This document shows positions 1 to 64,000 of a DNA stretch of 64,000 bases, in pieces. The stretch is from positions 11,731 to 75,730 of the forward strand of contig CAXBMO010000031.1 of the NCBI GenBank assembly GCA_963977015.1. Reading direction: 5' to 3'. The position numbers were made by a program, and so were the translations under genes. The DNA comes from an uncultured bacterium (lineage in GTDB: Bacteria; Verrucomicrobiota; Verrucomicrobiia; Verrucomicrobiales; DEV007). Numbering within the stretch: position 1 is the stretch's first letter; each line of letters begins with the position of its first letter. Below the pieces are notes generated by a model. The model was not told where the DNA came from, searched no databases, and saw only the letters and a program-made list of their open reading frames with translations.

Positions 1-13
1 CGACCTCTTTGAA

Positions 14-910
14 GTGGTCGGCATCGTCGAGCCGGATGAAGCGCGCCGCAACGCCGTCGCCAATCACAAATCCTACCAAGGCTTGAACTGGATGACCGAG
101 GAAGAGCTTCTTGGAGCGGACGGAGTTGCCGCCATCGCCGTCGAAACCGAAGTCGACGAACTCGTCCCGACCGCCCTGCGCTGCATTCGCGTCGGCAAAC
201 ACATCCACCTCGACAAACCCGCCGGCACCACCCTCGCCGACTGTCGCCAGCTTCACGCCGAAGCCGACCAACTCGGACTAACCATTCAAATGGGCTACAT
301 GCTCCGCTACAACCCCGCCTTCCAACTCCTCTTCCAAATGGTCCGCGACGGCTGGCTCGGCCGCATCACCGAGATCACCGCCGCCATGGGCAAAAAGGCC
401 AGCGACAGCCTGCGCAATGAGCTCGCCGCCTACCCCGGTGGCGGCATGTTCGAGCTCGCCTGCCATATTCTTGACGCTGCGGTCTACGTTCTCGGCAAAC
501 CGGAATCCGTCACCCCCTTCCACCTTCGCAGCTATCCCGACAAAGACACGTTTGCCGACAATCAGATGGCGGTTCTCCAATACCCCGGCGCAATCGCCAC
601 GATTCGCTGCAACCACCTCGACCCGTTCGGCTTCCCTCGTCGCCACTTCGAAGTCGTCGGCGAATCCGGTTTCTTCCGCATCAATCCGCTCGAACCACCA
701 AAAATCCAGCTCGCCCTCGACCAACCGCGCGGCGACTTCAAGAAAGGCATCCAAACCGTCGAAGTCCCCCGCGCCACCGGTCGCTACGACGAAGAATTCC
801 GCGACCTCGCCAAAATCATTCGCGGCGAGAAGAAGCTGGCGTGGAACTCCACTCACGACATCGCGGTCCAGGAAACGCTCCTTCGCGCCAGCGGGATGCC
901 GTTGGATTGA
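14..910 (+). CDS. Gfo/Idh/MocA family oxidoreductase (probably 5'-truncated by the window edge)
   Basis: KHIHLDKP and QMGYMLRYNP motifs and GGGMFELACHILD are typical of the family; the N-terminal Rossmann glycine loop is missing. Confidence 0.85.
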   Translation: MVGIVEPDEARRNAVANHKSYQGLNWMTEEELLGADGVAAIAVETEVDELVPTALRCIRVGKHIHLDKPAGTTLADCRQLHAEADQLGLTIQMGYMLRYNPAFQLLFQMVRDGWLGRITEITAAMGKKASDSLRNELAAYPGGGMFELACHILDAAVYVLGKPESVTPFHLRSYPDKDTFADNQMAVLQYPGAIATIRCNHLDPFGFPRRHFEVVGESGFFRINPLEPPKIQLALDQPRGDFKKGIQTVEVPRATGRYDEEFRDLAKIIRGEKKLAWNSTHDIAVQETLLRASGMPLD

Positions 911-916
911 ACCTTC

Positions 917-950
917 TAGTGTGGTGATAGATTTATCTTTCACCACACTA
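917..950. terminator. Palindromic hairpin between convergent genes, possible bidirectional terminator
   Basis: TAGTGTGGTGA (917-927) and TCACCACACTA (940-950) are perfect inverted repeats. Confidence 0.5.
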
Positions 951-1253
951 AGTGTATTTGCGGTAAAGACCGTGGGAAGGGTGCCTACGGTCGTGCCTCA
1001 GAATCAGAAACCGTAGGCGCAATTCACTCTCCTCATAAATGATGTGATAAGGAAACGTCCGTAGCGGCGCTCTTCTCAAATCCTTCCGTCCCTTCACAAA
1101 GTGCGTTCCCTTTGGATTCTTCGTGATTCGTTCAACGGCCTGTTCCACGTCAGCGAAAAAACGGTCGCCAAGATCCTCGCCGCCTTCTTCATCATAGAAG
1201 CGAATAGCGGTTTTGATGTCCCTTTGGAAGAGCCGATGAAATACCGTTTTCAC
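948..1253 (-). CDS. RelE/ParE family toxin
   Basis: 101 aa from a GTG overlapping the antitoxin stop (GTGA); FFADVEQAVERI..NP, LRRAPLRTFPYHIIY and ILRHDRR are ParE-like. Confidence 0.8.
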   Translation of the reverse strand: MKTVFHRLFQRDIKTAIRFYDEEGGEDLGDRFFADVEQAVERITKNPKGTHFVKGRKDLRRAPLRTFPYHIIYEESELRLRFLILRHDRRHPSHGLYRKYT

Positions 1254-1465
1254 TCGCCACGGCGAATTCCTGCTTTCACCTCGTCCCAAGAGAGTTCAAC
1301 ACTGGGATCGACATCCATTTCATTTGATCGTCGCACCGCCTCGGTGATTCCCTCGTCCTCCTCATCCAACACCGCAGGAAGAGATCCAAGAAGACTGGCT
1401 GCCAGCCGGGCTCGTTCTTCCGGTGGCAACTCCAATGCGCTGGCTTCGATTTCATCGGCCGTCAT
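1250..1465 (-). CDS. Putative addiction-module antitoxin
   Basis: 71 aa, acidic; ALELPPEERARLAASLLGSL...LSWDEVK pattern; directly upstream of the ParE-like toxin. Confidence 0.8.
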   Translation of the reverse strand: MTADEIEASALELPPEERARLAASLLGSLPAVLDEEDEGITEAVRRSNEMDVDPSVELSWDEVKAGIRRGE

Positions 1466-1527
1466 CTTGAGAGTCTACGGGAATTCATCAGATTCGCACG
1501 CTCGAATATTGCGCCCATCCTCCCCAC

Positions 1528-1917
1528 TTACCTTCCGTAAACCTCCTTGGGCTTCTTGAACTGAATCCGCTTCATCTCCAGGCTGATCCCGGACGGAAGC
1601 GTGTGAAGCACCACCGTATCCTTGTCGATCACCTCCAGCCGGTTTCGATCCACCAACGGCACCTTCATGATCGGCTCGCTCGACTCCAGAAACTCAATCG
1701 TCAAGGCCTCCTTCTCCAGCGTCCACTTGCCGGAGAAGGTCGTCCTCACATCAAACTTCGGCGTAAAATACGTTCCCGACATCGTCCCATCCTTCCGAAA
1801 CGCATACACGGTTACGGTCTGGTGACTGATCGCGAGCCAGTTCCCGGGCAGACTTTCGAACGCACTCGCCAAGGTTGCCGAAAGGCCAAGGAAGAGGGTG
1901 AGGAGCAGGGTTTTCAT
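1528..1917 (-). CDS. Hypothetical secreted protein
   Basis: Signal peptide MKTLLLTLFLGLSATLASA followed by a beta-rich domain. Confidence 0.6.
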   Translation of the reverse strand: MKTLLLTLFLGLSATLASAFESLPGNWLAISHQTVTVYAFRKDGTMSGTYFTPKFDVRTTFSGKWTLEKEALTIEFLESSEPIMKVPLVDRNRLEVIDKDTVVLHTLPSGISLEMKRIQFKKPKEVYGR

Positions 1918-2077
1918 GGAAGCTGATCGATGAATGTTCAACCTGAGTGCAATCCGGTGAAGGCACTCCCGTCAAGGTGAAAACGGTGCGGATGGCATGA
2001 TCTGGGAGTGCGCTGGCTTCGTCCTTCTCGCATCGTTGCGTCGTCGCGCCGTTGCGTGAATCATTGCCGGGCTCCCA

Positions 2078-4645
2078 CTACTTCTCGCCCCGCAACACGG
2101 CGAGCGGCGGATGATGAGTCACGCCGCGGCTGAGAAGCATGCCGAAGCTGGAACTCAGCAAAGCGGTGGCGGCAATGGCGAGGAACAGCGGCCAGAGATG
2201 CGTGAAGAAGTCGACCTCGAAAACGAAGATGGCGAGCGCCCAGGTGGCGACGAGGGCGAGGATGCCGCCGGTCAACGCGGCGAAAAGGCCGAGAGTGAAG
2301 TATTCGGTGAGGAGAATGGTGCGGATCTGCGCTTTGGAGGCGCCTAACGTGCGCAGCAGAACGCTCTCTTCGATGCGGTCGCGTTTGCCACTGAGGATCG
2401 TTCCCACGAGAATGACGACCCCGGCGCCAACCGTGAAGAGCGACATGAAGCGGATGACGTAACCGATGCGATCGACGATCGATTCGACGGTTTGGAGGAT
2501 GAGGGTCATGTCGAAAACGGTGATATTGGGATACTGGATCGCCATTTCGCGTTGGAGATCGCCGGAGAGCTGCGAAGTCTCGGCGCGGCTCGTGAGGATG
2601 TGAAAGCCGGGAGCGTCGTCGAGCACGCCCATGGGGAAAACGATGAAGAAGTTGAGCCCCATGCGTTCCCAATCGACTTTGCGCAGGTTCGCGACTTTGA
2701 GCTTGAGAGGCAGACCCTGCACGTCCATCTCCAGCTCGTCGCCAATGCCGACCTTGAGGTCTTTGGCCATGCCTTCGTCGAGGGAGATCGGCGCGGCGGA
2801 ATCGAAATCAAAGTCGTCCACGCGGGCAACCCAATCCCCTTCGATCATCGTTTCCGATTCGGCGATCTCAGGACGGAACGTCGAGCGAAAGTCGCGTCGC
2901 ACGATCCACCCCGGCACCATGGTGTCCTCGTCTTTCTGGATCTCGGAGATGGACTTGCCTTTGATATGGGTGAGCCGCATCGGGATCATCGGCGCGGTTT
3001 CCACGACCTTCATGTCCAGCGATTTCAGGATGCCTTCCACCCCGGCACGTTGATCGGGCTGAACGTCGATGAGGAAGAGGTTGGACTCGTCTTCGGCGCC
3101 ATTCGTCTCGAACTGGGAGGAGAGCATCTGCTCCGTCGAGATCATCGTCACAATGAGGAAGACGCCCAGACCAATCGAGATCAGAAACGGCAGGGTTTGG
3201 TTGCGCGGGCGATGGAGGTTGGCGATGCCCTGCCGCAAAGTGTAGCGCAACCGGCCGCGCAGGCGATGCGCCGCCCGGCTGATCCCTTTGGCGATGAGAG
3301 CGAGGATGCCGAGCACCAAGCAGAGGCCGACGACGAAGGCGGCGCCAAGCCAGGGGCGCTCCTGTGGGCTGAGCGACCAACCGGCGAGCAGGAGCGCGGC
3401 GAGGAGGATTCCAAACACGCCCCAGAAGAGAGGATCGCGAAACGTCGGTGAGCTGGTTTGGACACCGGCTCGCAAGGCAGCGAGGGGCGAAACCCGACGA
3501 ACCCGAATGAGGGGAAGCAGGGCAAAACTGACGCAGAGAAGTAAGCCAATCGAGACACTCATGAGGATGGCGCGCCCGGAGGTCGGCGTGTCGAACTCGA
3601 AGGGCAACATGCCGGAGAGGAGATTGGGAATAAGCTGCTGAACGGCGACACCAAGACCGGTCCCCACGAGGCTGCCAAAGATTCCCAGGAGGATTCCCTG
3701 GATGAGAAAGATCGCGAAGGCCTGATCCGTGGTGCAGCCGATGCAGCGGAGCGTGGCAACCGTGGCGACACGACCCTGCACGTGAACGTGGATCGCGCTG
3801 GCGACGCCGATGCCGCCGAGCATGAGCGCCATGAACCCAATCAAGCTGAGAAAGCTGTAAAGATTGTCGAGCGCCCGGCCGAGGTTCTTCTTCCGCTTTG
3901 CGACCGATTCGTACTGCATCCCGGCTTCGGCGAAAAACTCCTTCCGCTCCTTGGTGAGGATCTCCTCGTCGACATCCACATCCGCATCCATTTGAAAGTA
4001 GGTGCGGTAACGCGCCATGCTGCGACTCCCGAGCAATTGGGTCGCAGCAAGCTGGGAAGGCGCGAGATAGACCTGGGGCGCGAAGGCGGAAAACGCACTG
4101 GGACGTGGCGGCGACTTGACGAGGTATCCGAGGATCGTGGTTTCCAGATCGCCAATCGCGACGGCGTCGCCGACCTTCGCGCCAAACTGGTCCATCAGGC
4201 TTTGCTCGAGAACGACGCCTTCGCCATCGATGGATCCCTGCCAGGCGGAGGCGGGCTCGGTGATGACCCTGCCGTAAAACGGGAACCCTTCGTCGATCGA
4301 ACGGATCTGAACGAGACGAACTCCGTCGTTGGCATCGACAAAACGCAGCATCGTCATGAAACTGGTTTCGTCGATGCGTTGACCCGGGATCTGGTCGAGA
4401 TGGGCGATGACTTCCTCCGAATAGACGCGCCGCGAGGAGAGCATCAAATCCGCGCCGAGGAGTTCCTTGGCCTGGACATCGATCGCAGCTTGCAGGTTGT
4501 CGCGCAGGGAACCGATCGAAACGAGCGCGGCGATGCCGAAGACGATCGAGAGCGAAAAGAGGAAGAGACGTTTGCGGTCGCGGCGACTATCGCGCCACGC
4601 CATTTTCCACGTCCAACCGGAGATGAGTTCGCGAAGCAGCTTCAT
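2078..4645 (-). CDS. ybbP: ABC transporter permease, YbbP/FtsX-like
   Basis: 855 aa; two FtsX-type halves (VATLRCIG, VLLRTLGAS); LLGADL and GFPFYG motifs; overlaps the ATPase gene. Confidence 0.85.
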   Translation of the reverse strand: MKLLRELISGWTWKMAWRDSRRDRKRLFLFSLSIVFGIAALVSIGSLRDNLQAAIDVQAKELLGADLMLSSRRVYSEEVIAHLDQIPGQRIDETSFMTMLRFVDANDGVRLVQIRSIDEGFPFYGRVITEPASAWQGSIDGEGVVLEQSLMDQFGAKVGDAVAIGDLETTILGYLVKSPPRPSAFSAFAPQVYLAPSQLAATQLLGSRSMARYRTYFQMDADVDVDEEILTKERKEFFAEAGMQYESVAKRKKNLGRALDNLYSFLSLIGFMALMLGGIGVASAIHVHVQGRVATVATLRCIGCTTDQAFAIFLIQGILLGIFGSLVGTGLGVAVQQLIPNLLSGMLPFEFDTPTSGRAILMSVSIGLLLCVSFALLPLIRVRRVSPLAALRAGVQTSSPTFRDPLFWGVFGILLAALLLAGWSLSPQERPWLGAAFVVGLCLVLGILALIAKGISRAAHRLRGRLRYTLRQGIANLHRPRNQTLPFLISIGLGVFLIVTMISTEQMLSSQFETNGAEDESNLFLIDVQPDQRAGVEGILKSLDMKVVETAPMIPMRLTHIKGKSISEIQKDEDTMVPGWIVRRDFRSTFRPEIAESETMIEGDWVARVDDFDFDSAAPISLDEGMAKDLKVGIGDELEMDVQGLPLKLKVANLRKVDWERMGLNFFIVFPMGVLDDAPGFHILTSRAETSQLSGDLQREMAIQYPNITVFDMTLILQTVESIVDRIGYVIRFMSLFTVGAGVVILVGTILSGKRDRIEESVLLRTLGASKAQIRTILLTEYFTLGLFAALTGGILALVATWALAIFVFEVDFFTHLWPLFLAIAATALLSSSFGMLLSRGVTHHPPLAVLRGEK

Positions 4646-5352
4646 GCGGATTTGGCCGCGTATTCCCGGCGTTCCGCGATTTTTCCACCGCGCATCCGAA
4701 TGACCTGCTCGGCCTTCTCGGCAAGAACGGCGTCGTGGGTCACAATGACGAGCGCGGTGCCGGCTTCCTCATTGAGTTGGAAGAGCATCTCGACGATGTG
4801 CTCGCTGGTTTCGTCATCGAGGTTTCCGGTCGGCTCGTCGGCGAAGAGAATGCGGGGGCGATTGACGAAGGCGCGGGCAAGGGCGACGCGCTGCTGTTCG
4901 CCGCCGGAGAGTTGAACGGGATAATGCGAGAGCCGCTCGCCAAGACCGACGCGTTCGAGAAGTTGGCGGGCCTGATCCTCATTCGCGCCCTGGCCCGTGA
5001 GTTCGAGAGGGACGAGAACGTTTTCGAGGGAGGTGAGGGTCGGGATGAGCTGAAAATTCTGGAAGACGAAGCCGACCTCCTCGTTTCGCAACGCCGCGCG
5101 CTGATCTTCGTTGAGCGTTGCGAGACTTTTCCCATCGAGGAGGACGTCGCCGGAGGTCGGTTCGTCCAACCCGGCACAAAGGCCGAGCAACGTCGTTTTG
5201 CCGCTCCCCGAAGGACCGACGATGGCGCAGGTGGAGTTTTTCGGGACCGCAAAGTCGATTCCCTCGAGGACGGTGAGGTCGAAGGAATCCGGCTTTTTGA
5301 AAGTCTTCGTCAGACCGTTCGTCTCAAGGATGTTGCCAAGTTCGGCGTTCAT
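4642..5352 (-). CDS. ybbA: ABC transporter ATP-binding protein, YbbA/LolD-like
   Basis: Walker A GPSGSGKT, signature LSGGEQQR, Walker B LFADEPTGNLD; divergent from tesA as in E. coli. Confidence 0.88.
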   Translation of the reverse strand: MNAELGNILETNGLTKTFKKPDSFDLTVLEGIDFAVPKNSTCAIVGPSGSGKTTLLGLCAGLDEPTSGDVLLDGKSLATLNEDQRAALRNEEVGFVFQNFQLIPTLTSLENVLVPLELTGQGANEDQARQLLERVGLGERLSHYPVQLSGGEQQRVALARAFVNRPRILFADEPTGNLDDETSEHIVEMLFQLNEEAGTALVIVTHDAVLAEKAEQVIRMRGGKIAERREYAAKSA

Positions 5353-5398
5353 GGTTGTTTTGATACGAATCTGACCCCGATCTGCCTCATTTCGTTAC

Positions 5399-6037
5399 AT
5401 GAATTGCCGAAAAACCACGATTCTTCTCCTGCTTCTCAGTCTTTTGCCGCTCGCTGCCTCGGCGGAAGAGAAGCGAATGCTGATTTTGGGTGACAGTCTC
5501 ACGAAAGGTTACGGCCTCGATCCCGGGGCGGCGTATCCCGCGTTGATTCAGGAGAAGCTGGACGCGGGCGGCCTCGAGAAATGGCGGGTCTTGAACGCGG
5601 GCGTGAGCGGCGACACCACGGCGGGCGGACTGCGGCGCGCCCCGTGGCTGCTGAAGAAACCGGTCGATCTGCTGATCATCGCGCTGGGCGGAAATGACGG
5701 TTTGCGAGGCATTGATCCCGCGGAATCGGAGAAAAACCTCCAGGCGATCATCGATGCGGCGAGGGCGGCAAATCCCGAAACGGAAATCGTGATTGCCGGG
5801 ATGCAGATGCCCGACAATATGGGCAAGGACTACGTTTCGCGCTTCAAGACGGTGTTTCCGGCGATCGCGGAGAAAAACGAGCTTCCGCTGATCCCGTTTT
5901 TGCTCGAAGGCGTCGCCGGCGATCCAAATCTGAATCAACCCGACTACATTCATCCCAATGAGGCTGGGCAGAAAATCATCGCGGAAACGGTTTGGGAGGC
6001 GATTGAGCCGTTGATTGTGCGGAGTAATCGGACATAA
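5399..6037 (+). CDS. tesA: Arylesterase / acyl-CoA thioesterase I (SGNH/GDSL)
   Basis: Signal peptide; GDSL, NAGVSGDTT, LGGNDGLRG and DYIHPN catalytic blocks. Confidence 0.88.
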   Translation: MNCRKTTILLLLLSLLPLAASAEEKRMLILGDSLTKGYGLDPGAAYPALIQEKLDAGGLEKWRVLNAGVSGDTTAGGLRRAPWLLKKPVDLLIIALGGNDGLRGIDPAESEKNLQAIIDAARAANPETEIVIAGMQMPDNMGKDYVSRFKTVFPAIAEKNELPLIPFLLEGVAGDPNLNQPDYIHPNEAGQKIIAETVWEAIEPLIVRSNRT

Positions 6038-6191
6038 CGTTTACGTCCGCGTTGAATCGTGAAGGAATTGATAAGGATTTCATTCGAGGGGAGTGGACGA
6101 GTACCGTGAGCCAACCTTGTTTTGTCAGGCAATCGGGTGCCTCTCCGATCTTCGGAGCGGACTTACCAAAATTCCGATCGATCGATGCACG

Positions 6192-6248
6192 CACGGACTA
6201 ACCGCCCGAAGATTTAGCATCTTCCGCGGCGCGGCACCTCAATACCCG
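6192..6248 (+). repeat. Imperfect direct repeat, copy A (downstream flank of ptuAB)
   Basis: CACGGACTAACCGCCCGAAGATTTAGCATCTTCCGCGGCGCGGCACCTC aligns with 8371-8420; core GAAGAT-N5-ATCTTC. Confidence 0.65.
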
Positions 6249-6263
6249 TCGTAGAAACAGAAA

Positions 6264-7046
6264 CTACCCATCAAATCCGCAATCCTCCAGGTGCCTCTCA
6301 GCCTGTGCTCCCAGACTCCAACGGGCGACGGTAAAAAATTTTGGCCAGAGCCCCGCTTCGCTCTTGGTCAAGAACCGTTTCGTCAGATACTGATAAGTTT
6401 GGGCTCGTATGTCACCAGAGTTTCTATGGGTCCGCGCCGTTTTTTTTACCTTGTCAATCGCGCGAATCACTACAGCTCGAGCGTCCTTCAACCTGGCACA
6501 ATTTAGCCCCAACAAGTCAATGGTTGCCTGAGCTCTGCACGAATCAATTTCAGCCGCCTCACAGGCATCTTTATCGACCTGCATCTCACCGTCGTTGATT
6601 CGGTATTTAAAAATTCGCGGAAACGCGGGAATTTCGCTGGGATTCAAGATGCGTTCGTCCAGGACCTCGCCTCCTTTCTCCGCGTCACAGCTGTAATTCT
6701 CAGTAAACGGTTCTCTGACACGGCCTTGGGCAATAGCTTGCGGGCTGGGATATGCCCTACCTCCGCGGCAACAAAGCCAGAGGTTATCCCAATCCAAATG
6801 CCAGTTGGATACAGAGGAGGAATCCGCCTTGGGATGAAAATGCTCAACGCATTGGTCTCCTGGCTTTTTGACGTTGATTTCGCAATAGGCGCAGAGTCCG
6901 CCTTGATCGACGTTTAAAATAGCAACAACTTCGTCATAGGCGGATTGGGCCTCGTCCTGAAACTGCTTCCACGTCCCTTCGGGGTTGGCGGATCGAAAAT
7001 CAGCCAGTCCTGACGGCTCTTCGGCGGACTTGGGAACGCGCTTCAT
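6264..7046 (-). CDS. ptuB: HNH endonuclease, PtuB / TIGR02646-like
   Basis: QGGLCAYCE, VEHFHPK, WDNLWLCC, CD..K and ATIDLLGLN motifs; ATGA overlap with the ATPase stop. Confidence 0.8.
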   Translation of the reverse strand: MKRVPKSAEEPSGLADFRSANPEGTWKQFQDEAQSAYDEVVAILNVDQGGLCAYCEINVKKPGDQCVEHFHPKADSSSVSNWHLDWDNLWLCCRGGRAYPSPQAIAQGRVREPFTENYSCDAEKGGEVLDERILNPSEIPAFPRIFKYRINDGEMQVDKDACEAAEIDSCRAQATIDLLGLNCARLKDARAVVIRAIDKVKKTARTHRNSGDIRAQTYQYLTKRFLTKSEAGLWPKFFTVARWSLGAQAERHLEDCGFDG

Positions 7047-8332
7047 TCTTTGGGCAACGCCTCTTCCCAACGGCGATTCTCGATCGCCATTTCCGCATCA
7101 TCCAAGGCGGGTTCCTCGCCTTGACTCCACTCCTGCAACATTGCCAAGAGCTTTTGAGCTTCGTCCAACTGGTTATCTGAAATGAGCTGCATCAGTTCCG
7201 TGATTTGCTCGGTTTTTCCGATACCTGGCGGTCTGCTATCTACCTTCATGATTCGCTCCAACATGCGAACACTCTCCGCGCCCTGACTGGCCGGAGGAGC
7301 ATGGCGCACTTTCCCATCTTCCAGGATGCGAATACAACGACTCTCCACAGTGGTTAGCACTTGAGGGCTGTGCGTGGTCACAATGAACTGAGTATTTGGA
7401 AAGGTGCGCTGGAGATCGGCAATTATGGTCTGTTGCCACTTTGGGTGGAGATGCAGATCGACCTCATCCACCAGCATGATTGCCTCAGACTCCAAGGGAT
7501 TGGGAAGCTGTGGATTCGCCTGGGCAAGGCGACGCGCAAAGTCCATAACGAGGGCAAGAATATTTCGATAGCCATCACTGAGCTGGCTAACCAACCGCTC
7601 ATTGGGAGGCCCTCCATTGTCTAACCACTGGAGGGCAGGAACTGATGGCGTAGTTGCTGTAAAATAGAACGACTGTGCTGGCTCCAAAATGGAAGTGACA
7701 GCTTGGCGAACACACTCCAAGGCAACCGAGGGCGCAATTTTTCTTTCAACCTTGAATTTTCGGAGTTCTTCGATCTCCTTTGCGTTACACCAGTCTATAA
7801 CATCTTGATAATTTGCTGCGGCGTCGAGTGCGGTATTCCAAACATCTAATCTCAGAAATTCCTGATTCTTATCTGTAGCTTGAGGATCCTTGGTGAAGTT
7901 TCTCGACGATCGGTAGTAAGCCAGCACTGGAATAACCTCTTTGGAATCTGGGTTCTCGTACAATCGACTCCTCATGTCGAACATTTGATAGTCGATTTCC
8001 ATTTCTAAGCGGATTGGTAGATCGTCACTTTCTCGTTCTTTGATGAGTTGGTAAGGTAACACCCAATTCATCCCGCCGACCATTTCCAATGCCAAATTCA
8101 GTTTCTCTTTCTCTTCAGGAAATCGTATATCCTTTGTAAGGGAAATAACTCCTCGCTGAGTGTCATTTCCCAAATTGTCGGAGACCGGTAAAAACGCAGC
8201 AGCAATCGCATCCAACAACGCGGTTTTCCCTCCCCCGTTTACTGCCACGACCACCGACAAGTCTTTTTCGAACTCAACAGTTAGATCGTCGAAACAACGA
8301 AAATTTTGAATTTGGATGGACTTGAGGCGCAT
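7043..8332 (-). CDS. ptuA: AAA/ABC-type ATPase, PtuA-like
   Basis: IQNFRCF, Walker A NGGGKT, QLSDG, Walker B LVDEVDLHLHPKWQ, QFIVTTHSPQV. Confidence 0.82.
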   Translation of the reverse strand: MRLKSIQIQNFRCFDDLTVEFEKDLSVVVAVNGGGKTALLDAIAAAFLPVSDNLGNDTQRGVISLTKDIRFPEEKEKLNLALEMVGGMNWVLPYQLIKERESDDLPIRLEMEIDYQMFDMRSRLYENPDSKEVIPVLAYYRSSRNFTKDPQATDKNQEFLRLDVWNTALDAAANYQDVIDWCNAKEIEELRKFKVERKIAPSVALECVRQAVTSILEPAQSFYFTATTPSVPALQWLDNGGPPNERLVSQLSDGYRNILALVMDFARRLAQANPQLPNPLESEAIMLVDEVDLHLHPKWQQTIIADLQRTFPNTQFIVTTHSPQVLTTVESRCIRILEDGKVRHAPPASQGAESVRMLERIMKVDSRPPGIGKTEQITELMQLISDNQLDEAQKLLAMLQEWSQGEEPALDDAEMAIENRRWEEALPKE

Positions 8333-8370
8333 TCTAGATTGTCGATAATCTAAAAGCTTTCCCGGCGGTT

Positions 8371-8431
8371 CACAAGCTAACCGGTCAGAAGATTTGACAT
8401 CTTCTGCTACTTTGCTCCTCCAAAAACCCCG
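8371..8431 (+). repeat. Imperfect direct repeat, copy B (upstream flank of ptuAB)
   Basis: CACAAGCTAACCGGTCAGAAGATTTGACATCTTCTGCTACTTTGCTCCTC; core AGAAGAT-N5-ATCTTCT. Confidence 0.65.
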
Positions 8432-8664
8432 ATTTCAAGATGTTAGGGTGGGCTTTATTTCTCATTCAGAAAGCCCGAATCGCGGTTTGAAGGTTGAAAA
8501 TGGCGTTCCGCAGGTTTCAAGAGGCGTCTCGGTGATTTCAATTCTCAGGTGCGAGTGTCCGAATTTGGCGACAGCTTGTTGAGGGACAGGATTGCATCCA
8601 TTGGTTGCGCAAGGTGAATTTCGTGTTCGACAATGCCCGCTTCCATCGTGAAACATGAGTTGCG

Positions 8665-9687
8665 ATGGAAGAACCGAACCTGACCCGCGAACATGATCCC
8701 GCTTACGAGGCGGAGAAGGAAACCGTGAAACGCCTGCATCAGGCGCGAGGGCAGATTGAGGCGGAGCTGGCCAAGGTGATCGTGGGCCAGAAAAAGGTGA
8801 TCGATGAATTGCTGATTTCGCTGCTGGCGGGTGGGCACTGTCTCATCACCGGCGCGCCGGGGCTGGCGAAGACGCTGCTGGTGAAGACGCTGGCGGACGT
8901 GTTCGATCTCTCGTTTCAGCGGATCCAGTTTACGCCGGATTTGATGCCGGCGGACATTACCGGCACGGAGATCATCGAGGAAACCGCCGCGGGTCATCGC
9001 GAGATGATCTTTCAGCGCGGACCGATTTTTGCGAACATGATTCTGGCGGATGAGATCAACCGGACGCCACCCAAAACGCAGGCCGCCTTGCTCGAAGCAA
9101 TGCAGGAGCACCAGGTGACGATCGCGGGCGAAAGCATGAAGCTGGAGGAGCCGTTTTTCGTGCTGGCGACCCAAAACCCGATCGAGATGGAGGGAACCTA
9201 CCCGCTTCCCGAGGCGCAGTTGGACCGGTTCATGTTCAACGTGGTGATTGATTATTTGAGCGAAGACGAGGAGGTCGCCGTGGTGACGCAGACGACGGGA
9301 ATCGCCAAGGAAGGGCCGAAGCAGCTCTTTACCGGCGCGGACGTAATCGCGTTTCACGATGTGGTTAGGCGCGTGCCCATTTCCGAGGATGTTGCCAGGG
9401 CCGCTGTCCGGCTCGCCGCAGCTTCACGTCCGCATCAGGAGAACACGAGCGATTTCGTGAACGATTGGGTGGAGTGGGGCGCCGGAACCCGTGCGGCTCA
9501 GTTCCTCGTGCTCGGCGGAAAGACCCGCGCCCTGTTGGAGGGACGGGCTCACGTCACCGTGGAGGACATTCGCGCGCTGGCCAAGCCGGTCCTGCGGCAT
9601 CGCATTTTGGTCAACTATCGCGCCGAGGCGGAAGGGATGAGCGTCGACAAAGTAATCGATCGATTGATCGAGTCGGCTTTCTCGTGA
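8665..9687 (+). CDS. moxR: MoxR family AAA+ ATPase
   Basis: GAPGLAKT, RIQFTPDLMPADITG, LADEINRTPPKTQAALLEAMQE, EGTYPLPEAQLDRF. Confidence 0.92.
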   Translation: MEEPNLTREHDPAYEAEKETVKRLHQARGQIEAELAKVIVGQKKVIDELLISLLAGGHCLITGAPGLAKTLLVKTLADVFDLSFQRIQFTPDLMPADITGTEIIEETAAGHREMIFQRGPIFANMILADEINRTPPKTQAALLEAMQEHQVTIAGESMKLEEPFFVLATQNPIEMEGTYPLPEAQLDRFMFNVVIDYLSEDEEVAVVTQTTGIAKEGPKQLFTGADVIAFHDVVRRVPISEDVARAAVRLAAASRPHQENTSDFVNDWVEWGAGTRAAQFLVLGGKTRALLEGRAHVTVEDIRALAKPVLRHRILVNYRAEAEGMSVDKVIDRLIESAFS

Positions 9688-9702
9688 GCTAGCACGCGAA
9701 TC

Positions 9703-10201
9703 TGTCTCGCACTTTCAGCGCTCGCTATTGCGGTCATCCTGACCCAGGGCATTGCTCGCCCAAGGCTCGCATCCCCTGGGCTACCATGTCTTGGCCTTTC
9801 AGGCCTATTTCAGCGAGCCGAATCATAGGTTCGCACCTTCCTGAAGCTCTTGACCTCATCGTCACCAAATGCATTCCTCATCGAAAAAGTAGGCCTGTAA
9901 GGCCGAAATATGCCAGCCCGGGCCAAAGTGAACCGAAGCGAACGACGGCCCGGGTAACAATGCCCACCAAACAAGCGCTGAATGTGCGCGACAGGGCTAC
10001 CATGTCTTGGCCGGTTTCAGCGAGGCGAGTCATGGGTTCGCACCTTCCTGAAGCTCTTGATCTCATCGTCACCAAATTCATTCCTCATCGAAAAAATGGG
10101 CCTGCAAGGCCGAAATATGCCAGCCCGGGCCAAAGTGAGCCGAAGCGAACGACGGGTCCGGGTAACAATGCCCACCAAACAAGCGCTGAAAGTGCGGGAC
10201 A
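9703..10201. repeat. Composite REP/REPIN-like palindromic element with a ~210-bp tandem duplication
   Basis: ~9778-9993 and ~9994-10201 are near-identical; 9703-9722 is the inverted near-copy of 10182-10201; short GC hairpins such as GGCCTTTCAGGCC and CGCACTTTCAGCGC. Confidence 0.75.
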
Positions 10202-10297
10202 GTAATTAGGCTCCCGCTGGCTCCTGGCAGACATTATCCTGGTCTCGGAATCCTATCGCTTGATTCTCGGCGTCTTCTCCTCTATTCCTCCTGACAA

Positions 10298-11041
10298 ATG
10301 GCCGAAACTACCAAAGCCGATGAAACGTTGTGGCGTGCGCTGAGCGACGATGCTCGCAAATCGCTCGAGTCCCGCAGCTATGCGAAAAAAGATGTGGCGA
10401 CCGCGCTCGGCACTTCCGGAGTCGATGCTTCGCAGCTGCTCGACAACTCTGAACTTGGCGATGTCTGGATTCCTGGCGTCGAGATTTTCTCGCGACGCGT
10501 GTTTCAGCAGCGTCACCGGGGTTATTTCGCGGAGTTCTCCCGCAAAACCGATGGTCGGCTCAACGAAATCGGGATGTGGCCGCAGCAATGGGCCACCGCG
10601 CTCATGTTTGCGAACACGGCCAAGGGGTTTCACATCCATCCGCCGCACATTCCCGAAGGCGAAGAACCGGCGGCATGGTTCCAGAAGTTGTTTGTGGAGA
10701 ATCCGGACGATTATTCGGCCCGCCCCTATGACAAGGAGCAATGGGACGCGATGTTCTTCATTCGCGGAATCTGCGAGATGTTCCTGATTGACGAGCGCGA
10801 CGGCATGCCGCGTCGCAAGATGCGTTTCTTCATCGAGGGCGACCAGATGCCGGGCGCAAACAACGTTGGCGTGGTGATTCCGTCCGGGGTCGCCCATGCG
10901 CTCCGCGTCGCCAGTTCCGAAGATCTGATCATGGTTTACGGCACCAGCACGACGTTTGTTCCGGAGTTCGAAGGCCGCATCGAGAGTGGGGTCGAGCAGG
11001 ACAACATGCCGGAAGATTGGCGTCGTTATTGGGAGAAATAG
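10298..11041 (+). CDS. RmlC-like cupin (dTDP-4-dehydrorhamnose 3,5-epimerase family)
   Basis: IPGVEIF, RGYFAE, AKGFHIH and VVIPSGVAHAL motifs. Confidence 0.7.
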   Translation: MAETTKADETLWRALSDDARKSLESRSYAKKDVATALGTSGVDASQLLDNSELGDVWIPGVEIFSRRVFQQRHRGYFAEFSRKTDGRLNEIGMWPQQWATALMFANTAKGFHIHPPHIPEGEEPAAWFQKLFVENPDDYSARPYDKEQWDAMFFIRGICEMFLIDERDGMPRRKMRFFIEGDQMPGANNVGVVIPSGVAHALRVASSEDLIMVYGTSTTFVPEFEGRIESGVEQDNMPEDWRRYWEK

Positions 11042-11111
11042 GCGCTCGGAATCAGAGCTTCAACCGCCGTAATTGATGACCAGGCAGAGGATAGTCATTG
11101 GTCCGCACGAT

Positions 11112-11230
11112 CCCAGCCTGAAAGGCTGAAACATGTCAGCCCCGGCCAGAGGGCGAAACGCCCGGCGGGCCGGGGTAGAAATCGATGATGATGAGGCCTG
11201 AAAGGCCGAGACACCGGTTTTCAGCCCCTG
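11112..11230. repeat. REP-like palindromic element related to the 9.7-10.2 kb element
   Basis: CAGCCTGAAAGGCTG...AGCCCCGGCC...GGCCGGGGT...GGCCTGAAAGGCCGAGACA, between convergent genes. Confidence 0.6.
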
Positions 11231-11240
11231 CTGAGCCCTC

Positions 11241-11762
11241 CTAGTAACAACCCAACTTCCGCAGCAGCTTCCTCCCTCGCGAACGGATCGCGGCGGATCC
11301 GCCGGACATCTGCATCTCGATGATGGTGACCAGCTCCTCCTTCAATTCGGGGTAAGGCAGCACAATCTTCGTGGCGATTTCCATGCAATGGACCTTGATC
11401 GCGACCGCTGAATCCGGGTTCAGCAAATGATCCCGGCAAACGCCAAACAGCTCCCCCTGAAACGGTTCCGGAATATTCCGCGTGCTCAACACCTTCGCCA
11501 AAATGCGATGAACTCCGTTGTGATGCGAGGGACGAGCCAACTCCGAAATCGCGGCTTCAAGGTAAGGCTCCAGCAGTGCGGGATGCCCGACCATCAAATG
11601 ATCAATGAGCCAGGCCGCTCTCGGCGAAAGAACCGCGTCCCCGGCGACGACGAGTTGCCAAGCCTCGTCAAATCGCGCTGGATCATCGCCCATCTCTTCC
11701 GCGAGTTGCTCGGTCTCAGCTTTGGGGAGTCGTCTTCGTAGAATGCTTCGAAGATCCTTCAT
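11241..11762 (-). CDS. Hypothetical helical-repeat (HEAT/ARM-like) protein
   Basis: Start reassigned to MKDLRSIL; RAAWLIDH, AVAIKVHCME and SAAIRSRGRKLL blocks; co-oriented with the upstream dehydrogenase. Confidence 0.6.
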   Translation of the reverse strand: MKDLRSILRRRLPKAETEQLAEEMGDDPARFDEAWQLVVAGDAVLSPRAAWLIDHLMVGHPALLEPYLEAAISELARPSHHNGVHRILAKVLSTRNIPEPFQGELFGVCRDHLLNPDSAVAIKVHCMEIATKIVLPYPELKEELVTIIEMQMSGGSAAIRSRGRKLLRKLGCY

Positions 11763-11769
11763 CGTCACG

Positions 11770-12669
11770 TTAGAGCGTCTCCTGATACATGCGGAAAATG
11801 CCGCTGTGGTCGACCGCTTCCCCGCCCCATTGCTCCACCATCTCCTCCCACAGCTCCACGTTGCGGAAGAGCATCGGTAGCTCGATTCCCGCTTCTTTGG
11901 CGACCTCGCGCGCCTCGCGAACATCCTTCAACTGATAGGCCGCCTTTCCCCCGGGCTCAAAACTCCCCGTCACCATTCGCTCGCCGTGCTCCGCCAGAAT
12001 CCGGCTTTCGGCGAACCCACCGCGAATCGCATCGCGCACCTTGCCGGGATCAACTCCCGCCTTCTCCGCCAGGATCAACGCTTCCGCCACGGCGGCGACG
12101 GTAATCCCGACAATCGTCTGATTGGCCAGCTTGCAAATCTGCCCCGAGCCGACGGGCCCCAAGTGCGTGATCTGGCGTCCCATCACCTCCAGGATCGGCG
12201 TTGCCCGCGCAAAATCTTCCGGCTCACCTCCCGCCATGATCGAAAGCGTCGCCTCTTTCGCACCCACCTCACCACCGGAGACCGGCGCGTCGACGTAGCC
12301 GCAGCCCTTCTCCCGCAGCCTCCCGGCGACTTCGCGCGTTTTCGCCAGCCCCGTTGTGCTCATGTCAATCACCAGCGTTCCCGGCTCAATCGCCTCCGCG
12401 AGCCCGCCCTCCCCCAGCATCACGGCATCGACCGCCGGGGTATTCGTCAACATCGTGATGATCACACCGCCCGGAACCTGTCGCGCCACCTCAGCCGCGG
12501 AATCCGCACCTTTCGCACCCTCGCATTTCGCCAGAAACCGCTCCGTTTTCGCGGCACTTCGATTCTGCACCACCAGACTCGCCCCGGTCGCGTGAAGATG
12601 TTTCGCCATCGGCATCCCCATGACCCCCAGACCGATGAATCCCAGTGAATGATCAATCTTTGCAGCCAT
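11770..12669 (-). CDS. NAD(P)-dependent beta-hydroxyacid dehydrogenase (GarR/MmsB family)
   Basis: GFIGLGVMGMPM, DAPVSGG, GSGQICKLANQ. Confidence 0.88.
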   Translation of the reverse strand: MAAKIDHSLGFIGLGVMGMPMAKHLHATGASLVVQNRSAAKTERFLAKCEGAKGADSAAEVARQVPGGVIITMLTNTPAVDAVMLGEGGLAEAIEPGTLVIDMSTTGLAKTREVAGRLREKGCGYVDAPVSGGEVGAKEATLSIMAGGEPEDFARATPILEVMGRQITHLGPVGSGQICKLANQTIVGITVAAVAEALILAEKAGVDPGKVRDAIRGGFAESRILAEHGERMVTGSFEPGGKAAYQLKDVREAREVAKEAGIELPMLFRNVELWEEMVEQWGGEAVDHSGIFRMYQETL

Positions 12670-12677
12670 GACATTCT

Positions 12678-13592
12678 TTATTGGCTCTGCGATTGCCCTG
12701 TCTTGGAAGGCTCCGCTTCCGGCACGGAAAACTCGACGCCGACGGTAAGCCCAACGTAGGCATTGGCCGGCCCGACAAACTTCCCGCTGATGGGCATGAC
12801 GCCGCGGGGATGATGGCTGGTTCCCGTCACAATGTGCCGATGACCGCAGGGTTTCCCGCTCGTGGGATCAAAGCCGCGCCAGCCAACTTTCGGGAAATAC
12901 ACCTCCGCCCAGGCATGGGTGCTGCCCCGCGCCGCCCGCGTTGCGTCACAATCCAGATACCCGCTCGCGAACCGGGCCGCAATACCCAGGCAACGCAGGC
13001 TCTCCATCATCAGCGTCGCAAAATCCCGGCACGAGCCACTCCCCAGGGCCAAGGTCTCACCTGGAGTTTGCACCCCCGTCTGCTCTCTGCGTTGATACTC
13101 AAACGACTCAAAAATCACTTCGGCCAGGTGAATGGCGAACGCCTCCGCAGTCGGGAACGTTCCCGGCCCGGGCAGCGTACTCACCCAACGAAGCACAGCG
13201 GCATAGTCCTCGTGATACACCGGCGCCAGGTAACCGGCGAGGATGCCCTGCTCCAACTCATCGTAGGTGAAGGGGTAGGGATCAGCCACGTGACTCAGGT
13301 GCGGCGGCGATTGGGGATCGAAGAACCGCCGTACCACGACATCGCTCGATACGAGCAACTCCTTGGCGGAATCCGAGAAATGGAGGTAGGCGACCGAGTT
13401 CCCAAACACATCGCGCGTCCATGAAAGCGACGCCTTTGGCTCCACCAACAACTTGAGCGACTCGACCCGCAGGTCATGCCCTTCCCGTGGTCGAAGCACC
13501 AGGCGATGCGTCCCGAACGTTACCGGAAACGCGTAGCGATAGCGCGTGCGATGCTGGATCCGCAATAAGTGACTCTCTCGTTCTTCGCTCAT
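12678..13592 (-). CDS. Transglutaminase family protein with bacterial transglutaminase N-terminal domain
   Basis: IQHRTRYRY N-terminus; GSCRDFA, ARFASGYL, HAWAEVY, GWRGFDPT. Confidence 0.88.
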   Translation of the reverse strand: MSEERESHLLRIQHRTRYRYAFPVTFGTHRLVLRPREGHDLRVESLKLLVEPKASLSWTRDVFGNSVAYLHFSDSAKELLVSSDVVVRRFFDPQSPPHLSHVADPYPFTYDELEQGILAGYLAPVYHEDYAAVLRWVSTLPGPGTFPTAEAFAIHLAEVIFESFEYQRREQTGVQTPGETLALGSGSCRDFATLMMESLRCLGIAARFASGYLDCDATRAARGSTHAWAEVYFPKVGWRGFDPTSGKPCGHRHIVTGTSHHPRGVMPISGKFVGPANAYVGLTVGVEFSVPEAEPSKTGQSQSQ

Positions 13593-14431
13593 GGTTCCAA
13601 TAATACAGCCTTCCCTTCAAGCTCATCCCTCCCCATCGGCTGATAGTCTGCCGACGTGCACGACACCTGCATCGACTCCAGTTCCATCGAACCAAAAATC
13701 GTCGCGGACGACGCATCCGCCGCGTCACGCCCCGTCGCGATCCTCACCAGCCCGTTTGGCGAAGAGAGACGCGTCGGGTCAAACACAAACCACTGGTTCC
13801 CCACACACGCCTCAAAGCAGGCGTGAAAGTCGGGCGGTTGCAAATCGCAGGCATAGCCGGTGAAATAGCGCGCGGGAATCGATAGCGCGCGGCACAGGGC
13901 AATCGACAGGTGCGCGAAATCGCGGCAAACCCCGGCCCGGTCCGTAATCGTGTCGCTGGCCGACGTCCCCGCATCGGTCGAGCCCGAAACATAGTCGACA
14001 TTCTCATACACCCAGTCGGAAATGGCGCTCGCCTGCGCCAGGGGATGATCAATGTGGCCAAAATGCTTCGACGCAAACAGCCCCAGCCGGTCAGACTGGC
14101 AATAGCGGCTCGGGAAGAGATAACGCAGGGACAAACGCGACAGTTTCGTGATCGGAACGCTGTGAATGTCGCGAACCAGGCGCGAATCCGGATTCGTCGC
14201 CGCCGTCACCTCATAGGTAATCGTCAACCGCGTCAAATCTCCGGTATCGATCCTCACATACCGGTTTTGTCCCGTCTGGATCGGGAAAAAATCGCACTCC
14301 GCCCCCTGCGTCACCGTAAAGTTTTCGTCCGTCAGGGTCTGGTTACCGGTCGATAGCGCATGAAGATTCAGCAGCATCGTGCTGCGGTAGTTCACCTTGT
14401 AGTGAAGGTTGGCTGCAATCTGAAAAGACAT
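13589..14431 (-). CDS. Transglutaminase family protein
   Basis: YLFPSRYCQSD, GVCRDFAHL, DFHACFE, FDPT, ATGRDAAD. Confidence 0.88.
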   Translation of the reverse strand: MSFQIAANLHYKVNYRSTMLLNLHALSTGNQTLTDENFTVTQGAECDFFPIQTGQNRYVRIDTGDLTRLTITYEVTAATNPDSRLVRDIHSVPITKLSRLSLRYLFPSRYCQSDRLGLFASKHFGHIDHPLAQASAISDWVYENVDYVSGSTDAGTSASDTITDRAGVCRDFAHLSIALCRALSIPARYFTGYACDLQPPDFHACFEACVGNQWFVFDPTRLSSPNGLVRIATGRDAADASSATIFGSMELESMQVSCTSADYQPMGRDELEGKAVLLEP

Positions 14432-14573
14432 CGCCCTATCATCGTTCCTTCCGGAATGGGGTAAAGGTAAGAATCGAAAACAAACGCAGGGTTCGGAACC
14501 CTCAGATTTCAGCCGACTTCAGCCCTCGCTCCCCTTTTGCCTTGCGCCTTTCCGCTCCGCCCCATATTTCAGA

Positions 14574-14747
14574 ATGGCCAAGACCCTTTGTGACTACGCA
14601 AAACGTGACCTGGAGAAATACTCGGAAAAACTCCGGGACGGCGCCGCGCCCGAATACCTCTGCAAAAAATGCGCCCGCGTAGCCCACCAAAAGAAGCTAC
14701 TCTGCAAGGCCACCACCTTCCGCCAACGTTTGGCACCTCGAAACTAA
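14574..14747 (+). CDS. Small basic Cys-rich protein (57 aa, below the ORF-track cutoff)
   Basis: Manual translation MAKTLCDYAKRDLEKYSEKLRDGAAPEYLCKKCARVAHQKKLLCKATTFRQRLAPRN; four Cys including CxxC. Confidence 0.6.
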   Translation: MAKTLCDYAKRDLEKYSEKLRDGAAPEYLCKKCARVAHQKKLLCKATTFRQRLAPRN

Positions 14748-14844
14748 AAAGCAGGCGCAACAAGCCCCAATCAACCAAAAGAAGACCCAGGGGGCGAACG
14801 CACGATAGAAAGTCAACACCGCCTCCTGGCCTGCTTGATTGTCA

Positions 14845-15136
14845 GCTGCGTTTGGGAATCCGCCGAGACGAAGTTCACCTCGCCAGTAGAAGCCGAAAAG
14901 GGCCATGGCGGATGAGCCAGAACAGGATCGTGCAACGCGTGATGACTGTGGCATGGCTGAGCCAACAGGGAGTGCCATCGATCGAACAAATGTGGATCTC
15001 CATTCGCTACCCGGACGGACCCAAGAAAGTGCCGAAAGGCAAGTCCGCTAAAGCATGACGAATCGGAACCGCCGGCTACGGCCCCGTACGGCCGGTGATG
15101 TGGGGGGCTGAAGTTCGAACCTTCAGCCTACCCGAT
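14845..15136 (+). mobile_element. 5'-truncated group IIC (attC-targeting type) intron: maturase C-terminus plus domains V and VI
   Basis: LRLGIRRDEVHLASRSRKGPWRMSQNRIVQRVMTVAWLSQQGVPSIEQMWISIRYP (stop 15058); DV GAACCGCCGGCTACGGCCCCGTACGGCCGGTGATGT with CGC triad; DVI GGCTGAAG...CTTCAGCC ending TACCCGAT. Confidence 0.8.
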
Positions 15137-15196
15137 TAGCCCTACCCGATTAGCCCTACCCGATTAGCCCTACTCCATTTGCCCTACTCCATTTGC
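15127..15196 (+). repeat. 5 x 14-nt tandem repeat at the intron/cassette junction
   Basis: 3 x CCTACCCGATTAGC followed by 2 x CCTACTCCATTTGC. Confidence 0.9.
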
Positions 15197-15783
15197 CGGA
15201 ACCAATCACGCAATGAAAGCTGAAGGCGTAAAACCTCATCTTCAGCAAGCGGGCTGCAATGAGCAATAGGACCGCGAAGCGAATTCAGATTTCCCATGAT
15301 CCGCTCTACCGCCTTCGTGCTGGTAAGAATCCCTCCAAATAGATCCCAATTGCCGGTGATGATACCAGAAAGCTCGCCAAAGGTTGTGAAGTCTAGTGGA
15401 TCGTCCGAGCGAACGGTCATTCCGCTGTCCTTTTCTCGTTTGATCCTTTTCTTCACTTCGCCCTGAAGATGTTGGTTTACCCGTGAACCATCCCACCAAT
15501 TGGCTCCTTCGGTATCTTCCAATGTGTCCGATATTAACTCTCGAATGCTCTTCTCTAGACAGTAAAAAATCTGGTAGTGCCTAGCCATCTCGGCGGCTTC
15601 CTTCCGCACTGCCCGATCAAACTGTGAGTAGTACTGCTGCTGCTCCTCTGATGTTGAGCCTTCAGTGGTGTGCCCGAGTTCAATATCCTGCTCCCGCTCA
15701 ACTCTGACGAGATCCTCGGCGATGAGCTGATTTGTCATCCCGAACACCTTGATTGCTGCTTCCTTTTTGCTAGTCGAGCTCAT
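15184..15783 (-). CDS. Swt1-like HEPN domain protein (putative RNase)
   Basis: FYCLEKSIRELI..L, NWW, DFTTFGEL..II..NWDLF and the Rx4H motif RGPIAH. Confidence 0.75.
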   Translation of the reverse strand: MSSTSKKEAAIKVFGMTNQLIAEDLVRVEREQDIELGHTTEGSTSEEQQQYYSQFDRAVRKEAAEMARHYQIFYCLEKSIRELISDTLEDTEGANWWDGSRVNQHLQGEVKKRIKREKDSGMTVRSDDPLDFTTFGELSGIITGNWDLFGGILTSTKAVERIMGNLNSLRGPIAHCSPLAEDEVLRLQLSLRDWFRQME

Positions 15784-16423
15784 CACCGTCGAGAAGATTT
15801 TCCTTAAGGCTTTTGAATATCGCGTTGAAGACAGATATGTCAGACGTGGCCGGTAGGTTGAGGTTAATCGTGTATGATAGATTCATGCCGACACGATTTG
15901 AAGAGCTTGGGTTGTTTCCGACTTGGCGGTGGGGTTGAGGAAGCGTTATTGGACTCTGAATCGGCGAAGTCGACTCTTCCGCCGGAGCAGTGGTGCCCTC
16001 AAAATCAGCCAACTCCCGCAGATTTTTGTAGGTCCGAAGAATCAGAGATACAACATTCGAATCCGATTCTTGACCAGTCACTTGGACAACCAATCCCTTG
16101 AGTTCAGAGTCATTCAACTCGTGTGCATACTCGTTTGAGTCGTAGAGCGATTTGTACCCGAAGCGGATCGCCTCAGCGATTGCTGACCCAGCCTCGCTTG
16201 GGTTGCGGTAGCGGGTGTAAATGTCTGAGGGAGTTCCATCAGAATTCACAAATCCAATTTTCTTGAGAAAGGGGACAAGAGCGCGACCGCTTCCGCCCTT
16301 CATCGCAAGCTTGGTATTCACGAAATCCCCAGTCACCTTGCCGGGTGTCGCGGCATTGCTAATCTTCTCTAGGCACGTAGTAATCGTCCCTGGTGCTGCA
16401 AGATACGGTAGTGTGTCTGCCAT
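15770..16423 (-). CDS. DUF5343-like protein
   Basis: PYL..PG, ATPGKVT.DF, LKKIGFVNSDGTPS..Y..YR; C-terminal LSYTINLNLPATSDISVFNAIFKSLKENL; overlaps the HEPN gene by 14 nt. Confidence 0.72.
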   Translation of the reverse strand: MADTLPYLAAPGTITTCLEKISNAATPGKVTGDFVNTKLAMKGGSGRALVPFLKKIGFVNSDGTPSDIYTRYRNPSEAGSAIAEAIRFGYKSLYDSNEYAHELNDSELKGLVVQVTGQESDSNVVSLILRTYKNLRELADFEGTTAPAEESTSPIQSPITLPQPHRQVGNNPSSSNRVGMNLSYTINLNLPATSDISVFNAIFKSLKENLLDGDELD

Positions 16424-16433
16424 AATTTTTTGA

Positions 16434-16561
16434 GGCTAACGTCCAGGAACAGCCGCCGTCACCCGGAAAGCGCGCTTCGCTCCATTGATAAATTTCTAAT
16501 TACATTCCGCTTTTCTACACAGATCGCGGGTGAAAGGTCGGCCTGCTTCCTCTTGTTAGGT
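16434..16561 (-). other. Integron attC site (128 bp)
   Basis: Minus strand: R'' ACCTAAC (contains the upstream gene's TAA), L'' GGAAGCAGGCCG pairing with L' CGGCTGTTCC with extrahelical Gs, inner TCACCCG/CGGGTGA stem, R' GTTAGCC. Confidence 0.82.
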
Positions 16562-16864
16562 GTTTTGTTGGCCGACTGATTCGACCATATCATCAAAGAA
16601 ACAACTCACTCGCTTTTTCCACTTTAGTTGTAGTTTTTCGTTTGCCTTCTTGAAGTCGTTGGGAGGGTTTCCCTTCCCCTTGAATTCTGCGTAAAAAATT
16701 TCGACGACAGGTCGATCATCTTCTCCGATTCCACTGATCAGTCTTTTCGCATGCCTTTCCCAACCGGATCTGGCGTCCAAACTTAAATCCTTCCAATCTA
16801 CAGTATGGTATCCAAATCCAGCAAAGTGATAGTTCAGTAATTCTCCAATTGTTTTTCTCATCAT
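16556..16864 (-). CDS. Hypothetical protein (integron cassette 2)
   Basis: 102-aa AT-rich ORF lying between two attC sites; stop codon falls inside R''. Confidence 0.6.
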   Translation of the reverse strand: MMRKTIGELLNYHFAGFGYHTVDWKDLSLDARSGWERHAKRLISGIGEDDRPVVEIFYAEFKGKGNPPNDFKKANEKLQLKWKKRVSCFFDDMVESVGQQNT

Positions 16865-16914
16865 TTAGATTGTTAATTCCCCAACTTTCGACTCATTCCC
16901 TTTTTATCTTCTTC

Positions 16915-17040
16915 GCCTAATCGTCGAAGTCATCCTACACCTGACCGAGGGCGCGCTCCGAAATCTGGGTTGATGGATGGATGGTCATGATGCTCTCGAC
17001 TCGGGGTGGGTCTGGCGTTAGGATCGACGCCTTGTTAGGC
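16915..17040 (-). other. Integron attC site (126 bp) with a one-base insertion in R'
   Basis: Minus strand: R'' GCCTAAC (contains the DUF4145 stop), L'' GTCGATCCTA pairing with L' TAGGATGAC with an extra G, R' reads GATTAGGC. Confidence 0.78.
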
Positions 17041-17697
17041 GCATTCAGCCTCGGGGGACTTCGCCTTGATGTTTTCCAGAAGCTGCTCGACACGGGCGAC
17101 CTGCATTGGCGCTGAATAGACATATTCAAGCACGGCCTGACAAAGTGCGGCCAGAACTGGAACCTCATCGTCCGTTAGTTCGCCTAAATCTGCGTGCGCT
17201 CCGACATTTCGTAGTTGCCGGAGTTTGTGAGCCATGTCGGCTAGATTCTTTGGAATCTCGTTGCGAGTTGCGAGATCCTCCAATCTCTTATGGAGAATAT
17301 CGCCATTTGCGTTCCGATCGTCACAGACGGCGTCCAGAACTCGGCCCAGTAAGACTGCGTAGGCGTTCGCGGAGATAGTGGAAACCTGTTCGGCTGCTCT
17401 AAACTCCTTTTCGACACTGGCAGGAAGGCCCTCAACCCCCTTCTTCTCGTTGGGATAAATTACTTTGCCATGCCAATCCTCTCGGTCCATTCCGTCATGC
17501 CAAAAGCCAGACCGGATAGTTACTTCTCCGCACTTCGGGCAAGACAGTACCTGGTAGATGGTTCCGGATTCATCCGGAGGGCCATCTTCTCGATAATGCG
17601 TTATAGTGTCGGACACAGACCCGATAACACGCATCGCGGCAAAGTTCTGGCACCTTCGACATTCGATTTCTTCAGAATAGGTCACGCCTTTTGACAT
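17035..17697 (-). CDS. Zn-ribbon + DUF4145 (HEPN-like) protein (integron cassette 1)
   Basis: CRRC and CPKC pairs; LP..V..EF..A, NAYAVLLGRVLDAVC and LRQLRNVGAH (Rx4H). Confidence 0.78.
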   Translation of the reverse strand: MSKGVTYSEEIECRRCQNFAAMRVIGSVSDTITHYREDGPPDESGTIYQVLSCPKCGEVTIRSGFWHDGMDREDWHGKVIYPNEKKGVEGLPASVEKEFRAAEQVSTISANAYAVLLGRVLDAVCDDRNANGDILHKRLEDLATRNEIPKNLADMAHKLRQLRNVGAHADLGELTDDEVPVLAALCQAVLEYVYSAPMQVARVEQLLENIKAKSPEAECA

Positions 17698-17724
17698 AGC
17701 TGTGCGGTCTCTCTAGTTTCTTTC

Positions 17725-17795
17725 GCCTAACTGGGGCTATCCTGCATTTCTGCAGGGATATCCTTTTGTAGTCAACATTCCTGCAGGGAGATTTG
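17725..17795 (-). other. attI-like site
   Basis: GTTAGGC core at 17731-17725, the exact complement of cassette 1 R''; preceded by direct repeats CTCCCTGCAGGAATG and ATCCCTGCAGAAATG rather than an attC stem. Confidence 0.55.
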
Positions 17796-17878
17796 GATAT
17801 TGAGAGAGGGGTGCGGAGGAGGGGGATGTTGAACTTTCATGACCGGATTTTGCGAATGAGCTGCTACCTGAAGTGGGA

Positions 17879-17906
17879 ATTCTATTGCGGTGCGAGGCGG
17901 TGTCAA
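17879..17906 (-). promoter_or_regulatory. Sigma70-type promoter facing the cassette array (Pc-like)
   Basis: Minus strand TTGACA-N16-TAGAAT, about 150 bp upstream of the attI-like core. Confidence 0.6.
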
Positions 17907-18482
17907 GGGTTGGGAGTCGATCCTGGCTGAACTCGCCAAACTGGTGATCAACGGAACATTCCCGGAAATTATCCCTGCAGATTTGTCAAAATATCACAGA
18001 AACTGTGGTGAGAGGTGGGGTGACCCATACAAAATCCTCCTCCCCTCCCACCTCTCTCCTCCTCACCTAGATTTGGCGTAGGGCGCTGTGGGATTTCTCG
18101 CAACGGCGCTACGACCGCTACGGGGCGTGGGTTGAGAGATCAAGCCACGCGGAATGATGGCTTTGGAGGCGTCCGGACATTGGATGGACCGCGCCAGCCC
18201 AACGTTGGGGCTTCACGGGTTCGATGATTCCGCTTCAACCGAACGCAGCCTGTCAGATCAGGGCGCTCGAGGTACTGATTCCGCAATGGGTTTTGAGGGA
18301 AAGGCAGGGTTGAGCGACACCCCACCCCTGCGCTCGTTGTCAGTTCCGCAACCAACGCGAAAACGTGGACAATTTACGCAAAGTGTCAGGGCAGGTGTGG
18401 CGCTTATATTGGTAATGCTGAGAGATGGCTCCTGTCAGCCATCAACGGCAGAAAACCAAAACCTTCATATCCCCCCAATTTT

Positions 18483-18941
18483 ATGAAAACATCATTGACG
18501 TCATGGGATCCATTTCGTGATCTGGACACCTTTAGTGACCGCCTTTCACGCGCGATGGGAGGTCGAGCTTGGCCAGGCGACGGAGAAACGGCCCTGGCTC
18601 AGGCCGACTGGAATCCCGCCGCTGACATTACCGAGGACGAGCATGAATTCCTCGTAAAAGTGGACCTCCCCGAGGTGAAGAAAGACGAAGTAAAAGTAAT
18701 GGTGGAGAATGGTGTCTTGTCCATCTCCGGCGAGCGCAAGTTTGAGCACGAGGAGAAGGACGAGAAAAAGAAGGTGCACCGGATCGAGCGCAGCTACGGC
18801 TCCTACATGCGAAGCTTTCGACTGCCGGAGACGGTGGATGCAGAGGAGCTGAAGGCTGAGTTCAAGGAAGGTGTCCTTTCCGTCCATTTACCGAAGTGCG
18901 AGGAGACCAAGCCTCGTCAGATCGAGGTCAAAGTTCACTAG
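18483..18941 (+). CDS. Hsp20/alpha-crystallin small heat shock protein
   Basis: WDPFRDL, WNPAADITE, VDLPEV, RIERSYGSYMRSFRLP, AEFKEGVLSVHLPK. Confidence 0.92.
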   Translation: MKTSLTSWDPFRDLDTFSDRLSRAMGGRAWPGDGETALAQADWNPAADITEDEHEFLVKVDLPEVKKDEVKVMVENGVLSISGERKFEHEEKDEKKKVHRIERSYGSYMRSFRLPETVDAEELKAEFKEGVLSVHLPKCEETKPRQIEVKVH

Positions 18942-19123
18942 GCAGGCGTTTGAAATGATGACGGCCTCGCAAGTTGCTCCTCATTATCAAACGCGCCCTG
19001 GCAGGGCCGCAACCTTTGTTTAGTTGGATGATCCGCAATGGCTCCGGCTCGGTGGTGGGCCGGGCGCCATTGCGGTAGTCTTCTCCCCAAATTGGCCGCT
19101 TTCCGCTCCGCAAGCATTCGTCC

Positions 19124-20593
19124 TTATTGGGGATGGCCATCAAAAACGTCCAAAGCCCACGCATGATAGCGGGCCTGTAACGTTTCGACGATGCCGGGGT
19201 TCTCCGCAAAGTAGTCCTTCACCTCCGGGTTTTCGTCCGCCAAGTGATGCAGGGAGGTTTTCCTACCCTGTTTGATCAGCTTCCAGTCTCCTTCGCGCAC
19301 CGCCCATGCCTCCTTCCATTGAAAGTACAGGACCGGATGAGCCGTCGGAGCCTCGTCCGAGTCAATGACCGGCTGAAGGCTGCGCCCGTCGAGGCTGACC
19401 GCAGGCAGTTCGATTCCACACCATTCCAGGATGCTGGGAAACCAGTCCATGATCGTCACTGCCTGATCCCTGACGATTCCCTTGGGAAGCCTGGCCGGCC
19501 AACTGACGATCGCCGGAACCCGGACACCGCCCTCGAAAAACGTTCCCTTCGCGCCGATCCACTTGCCCGTATTCCCGCCTCCGCCATGGGCGCTGTAATA
19601 ATGGCCGGTCGGGTAGCCGCTCTTGTGATTGTCGAACCGGATTCCCTGGTTGTCTTCCGCCGAGTGCCCGTTGTCGCTTTGAAAGATCACGATGGTATTC
19701 TCCGTCAGATTCAACTCATCCAGCTTCTTCAGGATCATCCCCATATAATAGTCTGTCGTCGTTGTGATGGCGGCATAGGAACGGCGCGGCATTGGAAGGT
19801 GCTTGTATAGCTCGACATGCTCCGGCAGAGCCTGCTCCGGGTAATGGGGAATATTGTACCCAACATAGAGCAGAAACGGGTTCGCCTGGTTCTTTTCGAC
19901 AAACTGAAGCGCCCGATCGGTGATGAGCTCGGGAAAGTATTCGCCGTTTTTGAAAACCTCCGTGGTCCCTTCGTAGAGATCGTGGTAACCCCGGCCGTGG
20001 AGGAAGTAATGATTGTAGTTGTCGATGAAGCCGTTGCGAATCCCGAAGAACTCATCGAACCCCTGCTTCGTGGGGCCGGCATCGCGATGCGAACCGACAT
20101 GCCATTTGCCAAACAGCCCGGTCGCATATCCAGCCTCCCGGAGCGCCTCGGCAATCGTCACCTCCTCCAGCGCCATGTTGATTCCGTCCGCCCCCTTCAT
20201 GCTCCCCTGCGTCCACGAATTGACCCCGGAACGTTGCGGATGCCGGCCCGTCAGCAAAGCGGCCCGGGAGGGACAGCAGACGGTGTGGGCATACGCCTGC
20301 GTAAAACGCACGCCATCCCCGGCCATCCGGTCGATGTTCGGAGTCTTCAGGTCCAGAGAGCCGTAGCAATTGGCGTCGAGCGTGCCTTGGTCATCGGTGT
20401 AGAGAATCACGACATTGGGCTTTTTCCCGGTCGCTGCTTCAGCTTCCGCTTCCGCTTCAACCGACAAGCAGGTGAGCAGCAGGGCAGCAACCTTGAGCGC
20501 CACTTTATGGGGAGCGCTTGGCGAACCTAGGGTTTTGGAGGCCATCCCCCATTTCTTGAGGATCCCGTCTCGCAGGTCTAGTAGAAAAATCAC
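19124..20593 (-). CDS. Formylglycine-dependent (S1) sulfatase; true start probably slightly downstream
   Basis: KPNVVILYTDDQG, CCPSRAALLTGR, GKWHVG, SDNG. Confidence 0.88.
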   Translation of the reverse strand: MIFLLDLRDGILKKWGMASKTLGSPSAPHKVALKVAALLLTCLSVEAEAEAEAATGKKPNVVILYTDDQGTLDANCYGSLDLKTPNIDRMAGDGVRFTQAYAHTVCCPSRAALLTGRHPQRSGVNSWTQGSMKGADGINMALEEVTIAEALREAGYATGLFGKWHVGSHRDAGPTKQGFDEFFGIRNGFIDNYNHYFLHGRGYHDLYEGTTEVFKNGEYFPELITDRALQFVEKNQANPFLLYVGYNIPHYPEQALPEHVELYKHLPMPRRSYAAITTTTDYYMGMILKKLDELNLTENTIVIFQSDNGHSAEDNQGIRFDNHKSGYPTGHYYSAHGGGGNTGKWIGAKGTFFEGGVRVPAIVSWPARLPKGIVRDQAVTIMDWFPSILEWCGIELPAVSLDGRSLQPVIDSDEAPTAHPVLYFQWKEAWAVREGDWKLIKQGRKTSLHHLADENPEVKDYFAENPGIVETLQARYHAWALDVFDGHPQ

Positions 20594-20603
20594 GCCCCCT
20601 TGG

Positions 20604-20815
20604 TGGGGACGGAATTTCTGGGGAGTTTTGTTACGAACCTGGAGATGGGGGCGGAATTTCTGGCGAATTCCGCTACAACCTGGGGATGGGGACGGAATTT
20701 CTGGCGAATTCCGCTACGAACTTGGGATGGGGACGGAATTCTGGCGAGTTCCGCTACGAACTTGGGATGGGGACGGAATTCTGGCGAATTCCGCTACAAC
20801 CTGGGGGCGACGGAT
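20604..20815. repeat. Five tandem ~41-bp palindromic (REP-like) repeats
   Basis: Unit TGGGGACGGAATT(T)CTGGCGAATTCCGCTAC(G)AAC(C/T)TGGGA starting at 20604, 20646, 20687, 20728 and 20768. Confidence 0.85.
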
Positions 20816-20854
20816 TTGGTTTACGAATGGCTTGAGCTTGAGTAGAGATTCCTC

Positions 20855-21850
20855 ATGAAAGTCATCATTACTGGCGGCGGCGGATTTTTGGGGAACCAGC
20901 TGGGGCGCAAGCTCTTGGAACGGGGAACTCTTACCGGGCCGAGCGGGGATCAGGAGCCGATTGAGGAGCTGGTGCTCTTTGATGTGTTTATTCCCGATGA
21001 TCGCAGGGCGGGGCTGGATGGAGTGGCGAAGTTCGTGACGGGGGATATCTCGGATCGGGACATTGTGGCGGGGCTGCTGGACCGGAAGGATGTGAGCGTG
21101 TTTCATCTGGCATCGATGGTGAGCGGGGAGTGTGAGGTGGATTTTGATGCCGCGATGGAGGTGAACCTGGATGGCGGGCAGTTGCTGCTGGAGGGGCTGC
21201 GGAAACTGGAAGGCCAGCCGCGAATCGTGTTCGCGAGCAGTGTGGCGGCGTTTGGCGGGGCGTCGATGCCGGCGGTGGTCGGCGATACGACGAAGCGTTG
21301 CCCACAAACGACGTATGGAATGACGAAGGTGATCTGTGAGCTGTTGATCAACGATTACACGCGCAAGGGGTTTCTCGATGGGCGCGGGGCGAGGCTTCCC
21401 ACGGTGATCATCCGCCCGGGCAAGCCGAACACGGCGGCATCGAGCTTTGCGAGCGGGATGTTTCGCGAGCCGCTGGCGGGTGAGCCCTGCGAGTTGCCGG
21501 TGGGCCGGGATCAACGCATGCCGGTGATCGGGTATCGCACGGTTGTGGATTCGTTCATCGCGCTGCATGAGTTGGAGGGCGGGAAGTTGGATGACGATCG
21601 CATTTACACGCTGCCGAGCCATGATTTGACGGTGGCGGAGATGGTGAAGGTGCTGGAGAGCGAGGCAGCGCGGCTGAATCTGAAGCTGGGCCCGATTGTG
21701 GATGCGCCGGATCCCGTGATTCAGGCCATTGTGAAAACGTGGCCGGTGGCGACGGATGGGAGCCGGGGACTGGGCGTGGGGCTGCCCGAGGTGGAGCCGC
21801 TGGAGCAGATCATTCAGGGTTATCTGGAGGATTTTGGGACAGAGCGGTGA
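20855..21850 (+). CDS. denD: NAD-dependent epimerase/dehydratase, D-erythronate dehydrogenase-like
   Basis: ITGGGGFLG, VFHLASMVSGECEVDFD, YGMTK, RPGKPNTAASSFASGMFREPLAG. Confidence 0.78.
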   Translation: MKVIITGGGGFLGNQLGRKLLERGTLTGPSGDQEPIEELVLFDVFIPDDRRAGLDGVAKFVTGDISDRDIVAGLLDRKDVSVFHLASMVSGECEVDFDAAMEVNLDGGQLLLEGLRKLEGQPRIVFASSVAAFGGASMPAVVGDTTKRCPQTTYGMTKVICELLINDYTRKGFLDGRGARLPTVIIRPGKPNTAASSFASGMFREPLAGEPCELPVGRDQRMPVIGYRTVVDSFIALHELEGGKLDDDRIYTLPSHDLTVAEMVKVLESEAARLNLKLGPIVDAPDPVIQAIVKTWPVATDGSRGLGVGLPEVEPLEQIIQGYLEDFGTER

Positions 21851-21860
21851 GAGCCCGGTA

Positions 21861-22004
21861 TCCAAATCACAGATTCCAAATCCCAAACAAACTCCAACTT
21901 TCAAATTCCAAACCTCAGAACGGGTTCGGCGCATTGCTCAGGTTGGAACTTGTGATTTGGAATTTGGAAATTGTTTGGAATCTGGTGCTTGGGATTTGGA
22001 GTTT
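21861..22004. repeat. Inverted array of ~7-nt repeats forming a long imperfect hairpin
   Basis: Left arm TCCAAATCACAGATTCCAAATCCCAAACAA...; right arm ...TTGTTTGGAATCTGGTGCTTGGGATTTGGA. Confidence 0.7.
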
Positions 22005-22038
22005 GCGGTCCCCTTCATACCGTGGTTATTTCGATTCC

Positions 22039-22458
22039 ATGGAAACAACTCTCCAACAAGCTACTACGATCGACGAAAAAGCCCGTGAACTGTGCCAATT
22101 CGTGCTGGATGACGCCGGTTTCGCCTCTGCCCAGGGCCGCATTGAGCTGTTCATGGAAGATGAGGATGCGAAAAACGTTTATCGCGCGTGGCAGGAGAAG
22201 TCCCAGGAGTTGCATTCCAAGAGTCACCAGGGTCTGCAGCCGACCGAAGGCGATGTGGCCGAGATCGAGAGCCTGAAGTCTGCGGTGATGAGCAATTCCG
22301 TGGCGTTGGATTTTGTCGAGGCGGAGAACGAGATGAATGCGATTTTTGGCTCGGTGACGAAGTTGCTCCAGAAGACGCTGCAGCTCGGGCGCCTGCCGAC
22401 CGATGAGGACATGAAGGAAAGCGAATGCTGCAGCAGCGGTGGTTGCGGCTGCGGCTAG
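22039..22458 (+). CDS. YlbF/YmcA (Ric) family regulator
   Basis: Start METTLQQ; KARELCQFV and N.VALDFVEAE helical pattern; Cys-rich tail CCSSGGCGCG. Confidence 0.68.
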   Translation: METTLQQATTIDEKARELCQFVLDDAGFASAQGRIELFMEDEDAKNVYRAWQEKSQELHSKSHQGLQPTEGDVAEIESLKSAVMSNSVALDFVEAENEMNAIFGSVTKLLQKTLQLGRLPTDEDMKESECCSSGGCGCG

Positions 22459-22564
22459 AGCGAAGAAGCGAGCCGAGAGTCTCGCGATACGCGGCTGAGT
22501 CGTCAATTTTCGGGAAGATCCGGGTTGGGATCTGCGTGTATCCTAGCGCAGTAACCTCCTTGCC

Positions 22565-24124
22565 ATGACTTTCCGAATCCTCCTCTCCGCTCTCGCCCTA
22601 CTATTTGCCTCCAACGCGCTGGCTGATTGGCCACAATGGCGCGGCCCCACCCGAAACGGAGTGGCCACCAACGTGGACCTGCCGGAGACGTGGAGTGACG
22701 ACTTTAAACCGGCCGTTCTCTGGGAAAGCGAGGAGATTCCGTCCGACCACTATGGCGGCCACGGCAGCGTGTCGATTGCGGATGGAAAGGTCTTTATGAG
22801 CGTGGTTTGGCATCGCGATGAGCCGACGCCGACCCGGACGATCACGAGCCAGGTGATGAGCGACCTGGGCTATCGCGGCAACGACATGACCGAGGAGCAG
22901 ATTGCGAAGTTTGAGGAGGCGCGGCTCGGGATGAATCCGCGATTGCGCGGAAATGCGCTGACGGAGTGGGCCGGGAACTGGGCGGACGAGAATCTGGACG
23001 AGAAGCAGCTCCTGAAATACAAGGGCTGGGTGGTGAGCCGGTTTAAGCAGGGAAAAACGGCCATCCCGATGGCGGATTTCGCCCTGATGCAACCGGTGCT
23101 GAACAAGGAGTTCGCCGGCATTGACGAGTTGCGGGTCTGGGTGGAGGCCCAGGCGTGGAATGATCCCGCAACGGCGGAAAAGGTGCTGACGCAGGTGCCC
23201 AACACAAAGAAGGCGGCCAACAACGTGGTGATTTGCCTGAGCCTGGAGGAAGGCTCGACGCTTTGGAAGTTCGAGGTGCCGGGTGCGCCGACCGGCCGGA
23301 CGTCATCGAGCACCCCGGCCGTGGTGGATGGCACGGTTTATGCCGTTTTGAGCGATGGAGTGTTCGCCGTAAATGCGGAGACCGGCGAGCAGCGCTGGAA
23401 ATACGCGATGCCGAAGAAGCGGGCGATCGCGAGTTCGCCACTGGTCGCGGAAGGGCGTGTGCTGGTGCAGATTGGCCAGCTGGCAGCGCTGGATGCGGCG
23501 ACGGGCGAGCTGCTTTGGGAGTGTCGCGACGTTTCCTCGACCAACAGTTCTCCGGCGATCTGGAATGATGTGGTGATCTGCAATGCGGGTCGCGAACTGA
23601 TTGGGGTTGATCTGGAAAGTGGCGAGGTGCAGTGGCGCCATCCGGCGGGTGGCGATGCCACGCCCGTGATTTCCGGGGATCGCTGCATTGTCGCAAGCAA
23701 GGCCGACGGGCAAAGCCTGACCGGGTTCGCGCTATCGCCGGAAGGTGCGCGGCAAATCTGGGCCAAGGGGTTTCTCGCCCGCCGTTACGGCTCCAGCCCC
23801 ATCATTCACGATGGCCACGTTTACCATCTGGGGAGCGCGCGCCACATGTGCCTGGATTTGGAGACCGGGGAAACGCTGTGGGAGGTGGAACGTTCTTCGA
23901 ACCTTTCGTCACCACTCGTCGCGAACGACAAGCTGCTCGTTTACGAGAACAACGGCGGCTTTCTCGCCATGATCGGAGCGCAACCGAAGGAGCACCAGAT
24001 CCTGGGACGCGTCAAAGTGGGAGCGCTCGGTTGCACGACACCAGCGGTTGTCGGCTCCAAGGCGGTTCTCAGAACGCGGGACCGGGTGATTTGTTACGAC
24101 CTGAAGACTTCGAGCGCAGAGTAG
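22565..24124 (+). CDS. PQQ-binding-like beta-propeller protein
   Basis: Signal peptide then ADWPQWRGP; repeated SSP and D..TGE..W blades. Confidence 0.85.
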   Translation: MTFRILLSALALLFASNALADWPQWRGPTRNGVATNVDLPETWSDDFKPAVLWESEEIPSDHYGGHGSVSIADGKVFMSVVWHRDEPTPTRTITSQVMSDLGYRGNDMTEEQIAKFEEARLGMNPRLRGNALTEWAGNWADENLDEKQLLKYKGWVVSRFKQGKTAIPMADFALMQPVLNKEFAGIDELRVWVEAQAWNDPATAEKVLTQVPNTKKAANNVVICLSLEEGSTLWKFEVPGAPTGRTSSSTPAVVDGTVYAVLSDGVFAVNAETGEQRWKYAMPKKRAIASSPLVAEGRVLVQIGQLAALDAATGELLWECRDVSSTNSSPAIWNDVVICNAGRELIGVDLESGEVQWRHPAGGDATPVISGDRCIVASKADGQSLTGFALSPEGARQIWAKGFLARRYGSSPIIHDGHVYHLGSARHMCLDLETGETLWEVERSSNLSSPLVANDKLLVYENNGGFLAMIGAQPKEHQILGRVKVGALGCTTPAVVGSKAVLRTRDRVICYDLKTSSAE

Positions 24125-24152
24125 TTCGGTCCACTCTCGCCGGCTTCCGGGA

Positions 24153-25112
24153 TCAGGGCTCCGTCACCGGATTTCCGGACACCGGAGGCGCGACCTCTGA
24201 AATGGGAGGATAGGTGACTGGCGCACTGGTCGCAGCCGGTTGACCGGGAGCGACCGGCGTTGCCCGGGGTGGATTGGGAACCTCCGGCATGTTGGTTTGA
24301 GGCGCGGGCTGATATTGGCCGGGAACGCCGACTGGCTGGCCTGTCGCATTTGGCTGGTAAGGCTGGAGATTCGGATTGGCGGCCGGTGCGGGCTGAGCCG
24401 CCCGGGCATTGGTATAGCGCATGAGCTTGTTGACCAATTGTTGCCCGGTCGCGGTCATCCTGGCGCGGTTTCCAAACAGAACTTCCTGCATGCTCAGCCC
24501 GTAGTAGGTGACGTTGTTCTTTTGTGCGGGAATGATCCCGCCTCCTTCGATCGCCACACCTGCAAACAGGCCGGCTTGATCGGAGTAAACCAGAATCGGA
24601 GTCTTGACGGCATCGACGGAAGCTTCTCCTCCCGCGGTGGCCGGTCCCGCGGTCGCGCGAACATCCACTCCAAACTTCAATCCGCTTTGCCGCAGCATGT
24701 TCATGCCCTCGTCCTGCATGATGAGATAGACCGTGTCCGCGTTTTGCGCGCCAATCTGCCAGCCATAGCTGCCTTCCGCATTCGCGACAAAGGCAGGAGG
24801 GCTCCAACGACCGGTCTGGGGATTTTTCACCATGGCGACGCCTCCCCCACCCTGGGCTCCGATGCCGATTCCGGCCTTGAACTGGTGGACGATGATGATT
24901 CCAATTGCGTTCGACAAAACCTGAGATGGAATCCGCGTTTCCGGATTCGCCTGAATCACATCCAAGCGTTCACCGGCTTTGATGATTTTCGTGTCGAGCT
25001 TTTCGGGAGACTTCTTGAACAACTGGGCGTTGGCAGGAACCGGGCTCAGAGCAATCGCGAGACTGAACGTCAATGCGGCGATTCCGGTGGCTCTTTGGAA
25101 TTGGGATTTCAT
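24153..25112 (-). CDS. Lipid-binding SYLF (Ysc84) domain protein with a Pro-rich tail
   Basis: KAGIGIGAQGGGGV, WSPPAF, GWQIGAQ, GLFAGVAIEG. Confidence 0.82.
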   Translation of the reverse strand: MKSQFQRATGIAALTFSLAIALSPVPANAQLFKKSPEKLDTKIIKAGERLDVIQANPETRIPSQVLSNAIGIIIVHQFKAGIGIGAQGGGGVAMVKNPQTGRWSPPAFVANAEGSYGWQIGAQNADTVYLIMQDEGMNMLRQSGLKFGVDVRATAGPATAGGEASVDAVKTPILVYSDQAGLFAGVAIEGGGIIPAQKNNVTYYGLSMQEVLFGNRARMTATGQQLVNKLMRYTNARAAQPAPAANPNLQPYQPNATGQPVGVPGQYQPAPQTNMPEVPNPPRATPVAPGQPAATSAPVTYPPISEVAPPVSGNPVTEP

Positions 25113-25186
25113 GGCTTTGTTACTGGGTCAGTAAGGTTAGACGGGGCGGGATGAACACCATTCGGACTCTAACTTACCCCCCAATT

Positions 25187-27073
25187 TCAAGGAGACGAAC
25201 GAATTTTTTCGTCAGTCACCCGAACCAACGCTTCACACCAGTGATCCACCTGGATGTCCCGGCTCAAGAGGCTTGCCGTCACGACGTGAACTCCTGGTTT
25301 CATGGCCGTGTCGAGCTTGAGATTCAACGTCGCGCTCCCCTCGTTTCGCCCTTTGATCGTAACCGCATCCCGCCCCACGACTTCCTCGCCCCGATGAAAC
25401 GTGACAAAGAACGTGCGATCCTGCTTGGAGTGATTCCGAATCCTGAGATCGAGGTAAACGGTTTCGCCACGTCGCGCTTCCGTCCCATAAGGATAAAACC
25501 AGGACCACTGCTCATCGACACCGTAGTCCACATGATCCCAGGGCAGCAGCTCCGCGAGAAGCCGGCGGCGTTCTCGATAGCGATCCTCCAACAAGTTCAA
25601 CTCCGGTTCGCTGAACCGAAAGCGATGCGGGATGTGCTGGTTCACCAGCCAGGTTGCGGGAGGCATGGATCGCACGACCTCCAGACAATGGAGATAGCCG
25701 GTGTCGTCCCCCATCAAGTTGCGGTTCATCAGACAGTAGTCATCAATGCCGGAGGGCGAAAAGGAGTCGCCAATAAAGAACACCGGATCCTCGCCCGGCT
25801 TCCCGACCAGGAGCGCTCCATGGTTATACATCTGCCCGGGGAAGAAGAACCCGGTTAGCTCGAACTCCTTCCAACTCCACTTCTCGTTTTCCTTGATCAC
25901 GTGCACCTGCTCAACCGCGTTCGGCGAGACTCCCGGCAGGAACCAGTTTCCCGGATTGACGAGGACGTCCGCCACTTCCGACGTGGCATAAACCGGGCAG
26001 CCGAACTGCTTTTGCGCATCTCTGACAAAGGCCGAATGATCGTTGTGAGGATGCGTCACCCAAATGCCATCGATCGACGATACCAGCCCTTCCTCCACCA
26101 AACGGCTCAACTCGGACAGCGCCTTCTTCCCGCCGACATCCAGGACGAAACCGCTCTTATCTTCCGATACCAGGAGCTTGGTTGTTCCCAGATGATGACA
26201 CCAATCCGGGAGCTCAATATGTTCCGCAAACGGCATCAACTCGACCTTGGCCTTCTCCCCCAGCACCCGGCGACCTGCGATCGTGAGTCTCTCTTCTCCA
26301 AAGTACCAGTTCAGAGCGTTGGTCGACAGATAGTTCTGATAAACGGCCCGCGCCTGCTCGATCGCAAGATGCAGATCCACCAACGGCTTCGTCAGGACCG
26401 GCCCTCGCAACGGAATGATGAGATCCGGCTTCAGGTTGGCGATTTTGCGAAGGCTGGCAATCCACGGCGCCAACCTTCCACCATAACCATGATACGAACC
26501 AATTTTGGCTTCGGGAATGGCATCCTGGAAACTGTAGAGATCAAAGACCTTCCCGCCTTCCCAGATCAGGTCCCCGCTGAAAACGATTCGCTTGCCATCC
26601 ACATCGACAACATACGCGACCATGTCGCGGGTATAGCCGGGAACGCCGATGACCTTGATTTCCAGGCCTTGCCACTTGATCACAGCTCTGTCTTCGACAC
26701 CGCGCCCGACCCGCAGCGGCAAAACGGGAAGCTTCGTGACCTGTTGGCCATAGTAGTTGAAACGGCTCTCCCACCAATCCTCCCAATGCGTTGCCGGTTG
26801 AGTCAACAATCCGCTTGAGCTCTTGGGGCTTACCACCTTGGTTTGCGCATTTCCGGCGAACATGGCCAGGTCACGCCGCACGTGGGTCATCAGCACCATG
26901 TCCGCGTCGCAGGCATCGCGAGCGCCATAAACCTGAATCGTTTTCCCGTTCCGCTCCAGCGTTGCCGCATTCAGGGCGCCGAACTCAACCTTGAGCCCCT
27001 TGGGAAGATCCTGAGCGAGGCAGAACGTAAAACCTGCGGCCCACAAACAGAGAACGAAGCGGAGTTTTCTCAT
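25187..27073 (-). CDS. Tandem MBL-fold metallo-hydrolase
   Basis: Signal peptide; degenerate THVRRD in the first domain and THPHNDH in the second. Confidence 0.72.
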   Translation of the reverse strand: MRKLRFVLCLWAAGFTFCLAQDLPKGLKVEFGALNAATLERNGKTIQVYGARDACDADMVLMTHVRRDLAMFAGNAQTKVVSPKSSSGLLTQPATHWEDWWESRFNYYGQQVTKLPVLPLRVGRGVEDRAVIKWQGLEIKVIGVPGYTRDMVAYVVDVDGKRIVFSGDLIWEGGKVFDLYSFQDAIPEAKIGSYHGYGGRLAPWIASLRKIANLKPDLIIPLRGPVLTKPLVDLHLAIEQARAVYQNYLSTNALNWYFGEERLTIAGRRVLGEKAKVELMPFAEHIELPDWCHHLGTTKLLVSEDKSGFVLDVGGKKALSELSRLVEEGLVSSIDGIWVTHPHNDHSAFVRDAQKQFGCPVYATSEVADVLVNPGNWFLPGVSPNAVEQVHVIKENEKWSWKEFELTGFFFPGQMYNHGALLVGKPGEDPVFFIGDSFSPSGIDDYCLMNRNLMGDDTGYLHCLEVVRSMPPATWLVNQHIPHRFRFSEPELNLLEDRYRERRRLLAELLPWDHVDYGVDEQWSWFYPYGTEARRGETVYLDLRIRNHSKQDRTFFVTFHRGEEVVGRDAVTIKGRNEGSATLNLKLDTAMKPGVHVVTASLLSRDIQVDHWCEALVRVTDEKIRSSP

Positions 27074-27094
27074 TCGGAAAACCTAGCGGCTCCA

Positions 27095-27517
27095 TCAGCG
27101 CAACTGCAACTCAAACTCGTCGCCCGGAGGCAAATCCCTCGTTTTGGGGAACGAACCGGGGCGCGTCACAACCAATAACAAGCGTTTCGCTGAATCTGAC
27201 AGAAGGCGAAACCCCAAGGATTCGACCTGCGGTGAAAACGCAAAACTCGCGCTCAGATATCCATCGGGAAGCTCAGTCCCGGTCCGATCGACGACCGGTT
27301 CAGCATCCAACGGGTTGTTGCCGATGCGAATCGCAAAATTCTTCTCGAGGTAGGCATCGATTCCCGACCCGGCGAGGTCCGTTTCATGAATCAACACCTC
27401 CACCCATCCGCTCCCTTCCGCTTCGATCCTTACCTCGATGCGATGATAGAGCTCGAAATGTGCATCAGCCTGGAAGCACACAACGAGAAAGGCGAAGACG
27501 GGTAGAATCGGCTTCAC
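27095..27517 (-). CDS. Hypothetical secreted protein
   Basis: Probable GTG start with signal-like KPILPVFAFLVVCFQADAH; co-oriented with the MBL gene. Confidence 0.5.
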   Translation of the reverse strand: MKPILPVFAFLVVCFQADAHFELYHRIEVRIEAEGSGWVEVLIHETDLAGSGIDAYLEKNFAIRIGNNPLDAEPVVDRTGTELPDGYLSASFAFSPQVESLGFRLLSDSAKRLLLVVTRPGSFPKTRDLPPGDEFELQLR

Positions 27518-27661
27518 AAGGTTAGGGAGCGTTTGAATTCTCAATTCCAACCGACCTGGATTTCCGATGCCATTTCCCGACAATCGCAGTTTGGCAATGC
27601 GTCATGAGGGAAGCCTAGCGAAGGCCCCGAGCCGGACAAGCCTGGAAAACGAACTTCGCGC

Positions 27662-29020
27662 TTGCTGATGAGTCATTCGAATCGAGCATGCGCCGTGCCG
27701 AAACTCTGGGATCCCAATGTACCGTTCGCTCCATCACGATTACCCTTTTTCTACGGCTGGGTAATTGTTCTTGGCGCGACGATTGGCACCCTTTTCAGCA
27801 TCCCCGGGCAAACGATGGGGTTCAGCGTTTTTACCGACGTGATGATGCGGGAACTGAACCTGAATCGGATCCTCCTCAGCACCGCGTATTGCATTGGCAC
27901 GGTCGCCAGTGGCCTCACACTGCCCTGGCTCGGAAAAATTTTTGACGCCTGGGGTGCGCGACGCATGGTCGTGGCCTCATCATTCGCCACGGGGTTGATC
28001 CTTTTCTATCTCAGCCAATCGGCTCAGCTCGCTCACTTTCTCTCAAGCCCGTTTGAGGCGGAGATCCACCCCGCCATTTCCTTTGTCATCATCGGGCTCG
28101 GGTTTTACATGATTCGCGTCTCGGCCCAGGGCGTCCTCACCATGAGTTGCCGAAACGCGGTGGGTAAGTGGTTCGATCGCAAACGCGGGAATGCGATTTC
28201 CGCCAGCCAGCTGCTGGTATCGCTGGGCTTCTCTCTCGCGCCCGTCGTCCTGCTATCCATGATCAACCGGTTTGGATACGACGGCGCCTGGCAAATTCTG
28301 GGACTACTGACGCTTTTCGTGATGGTGCCGATTGGCTGGCTGATTATCCGCGACAACCCGGAGGAATGCGGGCTCGCAATGGACGGAGCCATCGGCGAGC
28401 AGGCCCCTTCTTCCAATCTGGACATGGTCATCAAACGCGATTTTTCGCGTTCCGAAGCCCTCCGCACCGTCTCTTTCTGGTCCTTCAACCTGTCGCTGGC
28501 CTGGGTTGGGCTCTTCGTCACCGCCTTCACCTTTCACATTGAATCCATCGGCTCCGATTTTGGCTTCGACCGCCAGGCAATCGTTGAGAAATTCTTTCCC
28601 ATGGCGGTCTGCAGCGTCTCGACCAATCTCATTTTCGGGATGCTGAGTTCGCGAATTCGCATCAAGTGGCTCCTTCTGACCATGAACCTGGCCAGCGTCT
28701 GCGGAGCCATCGGGCTGCTCTTTCTGACTACCCCAACCGGACTTTGGGCTTACATTATTGGGAATGGAATGGCGGGCGGCGGGTTTGTCAGCATCGGTGG
28801 AATTATCTGGCCACGCTTTTTTGGCCGACGCTGGCTTGGGGCGGTCAGCGGCGCCAGCATGTCGACGATCGTGATCGCCAGTGGAATCGGCCCCCTCGGT
28901 TTCGCGATTTCCAAGCATCTGACCTCCAGCTACGAGCCGGCATTGATCGCCAGCTTCATCATTCCGCTGCTTCTCGCGATCTCCAGTATCTGGGCCGAAA
29001 ACCCGCAGCGAAAGGTCTAA
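27662..29020 (+). CDS. MFS transporter
   Basis: FFYGWVIV, GKIFDAWGAR, WFDRKRGNA, FFGRRWLGAV; about 12 hydrophobic segments. Confidence 0.88.
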   Translation: MLMSHSNRACAVPKLWDPNVPFAPSRLPFFYGWVIVLGATIGTLFSIPGQTMGFSVFTDVMMRELNLNRILLSTAYCIGTVASGLTLPWLGKIFDAWGARRMVVASSFATGLILFYLSQSAQLAHFLSSPFEAEIHPAISFVIIGLGFYMIRVSAQGVLTMSCRNAVGKWFDRKRGNAISASQLLVSLGFSLAPVVLLSMINRFGYDGAWQILGLLTLFVMVPIGWLIIRDNPEECGLAMDGAIGEQAPSSNLDMVIKRDFSRSEALRTVSFWSFNLSLAWVGLFVTAFTFHIESIGSDFGFDRQAIVEKFFPMAVCSVSTNLIFGMLSSRIRIKWLLLTMNLASVCGAIGLLFLTTPTGLWAYIIGNGMAGGGFVSIGGIIWPRFFGRRWLGAVSGASMSTIVIASGIGPLGFAISKHLTSSYEPALIASFIIPLLLAISSIWAENPQRKV

Positions 29021-29222
29021 GGGGGCGTTTAATAATGAGGTCGAGTCGCGCTGCGAGTGATTTTGTCGCCTGGGAATGATGGCTCGCGGCGGCGATGAGC
29101 CTTCTCACAAAGCCCCGAACAGCATTTCCAGTCGGGAAAAGCGCCGCATCTCAAGATCATGCGAAGCCAATCTTTAAAAAAGAGGAACAACTTGCGCGTC
29201 CGTCATCATTTTTAAACGCTCC

Positions 29223-31739
29223 CTAAGTCAGAATCTCTGAGAAATCGATGATCCCTTTCCGGATCGAATAGACCACGGTATCAAGCGCGATCTCTTCGGG
29301 GTAGGCAAATCGGTCGACCATATTCTGGAGGATCGTCTCAACCTGATCCCGAATGTCATCGGAGCATTCCTCGAACTTCTTGAGGTTGTTCTGCCGCTGA
29401 AAGAACCCATTGCGAAGCTCTTCCGGATTGATGCCCTCAACGGATTTCCGATGAGAAAGCAATGCGGTGTATTCGGATGAGAAGCAGTGAAGCAGATTGT
29501 CGTTCCTGCTCGTGATGATCGGCTTGTCTTGTCCTGACGTAATCTCCCCGGCTCCATGAAGATCGAGGAATTTCTGCGCCATCTCCTTGCGGCACTTCTC
29601 CTGATCTCCTCCGGGACGCAAAATCTCACCGACGGAATCGAGAAACTCAAAATCGGGTTGATCCACTTTTTCTCCCGTGTCCGGATCGATATAGGTATAT
29701 CGAGGAACAATGACATGGGCAAACGCCTTGTTCTCCAGGGCCTTATCCAACAGCGCATGCTGCAGATACTTTCGAAGATCGAACTCGATCCTTTCAGGAT
29801 CGCGATTCACGGTGGCAACGGTGATCTCCTTCTTCAGCGTCGAGTGATAGATTCCCTGGACGACCTTAATCAGGCCTTTGTAATCGCCAAAGTCTCCCTC
29901 CCCTTCTTCGAGATGCACGTTTCCAATCTCCCGTTCCATCAACTGGTCTGACTGGCGCTTCGGTCCATCCAATACCAGCCAATGATGCACCTCCGGTCCC
30001 TCCTTCATCACTTGTTCCAATTGGCTCAGAAATACCGACACCGTCACTTTTCTACCATCGGAAATTGCGATGGTATTCCGCATGATGTTTTGCAGTTGGC
30101 GAATCGAGAGGCCAAACTTTCCTTCGTCAGGATATCTCTCCTGGAAGAGCTCCCTCATGAATTCATCGTCGATGAGTGCGATCTCATCCGTGGCAAACAG
30201 CCCGGAATCCTCCAACGAGACCGCATCCCGGTGACGAATCACAAACCCGTTCACAAAGTCTTCGTTGTTGAGATCGAGCCCCAATCGGGCACATTCGTTT
30301 CGAAACGGATGCCAGGGTGGCAATTTCCGAATCGTCCTTACCGGATCTTCCGAACGATTGCTGTAGATAAAGAGCTTCTGCTCGGGAGTGATCGAGGAGT
30401 AGAGATCCTGTTGTTCTTCACTCCAATGCGGCGGGAACTGAGTCCTTGCCGGCGGAAAGAGTCGCGTGAGAACCGAGTAATAGGCGGCGACCCGGATCAA
30501 ATTCGGATCAATATCGTACTTCTGGCGAACGTTCGCCATGTCACGATGCAAAATATCCATCTCAGAAATGGCATCGAGAAGATAGTTCACCGGAACCTTC
30601 TCGATTCGATCCAGGAGTTTGCTGGATGTTAGCTGTTCGTCCAATCGACGCATTTCCTCCAAATTCGTCGTCATCATGACGGTCGCATCCAGCGAGGCCT
30701 GCGTGAAATCCAGCGTAATCTTTCCCGACCCCAACAACATCAGGAGGGGTTTGTATTCTTGTTCGTCAGGATGAGGTCCATGCCCCCCAAACGCATCATG
30801 AATATGCAGCATCCCGCGGTTGGAGGAAAGCAGAGCTCCTTCATACTGATACGTCAGCCGCCCCTGAAGATGGTCGTTGAGCAAGCGCATGTCGTGATCA
30901 TCCAGATTGATCGGCCGGACTCTCACCTGGAGCTGTCGCATATCATCCACGTTCGCGATTCCCTTGCCCCGTGCGACAGAATACTCCACCTCCTCAACCC
31001 GCACATATTCCTCAATCAACTCGAACAACGTCTTGTGCTCGTTCCGTGGGTTTTTCCTCAAAATCTCAAGGATATCCAGGGAACGCTTGTCCAGAGTCGC
31101 GTATTGATAGTAGGAAGGAATGGAAACCCGCTTATCGCTATCCTGCAATTTCGTGACATGATCGAAAATTTCCTGCCTCGGACGGGATACGGATCCATCA
31201 TCGTTCTGCAACGTGATTGGAAAGAGCAGGATCGGGTTGGGCATGAGTGAGGAGCGAAGCTCCAACTGCCGGCCATCCTCATTTCCCAGCCGGAAGAAAA
31301 ACGTGTACTGCTTCAACGGAGCTTCCTTGGAATACTCCTCAATCGCTTTCGCGATTAAGTCCGCAATATTGGTCTTCCCTGAAGCGGGAGGTCCGACCAA
31401 CACAATCCCCCGCTTCGGCCCGGATTCCTTATCGACAGACTCAATCACATCCACAATCCGCTTGATGCAGAATTCTTGGCCGTATACGGCATTGATTCCG
31501 TTCGAAAATTGATCTTGGAAGACTTTGTAGCGCAAACACGGCTCGCCACTTCGAACCACCGCTTCCACGCCAAAATGCTTGATGGCTTCAAGCATAATTG
31601 ATGCAGAAGTCTTCAGGACGCTGGTTGGTTCCTCAATAAAACGCTCAACAAACTGTGAGAAGCGCATACTGCTCCTCCTCTCCGTCCCCAGGAGGCTCTT
31701 ATAGTCGAAGTGTTCGGTAAAGTTTTTTGGTTCTTCCAT
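29223..31739 (-). CDS. PrkA/YeaG family AAA+/kinase protein, divergent second paralogue
   Basis: Walker A GPPASGKT, GAL..SNRGMLHI, LLDRIEKVPVNYLL, EGKFGLS.R. Confidence 0.75.
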   Translation of the reverse strand: MEEPKNFTEHFDYKSLLGTERRSSMRFSQFVERFIEEPTSVLKTSASIMLEAIKHFGVEAVVRSGEPCLRYKVFQDQFSNGINAVYGQEFCIKRIVDVIESVDKESGPKRGIVLVGPPASGKTNIADLIAKAIEEYSKEAPLKQYTFFFRLGNEDGRQLELRSSLMPNPILLFPITLQNDDGSVSRPRQEIFDHVTKLQDSDKRVSIPSYYQYATLDKRSLDILEILRKNPRNEHKTLFELIEEYVRVEEVEYSVARGKGIANVDDMRQLQVRVRPINLDDHDMRLLNDHLQGRLTYQYEGALLSSNRGMLHIHDAFGGHGPHPDEQEYKPLLMLLGSGKITLDFTQASLDATVMMTTNLEEMRRLDEQLTSSKLLDRIEKVPVNYLLDAISEMDILHRDMANVRQKYDIDPNLIRVAAYYSVLTRLFPPARTQFPPHWSEEQQDLYSSITPEQKLFIYSNRSEDPVRTIRKLPPWHPFRNECARLGLDLNNEDFVNGFVIRHRDAVSLEDSGLFATDEIALIDDEFMRELFQERYPDEGKFGLSIRQLQNIMRNTIAISDGRKVTVSVFLSQLEQVMKEGPEVHHWLVLDGPKRQSDQLMEREIGNVHLEEGEGDFGDYKGLIKVVQGIYHSTLKKEITVATVNRDPERIEFDLRKYLQHALLDKALENKAFAHVIVPRYTYIDPDTGEKVDQPDFEFLDSVGEILRPGGDQEKCRKEMAQKFLDLHGAGEITSGQDKPIITSRNDNLLHCFSSEYTALLSHRKSVEGINPEELRNGFFQRQNNLKKFEECSDDIRDQVETILQNMVDRFAYPEEIALDTVVYSIRKGIIDFSEILT

Positions 31740-31750
31740 ATAACGAAAAG

Positions 31751-33376
31751 CTAAATTCTAAACGGTTTCTCACCGCTACGCATACGGTCCGCAACCTCGG
31801 CAAAATCGGGTGCCGTCACCGCTTCCTTGCGAAATTTTCCGGCGGAGAGCGTGTAGAGAGAATCCTTGCACAACAAGGATACGGCTCCCTTCCAGATCAT
31901 GTTGATATTCTTCAGGGTTGGTTTGATCCACTTCTTGCGGAGATCCCTGCCATCGTCTCGATGATAGAGAAGCAAGCCGCCCTCCATGAAATCAACATCA
32001 ATGAGGTAAATTCGCGGACGATAGAAGTGGGTAAAGAATTCCAGCATCTCTTCTTTGACCGGCTTGGGGTCAATCCAGACAAACTGGGCATTTTCTTTGG
32101 CCACGTCATTGGCGCGGATCCCGAGTTGGGTGGCATAGGCCTTGGGTATTCGATTGAGATGAAATTCCTCAACAAGGGACTCATTCAAAAACCGCCGGAG
32201 AAACTCGTAATCCGTGCAGGTCTTGACGATCTTCTCCATTTCCGTCAACGGATCCGTTCCCTTGGGCCGGTTCCAAGTCTGTTTCGTCGCCATATCCGTC
32301 TCTTCCATGTAGTCCAGACTGACACGGCCCTGACGAAACAACTCTTCAATGTGTTTCCACATATAGAATCCCAAGTGATACGGGTTCCGTTGAAAATAGG
32401 GACGCGGATAGCAGACACCGGCAAAGATCTTGCAGTAATCGATGATTCCAGAGCAGGCTTTTTCAGCGAAGAGCTCCTTCATGATCTTATGCTCCCAATG
32501 CATTGCCCAGCCCTCATTCATGATCTGGGTTCGAATCACGAAATCCTGGGTCGAATTCACGGTGTAGAGGTAATCCAGAATGGAGCGCTCTCCCCGACTG
32601 GTCGGTGCAAACCGGCGCAGAAACCCCATGATGTCCTGGCAGGGAGCCCGCAGCTTGTATCCACGACGACTCAACGTCTCCTGGCGCTCTTTCTTGCGCT
32701 GCTCTTTCTTTACCAGGATCTCACCGTCATTCGGGCTCTGAAGAATTTCGCTCAACGTATGAGAATACGGCACCGAAAACATTGGGGCCTTCGGCTTCTC
32801 TTCGCCTTCCTGATAGGACTCCCTCAGCACCAAATCCGTATCGACGGAACTCTCCAGATTATACTGCGAGTTCGGAGAAATCAGCGGCACGAGCGACTCC
32901 GCCGCGTTCCAATACGCCTGATAATGCAGTTCCCCCATCTGGGGACGACTTCGATTCACCTGGTTCGTTAGATGAACCACATATTCGGTACGGTCATCGT
33001 TTGAATCCTTCAGGACATTCAACTCGGAAAACTCGCAATGCCCGACCACGTGCGCCATCACACTCGCCTGCACCATGGGCGAATTCGTTTCATTGAGGTA
33101 GGCATAGGACGGTCTGCCCGTCTGGACGACCTCGTAATAGAGTGAGGATTCCTGACCCGACTCAATTCGATAGCGCTTGGATACCATATCCTTCCCCTCC
33201 CAAATATTGACGGGACTTACGGGGTAGACCCGCTTCAGGAGCAGGGATGCGAACTCCATCGGATCCAAAATGAAAAACCGCATTTCGGGCAACGTTCGCC
33301 CAAACACGTCGACGGCGTAGTGAAGCACGCGATCTTCGAGCGCCTTCAATTCTGGGTCTGTGTGTATCGCTCGCAT
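31751..33376 (-). CDS. spoVR: SpoVR / YcgB family protein
   Basis: YYEVV..G.PSYAYL, VMAHVVGHCEF, TQIMNEGWAMHW, NPYHLGF. Confidence 0.88.
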   Translation of the reverse strand: MRAIHTDPELKALEDRVLHYAVDVFGRTLPEMRFFILDPMEFASLLLKRVYPVSPVNIWEGKDMVSKRYRIESGQESSLYYEVVQTGRPSYAYLNETNSPMVQASVMAHVVGHCEFSELNVLKDSNDDRTEYVVHLTNQVNRSRPQMGELHYQAYWNAAESLVPLISPNSQYNLESSVDTDLVLRESYQEGEEKPKAPMFSVPYSHTLSEILQSPNDGEILVKKEQRKKERQETLSRRGYKLRAPCQDIMGFLRRFAPTSRGERSILDYLYTVNSTQDFVIRTQIMNEGWAMHWEHKIMKELFAEKACSGIIDYCKIFAGVCYPRPYFQRNPYHLGFYMWKHIEELFRQGRVSLDYMEETDMATKQTWNRPKGTDPLTEMEKIVKTCTDYEFLRRFLNESLVEEFHLNRIPKAYATQLGIRANDVAKENAQFVWIDPKPVKEEMLEFFTHFYRPRIYLIDVDFMEGGLLLYHRDDGRDLRKKWIKPTLKNINMIWKGAVSLLCKDSLYTLSAGKFRKEAVTAPDFAEVADRMRSGEKPFRI

Positions 33377-33383
33377 CGGTAGA

Positions 33384-34439
33384 TTAGCTAAACAGGTCTC
33401 TGATTACGTGTTTGATGTCCGAGGAATCGCTCATGGAGGTCAACCTCACGATTGGATCCTCCTCAAACCGCAACTCCAGTCGTTCGTTGAGTTGGCTGAT
33501 GCCACTTGGCTTGACCTCCACGATTCCAACCCGGTTGAATATCGGCGCCATCTCTTTGTCGAGAATGGTGGATATCTCGTCCGCATCTTCCTGAAACACC
33601 TCACCGTCTCCAAAATAGAAGCCATAGAAGTTGGTCGCTGCGACATCGTATTCATTACGAGCCACCTGGCTTACGAGTTCAAAAACGCCACTCGCATACG
33701 TACCTCCGGCATTCTTGATGTTGTAAAACTGGTCGGGAAGAACCTCGTGCGCCTCCGAATCATGAACGAAGAATCGATGCTCCACTTTGTTGGCTCCGTA
33801 GTTAAAATCCAACCAGTGTTCAATGAAGTTCACGACCCGCTTCTCCAACTTCAGTCGATCTCCATAGGTTGAGTAGGAAATATCACCCATATAGAAAACC
33901 ACCGCTTGAAAACGCGGCTTCTCGATCCGTTCCGGCAGTTTGAATCTCCGATCCCTTCGCCGAATCTGGATCGCGTAACGCCTTTCCAGAGGATTGTAAG
34001 TCTTCGTCCCAATGCTGGTTTTCAGGGCACGCTTAAACGTGCGCTTCTTATCGAGAATGATCCCGGCGGTCCCATACGTTTTGAATTCGTAGCTGACTTC
34101 CTTGATCCTCCCCTGACCTGTCTTCAGAAGACGAGGCAGCTTCAGCTTTTCCGCGATCAGTTCCATCAACAAATCAAACGACACTGAGAAGCTGATTTTC
34201 TCAGCGCCCCGTCCCGGGCCCTCGCCGCCTTTGCCTCCACCGCCCTCGCTCTCATCACCATACGTGAAGCGGGGAGGACTGATATCGTTCATGTCGACGA
34301 TGATCTCACTGTCCCTCCCACCAAGGGTGGAAAGGTCACCTTCATTGACGATATTATCCAACAACTCCTCCAGGTGATCATTGACAAAGTCATTGAACAC
34401 TCCCTCGGATTCCGCTGAATCAATTTTGTCTTCAGTCAT
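33384..34439 (-). CDS. DUF444 (YeaH/YhbH) vWA-like protein
   Basis: Gly-rich GGGGKGGEGPG, LKLPRL, LDKKRT, AVVFYMGDISYS, GGT..S, GDG. Confidence 0.82.
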   Translation of the reverse strand: MTEDKIDSAESEGVFNDFVNDHLEELLDNIVNEGDLSTLGGRDSEIIVDMNDISPPRFTYGDESEGGGGKGGEGPGRGAEKISFSVSFDLLMELIAEKLKLPRLLKTGQGRIKEVSYEFKTYGTAGIILDKKRTFKRALKTSIGTKTYNPLERRYAIQIRRRDRRFKLPERIEKPRFQAVVFYMGDISYSTYGDRLKLEKRVVNFIEHWLDFNYGANKVEHRFFVHDSEAHEVLPDQFYNIKNAGGTYASGVFELVSQVARNEYDVAATNFYGFYFGDGEVFQEDADEISTILDKEMAPIFNRVGIVEVKPSGISQLNERLELRFEEDPIVRLTSMSDSSDIKHVIRDLFS

Positions 34440-34508
34440 CGTTATGGGATCAACTTAGGTTTGTTGTTAGGATTCCGGGCATTCTGCCCGAATCCCAAGA
34501 GGCGGGCA

Positions 34509-36728
34509 TTAGAGAACGATGCTTGATGCGTTGGCTGTAATCGCCAAGGCCTGGAACGCACACTTCCCACAGTAGCCACGCTTCTCCATCAGATAGCGAA
34601 TCGTGTCGTTCAGCTGTTCCTGCTCTTTCGAGTGCACATTGGCAGCGCTGGTGCCGCTCTTGATCCAGCCAAGAAGTTTCATGTTCTCGCCAGATTTGAA
34701 CTCATTCTCAAAGACGTATTTCTTGATCGCACTTTGATAGGAAGGCTCGTCCTCAAGCAGAACCTGGTAACTCACGCTGGAGATCGCATCCGAGAGTTCT
34801 TTCCGGAAAACGTCCTTCTCCGGAATTCCGAGATACTGTTCGATGCTCTGCATGAACTTCTCATCTGGATTCACGTCATTCTGAGTCACCTCATGCTTGA
34901 CGGTCGTATTGTGAGCATAGGCGCGAACGTGATCCGTATACTTGCGCCACGTCGTCTCGATCACCGAGTCATCTCGGAGAATCGCACCATAAACATCACT
35001 GGCAATTTGGCCAAAGACCCATTTTTTCGCCTGTGGCAGCACCTTCTCAACATAGTGACTCAACTTGGTCTTCTCAGAAGCGAACCCGTCCTTCATGTAG
35101 TTTTCCATGCGGACATGGAGGTCGAGAGGAGTCACACAGGGATTCTCCATCGCAATCGATCCCAATACGGACTGGTCGCCTTCATCCTTCTGCAGTTGCA
35201 TCAGGTTCGCGACATATTCGCTAATCTGGAAGTGCTCCGTATTCTCAAAGACGTTTTGAACAAATCGGGGATCCAGGCCAAAGGTTCCTTCCGACGGCTT
35301 CACATATTGGAACTCGTCGATGATCATCTTCGCCATATTGTTATCGACCCCACTATCCGACCTTCCCGCATAGATGAGGGCCTTCTGAAGAAGTGAAATA
35401 TTCGGATTCGCCTTTGACTCATACAGCCTCGACATCACCGCGACGAGACTGAGGATTTCAAGACTGTGCGGCGCAACGTGGGCGATGTGCTTCCGCTTTT
35501 TGTTCCAGTTCCGGGTGTTGTTGGAATAGGTATAGCGATAGATGAACTCTTCTTGCTTAAAATCGACCGACAACGGCATTTCAATAAACGTCGTCCGTGA
35601 GCGCAAGGCTTCGAACGACGCATTCGCCATGAACATATTGTATTCATGGAAGTTGGTATGACCGATGATGATGCCGTTGAACGGAATCGGCGGCTGCCCC
35701 TCAGGTTTGAAGAAGCGATCCTGCGTCGCGAAGAGCAACTCATAGAGAAACTTATCCGACAGCTTCAAGATTTCGTGGATCTCAACAAAACCGTTCGCTC
35801 CCGCGCAAAGCTCACCCTGATAATCGTGAACCAAGGGGTGCGACTCGCTTCCAAAAATCGGCAACCGGCTGTAGTCCAGATTTCCGACGAGCGATCCAGC
35901 CTCCTGACTTTTCTCGTCGCGAGGCGTATAAGAGCCAATTCCCGTTTTGGTTTGGGAATCGTAAATCATTCGCTTCACCTTCAAGAAGCCGAGCATCTCC
36001 TTGAAGCTTAGTCCCCGATCCTTTTGAAACTGATCCAAGACGTATTGCGCATAGGGCGAAATTCTGCCGGTGATCTGAATATTAAAGTTGTTGTCATAGT
36101 GTGGATGCCTTTCGAGGAATCCAGCAATGGCATCTTGATCGATTTGATCGGTCAACTCCTTCGCAAACTGTTCCCGCAAATCATAAGGGATGACCTGAAG
36201 GGGACGCTCGTAGAGCGGTGCCTGTAAATAGTGAATCCCGTCTTCCGTAAACAGCGCCCGGTCCTTGAGGCGGTCATCAACCGTCGGGAGGAGCAGGGTG
36301 TAGGTCTTGCCCTCATTCGATTTCGAATACCGGTTAAGTGCCAACTTGATCGCATCCATGGAGCGCGACTTGGCGGAACCTGGAGGCCCTAACAGAATCC
36401 AAAGTCGTTTGGTCGCCTCAGCTCCGCGGCTGGCGTTGTCGATCTTCTCGACCAGGTTCTCCTTGGCCTTCTGCGCACCAAAAACCACAAACTTGCCAAT
36501 CAGTTCTTCCGTTTCGAAGAATTTGTATTGATGAACGACCGGTTTTCCCGTGACAATGGAATGCTCAACGCCACGCGAAAGCATCATGTCATGAAGAATT
36601 TGCGGAGAATCGCGGGTAACCCACGGTTCGGTTCGAACAAGCCCTAAGTATTCATCAAAAGTGAAGATTGAGTTATCTCCGTTCGAGCTGGGCTGCTCAT
36701 CAAATAGTTTGGCTAATTTCTGATCCAT
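34509..36728 (-). CDS. prkA: PrkA/YeaG family serine kinase / AAA+ ATPase
   Basis: LLGPPGSAKS, P.DEKSQE..L.G, GELCAGANGFVEIHEILK, IIIGHTN..EY, EGTFGLDPRFV, GYC..CA. Confidence 0.88.
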   Translation of the reverse strand: MDQKLAKLFDEQPSSNGDNSIFTFDEYLGLVRTEPWVTRDSPQILHDMMLSRGVEHSIVTGKPVVHQYKFFETEELIGKFVVFGAQKAKENLVEKIDNASRGAEATKRLWILLGPPGSAKSRSMDAIKLALNRYSKSNEGKTYTLLLPTVDDRLKDRALFTEDGIHYLQAPLYERPLQVIPYDLREQFAKELTDQIDQDAIAGFLERHPHYDNNFNIQITGRISPYAQYVLDQFQKDRGLSFKEMLGFLKVKRMIYDSQTKTGIGSYTPRDEKSQEAGSLVGNLDYSRLPIFGSESHPLVHDYQGELCAGANGFVEIHEILKLSDKFLYELLFATQDRFFKPEGQPPIPFNGIIIGHTNFHEYNMFMANASFEALRSRTTFIEMPLSVDFKQEEFIYRYTYSNNTRNWNKKRKHIAHVAPHSLEILSLVAVMSRLYESKANPNISLLQKALIYAGRSDSGVDNNMAKMIIDEFQYVKPSEGTFGLDPRFVQNVFENTEHFQISEYVANLMQLQKDEGDQSVLGSIAMENPCVTPLDLHVRMENYMKDGFASEKTKLSHYVEKVLPQAKKWVFGQIASDVYGAILRDDSVIETTWRKYTDHVRAYAHNTTVKHEVTQNDVNPDEKFMQSIEQYLGIPEKDVFRKELSDAISSVSYQVLLEDEPSYQSAIKKYVFENEFKSGENMKLLGWIKSGTSAANVHSKEQEQLNDTIRYLMEKRGYCGKCAFQALAITANASSIVL

Positions 36729-36990
36729 ATAGGGAAGGTTTGGCGTTATTCCTGCCCCTCTCAGGGCAAGCTGGGGGTTTACTCGCTAAACGACCCTCTT
36801 TGGACGTGTTTACACCACACTTCTTCGACCCAAATTAAGGATCAAAAAAAGGTGGTGGAGACACACAGTTAGGGACTGGATCTTTGTGATGTCTCTACCG
36901 TTCGGGGGTCCATTTAGAGTATCCGGCCAATCATTCTTGTCCAAATAAATCGACCCCAATTGGCTCCAAACCCCTTCAAAATGTCCGTTT

Positions 36991-38916
36991 TTAGTCTGAA
37001 AATGGTGGTTTTTTCTCAAAAATTAGAGAATCTGCGCCAAGAAGTTCGAATTTCCGCCGCACCTTGGTTGCCCCCGATAACGCGACGATTTGAAGGTGAT
37101 CAATCGTCGGAACATTGACTAACAATTGTCTCTCAACGTCGTCCCAGTCCAGCCTTTCAGCGAATTTCCACCAAGAACCCTGGGAGGCTTTGATCCCCAA
37201 CACAATCATGGGTGGGGTCTGGAGATGCTCCAGCCGTTTTCGCGCAGCCCAGACTTCCCCAATCCCCTCCATTTTTGCGAACGCATCACAAAGTTCGGCC
37301 ACACGTTCTGCCGAAAGTTGGTGAGCCAAGAGTGAATCGCTTTTCGCGACACCCTCCCGTTCACCTTCCGCAGCTTTCATCTGATCTGACGCCGCCAGCT
37401 TGCGATCGCCCCAAGCCTGGGCCGCCTCAAAATCTCCGCGCTCGCGATTCCAACGCGCAAGAACTTCCGCCGCAGGAAACCGGTAACTTGGTTCGGCATG
37501 AAAAGCGCGCTCAACCAGCACTTCTCCCGAGACATCGCCTTCCTCCAGCATCCAACGCCCCAATCCCAACAGCGCTCCCGCGTGCGCCGGATCGCGCTCA
37601 AGAACTTCTCGAAACAGAGGAGCAGCCGCGGAGGCCCCTTGCAGCTCGCTTACCAATCGGGCTCGAATCCAGGCGTCTTCGATCGTGACGGAGCCCGCTT
37701 GGTGAAGCCGCTCTTCAATTCGATCAACGGCTCGCTGCTGCCCGAGCGCAAAGTAATGTGACTCCCTCCAAAGTTCCGCATTCTCCTGTTGCCACCGGAT
37801 ATCCAGTTCCTTCCGAAATTCATCCCGTCCTGTCCCCAAAAGTTGCTCACTCGCACCGTTTACCGGGAACTTGAGCATCGATTGAATCGTGGTTGCCTCC
37901 GTTGAAACCTGCCCCTCAAGCGCCATCCCCATCGCTGTGAGAGAATCCCGCAAACTTGGATGCGATTCGTCGGCCTCCGTTGCATCGACCAAACATTTGA
38001 CGAGAGAACGATGAACCTTGGCTGCGTCGAACGGTTGGGCCAGTTGACGGATGAGCTGCGAAACCGGGTCGTTCGGGGGTTCTTCATTCGCCACGGTTTG
38101 CCGCTGAAGTTCCTCGATGTAGTCGTCCATCACCAGATGATCCAGCATCGACATTCTCGCTTTTCCGGAGACGATCGCCTCCCGTCCGTAGTTCTCCATG
38201 GCCAAGCGGTCCGCCTCCAGTTCTTCCTGCCGGGCCAGAACATGGAGATGCGCCTTCAACATTGGCCAATGCCATCTCGCAAAAGCACCGAGGAGGAGCC
38301 GCACAATCAGAAACTCGCTACCTTCTGCGGCTTCGCTCCAACCTTCCCGCAACCTGACAAACCGAACCAGAAAGCGTCCATGACGGCGGGAAAGGTGCGC
38401 GAGTTCATGAGCCAGGATTCCCCGGAACTCCTCCATCGTGACCGCCTCCATAAGGGGAAGTCCCAGCACCAGTTCATTTCGATACGGCCCAACCCCGCCG
38501 ATCCTGGAAATCTGTCCAGCTCCCGCATTCATCTCCTCATTCAACCAGACGCGATGAATCTTCCGGATTCCGAGACGTTTTCGAACTCCGTCAATCTCCT
38601 CAAACAACCGGGGACAGGATTTCCAGCGAAGTCGAACCCCATTCAATCCCTCGATCCTGACATTGAATGGCGCATAGAGCAGAAAGCCGTTGAACAGGAA
38701 CACCATGCCCACCAACCAGGCGAACGCCTCGCTTTGAACCAGCATGCAACCCCACATCGCGGCGAAAAACGCGATCACATACGCCCCCCAGACCAGCGCC
38801 AGAAACCACCGGCCCCGATTCGCGATTCGCACCACTTTTCGGAGAAAGACTCTCGGCTCCGCTTCAGCATCGGCTTCCAGCTGACGAACAAGACTCGCGT
38901 AATCCTGACTCTTCAA
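36991..38916 (-). CDS. M48 family zinc metalloprotease with TPR-like C-terminal region
   Basis: LVLGLPL, LAHELAH, ELEAD, SHPSL; N-terminal transmembrane segments. Confidence 0.82.
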   Translation of the reverse strand: MKSQDYASLVRQLEADAEAEPRVFLRKVVRIANRGRWFLALVWGAYVIAFFAAMWGCMLVQSEAFAWLVGMVFLFNGFLLYAPFNVRIEGLNGVRLRWKSCPRLFEEIDGVRKRLGIRKIHRVWLNEEMNAGAGQISRIGGVGPYRNELVLGLPLMEAVTMEEFRGILAHELAHLSRRHGRFLVRFVRLREGWSEAAEGSEFLIVRLLLGAFARWHWPMLKAHLHVLARQEELEADRLAMENYGREAIVSGKARMSMLDHLVMDDYIEELQRQTVANEEPPNDPVSQLIRQLAQPFDAAKVHRSLVKCLVDATEADESHPSLRDSLTAMGMALEGQVSTEATTIQSMLKFPVNGASEQLLGTGRDEFRKELDIRWQQENAELWRESHYFALGQQRAVDRIEERLHQAGSVTIEDAWIRARLVSELQGASAAAPLFREVLERDPAHAGALLGLGRWMLEEGDVSGEVLVERAFHAEPSYRFPAAEVLARWNRERGDFEAAQAWGDRKLAASDQMKAAEGEREGVAKSDSLLAHQLSAERVAELCDAFAKMEGIGEVWAARKRLEHLQTPPMIVLGIKASQGSWWKFAERLDWDDVERQLLVNVPTIDHLQIVALSGATKVRRKFELLGADSLIFEKKPPFSD

Positions 38917-38943
38917 AAATTCGGGTTACCCAAGCACGAGGAC

Positions 38944-40833
38944 CTAATTTTTCTTCCCCTTTTTGGTGTATTCTTCCAACTCCTTCCCGCGAAGAACCGT
39001 CTGATCCGCTAGCACCAGGCTGACTTCACCACGGCTCTTTTCTGCGATAAACGTCAGCTTGTCCATCGCCTGCGGCACCATCAGGCAGATGGTATTGATC
39101 TTGGCGCGACCACTCCTGTTGTTGTGCTTGATCAAGTCGTCCAAGACCTTCTGACCGCCACCGTAGGCGCCATCCGTCATGAAGAAAATGGTATCCGGCC
39201 TCATGTTCATGGCCATGTAGAGCGGCGAACGCCAATCCGTGCCGTAAACCAGCTTGGTTTCCTCCACGTGCTTGATCGATTTGCGGATGTTGCTGCGGGT
39301 GGAGGAAACGTATTCCCCCTTGGGCAATTTGTCGGGATCGCCATCCTCATTTCCGTCCAGCCACCAGTTGGTCGCGCTTTTGCCGACCCAGCGCCATTCG
39401 TCGCGACCTTTCTCGGCCTTCACGGTCATGTCAGAGTTGTTTTTGGCCGCCACCTCCTGGCCATGATACCAAACCGGCCCCGAGAAAAAGATGCATTGAT
39501 ACTCGATTCCGCCAGGAAGGGCGTTGAGCGACTTGGCCAACTCTTTTCGCATCAGCTTGTCCTTGTCCTGCGATCGCATTGAGGCCGAATAATCCACCAC
39601 GAAGACGACCTTCTTCGATGTCGACTTGGATCCGAAAAAGGAAACCATGCCGCCATCTTCGCCCGCATCGAAACTCATGCTCGCGCCAAACGCGTCGCCC
39701 ATCCCGATGGGATCAAACGAGATCAGGTCGGTCTGAATATCCGGCATGGAAACGGCGGAAGCTCCCGCAACGCTGATCACTTCCATCTGGCTGGAGGCGG
39801 ATTGCACCGGCTTGCGTTGAACCTGCTTCTGAACCTCCTGAACCTGCATTGTGTCCTGATCGAGCACCTGCGCTGACGACGCGACAATCTGCGGAGGCGT
39901 CTCCTGAGGGAGATTCATGGCCACCAAGCCAAACAACAAACCCAGAACCACGTGCGCGACTAACGCCAACATCACCGCAGACATCTTCTGGTTCTTGTCG
40001 CTGGATTTCTCCATCGCCTTGACGATTTGGCCTTCTCCAGCCACCACGATGTGACGCGTTTGATGCAGGTGATTCTCAAACTCGACGACCTCGGCACCGC
40101 CCTGTTCCACGAGATGGGCATGGGCATCAAATGGCTCCGGCGTTACCATGTGCGCCGCCGTTTCCCTCAAGTCAGGAACCGGCGCAAGGCGACTCACCGG
40201 AGGTGCGACATCTGCCTCAACCGCTGGAATCGCAGCCAACGCAGATTCCGTCTCCTCAGGTTCTTCCACCGGCGCCGCTGCGGGAGCGGGGGCCGGAATC
40301 GCCTTCCCCGGGGGTGGCGTCAGTGGTGACGCGATTTGCGCGGGCGGGCTGACGGGCGCAATCTCCGGCTCGGGTTCGGGAGTGGACAATTGCGCGATGA
40401 CCTGGTCCGCCTCGGCGGCAGGCTGCGGGATGGTATCACCAAGATCCGCCAGTCTTACCGCCAACACATCGTCCGCCATTTCGGGCTTCAGGGCGACCGC
40501 CGTGTTGTAATGTTCGCGAGCCTTGTCGAGATCCCCTGTCTTGACGAGAACCTTGGCCAAAAGTTGATGGCCGACAGCTCCGGAAGGTTTCTGCGCAACG
40601 AAGGCGCTCAAGATGGGCTCGGCGACTCCGGGTTGACCAGCCTCCGTCGCAAACCTCACCACGTGCTCCAGCTCAGGTTCCGTGGCCGGAGCGGAAGTCG
40701 CCTCGGAAATAACCCGGAGCACTTCCGGAGCCGAGCCCCCCGCTTGCAACTTGTTCAAGAGTTCAAACCGGACCGTCCAATCATCCGGATTTTCCTGGAG
40801 GGCGTTGTAGAGAATCTGTTCGACGGCGTTCAT
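38944..40833 (-). CDS. TPR + Pro/Ala linker + TM + vWA domain protein
   Basis: N-terminal TPR-like helices, TM AVMLALVAHVVLGLLF, vWA MIDAS VVFVVDYSASM and IFFMTDG. Confidence 0.72.
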   Translation of the reverse strand: MNAVEQILYNALQENPDDWTVRFELLNKLQAGGSAPEVLRVISEATSAPATEPELEHVVRFATEAGQPGVAEPILSAFVAQKPSGAVGHQLLAKVLVKTGDLDKAREHYNTAVALKPEMADDVLAVRLADLGDTIPQPAAEADQVIAQLSTPEPEPEIAPVSPPAQIASPLTPPPGKAIPAPAPAAAPVEEPEETESALAAIPAVEADVAPPVSRLAPVPDLRETAAHMVTPEPFDAHAHLVEQGGAEVVEFENHLHQTRHIVVAGEGQIVKAMEKSSDKNQKMSAVMLALVAHVVLGLLFGLVAMNLPQETPPQIVASSAQVLDQDTMQVQEVQKQVQRKPVQSASSQMEVISVAGASAVSMPDIQTDLISFDPIGMGDAFGASMSFDAGEDGGMVSFFGSKSTSKKVVFVVDYSASMRSQDKDKLMRKELAKSLNALPGGIEYQCIFFSGPVWYHGQEVAAKNNSDMTVKAEKGRDEWRWVGKSATNWWLDGNEDGDPDKLPKGEYVSSTRSNIRKSIKHVEETKLVYGTDWRSPLYMAMNMRPDTIFFMTDGAYGGGQKVLDDLIKHNNRSGRAKINTICLMVPQAMDKLTFIAEKSRGEVSLVLADQTVLRGKELEEYTKKGKKN

Positions 40834-40972
40834 GGATATATTTCGTCGTTTGTACAGACGCTCCAGCGACGGTCAATCTTGGAAAACAGCGAATATTTTT
40901 CCTGGTTCTCCTTTGTTGATGAAAATCGGCGAGCCCGGGAGTTGACGTCGTCGCTTCGTTGCCTACGTCTAA

Positions 40973-42502
40973 ATGGTGTTCCGATTTTTTCCTCCCCTCT
41001 GCTTTGTGCTGTTCGGTTTGGTGACCGTTTCCTTTGCGCAGAAACCTAACATCCTGCTGATCTACACTGACGATCATACTCACCGGGCGGTCAGTTGTTA
41101 CCCGGAGGCTTGGGACTGGGTCAAGACCCCAAATATTGATGCGTTAGCCGAAAAAGGAGTCCGCTTTCATCATGCCACAATCGGAACGTGGTGCATGCCG
41201 TCGCGGGCCACGATCCTGACCGGCCGCCTCCAGTTTGGGGTCGAATCGATGAAGATGGATGGCGAGTACCCCGGCAGCACCTACAACCCCAAGAAGTGCC
41301 AATTCTGGCCAAGCACGTTTCGGAAGAATGGCTACACCACCGCCCAGATTGGAAAATGGCACACCGGTGTCGATTCCGGATACGATCGTGATTGGGATCA
41401 CCAGGTGGTTTGGAATCGCCCGAAATATCCCGCCAATGCCGGCAACTACTACTACGACCAACAACTCGAAATCAACGGCGTCCCGATCAAGGTCCCCGGC
41501 TACTCAACGGACAATTACACCAACTGGGCGGTCGACTTCATCAACGGTTCCAATCGCGATGAGAACAAGCCCTGGTATCTCTGGGTTTGCTACGGCGCGG
41601 TTCACGGCCCCTTCACCCCGGCCGAACGCCACCTCAAGGATTACCCGGAAGTGACGGTCCCCATTCCGGCGGATATCTACCCTCCACGCCCTGGAAAACC
41701 GGCCTATGTCAATGCCATGGAAAACTGGATTCCCGGCAAAAACGGCCAACCGGAGCTGAAGGGTGGCTTTCAGGCGCGAACCGTCGATACGCAGGGCGTT
41801 CACGGCAACACGCTCAATGACTGGGTGCGCCAGGTTCATCAAGGCGTCCGCGCGATTGATGAAGGCGTCGGGAAAATGATCGATGCCTTGACTGCATCCA
41901 AACAGCTCCACAACACGCTCGTCGTTTTCACGTCCGATCAGGGAATGGGATGGGGACAGCACGGATTCCGCCACAAACTCGGCCCCTACGACGCAACGAT
42001 CCGCAGCCCCCTCATTTTCAGCATGCCGGGAACGCTCCCCGAAGGCAAAGTCTGCATGTCTCCGGTTGGAGGCCAGGACCTCCCTCCCACATTTTTCTCG
42101 TTTGCCGGGATTGATCTGCCTTGGGAAATGCATGGCCAGGATCTGACTCCGCAGCTCAAAAACCCGGCAACACCACGCAAGGAGCCTGTCCTCATGGCCC
42201 TGACATCCGACCGCTACGGTTCCGCGACCAAGAAGATTCCCGACCCGCAACATCAAATGCTGGCAGGCGTTCCCTGGTGGGTTTCGCTCACCGAGCAACA
42301 TTTCAAGTACATCCGCACCCTCACCGAAGGCGAAACCGAGGAGCTCTACGATTTATCCCGCGACCCGGAGGAACTCGACAACCTTGCGCTCAACGCGCAG
42401 TTTCGGGAAAAGCTGCTCGAAATGCGGGGAAAAACGCTGAAGGAGCTGAAACGCACCAAGGCCCCCTTCCTCGAATCGCTTCCCGCAGTCGCGGCGCCCT
42501 GA
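40973..42502 (+). CDS. S1 sulfatase
   Basis: KPNILLIYTDDH, CMPSRATILTGR, GKWH, SDQG. Confidence 0.88.
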   Translation: MVFRFFPPLCFVLFGLVTVSFAQKPNILLIYTDDHTHRAVSCYPEAWDWVKTPNIDALAEKGVRFHHATIGTWCMPSRATILTGRLQFGVESMKMDGEYPGSTYNPKKCQFWPSTFRKNGYTTAQIGKWHTGVDSGYDRDWDHQVVWNRPKYPANAGNYYYDQQLEINGVPIKVPGYSTDNYTNWAVDFINGSNRDENKPWYLWVCYGAVHGPFTPAERHLKDYPEVTVPIPADIYPPRPGKPAYVNAMENWIPGKNGQPELKGGFQARTVDTQGVHGNTLNDWVRQVHQGVRAIDEGVGKMIDALTASKQLHNTLVVFTSDQGMGWGQHGFRHKLGPYDATIRSPLIFSMPGTLPEGKVCMSPVGGQDLPPTFFSFAGIDLPWEMHGQDLTPQLKNPATPRKEPVLMALTSDRYGSATKKIPDPQHQMLAGVPWWVSLTEQHFKYIRTLTEGETEELYDLSRDPEELDNLALNAQFREKLLEMRGKTLKELKRTKAPFLESLPAVAAP

Positions 42503-42516
42503 CACAGGGTTCCCGG

Positions 42517-43872
42517 TTACTCTGAGGTGTCGAAGGGAACCGGAGGACGGGGTCCCTCCGGGGTAATCTGATCGAAAAGCTCGCTTAACCTGCCTTTCGC
42601 AGCCTGCGCGTCAGGATTGGCTTCCTCCGCCAACGGTTCTGCGGGCAACTTCCGGGCATCCCGGAGCGCCCCACTCTTCCGAAACAATCGCCACGCCCCA
42701 TCAAAGAGGTTCTCGCCACCCCTGTTTCCACCAATCGCATGATGCACCCAATCGCGGGGAATCCCCGGCTTCCCATGAATCTGGGAAACAATGCTTCGTC
42801 CATCAATCGCCAACGCGTCAGGCAAGTCTGTTGAGGAAAGTTCACAGAAGGTGGGGAACAGATCCACCACGTCGATCAGGTCATCACAGCGCCCTCCGGC
42901 AGGAACCGCTGCCGGCCCCCAGACAATCAACGGAACATGCGTCCCGGCGTCTCCCAGTTGAAACTTCCCACCATTCACGTTTCCGGCCCTTGTATGCCGG
43001 GTGTGGCGGCGCTCGTTCGGTTGCCCTGCCTTCGGGTTCTTGAAATCGGTCTCGTGAGTGCCGTTGTCCCCCATAAAGATCACGTAGGTATTGTCCTTGA
43101 TCCCCAGATTCTCCACCTCGTCCAGCAATCTCCCGACGAGTTGATCCATGTAGTTGATCATGTTGCCGAGGCTCGCGTCCCGCCCCAACTTTCGATCGTC
43201 CGGAGTGTCGATAATCGGATCATGGGGAAGAAGTTCATTGTGGACGATGAGAAAGGGCTGCTTGGCGGCTTTCGCCTCCTGCATTTGCTCCACCACATAG
43301 TCGGCCAGCACATCGGGGCCAAAGCGCTGAGAGATGTCATCGCGAATCTTGCCATCCTCGTTATACGTGGGGTTCCAGTGACGCAGCGTCTTCCGGCCTT
43401 CACGCCAGATTTGCCACACACACCACGAATCAAACCCCGCATTCCGAATATGATCCGGCCAGACTTCGAGCGTCGCCAACTGCCACTTCCCGGTGGTGCT
43501 GGTGAGATACCCATTCTTTCTCAGTTGCTGAGCAAAAGTGGGAAACCTCTCGAAATTGACCTTCCTGGCCGTGCCGTGGTGAACCGGAAGTACCCCGTCG
43601 TGACCATGGCGCGGCACGTAAAGCCCCGTGTGCAGACTCACTCTTGAAGGCGTACAGACCGGGCTCGTGTAAGCCCGGGAAAACTGAATCCCCTCCGAAG
43701 CCATTCGATTGAGATTCGGCGTCTCAAAATCCAGACCACCATAGGAATTTACGGCCTCATACCCGATATCATCGGCAAAAATGAGGAGAATATTGGGACG
43801 CTCGGCAGACTCGAGCGTTCCGGCGACAGCCCAACAAAGAGCCATCACGGATAAGATCGGGGTTTTCATCAC
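42517..43872 (-). CDS. S1 sulfatase
   Basis: RPNILLIFADDIG, CTPSRVSLHTG, GKWQL, GDNG. Confidence 0.88.
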   Translation of the reverse strand: MMKTPILSVMALCWAVAGTLESAERPNILLIFADDIGYEAVNSYGGLDFETPNLNRMASEGIQFSRAYTSPVCTPSRVSLHTGLYVPRHGHDGVLPVHHGTARKVNFERFPTFAQQLRKNGYLTSTTGKWQLATLEVWPDHIRNAGFDSWCVWQIWREGRKTLRHWNPTYNEDGKIRDDISQRFGPDVLADYVVEQMQEAKAAKQPFLIVHNELLPHDPIIDTPDDRKLGRDASLGNMINYMDQLVGRLLDEVENLGIKDNTYVIFMGDNGTHETDFKNPKAGQPNERRHTRHTRAGNVNGGKFQLGDAGTHVPLIVWGPAAVPAGGRCDDLIDVVDLFPTFCELSSTDLPDALAIDGRSIVSQIHGKPGIPRDWVHHAIGGNRGGENLFDGAWRLFRKSGALRDARKLPAEPLAEEANPDAQAAKGRLSELFDQITPEGPRPPVPFDTSE

Positions 43873-43890
43873 GTTCCGGGTGGACCTGAT

Positions 43891-45705
43891 TTACTTCGTC
43901 GGTTTCAGGGCGGGAAGTTGTTCCTCCAAAACCCCCTTTGCTTTCGGCCACGCCAGGTAAGCCTCCACGATCATCCAGGCCTCCAACGCCAGGGTCGCAA
44001 TCCCAATCGTGGTCAGCAGAATATTGCCTTTCGCGATGTAACCATTCTCACCAAACACATTGATGGACATCGCATAACCTGGCAGCAACAACATCAACAC
44101 CGTCGGAATCGCGACAAACCAGATCGGCAGGTTGCGTCGCCACATCCAGAAGGTGATCACCAAAAAGGCGAGACCACCGAGCAGTTGGTTCGTCGCCCCA
44201 AACAAGGGCCAAAGCAACAGGCCGCCTTTCCCGGCGGTTCCCCACTCCCAGGCAGTTCCCGCCACAGGAAGCGCAGCGATCATCGCCGCAATCGTCACCG
44301 CAAAAATAGTCGCGGAATGCTTGTTGGTCAGCGGCTGAAACTTGATCGTCGAGGCAAGTTCCTGGGTCACATAACGCTGAAGCCGGCAGGCCGTATCGAG
44401 CGTGGTTGCCGCAAATGACGCGACGAAAACGCCCATCAGCGCAATCGCAAAGCCCGGAGGCATTCCCAGCGCTTTCAGAAAATTCGCCGCGCCTTCCACG
44501 AACGCCCCCACCTTCGCACCGAGCCCGTTTGCCGCATTCCAGGAAGCATAACGCGCCTCATAGGCCGCACTTCCGGATAGAAACGTCCCCTCCGCATTGG
44601 TCATCCCGAGTCCCAGCCCGGCAACGCAGGCCAGAATCACCAACACCGCCAAAAATCCTTCGGTCAACATGGAACCATACCCAACAAACTGCGCATCCGT
44701 CTCGCACTTGATCTGCTTGCTTGAGGTCCCGGAGGAAACCAGGCAGTGAAACCCGGAAATCGCGCCACAGGCAATCGTGATGAAGAGAAAGGGGAAGATG
44801 AACGGAGCTCCCTCCGGCGCGAGTCGAACCGCGGGAGCCGCGATCTCCAAAGCCGGTCTTGCCACCGATTCCCCGGCCGGTGCACCGCCAAACAAAGCCG
44901 CCGCAACCAACCCAATCACCACCAGCCCCAGCACACTCAACAGCTGGAGACTGTTGATGTAATCGCGTGGCTGCAACAAGGTCCAGACCGGCAGAACTGA
45001 AGCAACATAGGAGTAAACCAGAAGCACGACCACCCACGTCATGATCGGCCAGGAAGCCAACGTCTGGTTGAAGCTTCCCAAAAACCCCACATCACCAAAC
45101 GCCACCGTCAAATACATCACGACGAGGGCAATCAAGGACGGGATCAGCAAATTTGCTCCCTTTCGGTGCAAGGTCATGCCAATGACCACCGCGAGCGGAA
45201 TCTGAATCAGGCAGGGAAAAATCGCAGCGGGATATTGCTTGAAGACCGCCGCAATCACCAGCCCGAAAATCGCCAACACAATGGTGAGCGCCATGAAAAG
45301 AATCGAGAGAAAGAGAACCCTCGTCCGCGGAGCCAGCATTCGCCCTGCGATATCCCCAACCGTCTGCCCCCGGTTCCGCATCGAAATGACGAGCGCGCCA
45401 AAATCGTGCACCGCGCCGATAAAAATGGATCCAAAAAGCACCCAAAGCAGAGCCGGCACCCACCCCCAAATTACCGCGACCGCAGGCCCCACAATCGGTC
45501 CCGTCCCGGCAATTGACGTAAAATGATGCCCGAAAATCACGCCCTTGTCCGTCGGAACGAAGTCCCGATCATCCCGCAACGCCACGCTCGGCACCTGCGC
45601 CTTCGTGCTCAGTTTGAAGATCTTATGCCCAAGCCACCTTCCGTAGGTGTTGTAGGCAATGATGTAAAGAACGAGGGCTCCGAGGGCGATGGCTAGGGTT
45701 TGCAT
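43891..45705 (-). CDS. cstA: Carbon starvation protein A (peptide/pyruvate transporter family)
   Basis: FGHHFTSIAGTGPIVGP, LLQPRDYINS, IACGAISGFH, TTLDTACR, WPLFGATNQLL. Confidence 0.92.
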   Translation of the reverse strand: MQTLAIALGALVLYIIAYNTYGRWLGHKIFKLSTKAQVPSVALRDDRDFVPTDKGVIFGHHFTSIAGTGPIVGPAVAVIWGWVPALLWVLFGSIFIGAVHDFGALVISMRNRGQTVGDIAGRMLAPRTRVLFLSILFMALTIVLAIFGLVIAAVFKQYPAAIFPCLIQIPLAVVIGMTLHRKGANLLIPSLIALVVMYLTVAFGDVGFLGSFNQTLASWPIMTWVVVLLVYSYVASVLPVWTLLQPRDYINSLQLLSVLGLVVIGLVAAALFGGAPAGESVARPALEIAAPAVRLAPEGAPFIFPFLFITIACGAISGFHCLVSSGTSSKQIKCETDAQFVGYGSMLTEGFLAVLVILACVAGLGLGMTNAEGTFLSGSAAYEARYASWNAANGLGAKVGAFVEGAANFLKALGMPPGFAIALMGVFVASFAATTLDTACRLQRYVTQELASTIKFQPLTNKHSATIFAVTIAAMIAALPVAGTAWEWGTAGKGGLLLWPLFGATNQLLGGLAFLVITFWMWRRNLPIWFVAIPTVLMLLLPGYAMSINVFGENGYIAKGNILLTTIGIATLALEAWMIVEAYLAWPKAKGVLEEQLPALKPTK

Positions 45706-45975
45706 GATGAAAGCCGGACGCTAGATCGCCCCACCCGAGGATTCCAGTCGAATTTTTTGGCGTTAGATCGACATTTTACCGAAATGCTGACCGGATTTCC
45801 TCTGGCGTGAATAAATCGGGAAATGCAGATCTTCTGCGGCACCAGTTGTAGTTGTGAGGTCGCCGCGATCGAGGATTTGGCGATCGGGAGCTAAGAAGTT
45901 GCTGTCGATCAACGTAGCTGCCGCAGTTTGCTAAAGATGGTGAACTGAGGCGGGACGCCTCAGCTACAATCAACG

Positions 45976-48207
45976 CTACTTGCGTCGCCGGCGCTTGGCG
46001 CCCGCAGCGTTGGCTTTCTTTGCCTTGGGCCAGTTGGAACTCTTGCGCTTGGACTTGCCGGAATCGCGGCGCGGCGATCGCGAGGATCTGCCGCGCTTGA
46101 CCTTGGGCCCCTTGTTGACCAGGCGGAAGTCGACCTGTTTTTTGAAGCTATCGACCTTGGCGACTTCAACCTCGATCAAATCCCCCAACCGAATGACGCG
46201 TTTACTCGCCCGGCCGCGAACTTCGCCCCGCGTGGGCTCAAAGTCGTAGAAGTCATCATCCAACAGGGAAAGCGGCACCAATCCCCGCATTCCAAGATCG
46301 GGAACATCGACGAAGATGCCAAAGTTTCGAACATCCGTAACCAATGCGCTGTATGGCTGCGGGTTCTCTGCATTGATCTGGGCCTGGAGGTAGGCAAACA
46401 TCTTGACCGATTTACTGTCGCGCTCAGCATCGGACGAGTTGCGCTCCGTGCCGGAGATGTGATCGGCAATGCGGATGAGCGTTTTCTCGTTGCCCGCCTT
46501 TTTTTCGAAGAGGCTGCGATGGACGATGAGGTCGGCGTAACGCCGAATGGGTGAGGTGAAATGGGTATACCGCTGCTTGGCAAGTCCGTAGTGGCCCAAG
46601 GATTGAACGGAGTAGCGTGCCCGCATGAGCGACTTGAGAAAGCCGATTTTGAGAGCGGGACCGATGGGAAGTTTCCCGAGTCGACCAAGCAGCTTCCGCA
46701 CTTCTTCCGCCTTCTCGAGATTACCGCATCGAATGTTATGACTAAGCACTTCTTCACGATACTCGACGAGGCGCTTGCCATCGGGTTCCTCGTGCACGCG
46801 GTGAATGGTGGGGCGCTTGAGTTTGAGCAACCGGCCGGCGACGGCTTCATTGGCGAGGAGCATGAATTCCTCAATGAGTTGGTGCGAGACGTCATTGTCG
46901 ACTTTCTCGATCTTGAGGACTTTGCCGTGATCGTCGAGGCGAATCTTGGTTTCGGGAAAGTCGAGATCGAGGGAACCTGCATCAAAGCGCAGCTTGCGAA
47001 TCCGCTGCGAGAGCTTGCCCGCCATTTGGAGCATGCGCTCGATTTCGGAGGTGGCTTTGCCTTCGAGAACGGTTAACGCCTCCTCATAACTGAAGCGCTG
47101 CTTGGAATGAATGACGGCAGGGTAACAACGCGAGTTCATGACCTTCCCGTTCTCGTTAATGAGGAATTCGACGCACTTGGTGAGGCGATCGACGTGAGGT
47201 TTCAGCGAGCAGAGTTCGTTGCTGAGGGCCTCGGGGAGCATGGGAATAACGCGATCGACGAGGTAGGTGGAATTTCCGCGACTGCGCGCCTCCGCATCGA
47301 GAGCGGAGCCAGGCTTCACATAATGGGAAACGTCCGCAATGTGAACCCACAGCTTCCATTGCTTCGACTCAGTCTGCTTGAGGAAGAAGGCGTCATCAAA
47401 GTCCTTCGCGTCCGCCGGATCGATGGTGATAACGTTGTGGGATCGGCAATCGGTGCGCCCTTCGCAGTCCTTTTCGGAAACCTCGGCGCCATAACCCTTG
47501 ACCTCCTGCAGCACTTTGGGCGGGAACTTGAGAGGAAGATCGTACTGCCGAAGCACGGCCAACATATCCACCCCTTCCTCCGTCGGTGGTCCCAACACTT
47601 CGGTAATGGTCCCTTCAGGATTGGTATGACGCGAGAGCCATTCCCCAAGCTGAACGACGACCTTGTCCCCCACCCTGGCCTCACGCCCAACATCGCGAGC
47701 AGGCGGGACATAGATATCGTGCGGCATGCGTGGATCATCCGGCACCACAAAGAGAAACTCCTTGCTGCGTTGCAACGTTCCCACGATTTGACTGCGCTTT
47801 CGCTCGAGCACACGAACAACGCTGCCCTTGTCAGTCTCGCCTACTTTGGCCCGTAAGCCGCGTGGGCGAACGTCGCGCCGCACCAGAACATGATCGTCGT
47901 GAAGGGCCGTGCCGGTCGCCCGTTCCGGAATCGCAATCTCGCCAAGCCCCGGCTCGTCCGGCATGAGGAAGCCGCGTCCGGATTGGGTGATTTGGATGCG
48001 ACCGGGAATCAGGTCTGCTTCATTGGGGAGAATGTAGCGATTCCCCTTGATCCGCGCGACGCGGCCCAGTTGCTCCAACTCGCGCAATGCTTTCTGCAGC
48101 GTCTGCTGTTGGTTGCGCGGCAAACTCAGGCCACGCAGAAGTTCCGGAACATTGGCCGGCACATAGTCTTTGCGACCCAGGAACTTCAGGATTTTTTCTT
48201 CTATCAT
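45976..48207 (-). CDS. rnr: Ribonuclease R
   Basis: TIDPADAKDFDDA, HIADVSHYV, IEEFMLLAN, YTHFTSPIRRYADL, S1 domain and basic tail. Confidence 0.9.
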   Translation of the reverse strand: MIEEKILKFLGRKDYVPANVPELLRGLSLPRNQQQTLQKALRELEQLGRVARIKGNRYILPNEADLIPGRIQITQSGRGFLMPDEPGLGEIAIPERATGTALHDDHVLVRRDVRPRGLRAKVGETDKGSVVRVLERKRSQIVGTLQRSKEFLFVVPDDPRMPHDIYVPPARDVGREARVGDKVVVQLGEWLSRHTNPEGTITEVLGPPTEEGVDMLAVLRQYDLPLKFPPKVLQEVKGYGAEVSEKDCEGRTDCRSHNVITIDPADAKDFDDAFFLKQTESKQWKLWVHIADVSHYVKPGSALDAEARSRGNSTYLVDRVIPMLPEALSNELCSLKPHVDRLTKCVEFLINENGKVMNSRCYPAVIHSKQRFSYEEALTVLEGKATSEIERMLQMAGKLSQRIRKLRFDAGSLDLDFPETKIRLDDHGKVLKIEKVDNDVSHQLIEEFMLLANEAVAGRLLKLKRPTIHRVHEEPDGKRLVEYREEVLSHNIRCGNLEKAEEVRKLLGRLGKLPIGPALKIGFLKSLMRARYSVQSLGHYGLAKQRYTHFTSPIRRYADLIVHRSLFEKKAGNEKTLIRIADHISGTERNSSDAERDSKSVKMFAYLQAQINAENPQPYSALVTDVRNFGIFVDVPDLGMRGLVPLSLLDDDFYDFEPTRGEVRGRASKRVIRLGDLIEVEVAKVDSFKKQVDFRLVNKGPKVKRGRSSRSPRRDSGKSKRKSSNWPKAKKANAAGAKRRRRK

Positions 48208-48369
48208 AAATACAAACTTCTTTCAAAACCCCGCCCTACAGCAGCACCAATATGGCCTTCCACTGATTCCACAATCCCGAAGTCATGCCACGATGAAACG
48301 AAAACGGCATTCGGGATTGCCCTTGGGCGATGTTTGATGCCCCGGGCGGGGTGGGTTAGCAAAGCTGCC

Positions 48370-48520
48370 GTCTCTGGTCTTGGAATGGAACCAAAGAACG
48401 AACGGACTTAGGCATTCATCTTCAGTCAGTTACAACTGAGTCGCATCCCAAAAACCCCACTGAACATCCTTGAAGTTGACAAATTTGTTGTCAGTAGCAT
48501 TCGCGGCAGGGTTGGCTTTG
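48370..48520. other. Degenerate copy of the tRNA-fragment/att junction at 51470-51620
   Basis: TTGGAATGGAACCAAAGAACGAACGGA...GTTACAACTGA...ACTGAACATCCT...GTTGACAAATTTGTTGTCA is colinear with TTGGATTCGAACCAACGACCTAATGGA...GTTACAACTGA...ACTGAACACCCT...GTTGACAAAATTGTTGTCA. Confidence 0.7.
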
Positions 48521-48756
48521 CTCATTAATCTCCCCACGATCAAATAGCCTCGTTCAGCAGCAAAGGCCAATGGAATTACCAATTCACTGATCAAAAGGCC
48601 AAGTAATCTCTAGATCGGAGAGACTCGTGAAGAAGGAAAGGACAACTCCCCTGCCCCATCGGACAATCGAGGTTTCTGCATCGCTGATGATTGCAAACGA
48701 CAAGCCTGAACGCTGCAATTTGCACACATTTGCCCGCTTTCGGCAAGGAACGCACC

Positions 48757-48772
48757 TGGCACAGAACCTGCA
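48757..48772 (+). promoter_or_regulatory. Possible sigma54 -24/-12 promoter
   Basis: TGGCAC-AGAAC-CTGCA matches TGGCAC-N5-TTGCA with one mismatch. Confidence 0.4.
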
Positions 48773-48943
48773 CTTTAACCAGCCATGAGCACAAACCCCC
48801 AGGAAATCGTCCATCCAATGAACGCGCATTCCGCAGACCGGTTCATGGACTCAATCCAGTTCGACGAAACGCTGGAATCGCTGAACGGCGACCATGCCAT
48901 CGAACGAAATCGCATCTCCAACAAGAACTGAACTGCCACGCTC

Positions 48944-50488
48944 ATGCCCGGTTTTCGCCTCCAATGGCTCGAAAGCGCAAACAACCGAGTCGCTACCTGG
49001 CTGGCGGGGTTTGCGCGGACTTTTCCACGCACCGCCCGATTTGCCGGAATCCTCAGACAACGCCGTCGCCCCGTTATGATTCTGTTCTTCATCATCCTGC
49101 ACATCACCGGCTTCATCATGTCGATCCAGGCCGTGATGCAGTCGCGAAGCGAGCAGGGGGCCAGCGCGTGGGCCATCTCACTCAACACCGTCCCGCTCTT
49201 TGCCGTGCCCGCTTGGATTGTTTTTGGTGACAGCGACTTCGACTACGCAGCGGCGCGAACCGCCGGGCTGGAAAAGGTGCGCCCCATCGCCGAGCGCCTG
49301 ATCGAAAACCTGGAAAAAGCGGAAGCGTCCACGGCCAGCAATCACCCGACGATGGAGATCCTGGAAAAGGTGGCTTCCCTACCCACGATGCGGGGAAATC
49401 ACGCTGATTTGTTGGTCGATGGAAAGAACACCTTCAAATCCATTTTCGATGCAGTCGAACAAGCTCAGAACTATGTATTGGTTCAGTTTTTCTCGATCCG
49501 GGACGACGGTCTGGGACGCGATTTGCGCGATCTGCTGATTCGCAAGTCCCGCGAGGGAGTCCGCGTTTTCGTCCTCACCGATGACGTGGGAAGCTGGGGC
49601 CTACCGGACTCCTACCTGGCCGAACTGCACGACGCCGGGATCAAGGCTGGCCGTTTTATGGACCAGGAAGGCGGCGCGACCCGCTTTCAGCTAAACTACC
49701 GAAACCACCGGAAGATCGTCGTCATCGATGGCAAAATCGCCTTTCTCGGAGGGCACAACCTGGGAGATGAATATCTGGGTAAACATCCCCGCCTCACCCC
49801 TTGGCGCGACAGCCACATGCGCCTAACCGGCCCCATCGTCAAAGCAGTGCAAATTCCCTTCGTGGAGGACTGGCACTGGTCCACCGGCGACCTCCTGGAT
49901 GACCTGGACTGGGACATTGGACCAGATGACTTCACCGGCGAAATGGAGGCGATTTGCCTGCCCTCCGGTCCCGCCGATCCCATCGAAACATGCTCCCTGT
50001 TTTTCCTCACCGCGATCAACAACGCCCGGGAGCGTGTCTGGCTCGCCTCTCCCTACTTTGTGCCGGACGACAAAATCGTAAACGCCCTCCAGCTCGCTGC
50101 GATACGAGGCGTGGACGTTCGGGTGCTCATGCCGTCAATCATTGACAACCAGATGGTCCACTACTCCTCCTTCTCCTACCTGGAGCCAATGGACCAGGCC
50201 GGAGTCAAAACCTACCGCTATTTGGACGGTTTTATGCACCAAAAAGTGGTTCTGATCGACGACGACATTGCCGCGATCGGCTCGGCGAATCTGGATAACC
50301 GCTCATTCCGGCTTAACTTCGAAGTCACTGGAATCGTCCACGACAAAGCCTTCGCTGCGGAGGTGGAAGAGATGCTGCTCGAAGATCTGAAGAAGTGCGA
50401 GCCCGCCACCAAAGAAGATTACCTCGACAAGAATTTCTACTTTCGTCTGAAGGTGAGGCTTGCGCGCCTGCTCTCTCCAATCCAATAG
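48944..50488 (+). CDS. cls: Cardiolipin synthase (start uncertain)
   Basis: Two HKD motifs (NHRKIVVID, HQKVVLID), GSANLDNRSFRLNFE, N-terminal TM hairpin. Confidence 0.88.
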   Translation: MPGFRLQWLESANNRVATWLAGFARTFPRTARFAGILRQRRRPVMILFFIILHITGFIMSIQAVMQSRSEQGASAWAISLNTVPLFAVPAWIVFGDSDFDYAAARTAGLEKVRPIAERLIENLEKAEASTASNHPTMEILEKVASLPTMRGNHADLLVDGKNTFKSIFDAVEQAQNYVLVQFFSIRDDGLGRDLRDLLIRKSREGVRVFVLTDDVGSWGLPDSYLAELHDAGIKAGRFMDQEGGATRFQLNYRNHRKIVVIDGKIAFLGGHNLGDEYLGKHPRLTPWRDSHMRLTGPIVKAVQIPFVEDWHWSTGDLLDDLDWDIGPDDFTGEMEAICLPSGPADPIETCSLFFLTAINNARERVWLASPYFVPDDKIVNALQLAAIRGVDVRVLMPSIIDNQMVHYSSFSYLEPMDQAGVKTYRYLDGFMHQKVVLIDDDIAAIGSANLDNRSFRLNFEVTGIVHDKAFAAEVEEMLLEDLKKCEPATKEDYLDKNFYFRLKVRLARLLSPIQ

Positions 50489-50498
50489 CCTGGTCGCC

Positions 50499-51398
50499 AT
50501 GAAATCCGACTCCAGCCCTTGGCGAAAAATCGTGCTCCGGGCGGTGCTCTTTGTGCTCGGTGGCGTTCTGGGTTGGATCGTGGATCTGGCGGGAAGACAG
50601 GACACGATTTTCAGACCTTCCCGGCTAACAGACGCGGCGGGAAAGATCGGTCCCGAAGTGAACCTGCTGACCTGGAACATCCTGCGCGGCAAGGACGAGC
50701 GCTGGATGGGTGCGCCCTGGAGTTTGCGCCAACCCAGGTTTGCCGAAGCGCTCCGCGACCGCGATTTCGACGTCGTTTGTCTTCAGGAAGCCCTTCCGGA
50801 TCAAATCCGATTTTTCGAGAGCTTGTTCGTCGACTACCAACGCGTCAGCCGGAGTCGGGACGGGGGCGAGGACGACGAGCATTGTCCCATTTTCGTGAAA
50901 AAGAGCAGGTTTGAAGTCGCGGATTCCGGCACCTTTTGGTTCAGCCCGACCCCGGACGTCCCCGGCCTCGGGTGGGGCGAACGAGTCCCGCGAATTTGCA
51001 CTTGGGCCGAGCTTTCCGATCGTCAAACCGGGTTCCGTTTCCGGATTTACAACGTGCATCTTCACCTTCATCCGGTCGGCCAAATCCGGGCCGCCAAGTT
51101 GCTGGCCGAGCGGATCGAAGTCGTCCAAGTGCCCGTCATTGTTGCCGGTGACTTCAACTCCCCGGCGACGTGGCGCCCGGTGCGGATCTTGCGCCGAACC
51201 GGCCTGCGCGAAGCCGACATTTCCGGCGCACTAACCTACATCATGCGGGACAAATCAGTTCGTCGGCTCGACCACATTTTGATCGACAATTCCTGGGATG
51301 TTCTGGACGGTGAAATCGTGAAACTCGCCACCCCCGGCGTCGCGCCTTCCGATCATCTGGGGCTCACAGCGAGGCTGGTGAATGTCGCTGCAGAGTAA
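50499..51398 (+). CDS. Endonuclease/exonuclease/phosphatase family protein
   Basis: LLTWNI, VVCLQEA, SGTFWFS.TP, YNVHL, VAGDFNS, LDHI, PSDH. Confidence 0.85.
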   Translation: MKSDSSPWRKIVLRAVLFVLGGVLGWIVDLAGRQDTIFRPSRLTDAAGKIGPEVNLLTWNILRGKDERWMGAPWSLRQPRFAEALRDRDFDVVCLQEALPDQIRFFESLFVDYQRVSRSRDGGEDDEHCPIFVKKSRFEVADSGTFWFSPTPDVPGLGWGERVPRICTWAELSDRQTGFRFRIYNVHLHLHPVGQIRAAKLLAERIEVVQVPVIVAGDFNSPATWRPVRILRRTGLREADISGALTYIMRDKSVRRLDHILIDNSWDVLDGEIVKLATPGVAPSDHLGLTARLVNVAAE

Positions 51399-51469
51399 TC
51401 GCTGAGTCAGGATGAAAAATGCCAATTCCCGAAGCTCTAGTGTATCCCCGAATATCCCCGTTATGAAAA

Positions 51470-51510
51470 TGGCTCCGGATGTTGGATTCGAACCAACGAC
51501 CTAATGGATT
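51470..51510 (-). other. 3' fragment of a tRNA (Asn-like); att site at the left boundary of the integrated element
   Basis: Minus strand AATCCATTAGGTCGTTGGTTCGAATCCAACATCCGGAGCCA: T-arm, acceptor strand and CCA, no 5' half; about 100 bp from the integrase. Asn identity is inferred from the acceptor end and G discriminator. Confidence 0.72.
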
Positions 51511-51614
51511 TTATATGCTCATTATCAATGAGTTACAACTGAAACATCACCGTAGAACACTACTGAACACCCTCGGTGTTGACAAAATTGTTGTCAATCT
51601 TATTCTTGGTTTGG

Positions 51615-52844
51615 ATGGCTTCAGTTTACAAAAGAAAAGGATCTCCTTATTATCAAGTAGCCTATTTCACTAGCGCGGGCGAGAGGAAATACCGCTCCAC
51701 CGGTCAGAAGACGAAGAATGCCGCCTTGGAAGTGGCAGTTCAATGGGAGAAAGAAGAAAATCGAGCAAGGGCCGAAAAGCGAAGGCTTCAACCTGAGATT
51801 GCTGATGTCATTACGAAAGCAGCTCGGCTTGCCAATGAAGGGCGACTTACAATCGATCGAACAAGAAACTTTCTCCTTCAGCTTTACGAGCTCTCTTCAG
51901 GAGAATCATTTCCCGACTACAGCATTGAGGGATGGTTGGAACACTGGCTAGAAACTCAGCGGCAGCTGGTCAAAACAAAGAGCATCCAAAGGTATCAAAA
52001 TTCGATTAGTGACGTGATTAAAGCTTTGGGAAGCAAGGCCACAAAGAGTATCGAACTCTTAACAACGGAAGATGTTGAAGATGTTCAGACCAATCTGAGC
52101 AAATCCAGAAAATCGGAAGAAGGGACAAAGAAAAAAGCCGCCAAAGCCTCTACCCTGAATTATAAGCTTCAAGACTTCAAGTCTGCAATAACTGCGGCAT
52201 ATGAGCAGGGCCTATTGGACCGCGATGTAGGCAAACCGGTCCGTTACTTGAAGAAAAACGACAGCGAGGTGGTCGGTGCATTCAAGATGACGGAGGTTGA
52301 GCAATTGATCCGACACTCTAAACCAGACTGGAAGGGTGCGATATTAATCGCAGCTCACACGGGTTTGAGACTGACGAACGTCACCAAACTACTATGGCAG
52401 GATGTAGACTTGGAGAAACAAGAATTAAATGTAACGCCTGTAAAGCAGAGAGGAGGCCAACGGAAGGTAGTTTCTATCCCCATGACAACCTCTGTCCTCG
52501 AATTTCTAAAGAATCGGTGGCAGGAAAATGCGAAGGCAAAGTATGTTTTTCCCACCTTGGCCGAACGCACTGCCGCTACTCACAGTACGACATTTAACAA
52601 CCTGATGGAAAAGGCTTCAGTGCCTAAGCGCGTGAAACTCAGTGGGGGGGCAGAAGCAAAACGGAGCTTTCATTCTTTGAGACACACTTTCATTTCATCA
52701 CTCGCGAAGGCCGACGTAACTGAGGAGATCCGGAAGGAACTGGCGGCGCACAAATCAGCGGAAGTTCACAAGCTCTACACTCATCACGACAAATCAGCAC
52801 TTCGGGACGCGATTGGAACGATTCCTGAGATCAGTATCTCGTGA
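51615..52844 (+). CDS. Tyrosine recombinase / integrase
   Basis: Arm-binding N-terminus MASVYKRKGSPYY...RSTG; HTGLR, SFHSLRHTF, LAAH, YTH catalytic motifs. Confidence 0.9.
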   Translation: MASVYKRKGSPYYQVAYFTSAGERKYRSTGQKTKNAALEVAVQWEKEENRARAEKRRLQPEIADVITKAARLANEGRLTIDRTRNFLLQLYELSSGESFPDYSIEGWLEHWLETQRQLVKTKSIQRYQNSISDVIKALGSKATKSIELLTTEDVEDVQTNLSKSRKSEEGTKKKAAKASTLNYKLQDFKSAITAAYEQGLLDRDVGKPVRYLKKNDSEVVGAFKMTEVEQLIRHSKPDWKGAILIAAHTGLRLTNVTKLLWQDVDLEKQELNVTPVKQRGGQRKVVSIPMTTSVLEFLKNRWQENAKAKYVFPTLAERTAATHSTTFNNLMEKASVPKRVKLSGGAEAKRSFHSLRHTFISSLAKADVTEEIRKELAAHKSAEVHKLYTHHDKSALRDAIGTIPEISIS

Positions 52845-52962
52845 ATTACGAATTCTGACGGGGTCCCTCAATTGCCTATTCCCGGAATCATTTGAACCGA
52901 TGGGACGCACGGCTGACAGCCGCTAGTGATTGGCGCCATGATATTCAACAGCAAAAATGGGC

Positions 52963-53019
52963 GAAGACTGTAAATCTGCTGGCTATGCCTTCAGAGGTTC
53001 GAATCCTCTCCTGCACACC
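52963..53019 (+). pseudogene. tRNA-Tyr(GTA) 3' portion / pseudo-tRNA
   Basis: AGA-CTGTAAA-TCTGC anticodon arm, long variable arm, AGAGG-TTCGAAT-CCTCT T-arm, CCTGCACACC; no pairing 5' acceptor strand and CCT in place of CCA. Confidence 0.7.
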
Positions 53020-53400
53020 TTCCTTAAACTGAGCGACTTACGAGATTTTGTGAGTCGCTTTTCTCTTGGGCTCTAAAAGCGGCTGGGCACTGGCTGGGCA
53101 TTTCAACCGGTCCTCCGGCTTGGCACTCGAAAGACTGTAGGGGATTCCGCCTCGGGAGACTCCATAGAATGACCACCGCTTGACAGCATTGTCGATCTGG
53201 GTAGAACGGAGCTGACTACCCCTCTCAAACTGCCCACCCCAGAATCGGCTGACGCGCATAGAGACGCATTTCTCGCCGAAATCGCAGGCCAGCTTCAAGC
53301 CTGCGACACATTTCAGCTCCAATCTGAGCCAAGTTCGGAGATCCCCAACCATCTGGAATGGCTTGCTATCGCACACTCCTGTCACGACGGACAATCTTCC

Positions 53401-54081
53401 ATGCTTTACGCTGTCTCATCGACCGGCGACCTTACGCGTGGATCGCAAGGACTTGCGTATGATTCCACCGAGGAATGGGAAGCCGATCTTTGGACAGGGC
53501 TTTCGGTGGAACTTGGTCGTTGCATCGTCATGTTCGAACAGTCACCGCACCTCTTGCAGGATGCGTCCTATTCGCTTGAGGACGTGCGGGCTTTTGAGGC
53601 GCACGCGGATGCCATGGCTCAGGTTTGGTCGGAACGGACCAAGCCGTTCAAGTTTATCCATCACCTCACCGAATCCCATCCCACCGGATTTCTTTCGGAA
53701 CCGTTCACCGAGATTCAAATCTCCGGACGCACCTATTTCGCAATTCTCGATCACGCCCAAGACGTCAGTGTGGTCGATTCCGGTTCTTACCTCCACCTGA
53801 CCTATTACCCGGGACGCGAGCAGGCACTAAAGGCGGTGCCTAACCTTCGCCAACTCCGCGACCAGTTCGAGGAGCGCGATCTGGGCGATGAGTTCGCCGC
53901 TCACACCATTCCGGAGTCGGCGGATCGTGACCCGTTCCGCTTTTTCATGGAGATTCACCAGCTTCGCGGAAAAGCGCTGCGGATGCTGGCTGAAGCCGGG
54001 GAACAACTCTCCAATTTCGAGCGGGCCCTCGATCTGAACGGCAAAACGATCGTCATTCCGCCTGGTTTCCGTTTCACCTGA
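53401..54081 (+). CDS. Hypothetical protein
   Basis: 226-aa ORF with protein-like composition, first in a + strand run. Confidence 0.55.
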   Translation: MLYAVSSTGDLTRGSQGLAYDSTEEWEADLWTGLSVELGRCIVMFEQSPHLLQDASYSLEDVRAFEAHADAMAQVWSERTKPFKFIHHLTESHPTGFLSEPFTEIQISGRTYFAILDHAQDVSVVDSGSYLHLTYYPGREQALKAVPNLRQLRDQFEERDLGDEFAAHTIPESADRDPFRFFMEIHQLRGKALRMLAEAGEQLSNFERALDLNGKTIVIPPGFRFT

Positions 54082-54110
54082 CCCACGAGGTCGACTTCAG
54101 CGGCATCACG

Positions 54111-54299
54111 GTGAATGGAGAGCCGATCGAGTATCATCCATTCCCGCCCGAGGAATGCTGGGCCGAAGACGAAGCGGGAGGAGGACGGCAACTGCTGGAG
54201 ATGGCCAACTGCGAAGTGGGGGAAACGACGACGATTGTGATCCCGCCAGGTGTCGAAGACGGTTGGATTGCGGTCGATTTCCTATCGTATGACGACTGA
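54111..54299 (+). CDS. Small acidic hypothetical protein
   Basis: 62-aa, strongly acidic ORF filling the gap between co-oriented genes. Confidence 0.35.
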   Translation: MNGEPIEYHPFPPEECWAEDEAGGGRQLLEMANCEVGETTTIVIPPGVEDGWIAVDFLSYDD

Positions 54300-54342
54300 C
54301 CCGCATTCCCAGTTTCGATTCTAGCTCTTAACCCAATTTCCC

Positions 54343-54702
54343 ATGGGACTTGAAGATTCCCGTTCACCGGCACTCGACGAAATCCTGCCCCGGCTCGAAG
54401 CCGAGCATCCTGGCCATCAACTAATCAATGCTGAACTCCTCGAAACCTTCACGCAAGTCGGTCACCAGGAACACGCTGAAGATCCGCAAATCGTCGCCAA
54501 GTTCTTCACACCCTGGAGCAACTGGACTTGGTATGCGACGGAGTTCGATCCCGACTCTCTGAACTTCTTCGGGCTGGTCGACGGGTTCGAGCGCGAATAC
54601 GGCTACTTCTCGCTGGAGGAACTGCTCGAAATCCGCGGCCCAGCCGGTCTTCGCATCGAGCGGGACCTGCATTTCGGCCAACCAAAGATCTCCGAAATCT
54701 GA
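54343..54702 (+). CDS. DUF2958-like protein
   Basis: [51 protein letters not shown]. Confidence 0.82.
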
Positions 54703-54723
54703 GTTCCCTCTAACCAATCATGA

Positions 54724-55575
54724 ATGCCGCGAAACGAGCAACCGGAACTGTGGGATTGGCCCCGCAGAAAGATCCCGAAACCGCACGAGCGCTACGATCC
54801 GCCACCGTCAGCCGAGGAGCTGGCCCAGCTCACCCGGGTTCACATCGCGTTGGTTGGGTGCGGCAAGAAAAAGGCTCTCATTCCCATGCCGGCCAAGGAA
54901 CTCTACACCAGTTCCCAGTTTCAGAGCACTCGACGCTATGTCGAATCCACCTTTGATCACTGGTGGATACTCAGTGCTCGGCACCGGGTTCTCGAGCCCG
55001 AGGAAGAGATCGAGCCCTACGACCAAAAGCTGGATCCCAAGCGGGCCCAGCAGTGGGCCAACAGTGTCACCTATGACTTGGCCGCTCACCGAATTGCCGA
55101 TCCTCGATCTCTTGATCTTCGGCAAAGAACATGGGGAGAGCACATCAGCATCGCGATTCTCGCTTCCAAGCTCTACACCAATGTCGTTGAAGAAGCTTTG
55201 CGAGGAAGGGGCTTCCGGGGAGAAATCAACATCGAGTTTTCAAGGTTGGACCTCTACCAACGCAACGCCTTGATCGGCCGGCTCAACAACCAACCTGGCG
55301 AAGCGAAAACCACCCTACCAAAGCCTCAATTCGGCCTTTCAGACGTCCGCCGCTCCAGTCCCTACCGAGATCCCTTCACCGGCAGGATCGAAAATACCAA
55401 CGACCCCACATGGAGCGTGGGAGCCGTCGAAATCCGATCTAGTTCCTTCGCCTCTGGCCGATCCTATCGGTTGGACGATCACCGAGGCTACCGGAAGACG
55501 TTTTATGATCGCTTGGAAGCCAAGCGGGATGCCGTTCGACAAGCTAACCAACTTGCACGGAAACAATTGGATTGA
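54724..55575 (+). CDS. DUF6884-like protein
   Basis: IALVGCGKKK...PAKELYTS..F...RRY...WWILSARH..LEP...IEPYD..L. Confidence 0.72.
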   Translation: MPRNEQPELWDWPRRKIPKPHERYDPPPSAEELAQLTRVHIALVGCGKKKALIPMPAKELYTSSQFQSTRRYVESTFDHWWILSARHRVLEPEEEIEPYDQKLDPKRAQQWANSVTYDLAAHRIADPRSLDLRQRTWGEHISIAILASKLYTNVVEEALRGRGFRGEINIEFSRLDLYQRNALIGRLNNQPGEAKTTLPKPQFGLSDVRRSSPYRDPFTGRIENTNDPTWSVGAVEIRSSSFASGRSYRLDDHRGYRKTFYDRLEAKRDAVRQANQLARKQLD

Positions 55576-55585
55576 CGACGCAACT

Positions 55586-55906
55586 CTAGCACTCCAGCTT
55601 CATGGCTTCGGGTTGTTTGGTTGAAGCCTCTTTTTCAGTTTTGAGCTTTTCGTTAACCGCGTCGATCAGCCAATTGTTCTTGCCATAGTCCTGGAGACGT
55701 CGATTGCTTGCGAAGAGAAGATCCACTTCCTGTTTCAGGTCCTCCGGAAGCTCCAGTTTCATCGTCCGATAAATCACGCCAGGCAGCTTCTTGCTGCGTT
55801 TGTAGACGGCTCTCCGATTGGCCGGGCCGACACGAACCAACTGTCCTCGCTTGTTCGGTTCCTGTTCTTTGAGCAATTTTCCGATCTCGCCATTGAGTTT
55901 GACCAT
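55586..55906 (-). CDS. Small ParA partner, possible ribbon-helix-helix centromere-binding protein
   Basis: Immediately downstream of parA; basic; TMKLELPEDL...WLIDAVNEKL strand-helix-helix pattern. Confidence 0.5.
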   Translation of the reverse strand: MVKLNGEIGKLLKEQEPNKRGQLVRVGPANRRAVYKRSKKLPGVIYRTMKLELPEDLKQEVDLLFASNRRLQDYGKNNWLIDAVNEKLKTEKEASTKQPEAMKLEC

Positions 55907-55916
55907 GAGTAAAAAG

Positions 55917-56507
55917 TTAGGAAATTCGAGTCAGACCGAGGTAGGCAAACAATTGGTCAAACTGTTCGCAGATATCCTTGACGGTGTAGGCGGCCAATCC
56001 TCCTTTTGCGGCCTTATCGTGGATGGACTGCGGCAAAAAGAGCAACTCCTGGACGTGCCGGCTTTCTCGAATCCAGAACAACGGAAAAGTCCACCGGGTC
56101 CCAATTGCGGCTTCCAACTCTTCGAATTCCGCTCGCTTCATCCGGTTGGCGACGATGATGATGTTTGAATTGATGGCGTGGAGTTGCTGGATGGCGCGCC
56201 TCGCCCGTTTCACTTCTTCAACGCCGTAAACCGTCGGAGTGATGACCCAGTCAGCCTTCGATACCGCGTCCAATACGCAAGGCTCATCAATCCCCGCCTT
56301 GCCATCGAAAACAGCCAGCAGTTCAGCGGGAATATCCGGAATCGCATCATCGTTGCTCAGCTTGATCGTTCGATCCTCCGGCAAGAACTCGTCCACTGAT
56401 CCATCGACGTCATTGGTGATGATCCCCGCCCCGCAGCCATAAGCTAAAGCCATCGAAAGTGTCGATTTTCCCTGTCCCCCCTTGGAGCCGACGATGGCTA
56501 TAAGCAT
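55917..56507 (-). CDS. parA: ParA family ATPase (short, type Ib-like)
   Basis: Deviant Walker A KGGQGKST at the N-terminus, ADWVITPT, IIIVANR. Confidence 0.78.
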   Translation of the reverse strand: MLIAIVGSKGGQGKSTLSMALAYGCGAGIITNDVDGSVDEFLPEDRTIKLSNDDAIPDIPAELLAVFDGKAGIDEPCVLDAVSKADWVITPTVYGVEEVKRARRAIQQLHAINSNIIIVANRMKRAEFEELEAAIGTRWTFPLFWIRESRHVQELLFLPQSIHDKAAKGGLAAYTVKDICEQFDQLFAYLGLTRIS

Positions 56508-56554
56508 GTTCGGTGATGATTGTAGTTATCCGAAAAATTCTGGCAAGGTGATTT

Positions 56555-56712
56555 TTCCACCAGGTGGAGAAGTCATCAGGTTACCTCGTCACCTCACCAC
56601 CATTTTACCTCGTCACGAGATAACCAGGTTACGTGATGACGACACCACCAAGTGATCTTTCCACGGGGTTACCTTGTCATGCGGTGACTTTCCCATCAGG
56701 TGACCACCTGAC
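56555..56712. repeat. Cluster of short degenerate repeats upstream of parA (parS/centromere-like)
   Basis: TTACCTCGTCA x2, TTACCTTGTCA, and several CAGGT/ACCTG and CACC motifs in both orientations. Confidence 0.5.
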
Positions 56713-57295
56713 TCGATTGACCTTTAACAAGGGCTCAGTATGCTGGGAACACATCGTATCCGAAGAACGTGGCTCTGCTGAGGAGCATCCACTCGCGCGG
56801 ACCGATGCGGATCAACCGAAAAGAGGCGGAGCGATGGAGGTTCAGAGGTGGACAACCGGCTCCGCCGCTTTCTTCCCCGTTCGCATTACTTTTCGGGTAT
56901 CCCAAAATGCGCCAAACCTCGGGGTGAATCGTTGCGTCACCGCAACGAGAGGGGCAGAGCCCCTGGCCGCGAATTTGTCGAGTTACAGGATGGGTCCAAC
57001 CCGGGAAGGAACTTACCCAACCGGCCTGCGATGCGTGGCCCGCAAGTTTGGTTTGGGGTTCCATCCGACGGTAGGCGCCGACTTTCTTGACCGGGACGAA
57101 GGTTTGCGCACAATGAACATAGCTCATCCTAACCAAACCGAAACTTGCGAAGGTTGCACCTTTCGAAACCGCTTTCCCAAGCTCGCGTGGATCACTAACA
57201 CAGATCGCTAGATTCACGGAAATTTCCACCTCACCTCGTAGTCTGAATTCAGGCTGCCGGCATCGCCTCATAATCCACCTAACCCATCCTTATCC

Positions 57296-57701
57296 ATGCC
57301 GTTTGTCTCCCGCGCGGCGCGGCTCGCCTACGATTTTCGTCGAAGGATTCTGCAGAAGCACGCCAAGCTGACGATCCCGCTTGAAGAGTATCTCGATCTG
57401 CTCGAGCGAGCCAACGCCGACGGACGTTCCGTCGCCAAGACCGTTTCCAAGCTGGCCCAGGCGCAGCTCGGAACTTCCGCTTACGTCCCTGGCGAAGTGC
57501 TCAACTCCGTGCGCGACCTGTCCCGGCAACTCCGCGCCATCGGCACGCACACCAATCAGATCGCCAAGGCTTGCAACCTGCACGCCAAACGGCATAGTTC
57601 GCCGGAGGCATTCGCAATGCCTGACCTTTCTCCAGAAACTACACCGGCAACTGGCCACGATCGAGCAGACCGCACGGAAGAGGATTCTTCCGCCTTCATG
57701 A
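57296..57701 (+). CDS. mobC: MobC-like relaxosome accessory protein (apparently frameshifted, reads through into the relaxase)
   Basis: L..QLRAIGTHTNQIAK.CN is the MobC L..IG.N.NQIA..N motif; an alternative-frame helical tail stops at TGA 57699-57701, overlapping the relaxase ATG. Confidence 0.65.
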
Positions 57702-58615
57702 TCATTAAATCGACGTCTCGCAAGGATCGTTCCTTTGGCCAGCTCTACGATTATGTGAATCGAGAGGGGAAATCGGACACGCCCGTTTTGTTCTGGAATC
57801 TCATCGGTTGTGAGTCCTCGGACCGGGATGGTGTGGTTGGCGAGTTTCTCGACAATGCGGACCACTTGCCGGAGCGAGCGAACGGGAATGTCTTATACCA
57901 TGAAATCGTCTCGCTGAAGCGGACCTCGGAACATGATCTTGAAACGCTGACCCAGGCTCTCTATGAACTCGCCAATCATTACCTGGAGCGTCGGGCCCCT
58001 GACTGCCTTGCGTTTGGCCGGATCCACATCGAAACCGGGCATGTTCACTGTCATCTCATCATTTCCGCTAATGTGATGCAAGGGGACCGGCACAGCCTTT
58101 CGAAGTTTCAATTCGCGGCGATCCAGACTGCGTGCGAGCGCTATTTGAAGGCTGAGTATCCGCAATTGATCCAACAGTTTCGCTACGGCCAGAATCGCCA
58201 ACATCAGGCACAGAAGTTTTCGAGCGGTGAGTTTCAGATGCAACGCCGTTTGTCCAGAGGCCCCACCTCGACTGAGAAGCCGCTCTCGGACAAGGCCCGG
58301 GTCACGGCCCATTTGGCTGCCATCTTTGCTGAAGAAATCACTCACACGACCAAGCCGCTAGTGGAACGTCTTCGGGAAGCAGGATTCGCTCTCTACCAAA
58401 ACAAGTGCGGGCATCCCGGTGTGATCAAGGGAAAGAAGAAGTATCGCTTCTATCGAATGGGTTTGTTAGAGTCGTTTCAGCGCGTTACCGCGGAGGAAGC
58501 TGCCTTCTCGGCAAGGAAAGCTGAACTCATCGGTCATGCTTCCCGCACGGCGCCAGCTCGTGAGGCCATGGAGCGAGACGAAGATTTTGCGCCTGGTTTC
58601 CCTGGCTCCTCTTAA
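57698..58615 (+). CDS. Relaxase (MOBP-like relaxase/mobilisation nuclease domain)
   Basis: MIIKS.SRK..SFGQLYDY (motif I Tyr), YHEIVSL (motif II), HIETGHVHCHLIISAN (HUH). Confidence 0.82.
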   Translation: MIIKSTSRKDRSFGQLYDYVNREGKSDTPVLFWNLIGCESSDRDGVVGEFLDNADHLPERANGNVLYHEIVSLKRTSEHDLETLTQALYELANHYLERRAPDCLAFGRIHIETGHVHCHLIISANVMQGDRHSLSKFQFAAIQTACERYLKAEYPQLIQQFRYGQNRQHQAQKFSSGEFQMQRRLSRGPTSTEKPLSDKARVTAHLAAIFAEEITHTTKPLVERLREAGFALYQNKCGHPGVIKGKKKYRFYRMGLLESFQRVTAEEAAFSARKAELIGHASRTAPAREAMERDEDFAPGFPGSS

Positions 58616-58625
58616 TCGTTTGTGA

Positions 58626-60161
58626 ATGGCATGGATCATCTTCGCGGCTTTCGTTTCAATCATTGCTGCGTCTCGATTCATCTATCCTTTCGAGCGGATC
58701 GCCAATGGGGTTCACGCCGTCCGGCGCCTCGCACGGATTCTTGGCTTAAGGGATTCCAGCTCGCGCTTTCTTCGTTGGTGGGAGCAGCGGCGCTTTATGC
58801 ACGGAGCCAAGCGAGGTCTTCTGATCGACGGACACGGAAAGCGATTGAGCGAACATGACAGTTTCCAGCATTTGGCCCTGATCTCGCCGACCGGAGGAGG
58901 GAAGACAACCTCTTATATAGTTCCCAATCTTTTGACCCTGGATAACTGCTCAATCGTTGTGACCGATCCAAGTGGTGAACTCTACAACGCAACCAGTGGA
59001 TACTTGGCGCGCAAAGGATTTACGCTGCGCGTCCTGAATCTCCAGGAGCCAAGCAAAGGATTCGGCTACAATCCGGTGGCCAAGGCCAACAGTTTCGCCG
59101 AGATCGACAAGCTGGCCAATATCCTGATTCGTTCCTCAAATCCCGTGACCCGGCCCGGAGACGATGTCTGGTATTCCCAGCCGGCTGCATTGATTTCGAT
59201 CTTTCTGCGCTGCCTCAAGAACACTGGGCATTCGGAATGGCAGAACCTCCACAACGTCTTGCACCTGATCCAGAACTGGGATTGCTCCTCGGAGAACCGT
59301 CGATCGTTGGTGCGGGACTTCGTGGCCTGCTATGCCCTCGAAGACCAGGCGATCCTGAACCAGTTCAAAGGATTCGTCGCCGGCAACCCGAAGATGGTCG
59401 CCAGCTTCATTACCATGGCGACCGATGCCCTCAAGCTTCTCAACAACCCGGAGATCGCCGCGATGATGAGCCGGGACGAGTTCGATTTCCACGCGCTTCG
59501 GCGCGAGAAGACAGTGGTTTTCCTAGTCGTTCCGGAAACCGACGCCAACCTCTACCGTTTCATCCTCAACACATTTTGGAGTCAGTTTTTCGACGCGCAA
59601 AAGGAGTCGCGCTACAAGAGCGAGGGTTACCCGGTCTACTGTCTCATGGACGAATTCGGCCACAGCCGGATTCCCGATTTCGCCACGATATCGACCACGA
59701 TCCGGAAATACCATGTGAGCCTCTCCATCATTCTGCAGTCCGTGGCCCAGCTCCGCGAGCAATACGGGCCGAACGACGCCAACACGATCCTCTCTGGAGG
59801 GATGCGATCGAAGCTGTTCTACTCTGGACTAGACCTGGAAACTTCCCAGATGGTCGAGCAGATGCTGGGCCGCAAACGCGTGGCCCTGCAGTCCGGATTG
59901 GGCCACCGCGAAGAAGCCTTGCTCGGCGCTGACCGGATTCGCCGATTGTGGAGCGACGAGGCAATTTACGTCCTTTCCAACGAAGAGCCGACCTTACTGC
60001 GCACGACACCGTTTTTCCGGAATCCCAAGTTGAAACGACGCACGCGTCTCCCGGCGGAACCGCTTCCATCGAGCCGGAGAACGAGTGATCTGGCCTACGT
60101 GCCGTTGGCGGAGTCCTCAGTTCAATCGGCTTCCGGTAACTGGTCACCTTTCAATCCGTAA
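58626..60161 (+). CDS. Type IV coupling protein, VirD4/TraG family
   Basis: N-terminal TM, Walker A PTGGGKT, VVTDPSGEL, LMDEFG, IILQSVAQL..YG. Confidence 0.88.
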   Translation: MAWIIFAAFVSIIAASRFIYPFERIANGVHAVRRLARILGLRDSSSRFLRWWEQRRFMHGAKRGLLIDGHGKRLSEHDSFQHLALISPTGGGKTTSYIVPNLLTLDNCSIVVTDPSGELYNATSGYLARKGFTLRVLNLQEPSKGFGYNPVAKANSFAEIDKLANILIRSSNPVTRPGDDVWYSQPAALISIFLRCLKNTGHSEWQNLHNVLHLIQNWDCSSENRRSLVRDFVACYALEDQAILNQFKGFVAGNPKMVASFITMATDALKLLNNPEIAAMMSRDEFDFHALRREKTVVFLVVPETDANLYRFILNTFWSQFFDAQKESRYKSEGYPVYCLMDEFGHSRIPDFATISTTIRKYHVSLSIILQSVAQLREQYGPNDANTILSGGMRSKLFYSGLDLETSQMVEQMLGRKRVALQSGLGHREEALLGADRIRRLWSDEAIYVLSNEEPTLLRTTPFFRNPKLKRRTRLPAEPLPSSRRTSDLAYVPLAESSVQSASGNWSPFNP

Positions 60162-60400
60162 AGTGGTCACATTATGATCCGTAAACCGGTCATAGTTGCG
60201 CATATGCCCGAGTCGCAACTCCCTTATAGAGAGCGATATGCTGCCCCCTTAGGAACACGATAATTGTTCGTTTCCGTAAACCGGTTACAACTCCTCCGTG
60301 AACTGGTTACCTTTTGTCCGTAAAGAGGTCACCCTTCGTCCGTGAACCGGTTACATTTCATCCGTAAACCGGTTACATTTCATCCGTAAACCGGTTACGT
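60132..60400 (+). repeat. Iterons of a plasmid-type replication origin
   Basis: Consensus TCCGTAAACCGGTTAC; six copies at 22-bp spacing (60273, 60295, 60317, 60339, 60361, 60383) and three at 23-bp spacing (60132, 60155, 60178); followed by an AT-rich tract at ~60405-60476. Confidence 0.85.
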
Positions 60401-60685
60401 TTCGAGTTGTAACCTATTGTAAATAAATGGGTTACGGGATCCTAAACAATCTTAAACAGTAAGAAACGAATTAAACTACCACTCGCGCGCGAAGGAGATC
60501 GAGATTCCTGAGCGTAAGTACTGTTGCTGCTTCTTTTTTTGTTTTTGGTTGCCCCTCCTTAACCCTCCCCAGTTCCGCGCAGCCCCTCCCAATGGTTCCC
60601 CAGAAAGTTTCATTTTGTTCCAGATTTCTGAGTTCTTCGGCCCTCTTAGAAGTAAACGGACCCTCATTAACCCGTTGTTTGACTC

Positions 60686-60868
60686 ATGAACGAACTCTAC
60701 ATCACCAGAAAACAACTCGCCGCCCGCTGGAGCTGCTCGATTGAAACGATCAAAAGAAAAGAACGCTCTGGTCTGCTCAACCCCATCAAATTCGGACAAC
60801 GATTCGTCCGCTATCGGCTATCCGATATCGAGCAGATCGAACAGGAGGCCCAAGCCTGTTTCTCCTAG
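60686..60868 (+). CDS. AlpA/excisionase-like helix-turn-helix protein
   Basis: YITRKQLAARWSCSIETIKR.ERSG.L.PIK.G.R.VRYRLSDIE. Confidence 0.8.
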   Translation: MNELYITRKQLAARWSCSIETIKRKERSGLLNPIKFGQRFVRYRLSDIEQIEQEAQACFS

Positions 60869-60920
60869 CCCCCTAACTCGACTAGACAGAAATTTTGATC
60901 CAACTAGAATCAGAACCAAC

Positions 60921-62225
60921 ATGGTGAACTTGCCTGCGGCAGTCGATTTACCCCAAGGACTGCAACGCGGGCATCTTAAGAAGCACATCGCCACGGTCTA
61001 TATTCGCGGAACGCTCAATCCCCTGGAGCGTAAGCTCTGGAATCTGTTGACCAAAAATGCATTGTCGAACTTGGCTCAAGAACGCCACGAGATCCCCGTT
61101 TCAGTTCTGTTGCGGGCTGCCAATATCCATGGAAACGACCGGCGGATTCTTAAGCCCGCTCTGATTAAATTGCGTCAGACCAGCATCGAATGGATCATCC
61201 AGTCAGAGGAAACCGGAGAACCCCTGGTCGATTCCGATTGGGCCGAATCCGGGTTTCTTTCGTTCGTAGCTATCTCGAAAGGAGTCGTCTACTACGAATA
61301 CACCAAATTCGTTCGTGAACGCCTTCGGACCCCAGAGACTTATGCTCGCATCCACATCGAGTCGCAGAGCAAACTCTCTCGAGGGCGATCTTTGCCGCTC
61401 TACGAAATGACGGCTCGCTATCGCCCCAACACCCACAAGAAATTTAAGGGAAAAACCCCAAAATGGAGTCTGGAATTCTTCCGTGCAGCGATGGGAGCCG
61501 AGGCCCCGCTATATGACGATTTTCGCAACCTCAATCAACGAATCATCAAACCGAGTGTGGCCAAAATCAATCAAGGAACGGATATCCATCTAGAGCCGAT
61601 CTATCATAAGAATGGTCGTCGTTGCGTCGCCATTCAGTTTTCCGTTCGCAACAATCCACAACTTCAGTTGGGACTCGATTCCGAAGCTCCTGAGTCAATC
61701 GAAATTCGCGAACAATTAACCCGTTATGGACTCGGCGAGGTTGAGGTGGATTACTATCTAAAGGAATACGAAATCGACTATCTCAAGGAGAAGACTAACT
61801 TGCTGGAAGCGCGCATTCGGTCCGGTCAGGAAATCCACTCAGTCAACGGTTATCTCCGTGCTGCCATCAAGGAGGACTACAAATTGGTTGATGGCACCCA
61901 GATCCGAAAGCAGCAACAAAAGGAAGCTCAAAAGCGACGCCAAGAACATGCCCGGGAACAAAAAGAAAAAGTAGAGGCGGAAAAAGCAAACGAAGACGCT
62001 CGCCTTTCCGCAGAACAACAGACTGTCGACGCCTACCTAAGCACCTTATCTCCAAGTGAGCGCCTAAAATTGGAGCAGCGTTTTGAGCGTCATATGCAGT
62101 CGAATCCTATTTCTCGGCAGGCTTGGGAGAAGCGGGATCATGGTATCTACGCGAGTGTCGTCAATGGCTCTTGGCGTCAGTACGTTCTTGAGCAGCAAAA
62201 CCAAGTCACTGTATCGTCTTCATGA
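60921..62225 (+). CDS. Plasmid replication initiator (Rep_3/RepB family)
   Basis: LKKH, L..LERKLWN.L, LPLYE...RY, LYDDFRNLNQRIIKPSVAKIN..TDI, GRRCVAIQF; next to iterons. Confidence 0.85.
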   Translation: MVNLPAAVDLPQGLQRGHLKKHIATVYIRGTLNPLERKLWNLLTKNALSNLAQERHEIPVSVLLRAANIHGNDRRILKPALIKLRQTSIEWIIQSEETGEPLVDSDWAESGFLSFVAISKGVVYYEYTKFVRERLRTPETYARIHIESQSKLSRGRSLPLYEMTARYRPNTHKKFKGKTPKWSLEFFRAAMGAEAPLYDDFRNLNQRIIKPSVAKINQGTDIHLEPIYHKNGRRCVAIQFSVRNNPQLQLGLDSEAPESIEIREQLTRYGLGEVEVDYYLKEYEIDYLKEKTNLLEARIRSGQEIHSVNGYLRAAIKEDYKLVDGTQIRKQQQKEAQKRRQEHAREQKEKVEAEKANEDARLSAEQQTVDAYLSTLSPSERLKLEQRFERHMQSNPISRQAWEKRDHGIYASVVNGSWRQYVLEQQNQVTVSSS

Positions 62226-62671
62226 ATCAGCGAGAGGGAGAAGCGGCAAAATATCGCGCCCTTGGGTTTATCGAACAAGCCCAAGGATTGCTGGAGCAAG
62301 CGGCGGAAGCCATCTGCTCGGTTCGGGGACTCGGCCCGTCTTGGGAAGAGGTATCGCGAATTCGCTATCAAGTGAAGGATGTTTGGCATCAATTGGAAGA
62401 GGCCCAAGCTCAAGCAGATCCCGATCCACGCGTTCCAAACAACGTTGCTGGTTTTGCCCAGGCCGCTGAAGCCATCTCAACTGGCGAAACCGACAGCGTT
62501 TTGATCCATGCCGTCTATGAAGACTGGAAGCAAACCAACGATGGAGACGCAGTCGGCTTTCAGGCTGATTTAGATTGCGATCCTGTGGACGAACTCAACA
62601 AGGCCGTTGACGAAGCCAGGGCCTACCTCCGGGTAGCCGATGACCAGCCCATGGCCATCGAACTTGATTAG
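62222..62671 (+). CDS. Hypothetical protein
   Basis: 149-aa ORF coupled to rep by an ATGA overlap. Confidence 0.55.
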   Translation: MNQREGEAAKYRALGFIEQAQGLLEQAAEAICSVRGLGPSWEEVSRIRYQVKDVWHQLEEAQAQADPDPRVPNNVAGFAQAAEAISTGETDSVLIHAVYEDWKQTNDGDAVGFQADLDCDPVDELNKAVDEARAYLRVADDQPMAIELD

Positions 62672-62853
62672 TTGGAGCCGTTCGGCTTGGTTCCGTTGCC
62701 CTTGGCCGCTTCCGCCAGAAACTGCACGGAACTTACCAACCGCCATAAGATGCGAAATATTGCAACCGGAGCCTTTGGTCTGGCTTCGAATCCTCTGCAA
62801 GATAATCGGCTTTATCTTGCAGAAACATCCTAACCGTTTAGCTAGCATGATCA

Positions 62854-63456
62854 CTATTCCTGTGGCCGAGTCGGAGAAGTTTTTCCAATCTCCACCCCCT
62901 CAATCCGAAGGTATTTGTAGAGCGTGCGCTTGCTGATGCTGAGATTCTCGGTGATCTCTCGGATCGAGAGTCGGCCTTCGCGATAGAGGGAGGCGGCAGC
63001 AACCGCCTTTCGCTTCGCTTCCTCGGAGAGCCCTTTGGGACGGCCTCCCATTCGGCCTCGGGCTCGCGCTGCCGCCAGACCGGCCTGCGTTCGTTCCCGG
63101 ATTAATTCCCGCTCAAACTCGGCCAGCGAGGCGAAGATGTTGAAAACCAGCCTTCCTTGCGCTGAGGTCGTGTCGATGGGATCGCTCAAACTTCGCAGTC
63201 CCACGTCGTGATCGTTGAGCCACGCGACCACCTCGACGAGGTGCTTCAGCGAACGGCCCAACCGGTCGAGCTTCCAAACGACGACCACGTCCCCTTTGCG
63301 AACGTGATCAAGGAGTCGCTGGAGTTCGACTCGATCCACCTTTGCTCCACTGGCTCTTTCGAGAAACAGCTTTTCGCATCCCGCTTCGCTCAACGCGTCG
63401 ATTTGGGAGTCAAGATTCTGATCAGAGGTGCTGACTCGGGCATAGCCGATAATCAT
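62854..63456 (-). CDS. Serine recombinase (resolvase/invertase)
   Basis: IGYARVST..Q, VVWKLDRLGRS, LAEFERELIRERT.AGL.AAR.RGR.GGRP, C-terminal HTH. Confidence 0.92.
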   Translation of the reverse strand: MIIGYARVSTSDQNLDSQIDALSEAGCEKLFLERASGAKVDRVELQRLLDHVRKGDVVVVWKLDRLGRSLKHLVEVVAWLNDHDVGLRSLSDPIDTTSAQGRLVFNIFASLAEFERELIRERTQAGLAAARARGRMGGRPKGLSEEAKRKAVAAASLYREGRLSIREITENLSISKRTLYKYLRIEGVEIGKTSPTRPQE

Positions 63457-63652
63457 GTGTGATTGGTTTAGAAAACTCAGCGACCCGCGACTTTGGTATA
63501 CGTTGTTTTGGTAAACCAATTCCCTACACTTATTTGGTCGAAGCGTCCGAGAAATTCAGATCGCTTACCATGATTCTAAGAAAACGACCGTATTTGTAAA
63601 CCGGGGGAGACAAGCGGGAGAAGAGCAATGCCAGGCGGTTTGGCGTGCTGAC

Positions 63653-64000
63653 TTAACGGGGCTCCAAAATCAGTCGGCTGCGACGCATATCGATGGTGAC
63701 CCGGAATTGCTTGAGAAGGGCGTTTCCGAGCAAGCCGTCTTCCCCGGGAAAAATGCGACTTGCGTGTGCGGTCGTTTTCAAATTCCGAATAACTCGGTTG
63801 CCTAACCGCACGTCGTTTCGTCCTGAAGCATCAAAGTCACCAGTGAAGCCAATGGAACTATTTCGTGAATGGCCTCGATTTGCCACGGTTGTCGATTTTG
63901 ACCAGTGCAGGCCTTCGTTGCTTCCCGTGTCGATCCGCACGCGGGCTAGGGAGTGTTTGAAAACCCTCCAAAGTTGAGAATGGAGGTTGTACTTTGAGGC
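63653..64000 (-). CDS. Retropepsin-like aspartyl protease, C-terminal part (frame open to the window edge)
   Basis: RIDTGS catalytic motif and DGLLGNALL..FRVTID tail. Confidence 0.6.
   Translation of the reverse strand, partial: ASKYNLHSQLWRVFKHSLARVRIDTGSNEGLHWSKSTTVANRGHSRNSSIGFTGDFDASGRNDVRLGNRVIRNLKTTAHASRIFPGEDGLLGNALLKQFRVTIDMRRSRLILEPR

Follow-up and report, generated by a model that had tools for sequence, protein, structure and literature searches.

The closest catalogued counterpart of the locus described here is PDC-M34, a member of a set of 145 computational candidates that were drawn from their embedding in BREX, DISARM and type I restriction loci and are presented as predictions; PDC-M34 itself has 0 mentions in the main text of that source (Payne et al., bioRxiv 10.1101/2024.01.29.577857). 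A study testing eight abundant candidates left M34 out (PMC12881386). Full-text literature searches, with most subscription papers and all supplements outside their scope, found nothing for 'DUF5343' or 'PDC-M34' and nothing for Swt1 combined with HEPN, phage and defense system; the PDC-M34 pair is apparently catalogued and without experimental test in the literature searched. The two protein types have better described relatives. An Abi2/Swt1 grouping of HEPN proteins is described in PMC3710099, and BrxA binds dsDNA through two helix-turn-helix (HTH) motifs (PMC9240713). In the HEPN-WH pair of the retron Kva2 (type IX), the toxicity of a HEPN dimer is attenuated by a bound protein with a helix-turn-helix, and abortive infection proceeds by rRNA and tRNA cleavage (bioRxiv 10.64898/2026.07.14.738597). 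HEPN abortive-infection RNases are already a known kind, and the switching of the PDC-M34 pair is the missing piece.

The source genome comprises 6.9 Mb in 51 contigs. Within the window, by which we mean the whole stretch of 64,000 nucleotides that was analysed, the pair consists of the following genes and parts:

16423-15770, minus strand: gene A, DUF5343 protein of 217 aa (PADLOC PDC-M34A), from open reading frame and profile matches
15992..16423, minus strand: residues 1-144 of A, two-lobed helical domain with the predicted B interface, from structure comparison and complex model
15791..15892, minus strand: residues 178-211 of A, an extended stretch and a helix, where conservation in A is highest, from alignment and model
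15786-15184, minus strand: gene B, Swt1-like HEPN protein (PADLOC PDC-M34B), from open reading frame and profile matches
15184..15786, minus strand: layout of B, N-terminal helix 4-33, linker and HEPN core, from AlphaFold2 model and structure search
15259..15276, minus strand: codons R171-H176 of the Rx4H motif (RGPIAH, residues 171-176), from sequence and alignment

Gene B encodes 200 amino acids from a GTG start or 199 from an ATG. It overlaps gene A by 17 nt (14 counted from the ATG of B), with no attC between the two, and no homology was found between A and B. Both proteins match the PADLOC profiles nearly end to end. A covers positions 1-207 of 208 in PDC-M34A with its residues 1-210 (E 2.8e-48), and B, encoded by the adjacent gene, covers positions 6-190 of 192 in PDC-M34B with its residues 12-199 (E 9.4e-39). 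The locus is a PDC-M34 member, and the pair is not new. The first-pass annotation had taken it for a system without a name, which these matches contradict; the PADLOC comparison that it foresaw as a possible refutation succeeds in part, as the match is to a catalogued candidate that is still uncharacterised as far as the searches reached. NCBIfam matched neither protein. What is new here is the fold likeness of DUF5343, a specific model of the complex, and a wider family with interchangeable nucleases.

The pair forms the third unit of a short array, which consists of a repeated head, a DUF4145 HEPN cassette, a 102-aa cassette and A-B. The elements around the pair are listed below:

17727..18013, minus strand: repeated array head, with copies on contigs C6 and C19 at 89-93% identity, from genome comparison
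17035..17697, minus strand: first cassette, DUF4145 HEPN protein of 220 aa, from Pfam and PADLOC
16915..17040, minus strand: attC of the first cassette, from reading and folding
16556..16864, minus strand: preceding cassette, 102-aa open reading frame, from the list of open reading frames
16434..16561, minus strand: attC that closes the preceding cassette, with a last core box at which the A-B cassette starts, from reading and folding
15127..15196, no strand: tract of five 14-nt units (three plus two), from the sequence and comparison with the intact junction in locus L007
14846..15136, plus strand: 3' remnant of a group II intron, antisense to the cassette, from genome comparison

The array head carries a promoter at 17906-17879 that agrees with 11/12 of the sigma-70 consensus and is directed into the array. 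Shorter pieces of the head occur elsewhere in the genome, and it resembles an integrase-less docking platform. The protein of the first cassette matches PD-T7-4 weakly over its full length (E 3.6e-8, PADLOC). It is a second HEPN-type protein of the array, with an Rx4H motif and N-terminal Cys pairs. The 102-aa open reading frame, which is low in GC (42%), has no match in Pfam, PADLOC or NCBIfam. Both attC sites were located by reading and folding, as a scan with strict core complementarity missed them. The bottom strand of the site at 16434-16561 forms a long hairpin (-21 kcal/mol); the site at 16915-17040 folds less cleanly and has a last core box that is off consensus at its first base, and it belongs to the same family as the attC that follows B in L007. 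No integrase lies beside the array, which is of the CALIN type, and the sole IntI above cut-off is on contig C1.

L007, from a Verrucomicrobiia metagenome-assembled genome, is the closest locus found (87% protein identity) and holds the complete cassette. There, a core box exactly complementary to the one preceding A stands directly after the stop codon, and an attC follows. At 5968-6000 of L007, the cassette opens its array; the stretch before it looks like a promoter and an attI, no integrase is adjacent, and the integrase of that genome sits on another contig. In the window, A-B begins at the core box of the preceding attC, and its own intact attC is missing: the core box after B lacks its last base and abuts the 3' end of an opposite-strand group II intron. 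The 14-nt tract spans the junction at which the B stop codon, the truncated first core box of the lost attC and the 3' end of the intron meet. As none of four DNA sequencing runs (one study, short contigs) crosses the intron-gene junction by 31 bases on each side, this tandem tract could be an assembly artefact. The remnant retains the last ~64 codons of the intron protein, with 72% identity to the full-length copy that contig C17 carries, followed by two terminal hairpins; Rfam did not detect it. A REP-like element had been considered for the segment after B and was rejected, the segment being the intron 3' end. The first 2.8 kb of C17 hold a full-length intron relative whose reverse-transcriptase frame is intact, and a further 3' remnant, also short, lies on C16 near 940.

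Because the remnant has taken the place of the downstream attC, the window copy is stranded; it appears intact as a coding unit, yet not excisable as a normal cassette. Of the claims made from this stretch beforehand, the two overlapping genes and a cassette with no internal attC hold, as does the cassette origin (complete cassette in L007, boundary signature at 15/79 loci), whereas the window copy lacks an attC of its own. Movement as a unit accordingly applies to the family, as exemplified by L007, and not to the window copy at present. The strand of the remnant, the separation of gene from attC and the position in the last cassette are those of group IIC-attC introns, which insert in the bottom strand, antisense, and come to lie between gene and attC of the cassette that ends an array (PMC3001079). 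The remnant differs in that just the 3' 290 bases are left, and by likeness it is a putative member of that lineage.

The linkage of the two genes is nearly complete. In an A-centred search (the best 80 of 118 genome loci), B lies downstream on the same strand in 79/80 loci, and the remaining one stops at a contig edge. In a B-centred search (90 loci, namely the best 80 of at least 472 metagenome matches plus 10 viral ones), A lies upstream in 87/90; of the other three, two start where the contig does, and L179 is a true orphan. In both sets A comes first and the genes nearly always overlap. The partner is DUF5343, with a helical model, in all 138 aligned members. The pair is thereby bicistronic and conserved, as type II toxin-antitoxin pairs are. 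The proposal of the first-pass annotation that the genes are a functional pair is supported by this linkage. At L179 (1343-1996, plus strand) an intact B homologue stands without A; upstream of it lies an unrelated opposite-strand open reading frame that resembles, by eye, a mobile-element replication protein.

The A-B pair is found sporadically in hosts of many phyla. In counts that each include the seed genome, DUF5343 scores above cut-off in 2/401 genomes sampled from the phylum of the window and in 7/401, 10/401, 12/391, 22/196 and 8/196 genomes of five other phylum samples. An exact cassette-boundary signature flanks the pair in 15/79 loci, mostly of Bacteroidota (mean 0.7 and maximum 5 in 2000 shuffled pairings). 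Complementary core boxes flank the pair in L047, L051-L054, L058, L067, L076, L077, L082, L083, L085 and L086, again mostly Bacteroidota, which gives these loci the look of cassette-like elements. IMG/VR contigs carry 10 and 11 loci; two other viral scans were empty, and annotated phages and E. coli genomes gave no match. Across the loci there is no third conserved gene beside the pair and no conserved BREX or reverse-transcriptase neighbour. Enrichment of defence genes beside the homologues is modest and not significant: PADLOC profiles match 20/150 nearest neighbours and 9/137 control open reading frames (odds ratio 2.2, p 0.077), the controls coming from four genomes of one phylum with crude calling of reading frames. 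Elsewhere in the window, at 6264-8332 on the minus strand, a PtuA-like ATPase (PADLOC E 1e-107) is followed by a 268-aa open reading frame with an HNH-like motif (by eye); this region is a probable Septu system.

Structurally, B is a HEPN protein. Pfam HEPN_Swt1 matches it above cut-off (E 7.5e-12), and its AlphaFold2 model (mean pLDDT 92) aligns best with the abortive-infection HEPN protein AbiF (Z 8.0, rmsd 3.8, 133 residues aligned), followed by the C-domain of yeast Swt1 (6.8), Csm6 (6.5) and other HEPN proteins, so that the top of the structural ranking is mostly HEPN. The AbiF and Swt1 matches agree with the Abi2/Swt1 grouping (PMC3710099). An alignment of 128 homologues shows no variation at R171, I174, A175, H176, N168 and E78, nor at R126, E184 and R187. 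The Rx4H motif RGPIAH, noted as intact on first inspection, is confirmed by the invariance of R171 and H176 and falls within the Rx4-6H definition. B is likely an active RNase. A PDB sequence search with either protein or profile gave no match, the one row returned being a low-complexity artefact. In Foldseek searches of the PDB and viral libraries, in which SspB and AbiF ranked first, nothing reached E <= 0.001, and Rfam had no credible match within 14300-18500.

Protein A (mean pLDDT 89) is built from a helical domain (residues 1-144), a variable linker and a tail (178-211). This agrees with the layout given in the first-pass annotation, a globular N-domain, a linker, here of low confidence (pLDDT 57-77, residues ~141-180), and a conserved C-terminal module. 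Pfam DUF5343 covers residues 6-144 (E 3.2e-43), and the first lobe contains a winged helix (residues ~7-77). The top structural matches are two BrxA homologues (Z 6.1 and 5.9, rmsd 3.8, 138 and 144 residues aligned), and N.BspD6I (5.6), FokI (5.4), BpuJI (4.6) and SspB (4.2) come next. These six best chains form a coherent set with modest scores, aligning 130-144 residues at Z 4.2-6.1 and rmsd 3.8-4.7, and Z-scores of 4-6 are within the range that the tool calls common; in rows 7-9 the alignment is limited to 61-67 residues. The structural neighbours given for BrxA in PMC9240713 are the same set, N.BspD6I apart. As modelled, the DUF5343 domain resembles BrxA and the DNA-recognition domains of FokI, BpuJI and SspB. 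A comparison with a structure atlas returned unnamed clusters only. The N-lobe is basic across the family (+4.4), with K54 and R73 conserved at 93%; the N-domain of the A protein in the window is acidic (pI 5.4 vs a family median of 9.1). The tail may serve self-association or the docking of the N-terminal helix of the partner.

The two proteins were also modelled together as an A2B2 assembly. The model scores 0.74 (median of three runs) vs 0.00 for the best of 3 controls, on a scale whose mark is reached by 116/157 solved complexes and 2/215 mismatched pairs, counts that apply to an A2B2 assembly only approximately. The runs share at least 38% of contacts, and the pLDDT of the partners is at least 73. 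The PDB holds no complex of similar sequence. Confident contacts involve residues 4-10, 29-33, 43-55, 61-63 and 122-127 of A and residues 51-59, 83-92, 147-156 and 196-200 of B, and exclude the active-site motif of B and the tail of A. Residues 44-56 of A would form a recognition helix and residues 58-65 a wing, and the acidic surface of B is predicted to rest on these putative DNA-binding helices. The family-mean charge of the interface is +1.6 on A and -3.4 on B. Compared with the rest of each protein, interface residues are no more conserved in A (p 0.78) and less conserved in B (p 0.039). Direct binding of the RNase by DUF5343 is likely on the strength of the model, which is support and not proof.

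With the seed loci set aside, six phylum samples yielded 63 distinct DUF5343 loci. A tail like that of A is present in 27/63, and all 27 lie directly before a gene of a nuclease family; in L207, L212 and L222 the A gene is frameshifted. The partners are Swt1-like HEPN proteins in 16/27 (four motif subtypes), DUF4145-like proteins in 4/27 (Pfam below cut-off), with K replacing R in the motif, proteins with an RNECAH motif in 2/27 (one with a weak DUF4145 match), Ymh proteins in 4/27 (above cut-off, Rx4H-type motifs) and, in 1/27, a protein with a DpnII/MboI-type nuclease domain, a DNase family of different fold. BLAST detects no similarity between the partner groups, and none of the Ymh, DUF4145-like and DNase partners is matched by the profiles for PDC-M34B. 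The other 36/63 loci comprise 14 from Acidobacteriota, 5 TPR fusions, one fusion of Wzz-like type and one direct fusion. Among the remaining 15, three are close to nuclease genes of RelE-like, PBECR2 or NYN type. The 14 Acidobacteriota loci (L251, L253, L254, L256-L264, L267, L268) have a variant tail and form a clade in which 12/14 carry a conserved helical partner of ~155 aa, a non-nuclease pairing that looks vertically inherited; the two of these partners that were scanned have no Pfam match. In L227-L231 of the Bacteroidota sample, DUF5343 runs through a long acidic linker into TPR repeats, and response-regulator-like genes adjoin.

In a tree of 44 chosen N-domains, the 11 partner labels need 11 changes vs 30.4 when shuffled. 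Partner type is constant within each N-domain clade, which speaks for clustering and not for co-evolution or an order of events. The tail profile of the Swt1 clade scores 0 on the tails of the DUF4145-KxxxH clade and 7 bits on the DNase-paired tail. Profile-profile alignment links the DUF4145-KxxxH clade over the full length, tail included (probability 98.8), and at this level of sequence comparison the tails are homologous for the most distant clade. In L275 (979-1827, minus strand), a single case with a frameshift near its 5' end, an RNECAH HEPN core continues the reading frame of the DUF5343 N-domain and linker, and both the tail of A and the first ~40 residues of the partner are missing. 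That both pieces are missing together hints that the tail and the partner N-terminus are a docking pair. Amphipathic character is seen to a greater or lesser extent in the N-terminal helices of the partners, an observation of little weight, as no control set stands beside it. A word-index search for long fusions found none, and this blank is uninformative, since fusions, to TPR repeats among others, do occur in the genome sample. As one partner is a DNase-family protein of different fold, the modelled A-B interface cannot be universal.

Tentatively, and with the chances well below even, we propose that DUF5343 with its strand-helix tail is an undescribed sensor of the BrxA/FokI fold that has repeatedly been coupled to interchangeable nucleases (Swt1-type, two DUF4145-like and Ymh-type HEPN RNases and a DpnII/MboI-type DNase). 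One surface would both hold the effector and detect phage DNA or DNA mimics, and PDC-M34 would be one branch of a wider defence family.

For the A-B pair itself we favour, at a little under an even chance, a gated nuclease of the abortive-infection type, in which A holds B off until a trigger arrives. From the computed gene linkage, invariant catalytic residues, fold resemblance and confident complex model we infer the RNase activity, its inhibition by A, the trigger, the target and any anti-phage effect. B would dimerise to give a HEPN ribonuclease. A would bind B directly: the BrxA-like domain of A would set its basic helix-turn-helix face against an acidic patch of B, at a distance from the active site, and keep B off. 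An infection ligand, either phage DNA or an acidic DNA-mimic protein, would compete for this face of A and displace B; the freed B would cut host tRNA or rRNA, and the infected cell would stop growing. Throughout, the conserved tail of A probably keeps A and B tethered. The patchy spread, the boundary signature, the nuclease-family gene after all 27 DUF5343 genes with this tail and the embedding by which PDC-M34 was defined also favour this reading. Weighing against it are the modest fold scores, an interface no better conserved than its surroundings, the acidic N-domain of A in the window, intact B genes beside a broken or absent A, the non-significant defence-neighbour enrichment and the DNase partner. 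The first-pass reading of DUF5343 as a protein controlling an RNase effector is retained with respect to the functional pair, the intact HEPN motif and the binding that the model makes likely; its unnamed status is not.

Activation by A is a conceivable alternative that we consider rather unlikely. B would be inert alone, and A would recognise a feature of invading DNA and cluster or reshape B into an active dimer, much as in a split restriction enzyme, with a recognition domain to which either an RNase or a DNase can be joined. The resemblance of A to the recognition domains of FokI, BpuJI and N.BspD6I, the relative paired with a DpnII/MboI-type nuclease domain, and an interface that avoids the active site are all consistent with this. 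Gene breakage leans the same way, with A broken or absent beside an intact B in 6/64 informative B-centred contigs (16 edge contigs left out), the clear orphan L179 among them. A strictly lethal toxin would not predict intact B without A. Conversely, B is broken beside an intact A in 4/79, so that breakage is roughly symmetric, each search favouring intact copies of its own query; the pattern may also come from assembly errors, search bias or translational coupling. The model, however, sets B on the would-be DNA-binding helices of A, which suits competition better than co-binding, and the overlapping order of A before B is against activation as well. Overlapping genes with the partner first are the usual antitoxin-toxin layout. 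Taking gating and activation together, an anti-phage role of the pair is probable.

The two-gene overlap and the carriage on cassettes would also suit a type II toxin-antitoxin addiction module that stabilises cassette arrays and islands, an explanation that we regard as unlikely. A would then neutralise B and act as autorepressor, and nothing specific to phage would be sensed. The weak signal among defence neighbours points in this direction, as does the combination of one DUF5343 family with many nuclease partners, which is seen in promiscuous antitoxin families. In the NetFlax network, one antitoxin partner family is reportedly coupled to several unrelated toxin families, and DUF5343 may be seen as analogous to these domains in joining one partner family to several unrelated effector families. 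DUF5343, Swt1 and Ymh are absent from 2 NetFlax supplementary files (PMC10440598). The module is weakened by 47 divergent non-cassette upstream regions, in which no shared operator (dyad, repeat or 6-mer) rises above shuffles, a comparison of low power. Likewise, tblastn with five different A proteins found no match in 72,556 plasmids, and A has no promoter match of its own upstream in the array, where the pair would depend on the array promoter. Typical type II proteins are, moreover, smaller than A and B. A non-lethal regulatory or RNA-processing pair, with A as transcription factor and B as co-regulated RNase in a stress unrelated to phage, gains something from the DUF5343 clades without nuclease partner (the 14 Acidobacteriota loci, the 5 TPR fusions) and is very improbable given the sporadic, cassette-borne spread of the A-B clade across many phyla, with no conserved third gene and no detectable operator.

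If the gated-nuclease model is true, a DNA-recognition fold of BREX, Ssp and type IIS systems has been turned into an RNase gate, which would provide a two-gene route from the sensing of foreign DNA or a DNA mimic to growth arrest. The swapping of partners defines several further candidate systems beyond the current PADLOC definition of PDC-M34, and through it DUF5343, so far little more than a name, gains a testable function with specific residues to mutate.

With respect to composition, the locus is identical to PDC-M34, both profiles being matched by adjacent genes in the same order. As modelled, and at modest scores, A resembles BrxA, FokI, BpuJI and SspB in a two-lobed helical fold over ~140 residues (PMC9240713), and it differs from them in its 6-12% identity and in having a linker, a tail and a dedicated nuclease partner. 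B shares the Abi2/Swt1 group fold and the Rx4H motif with AbiF/AbiD and HEPN toxins (PMC3710099, PMC12165695). The AbiF structure (PDB 8vz6), however, is bound to an ncRNA, whereas the constant partner of B is a protein and no Rfam family lies near the genes. Unlike Type VII HEPN-MNT modules, which have a minimal nucleotidyltransferase as partner, B is paired with DUF5343. The Kva2 system differs in needing a reverse transcriptase and msDNA, there being no conserved RT neighbour at A-B loci, and its WH protein binds a HEPN without Rx4-6H by two alpha-beta domains near the active site. As a HEPN dimer restrained by a helix-turn-helix protein, the Kva2 HEPN-WH pair is nevertheless the closest functional analogy to, and a functional precedent for, the gated-nuclease reading of A-B (bioRxiv 10.64898/2026.07.14.738597).
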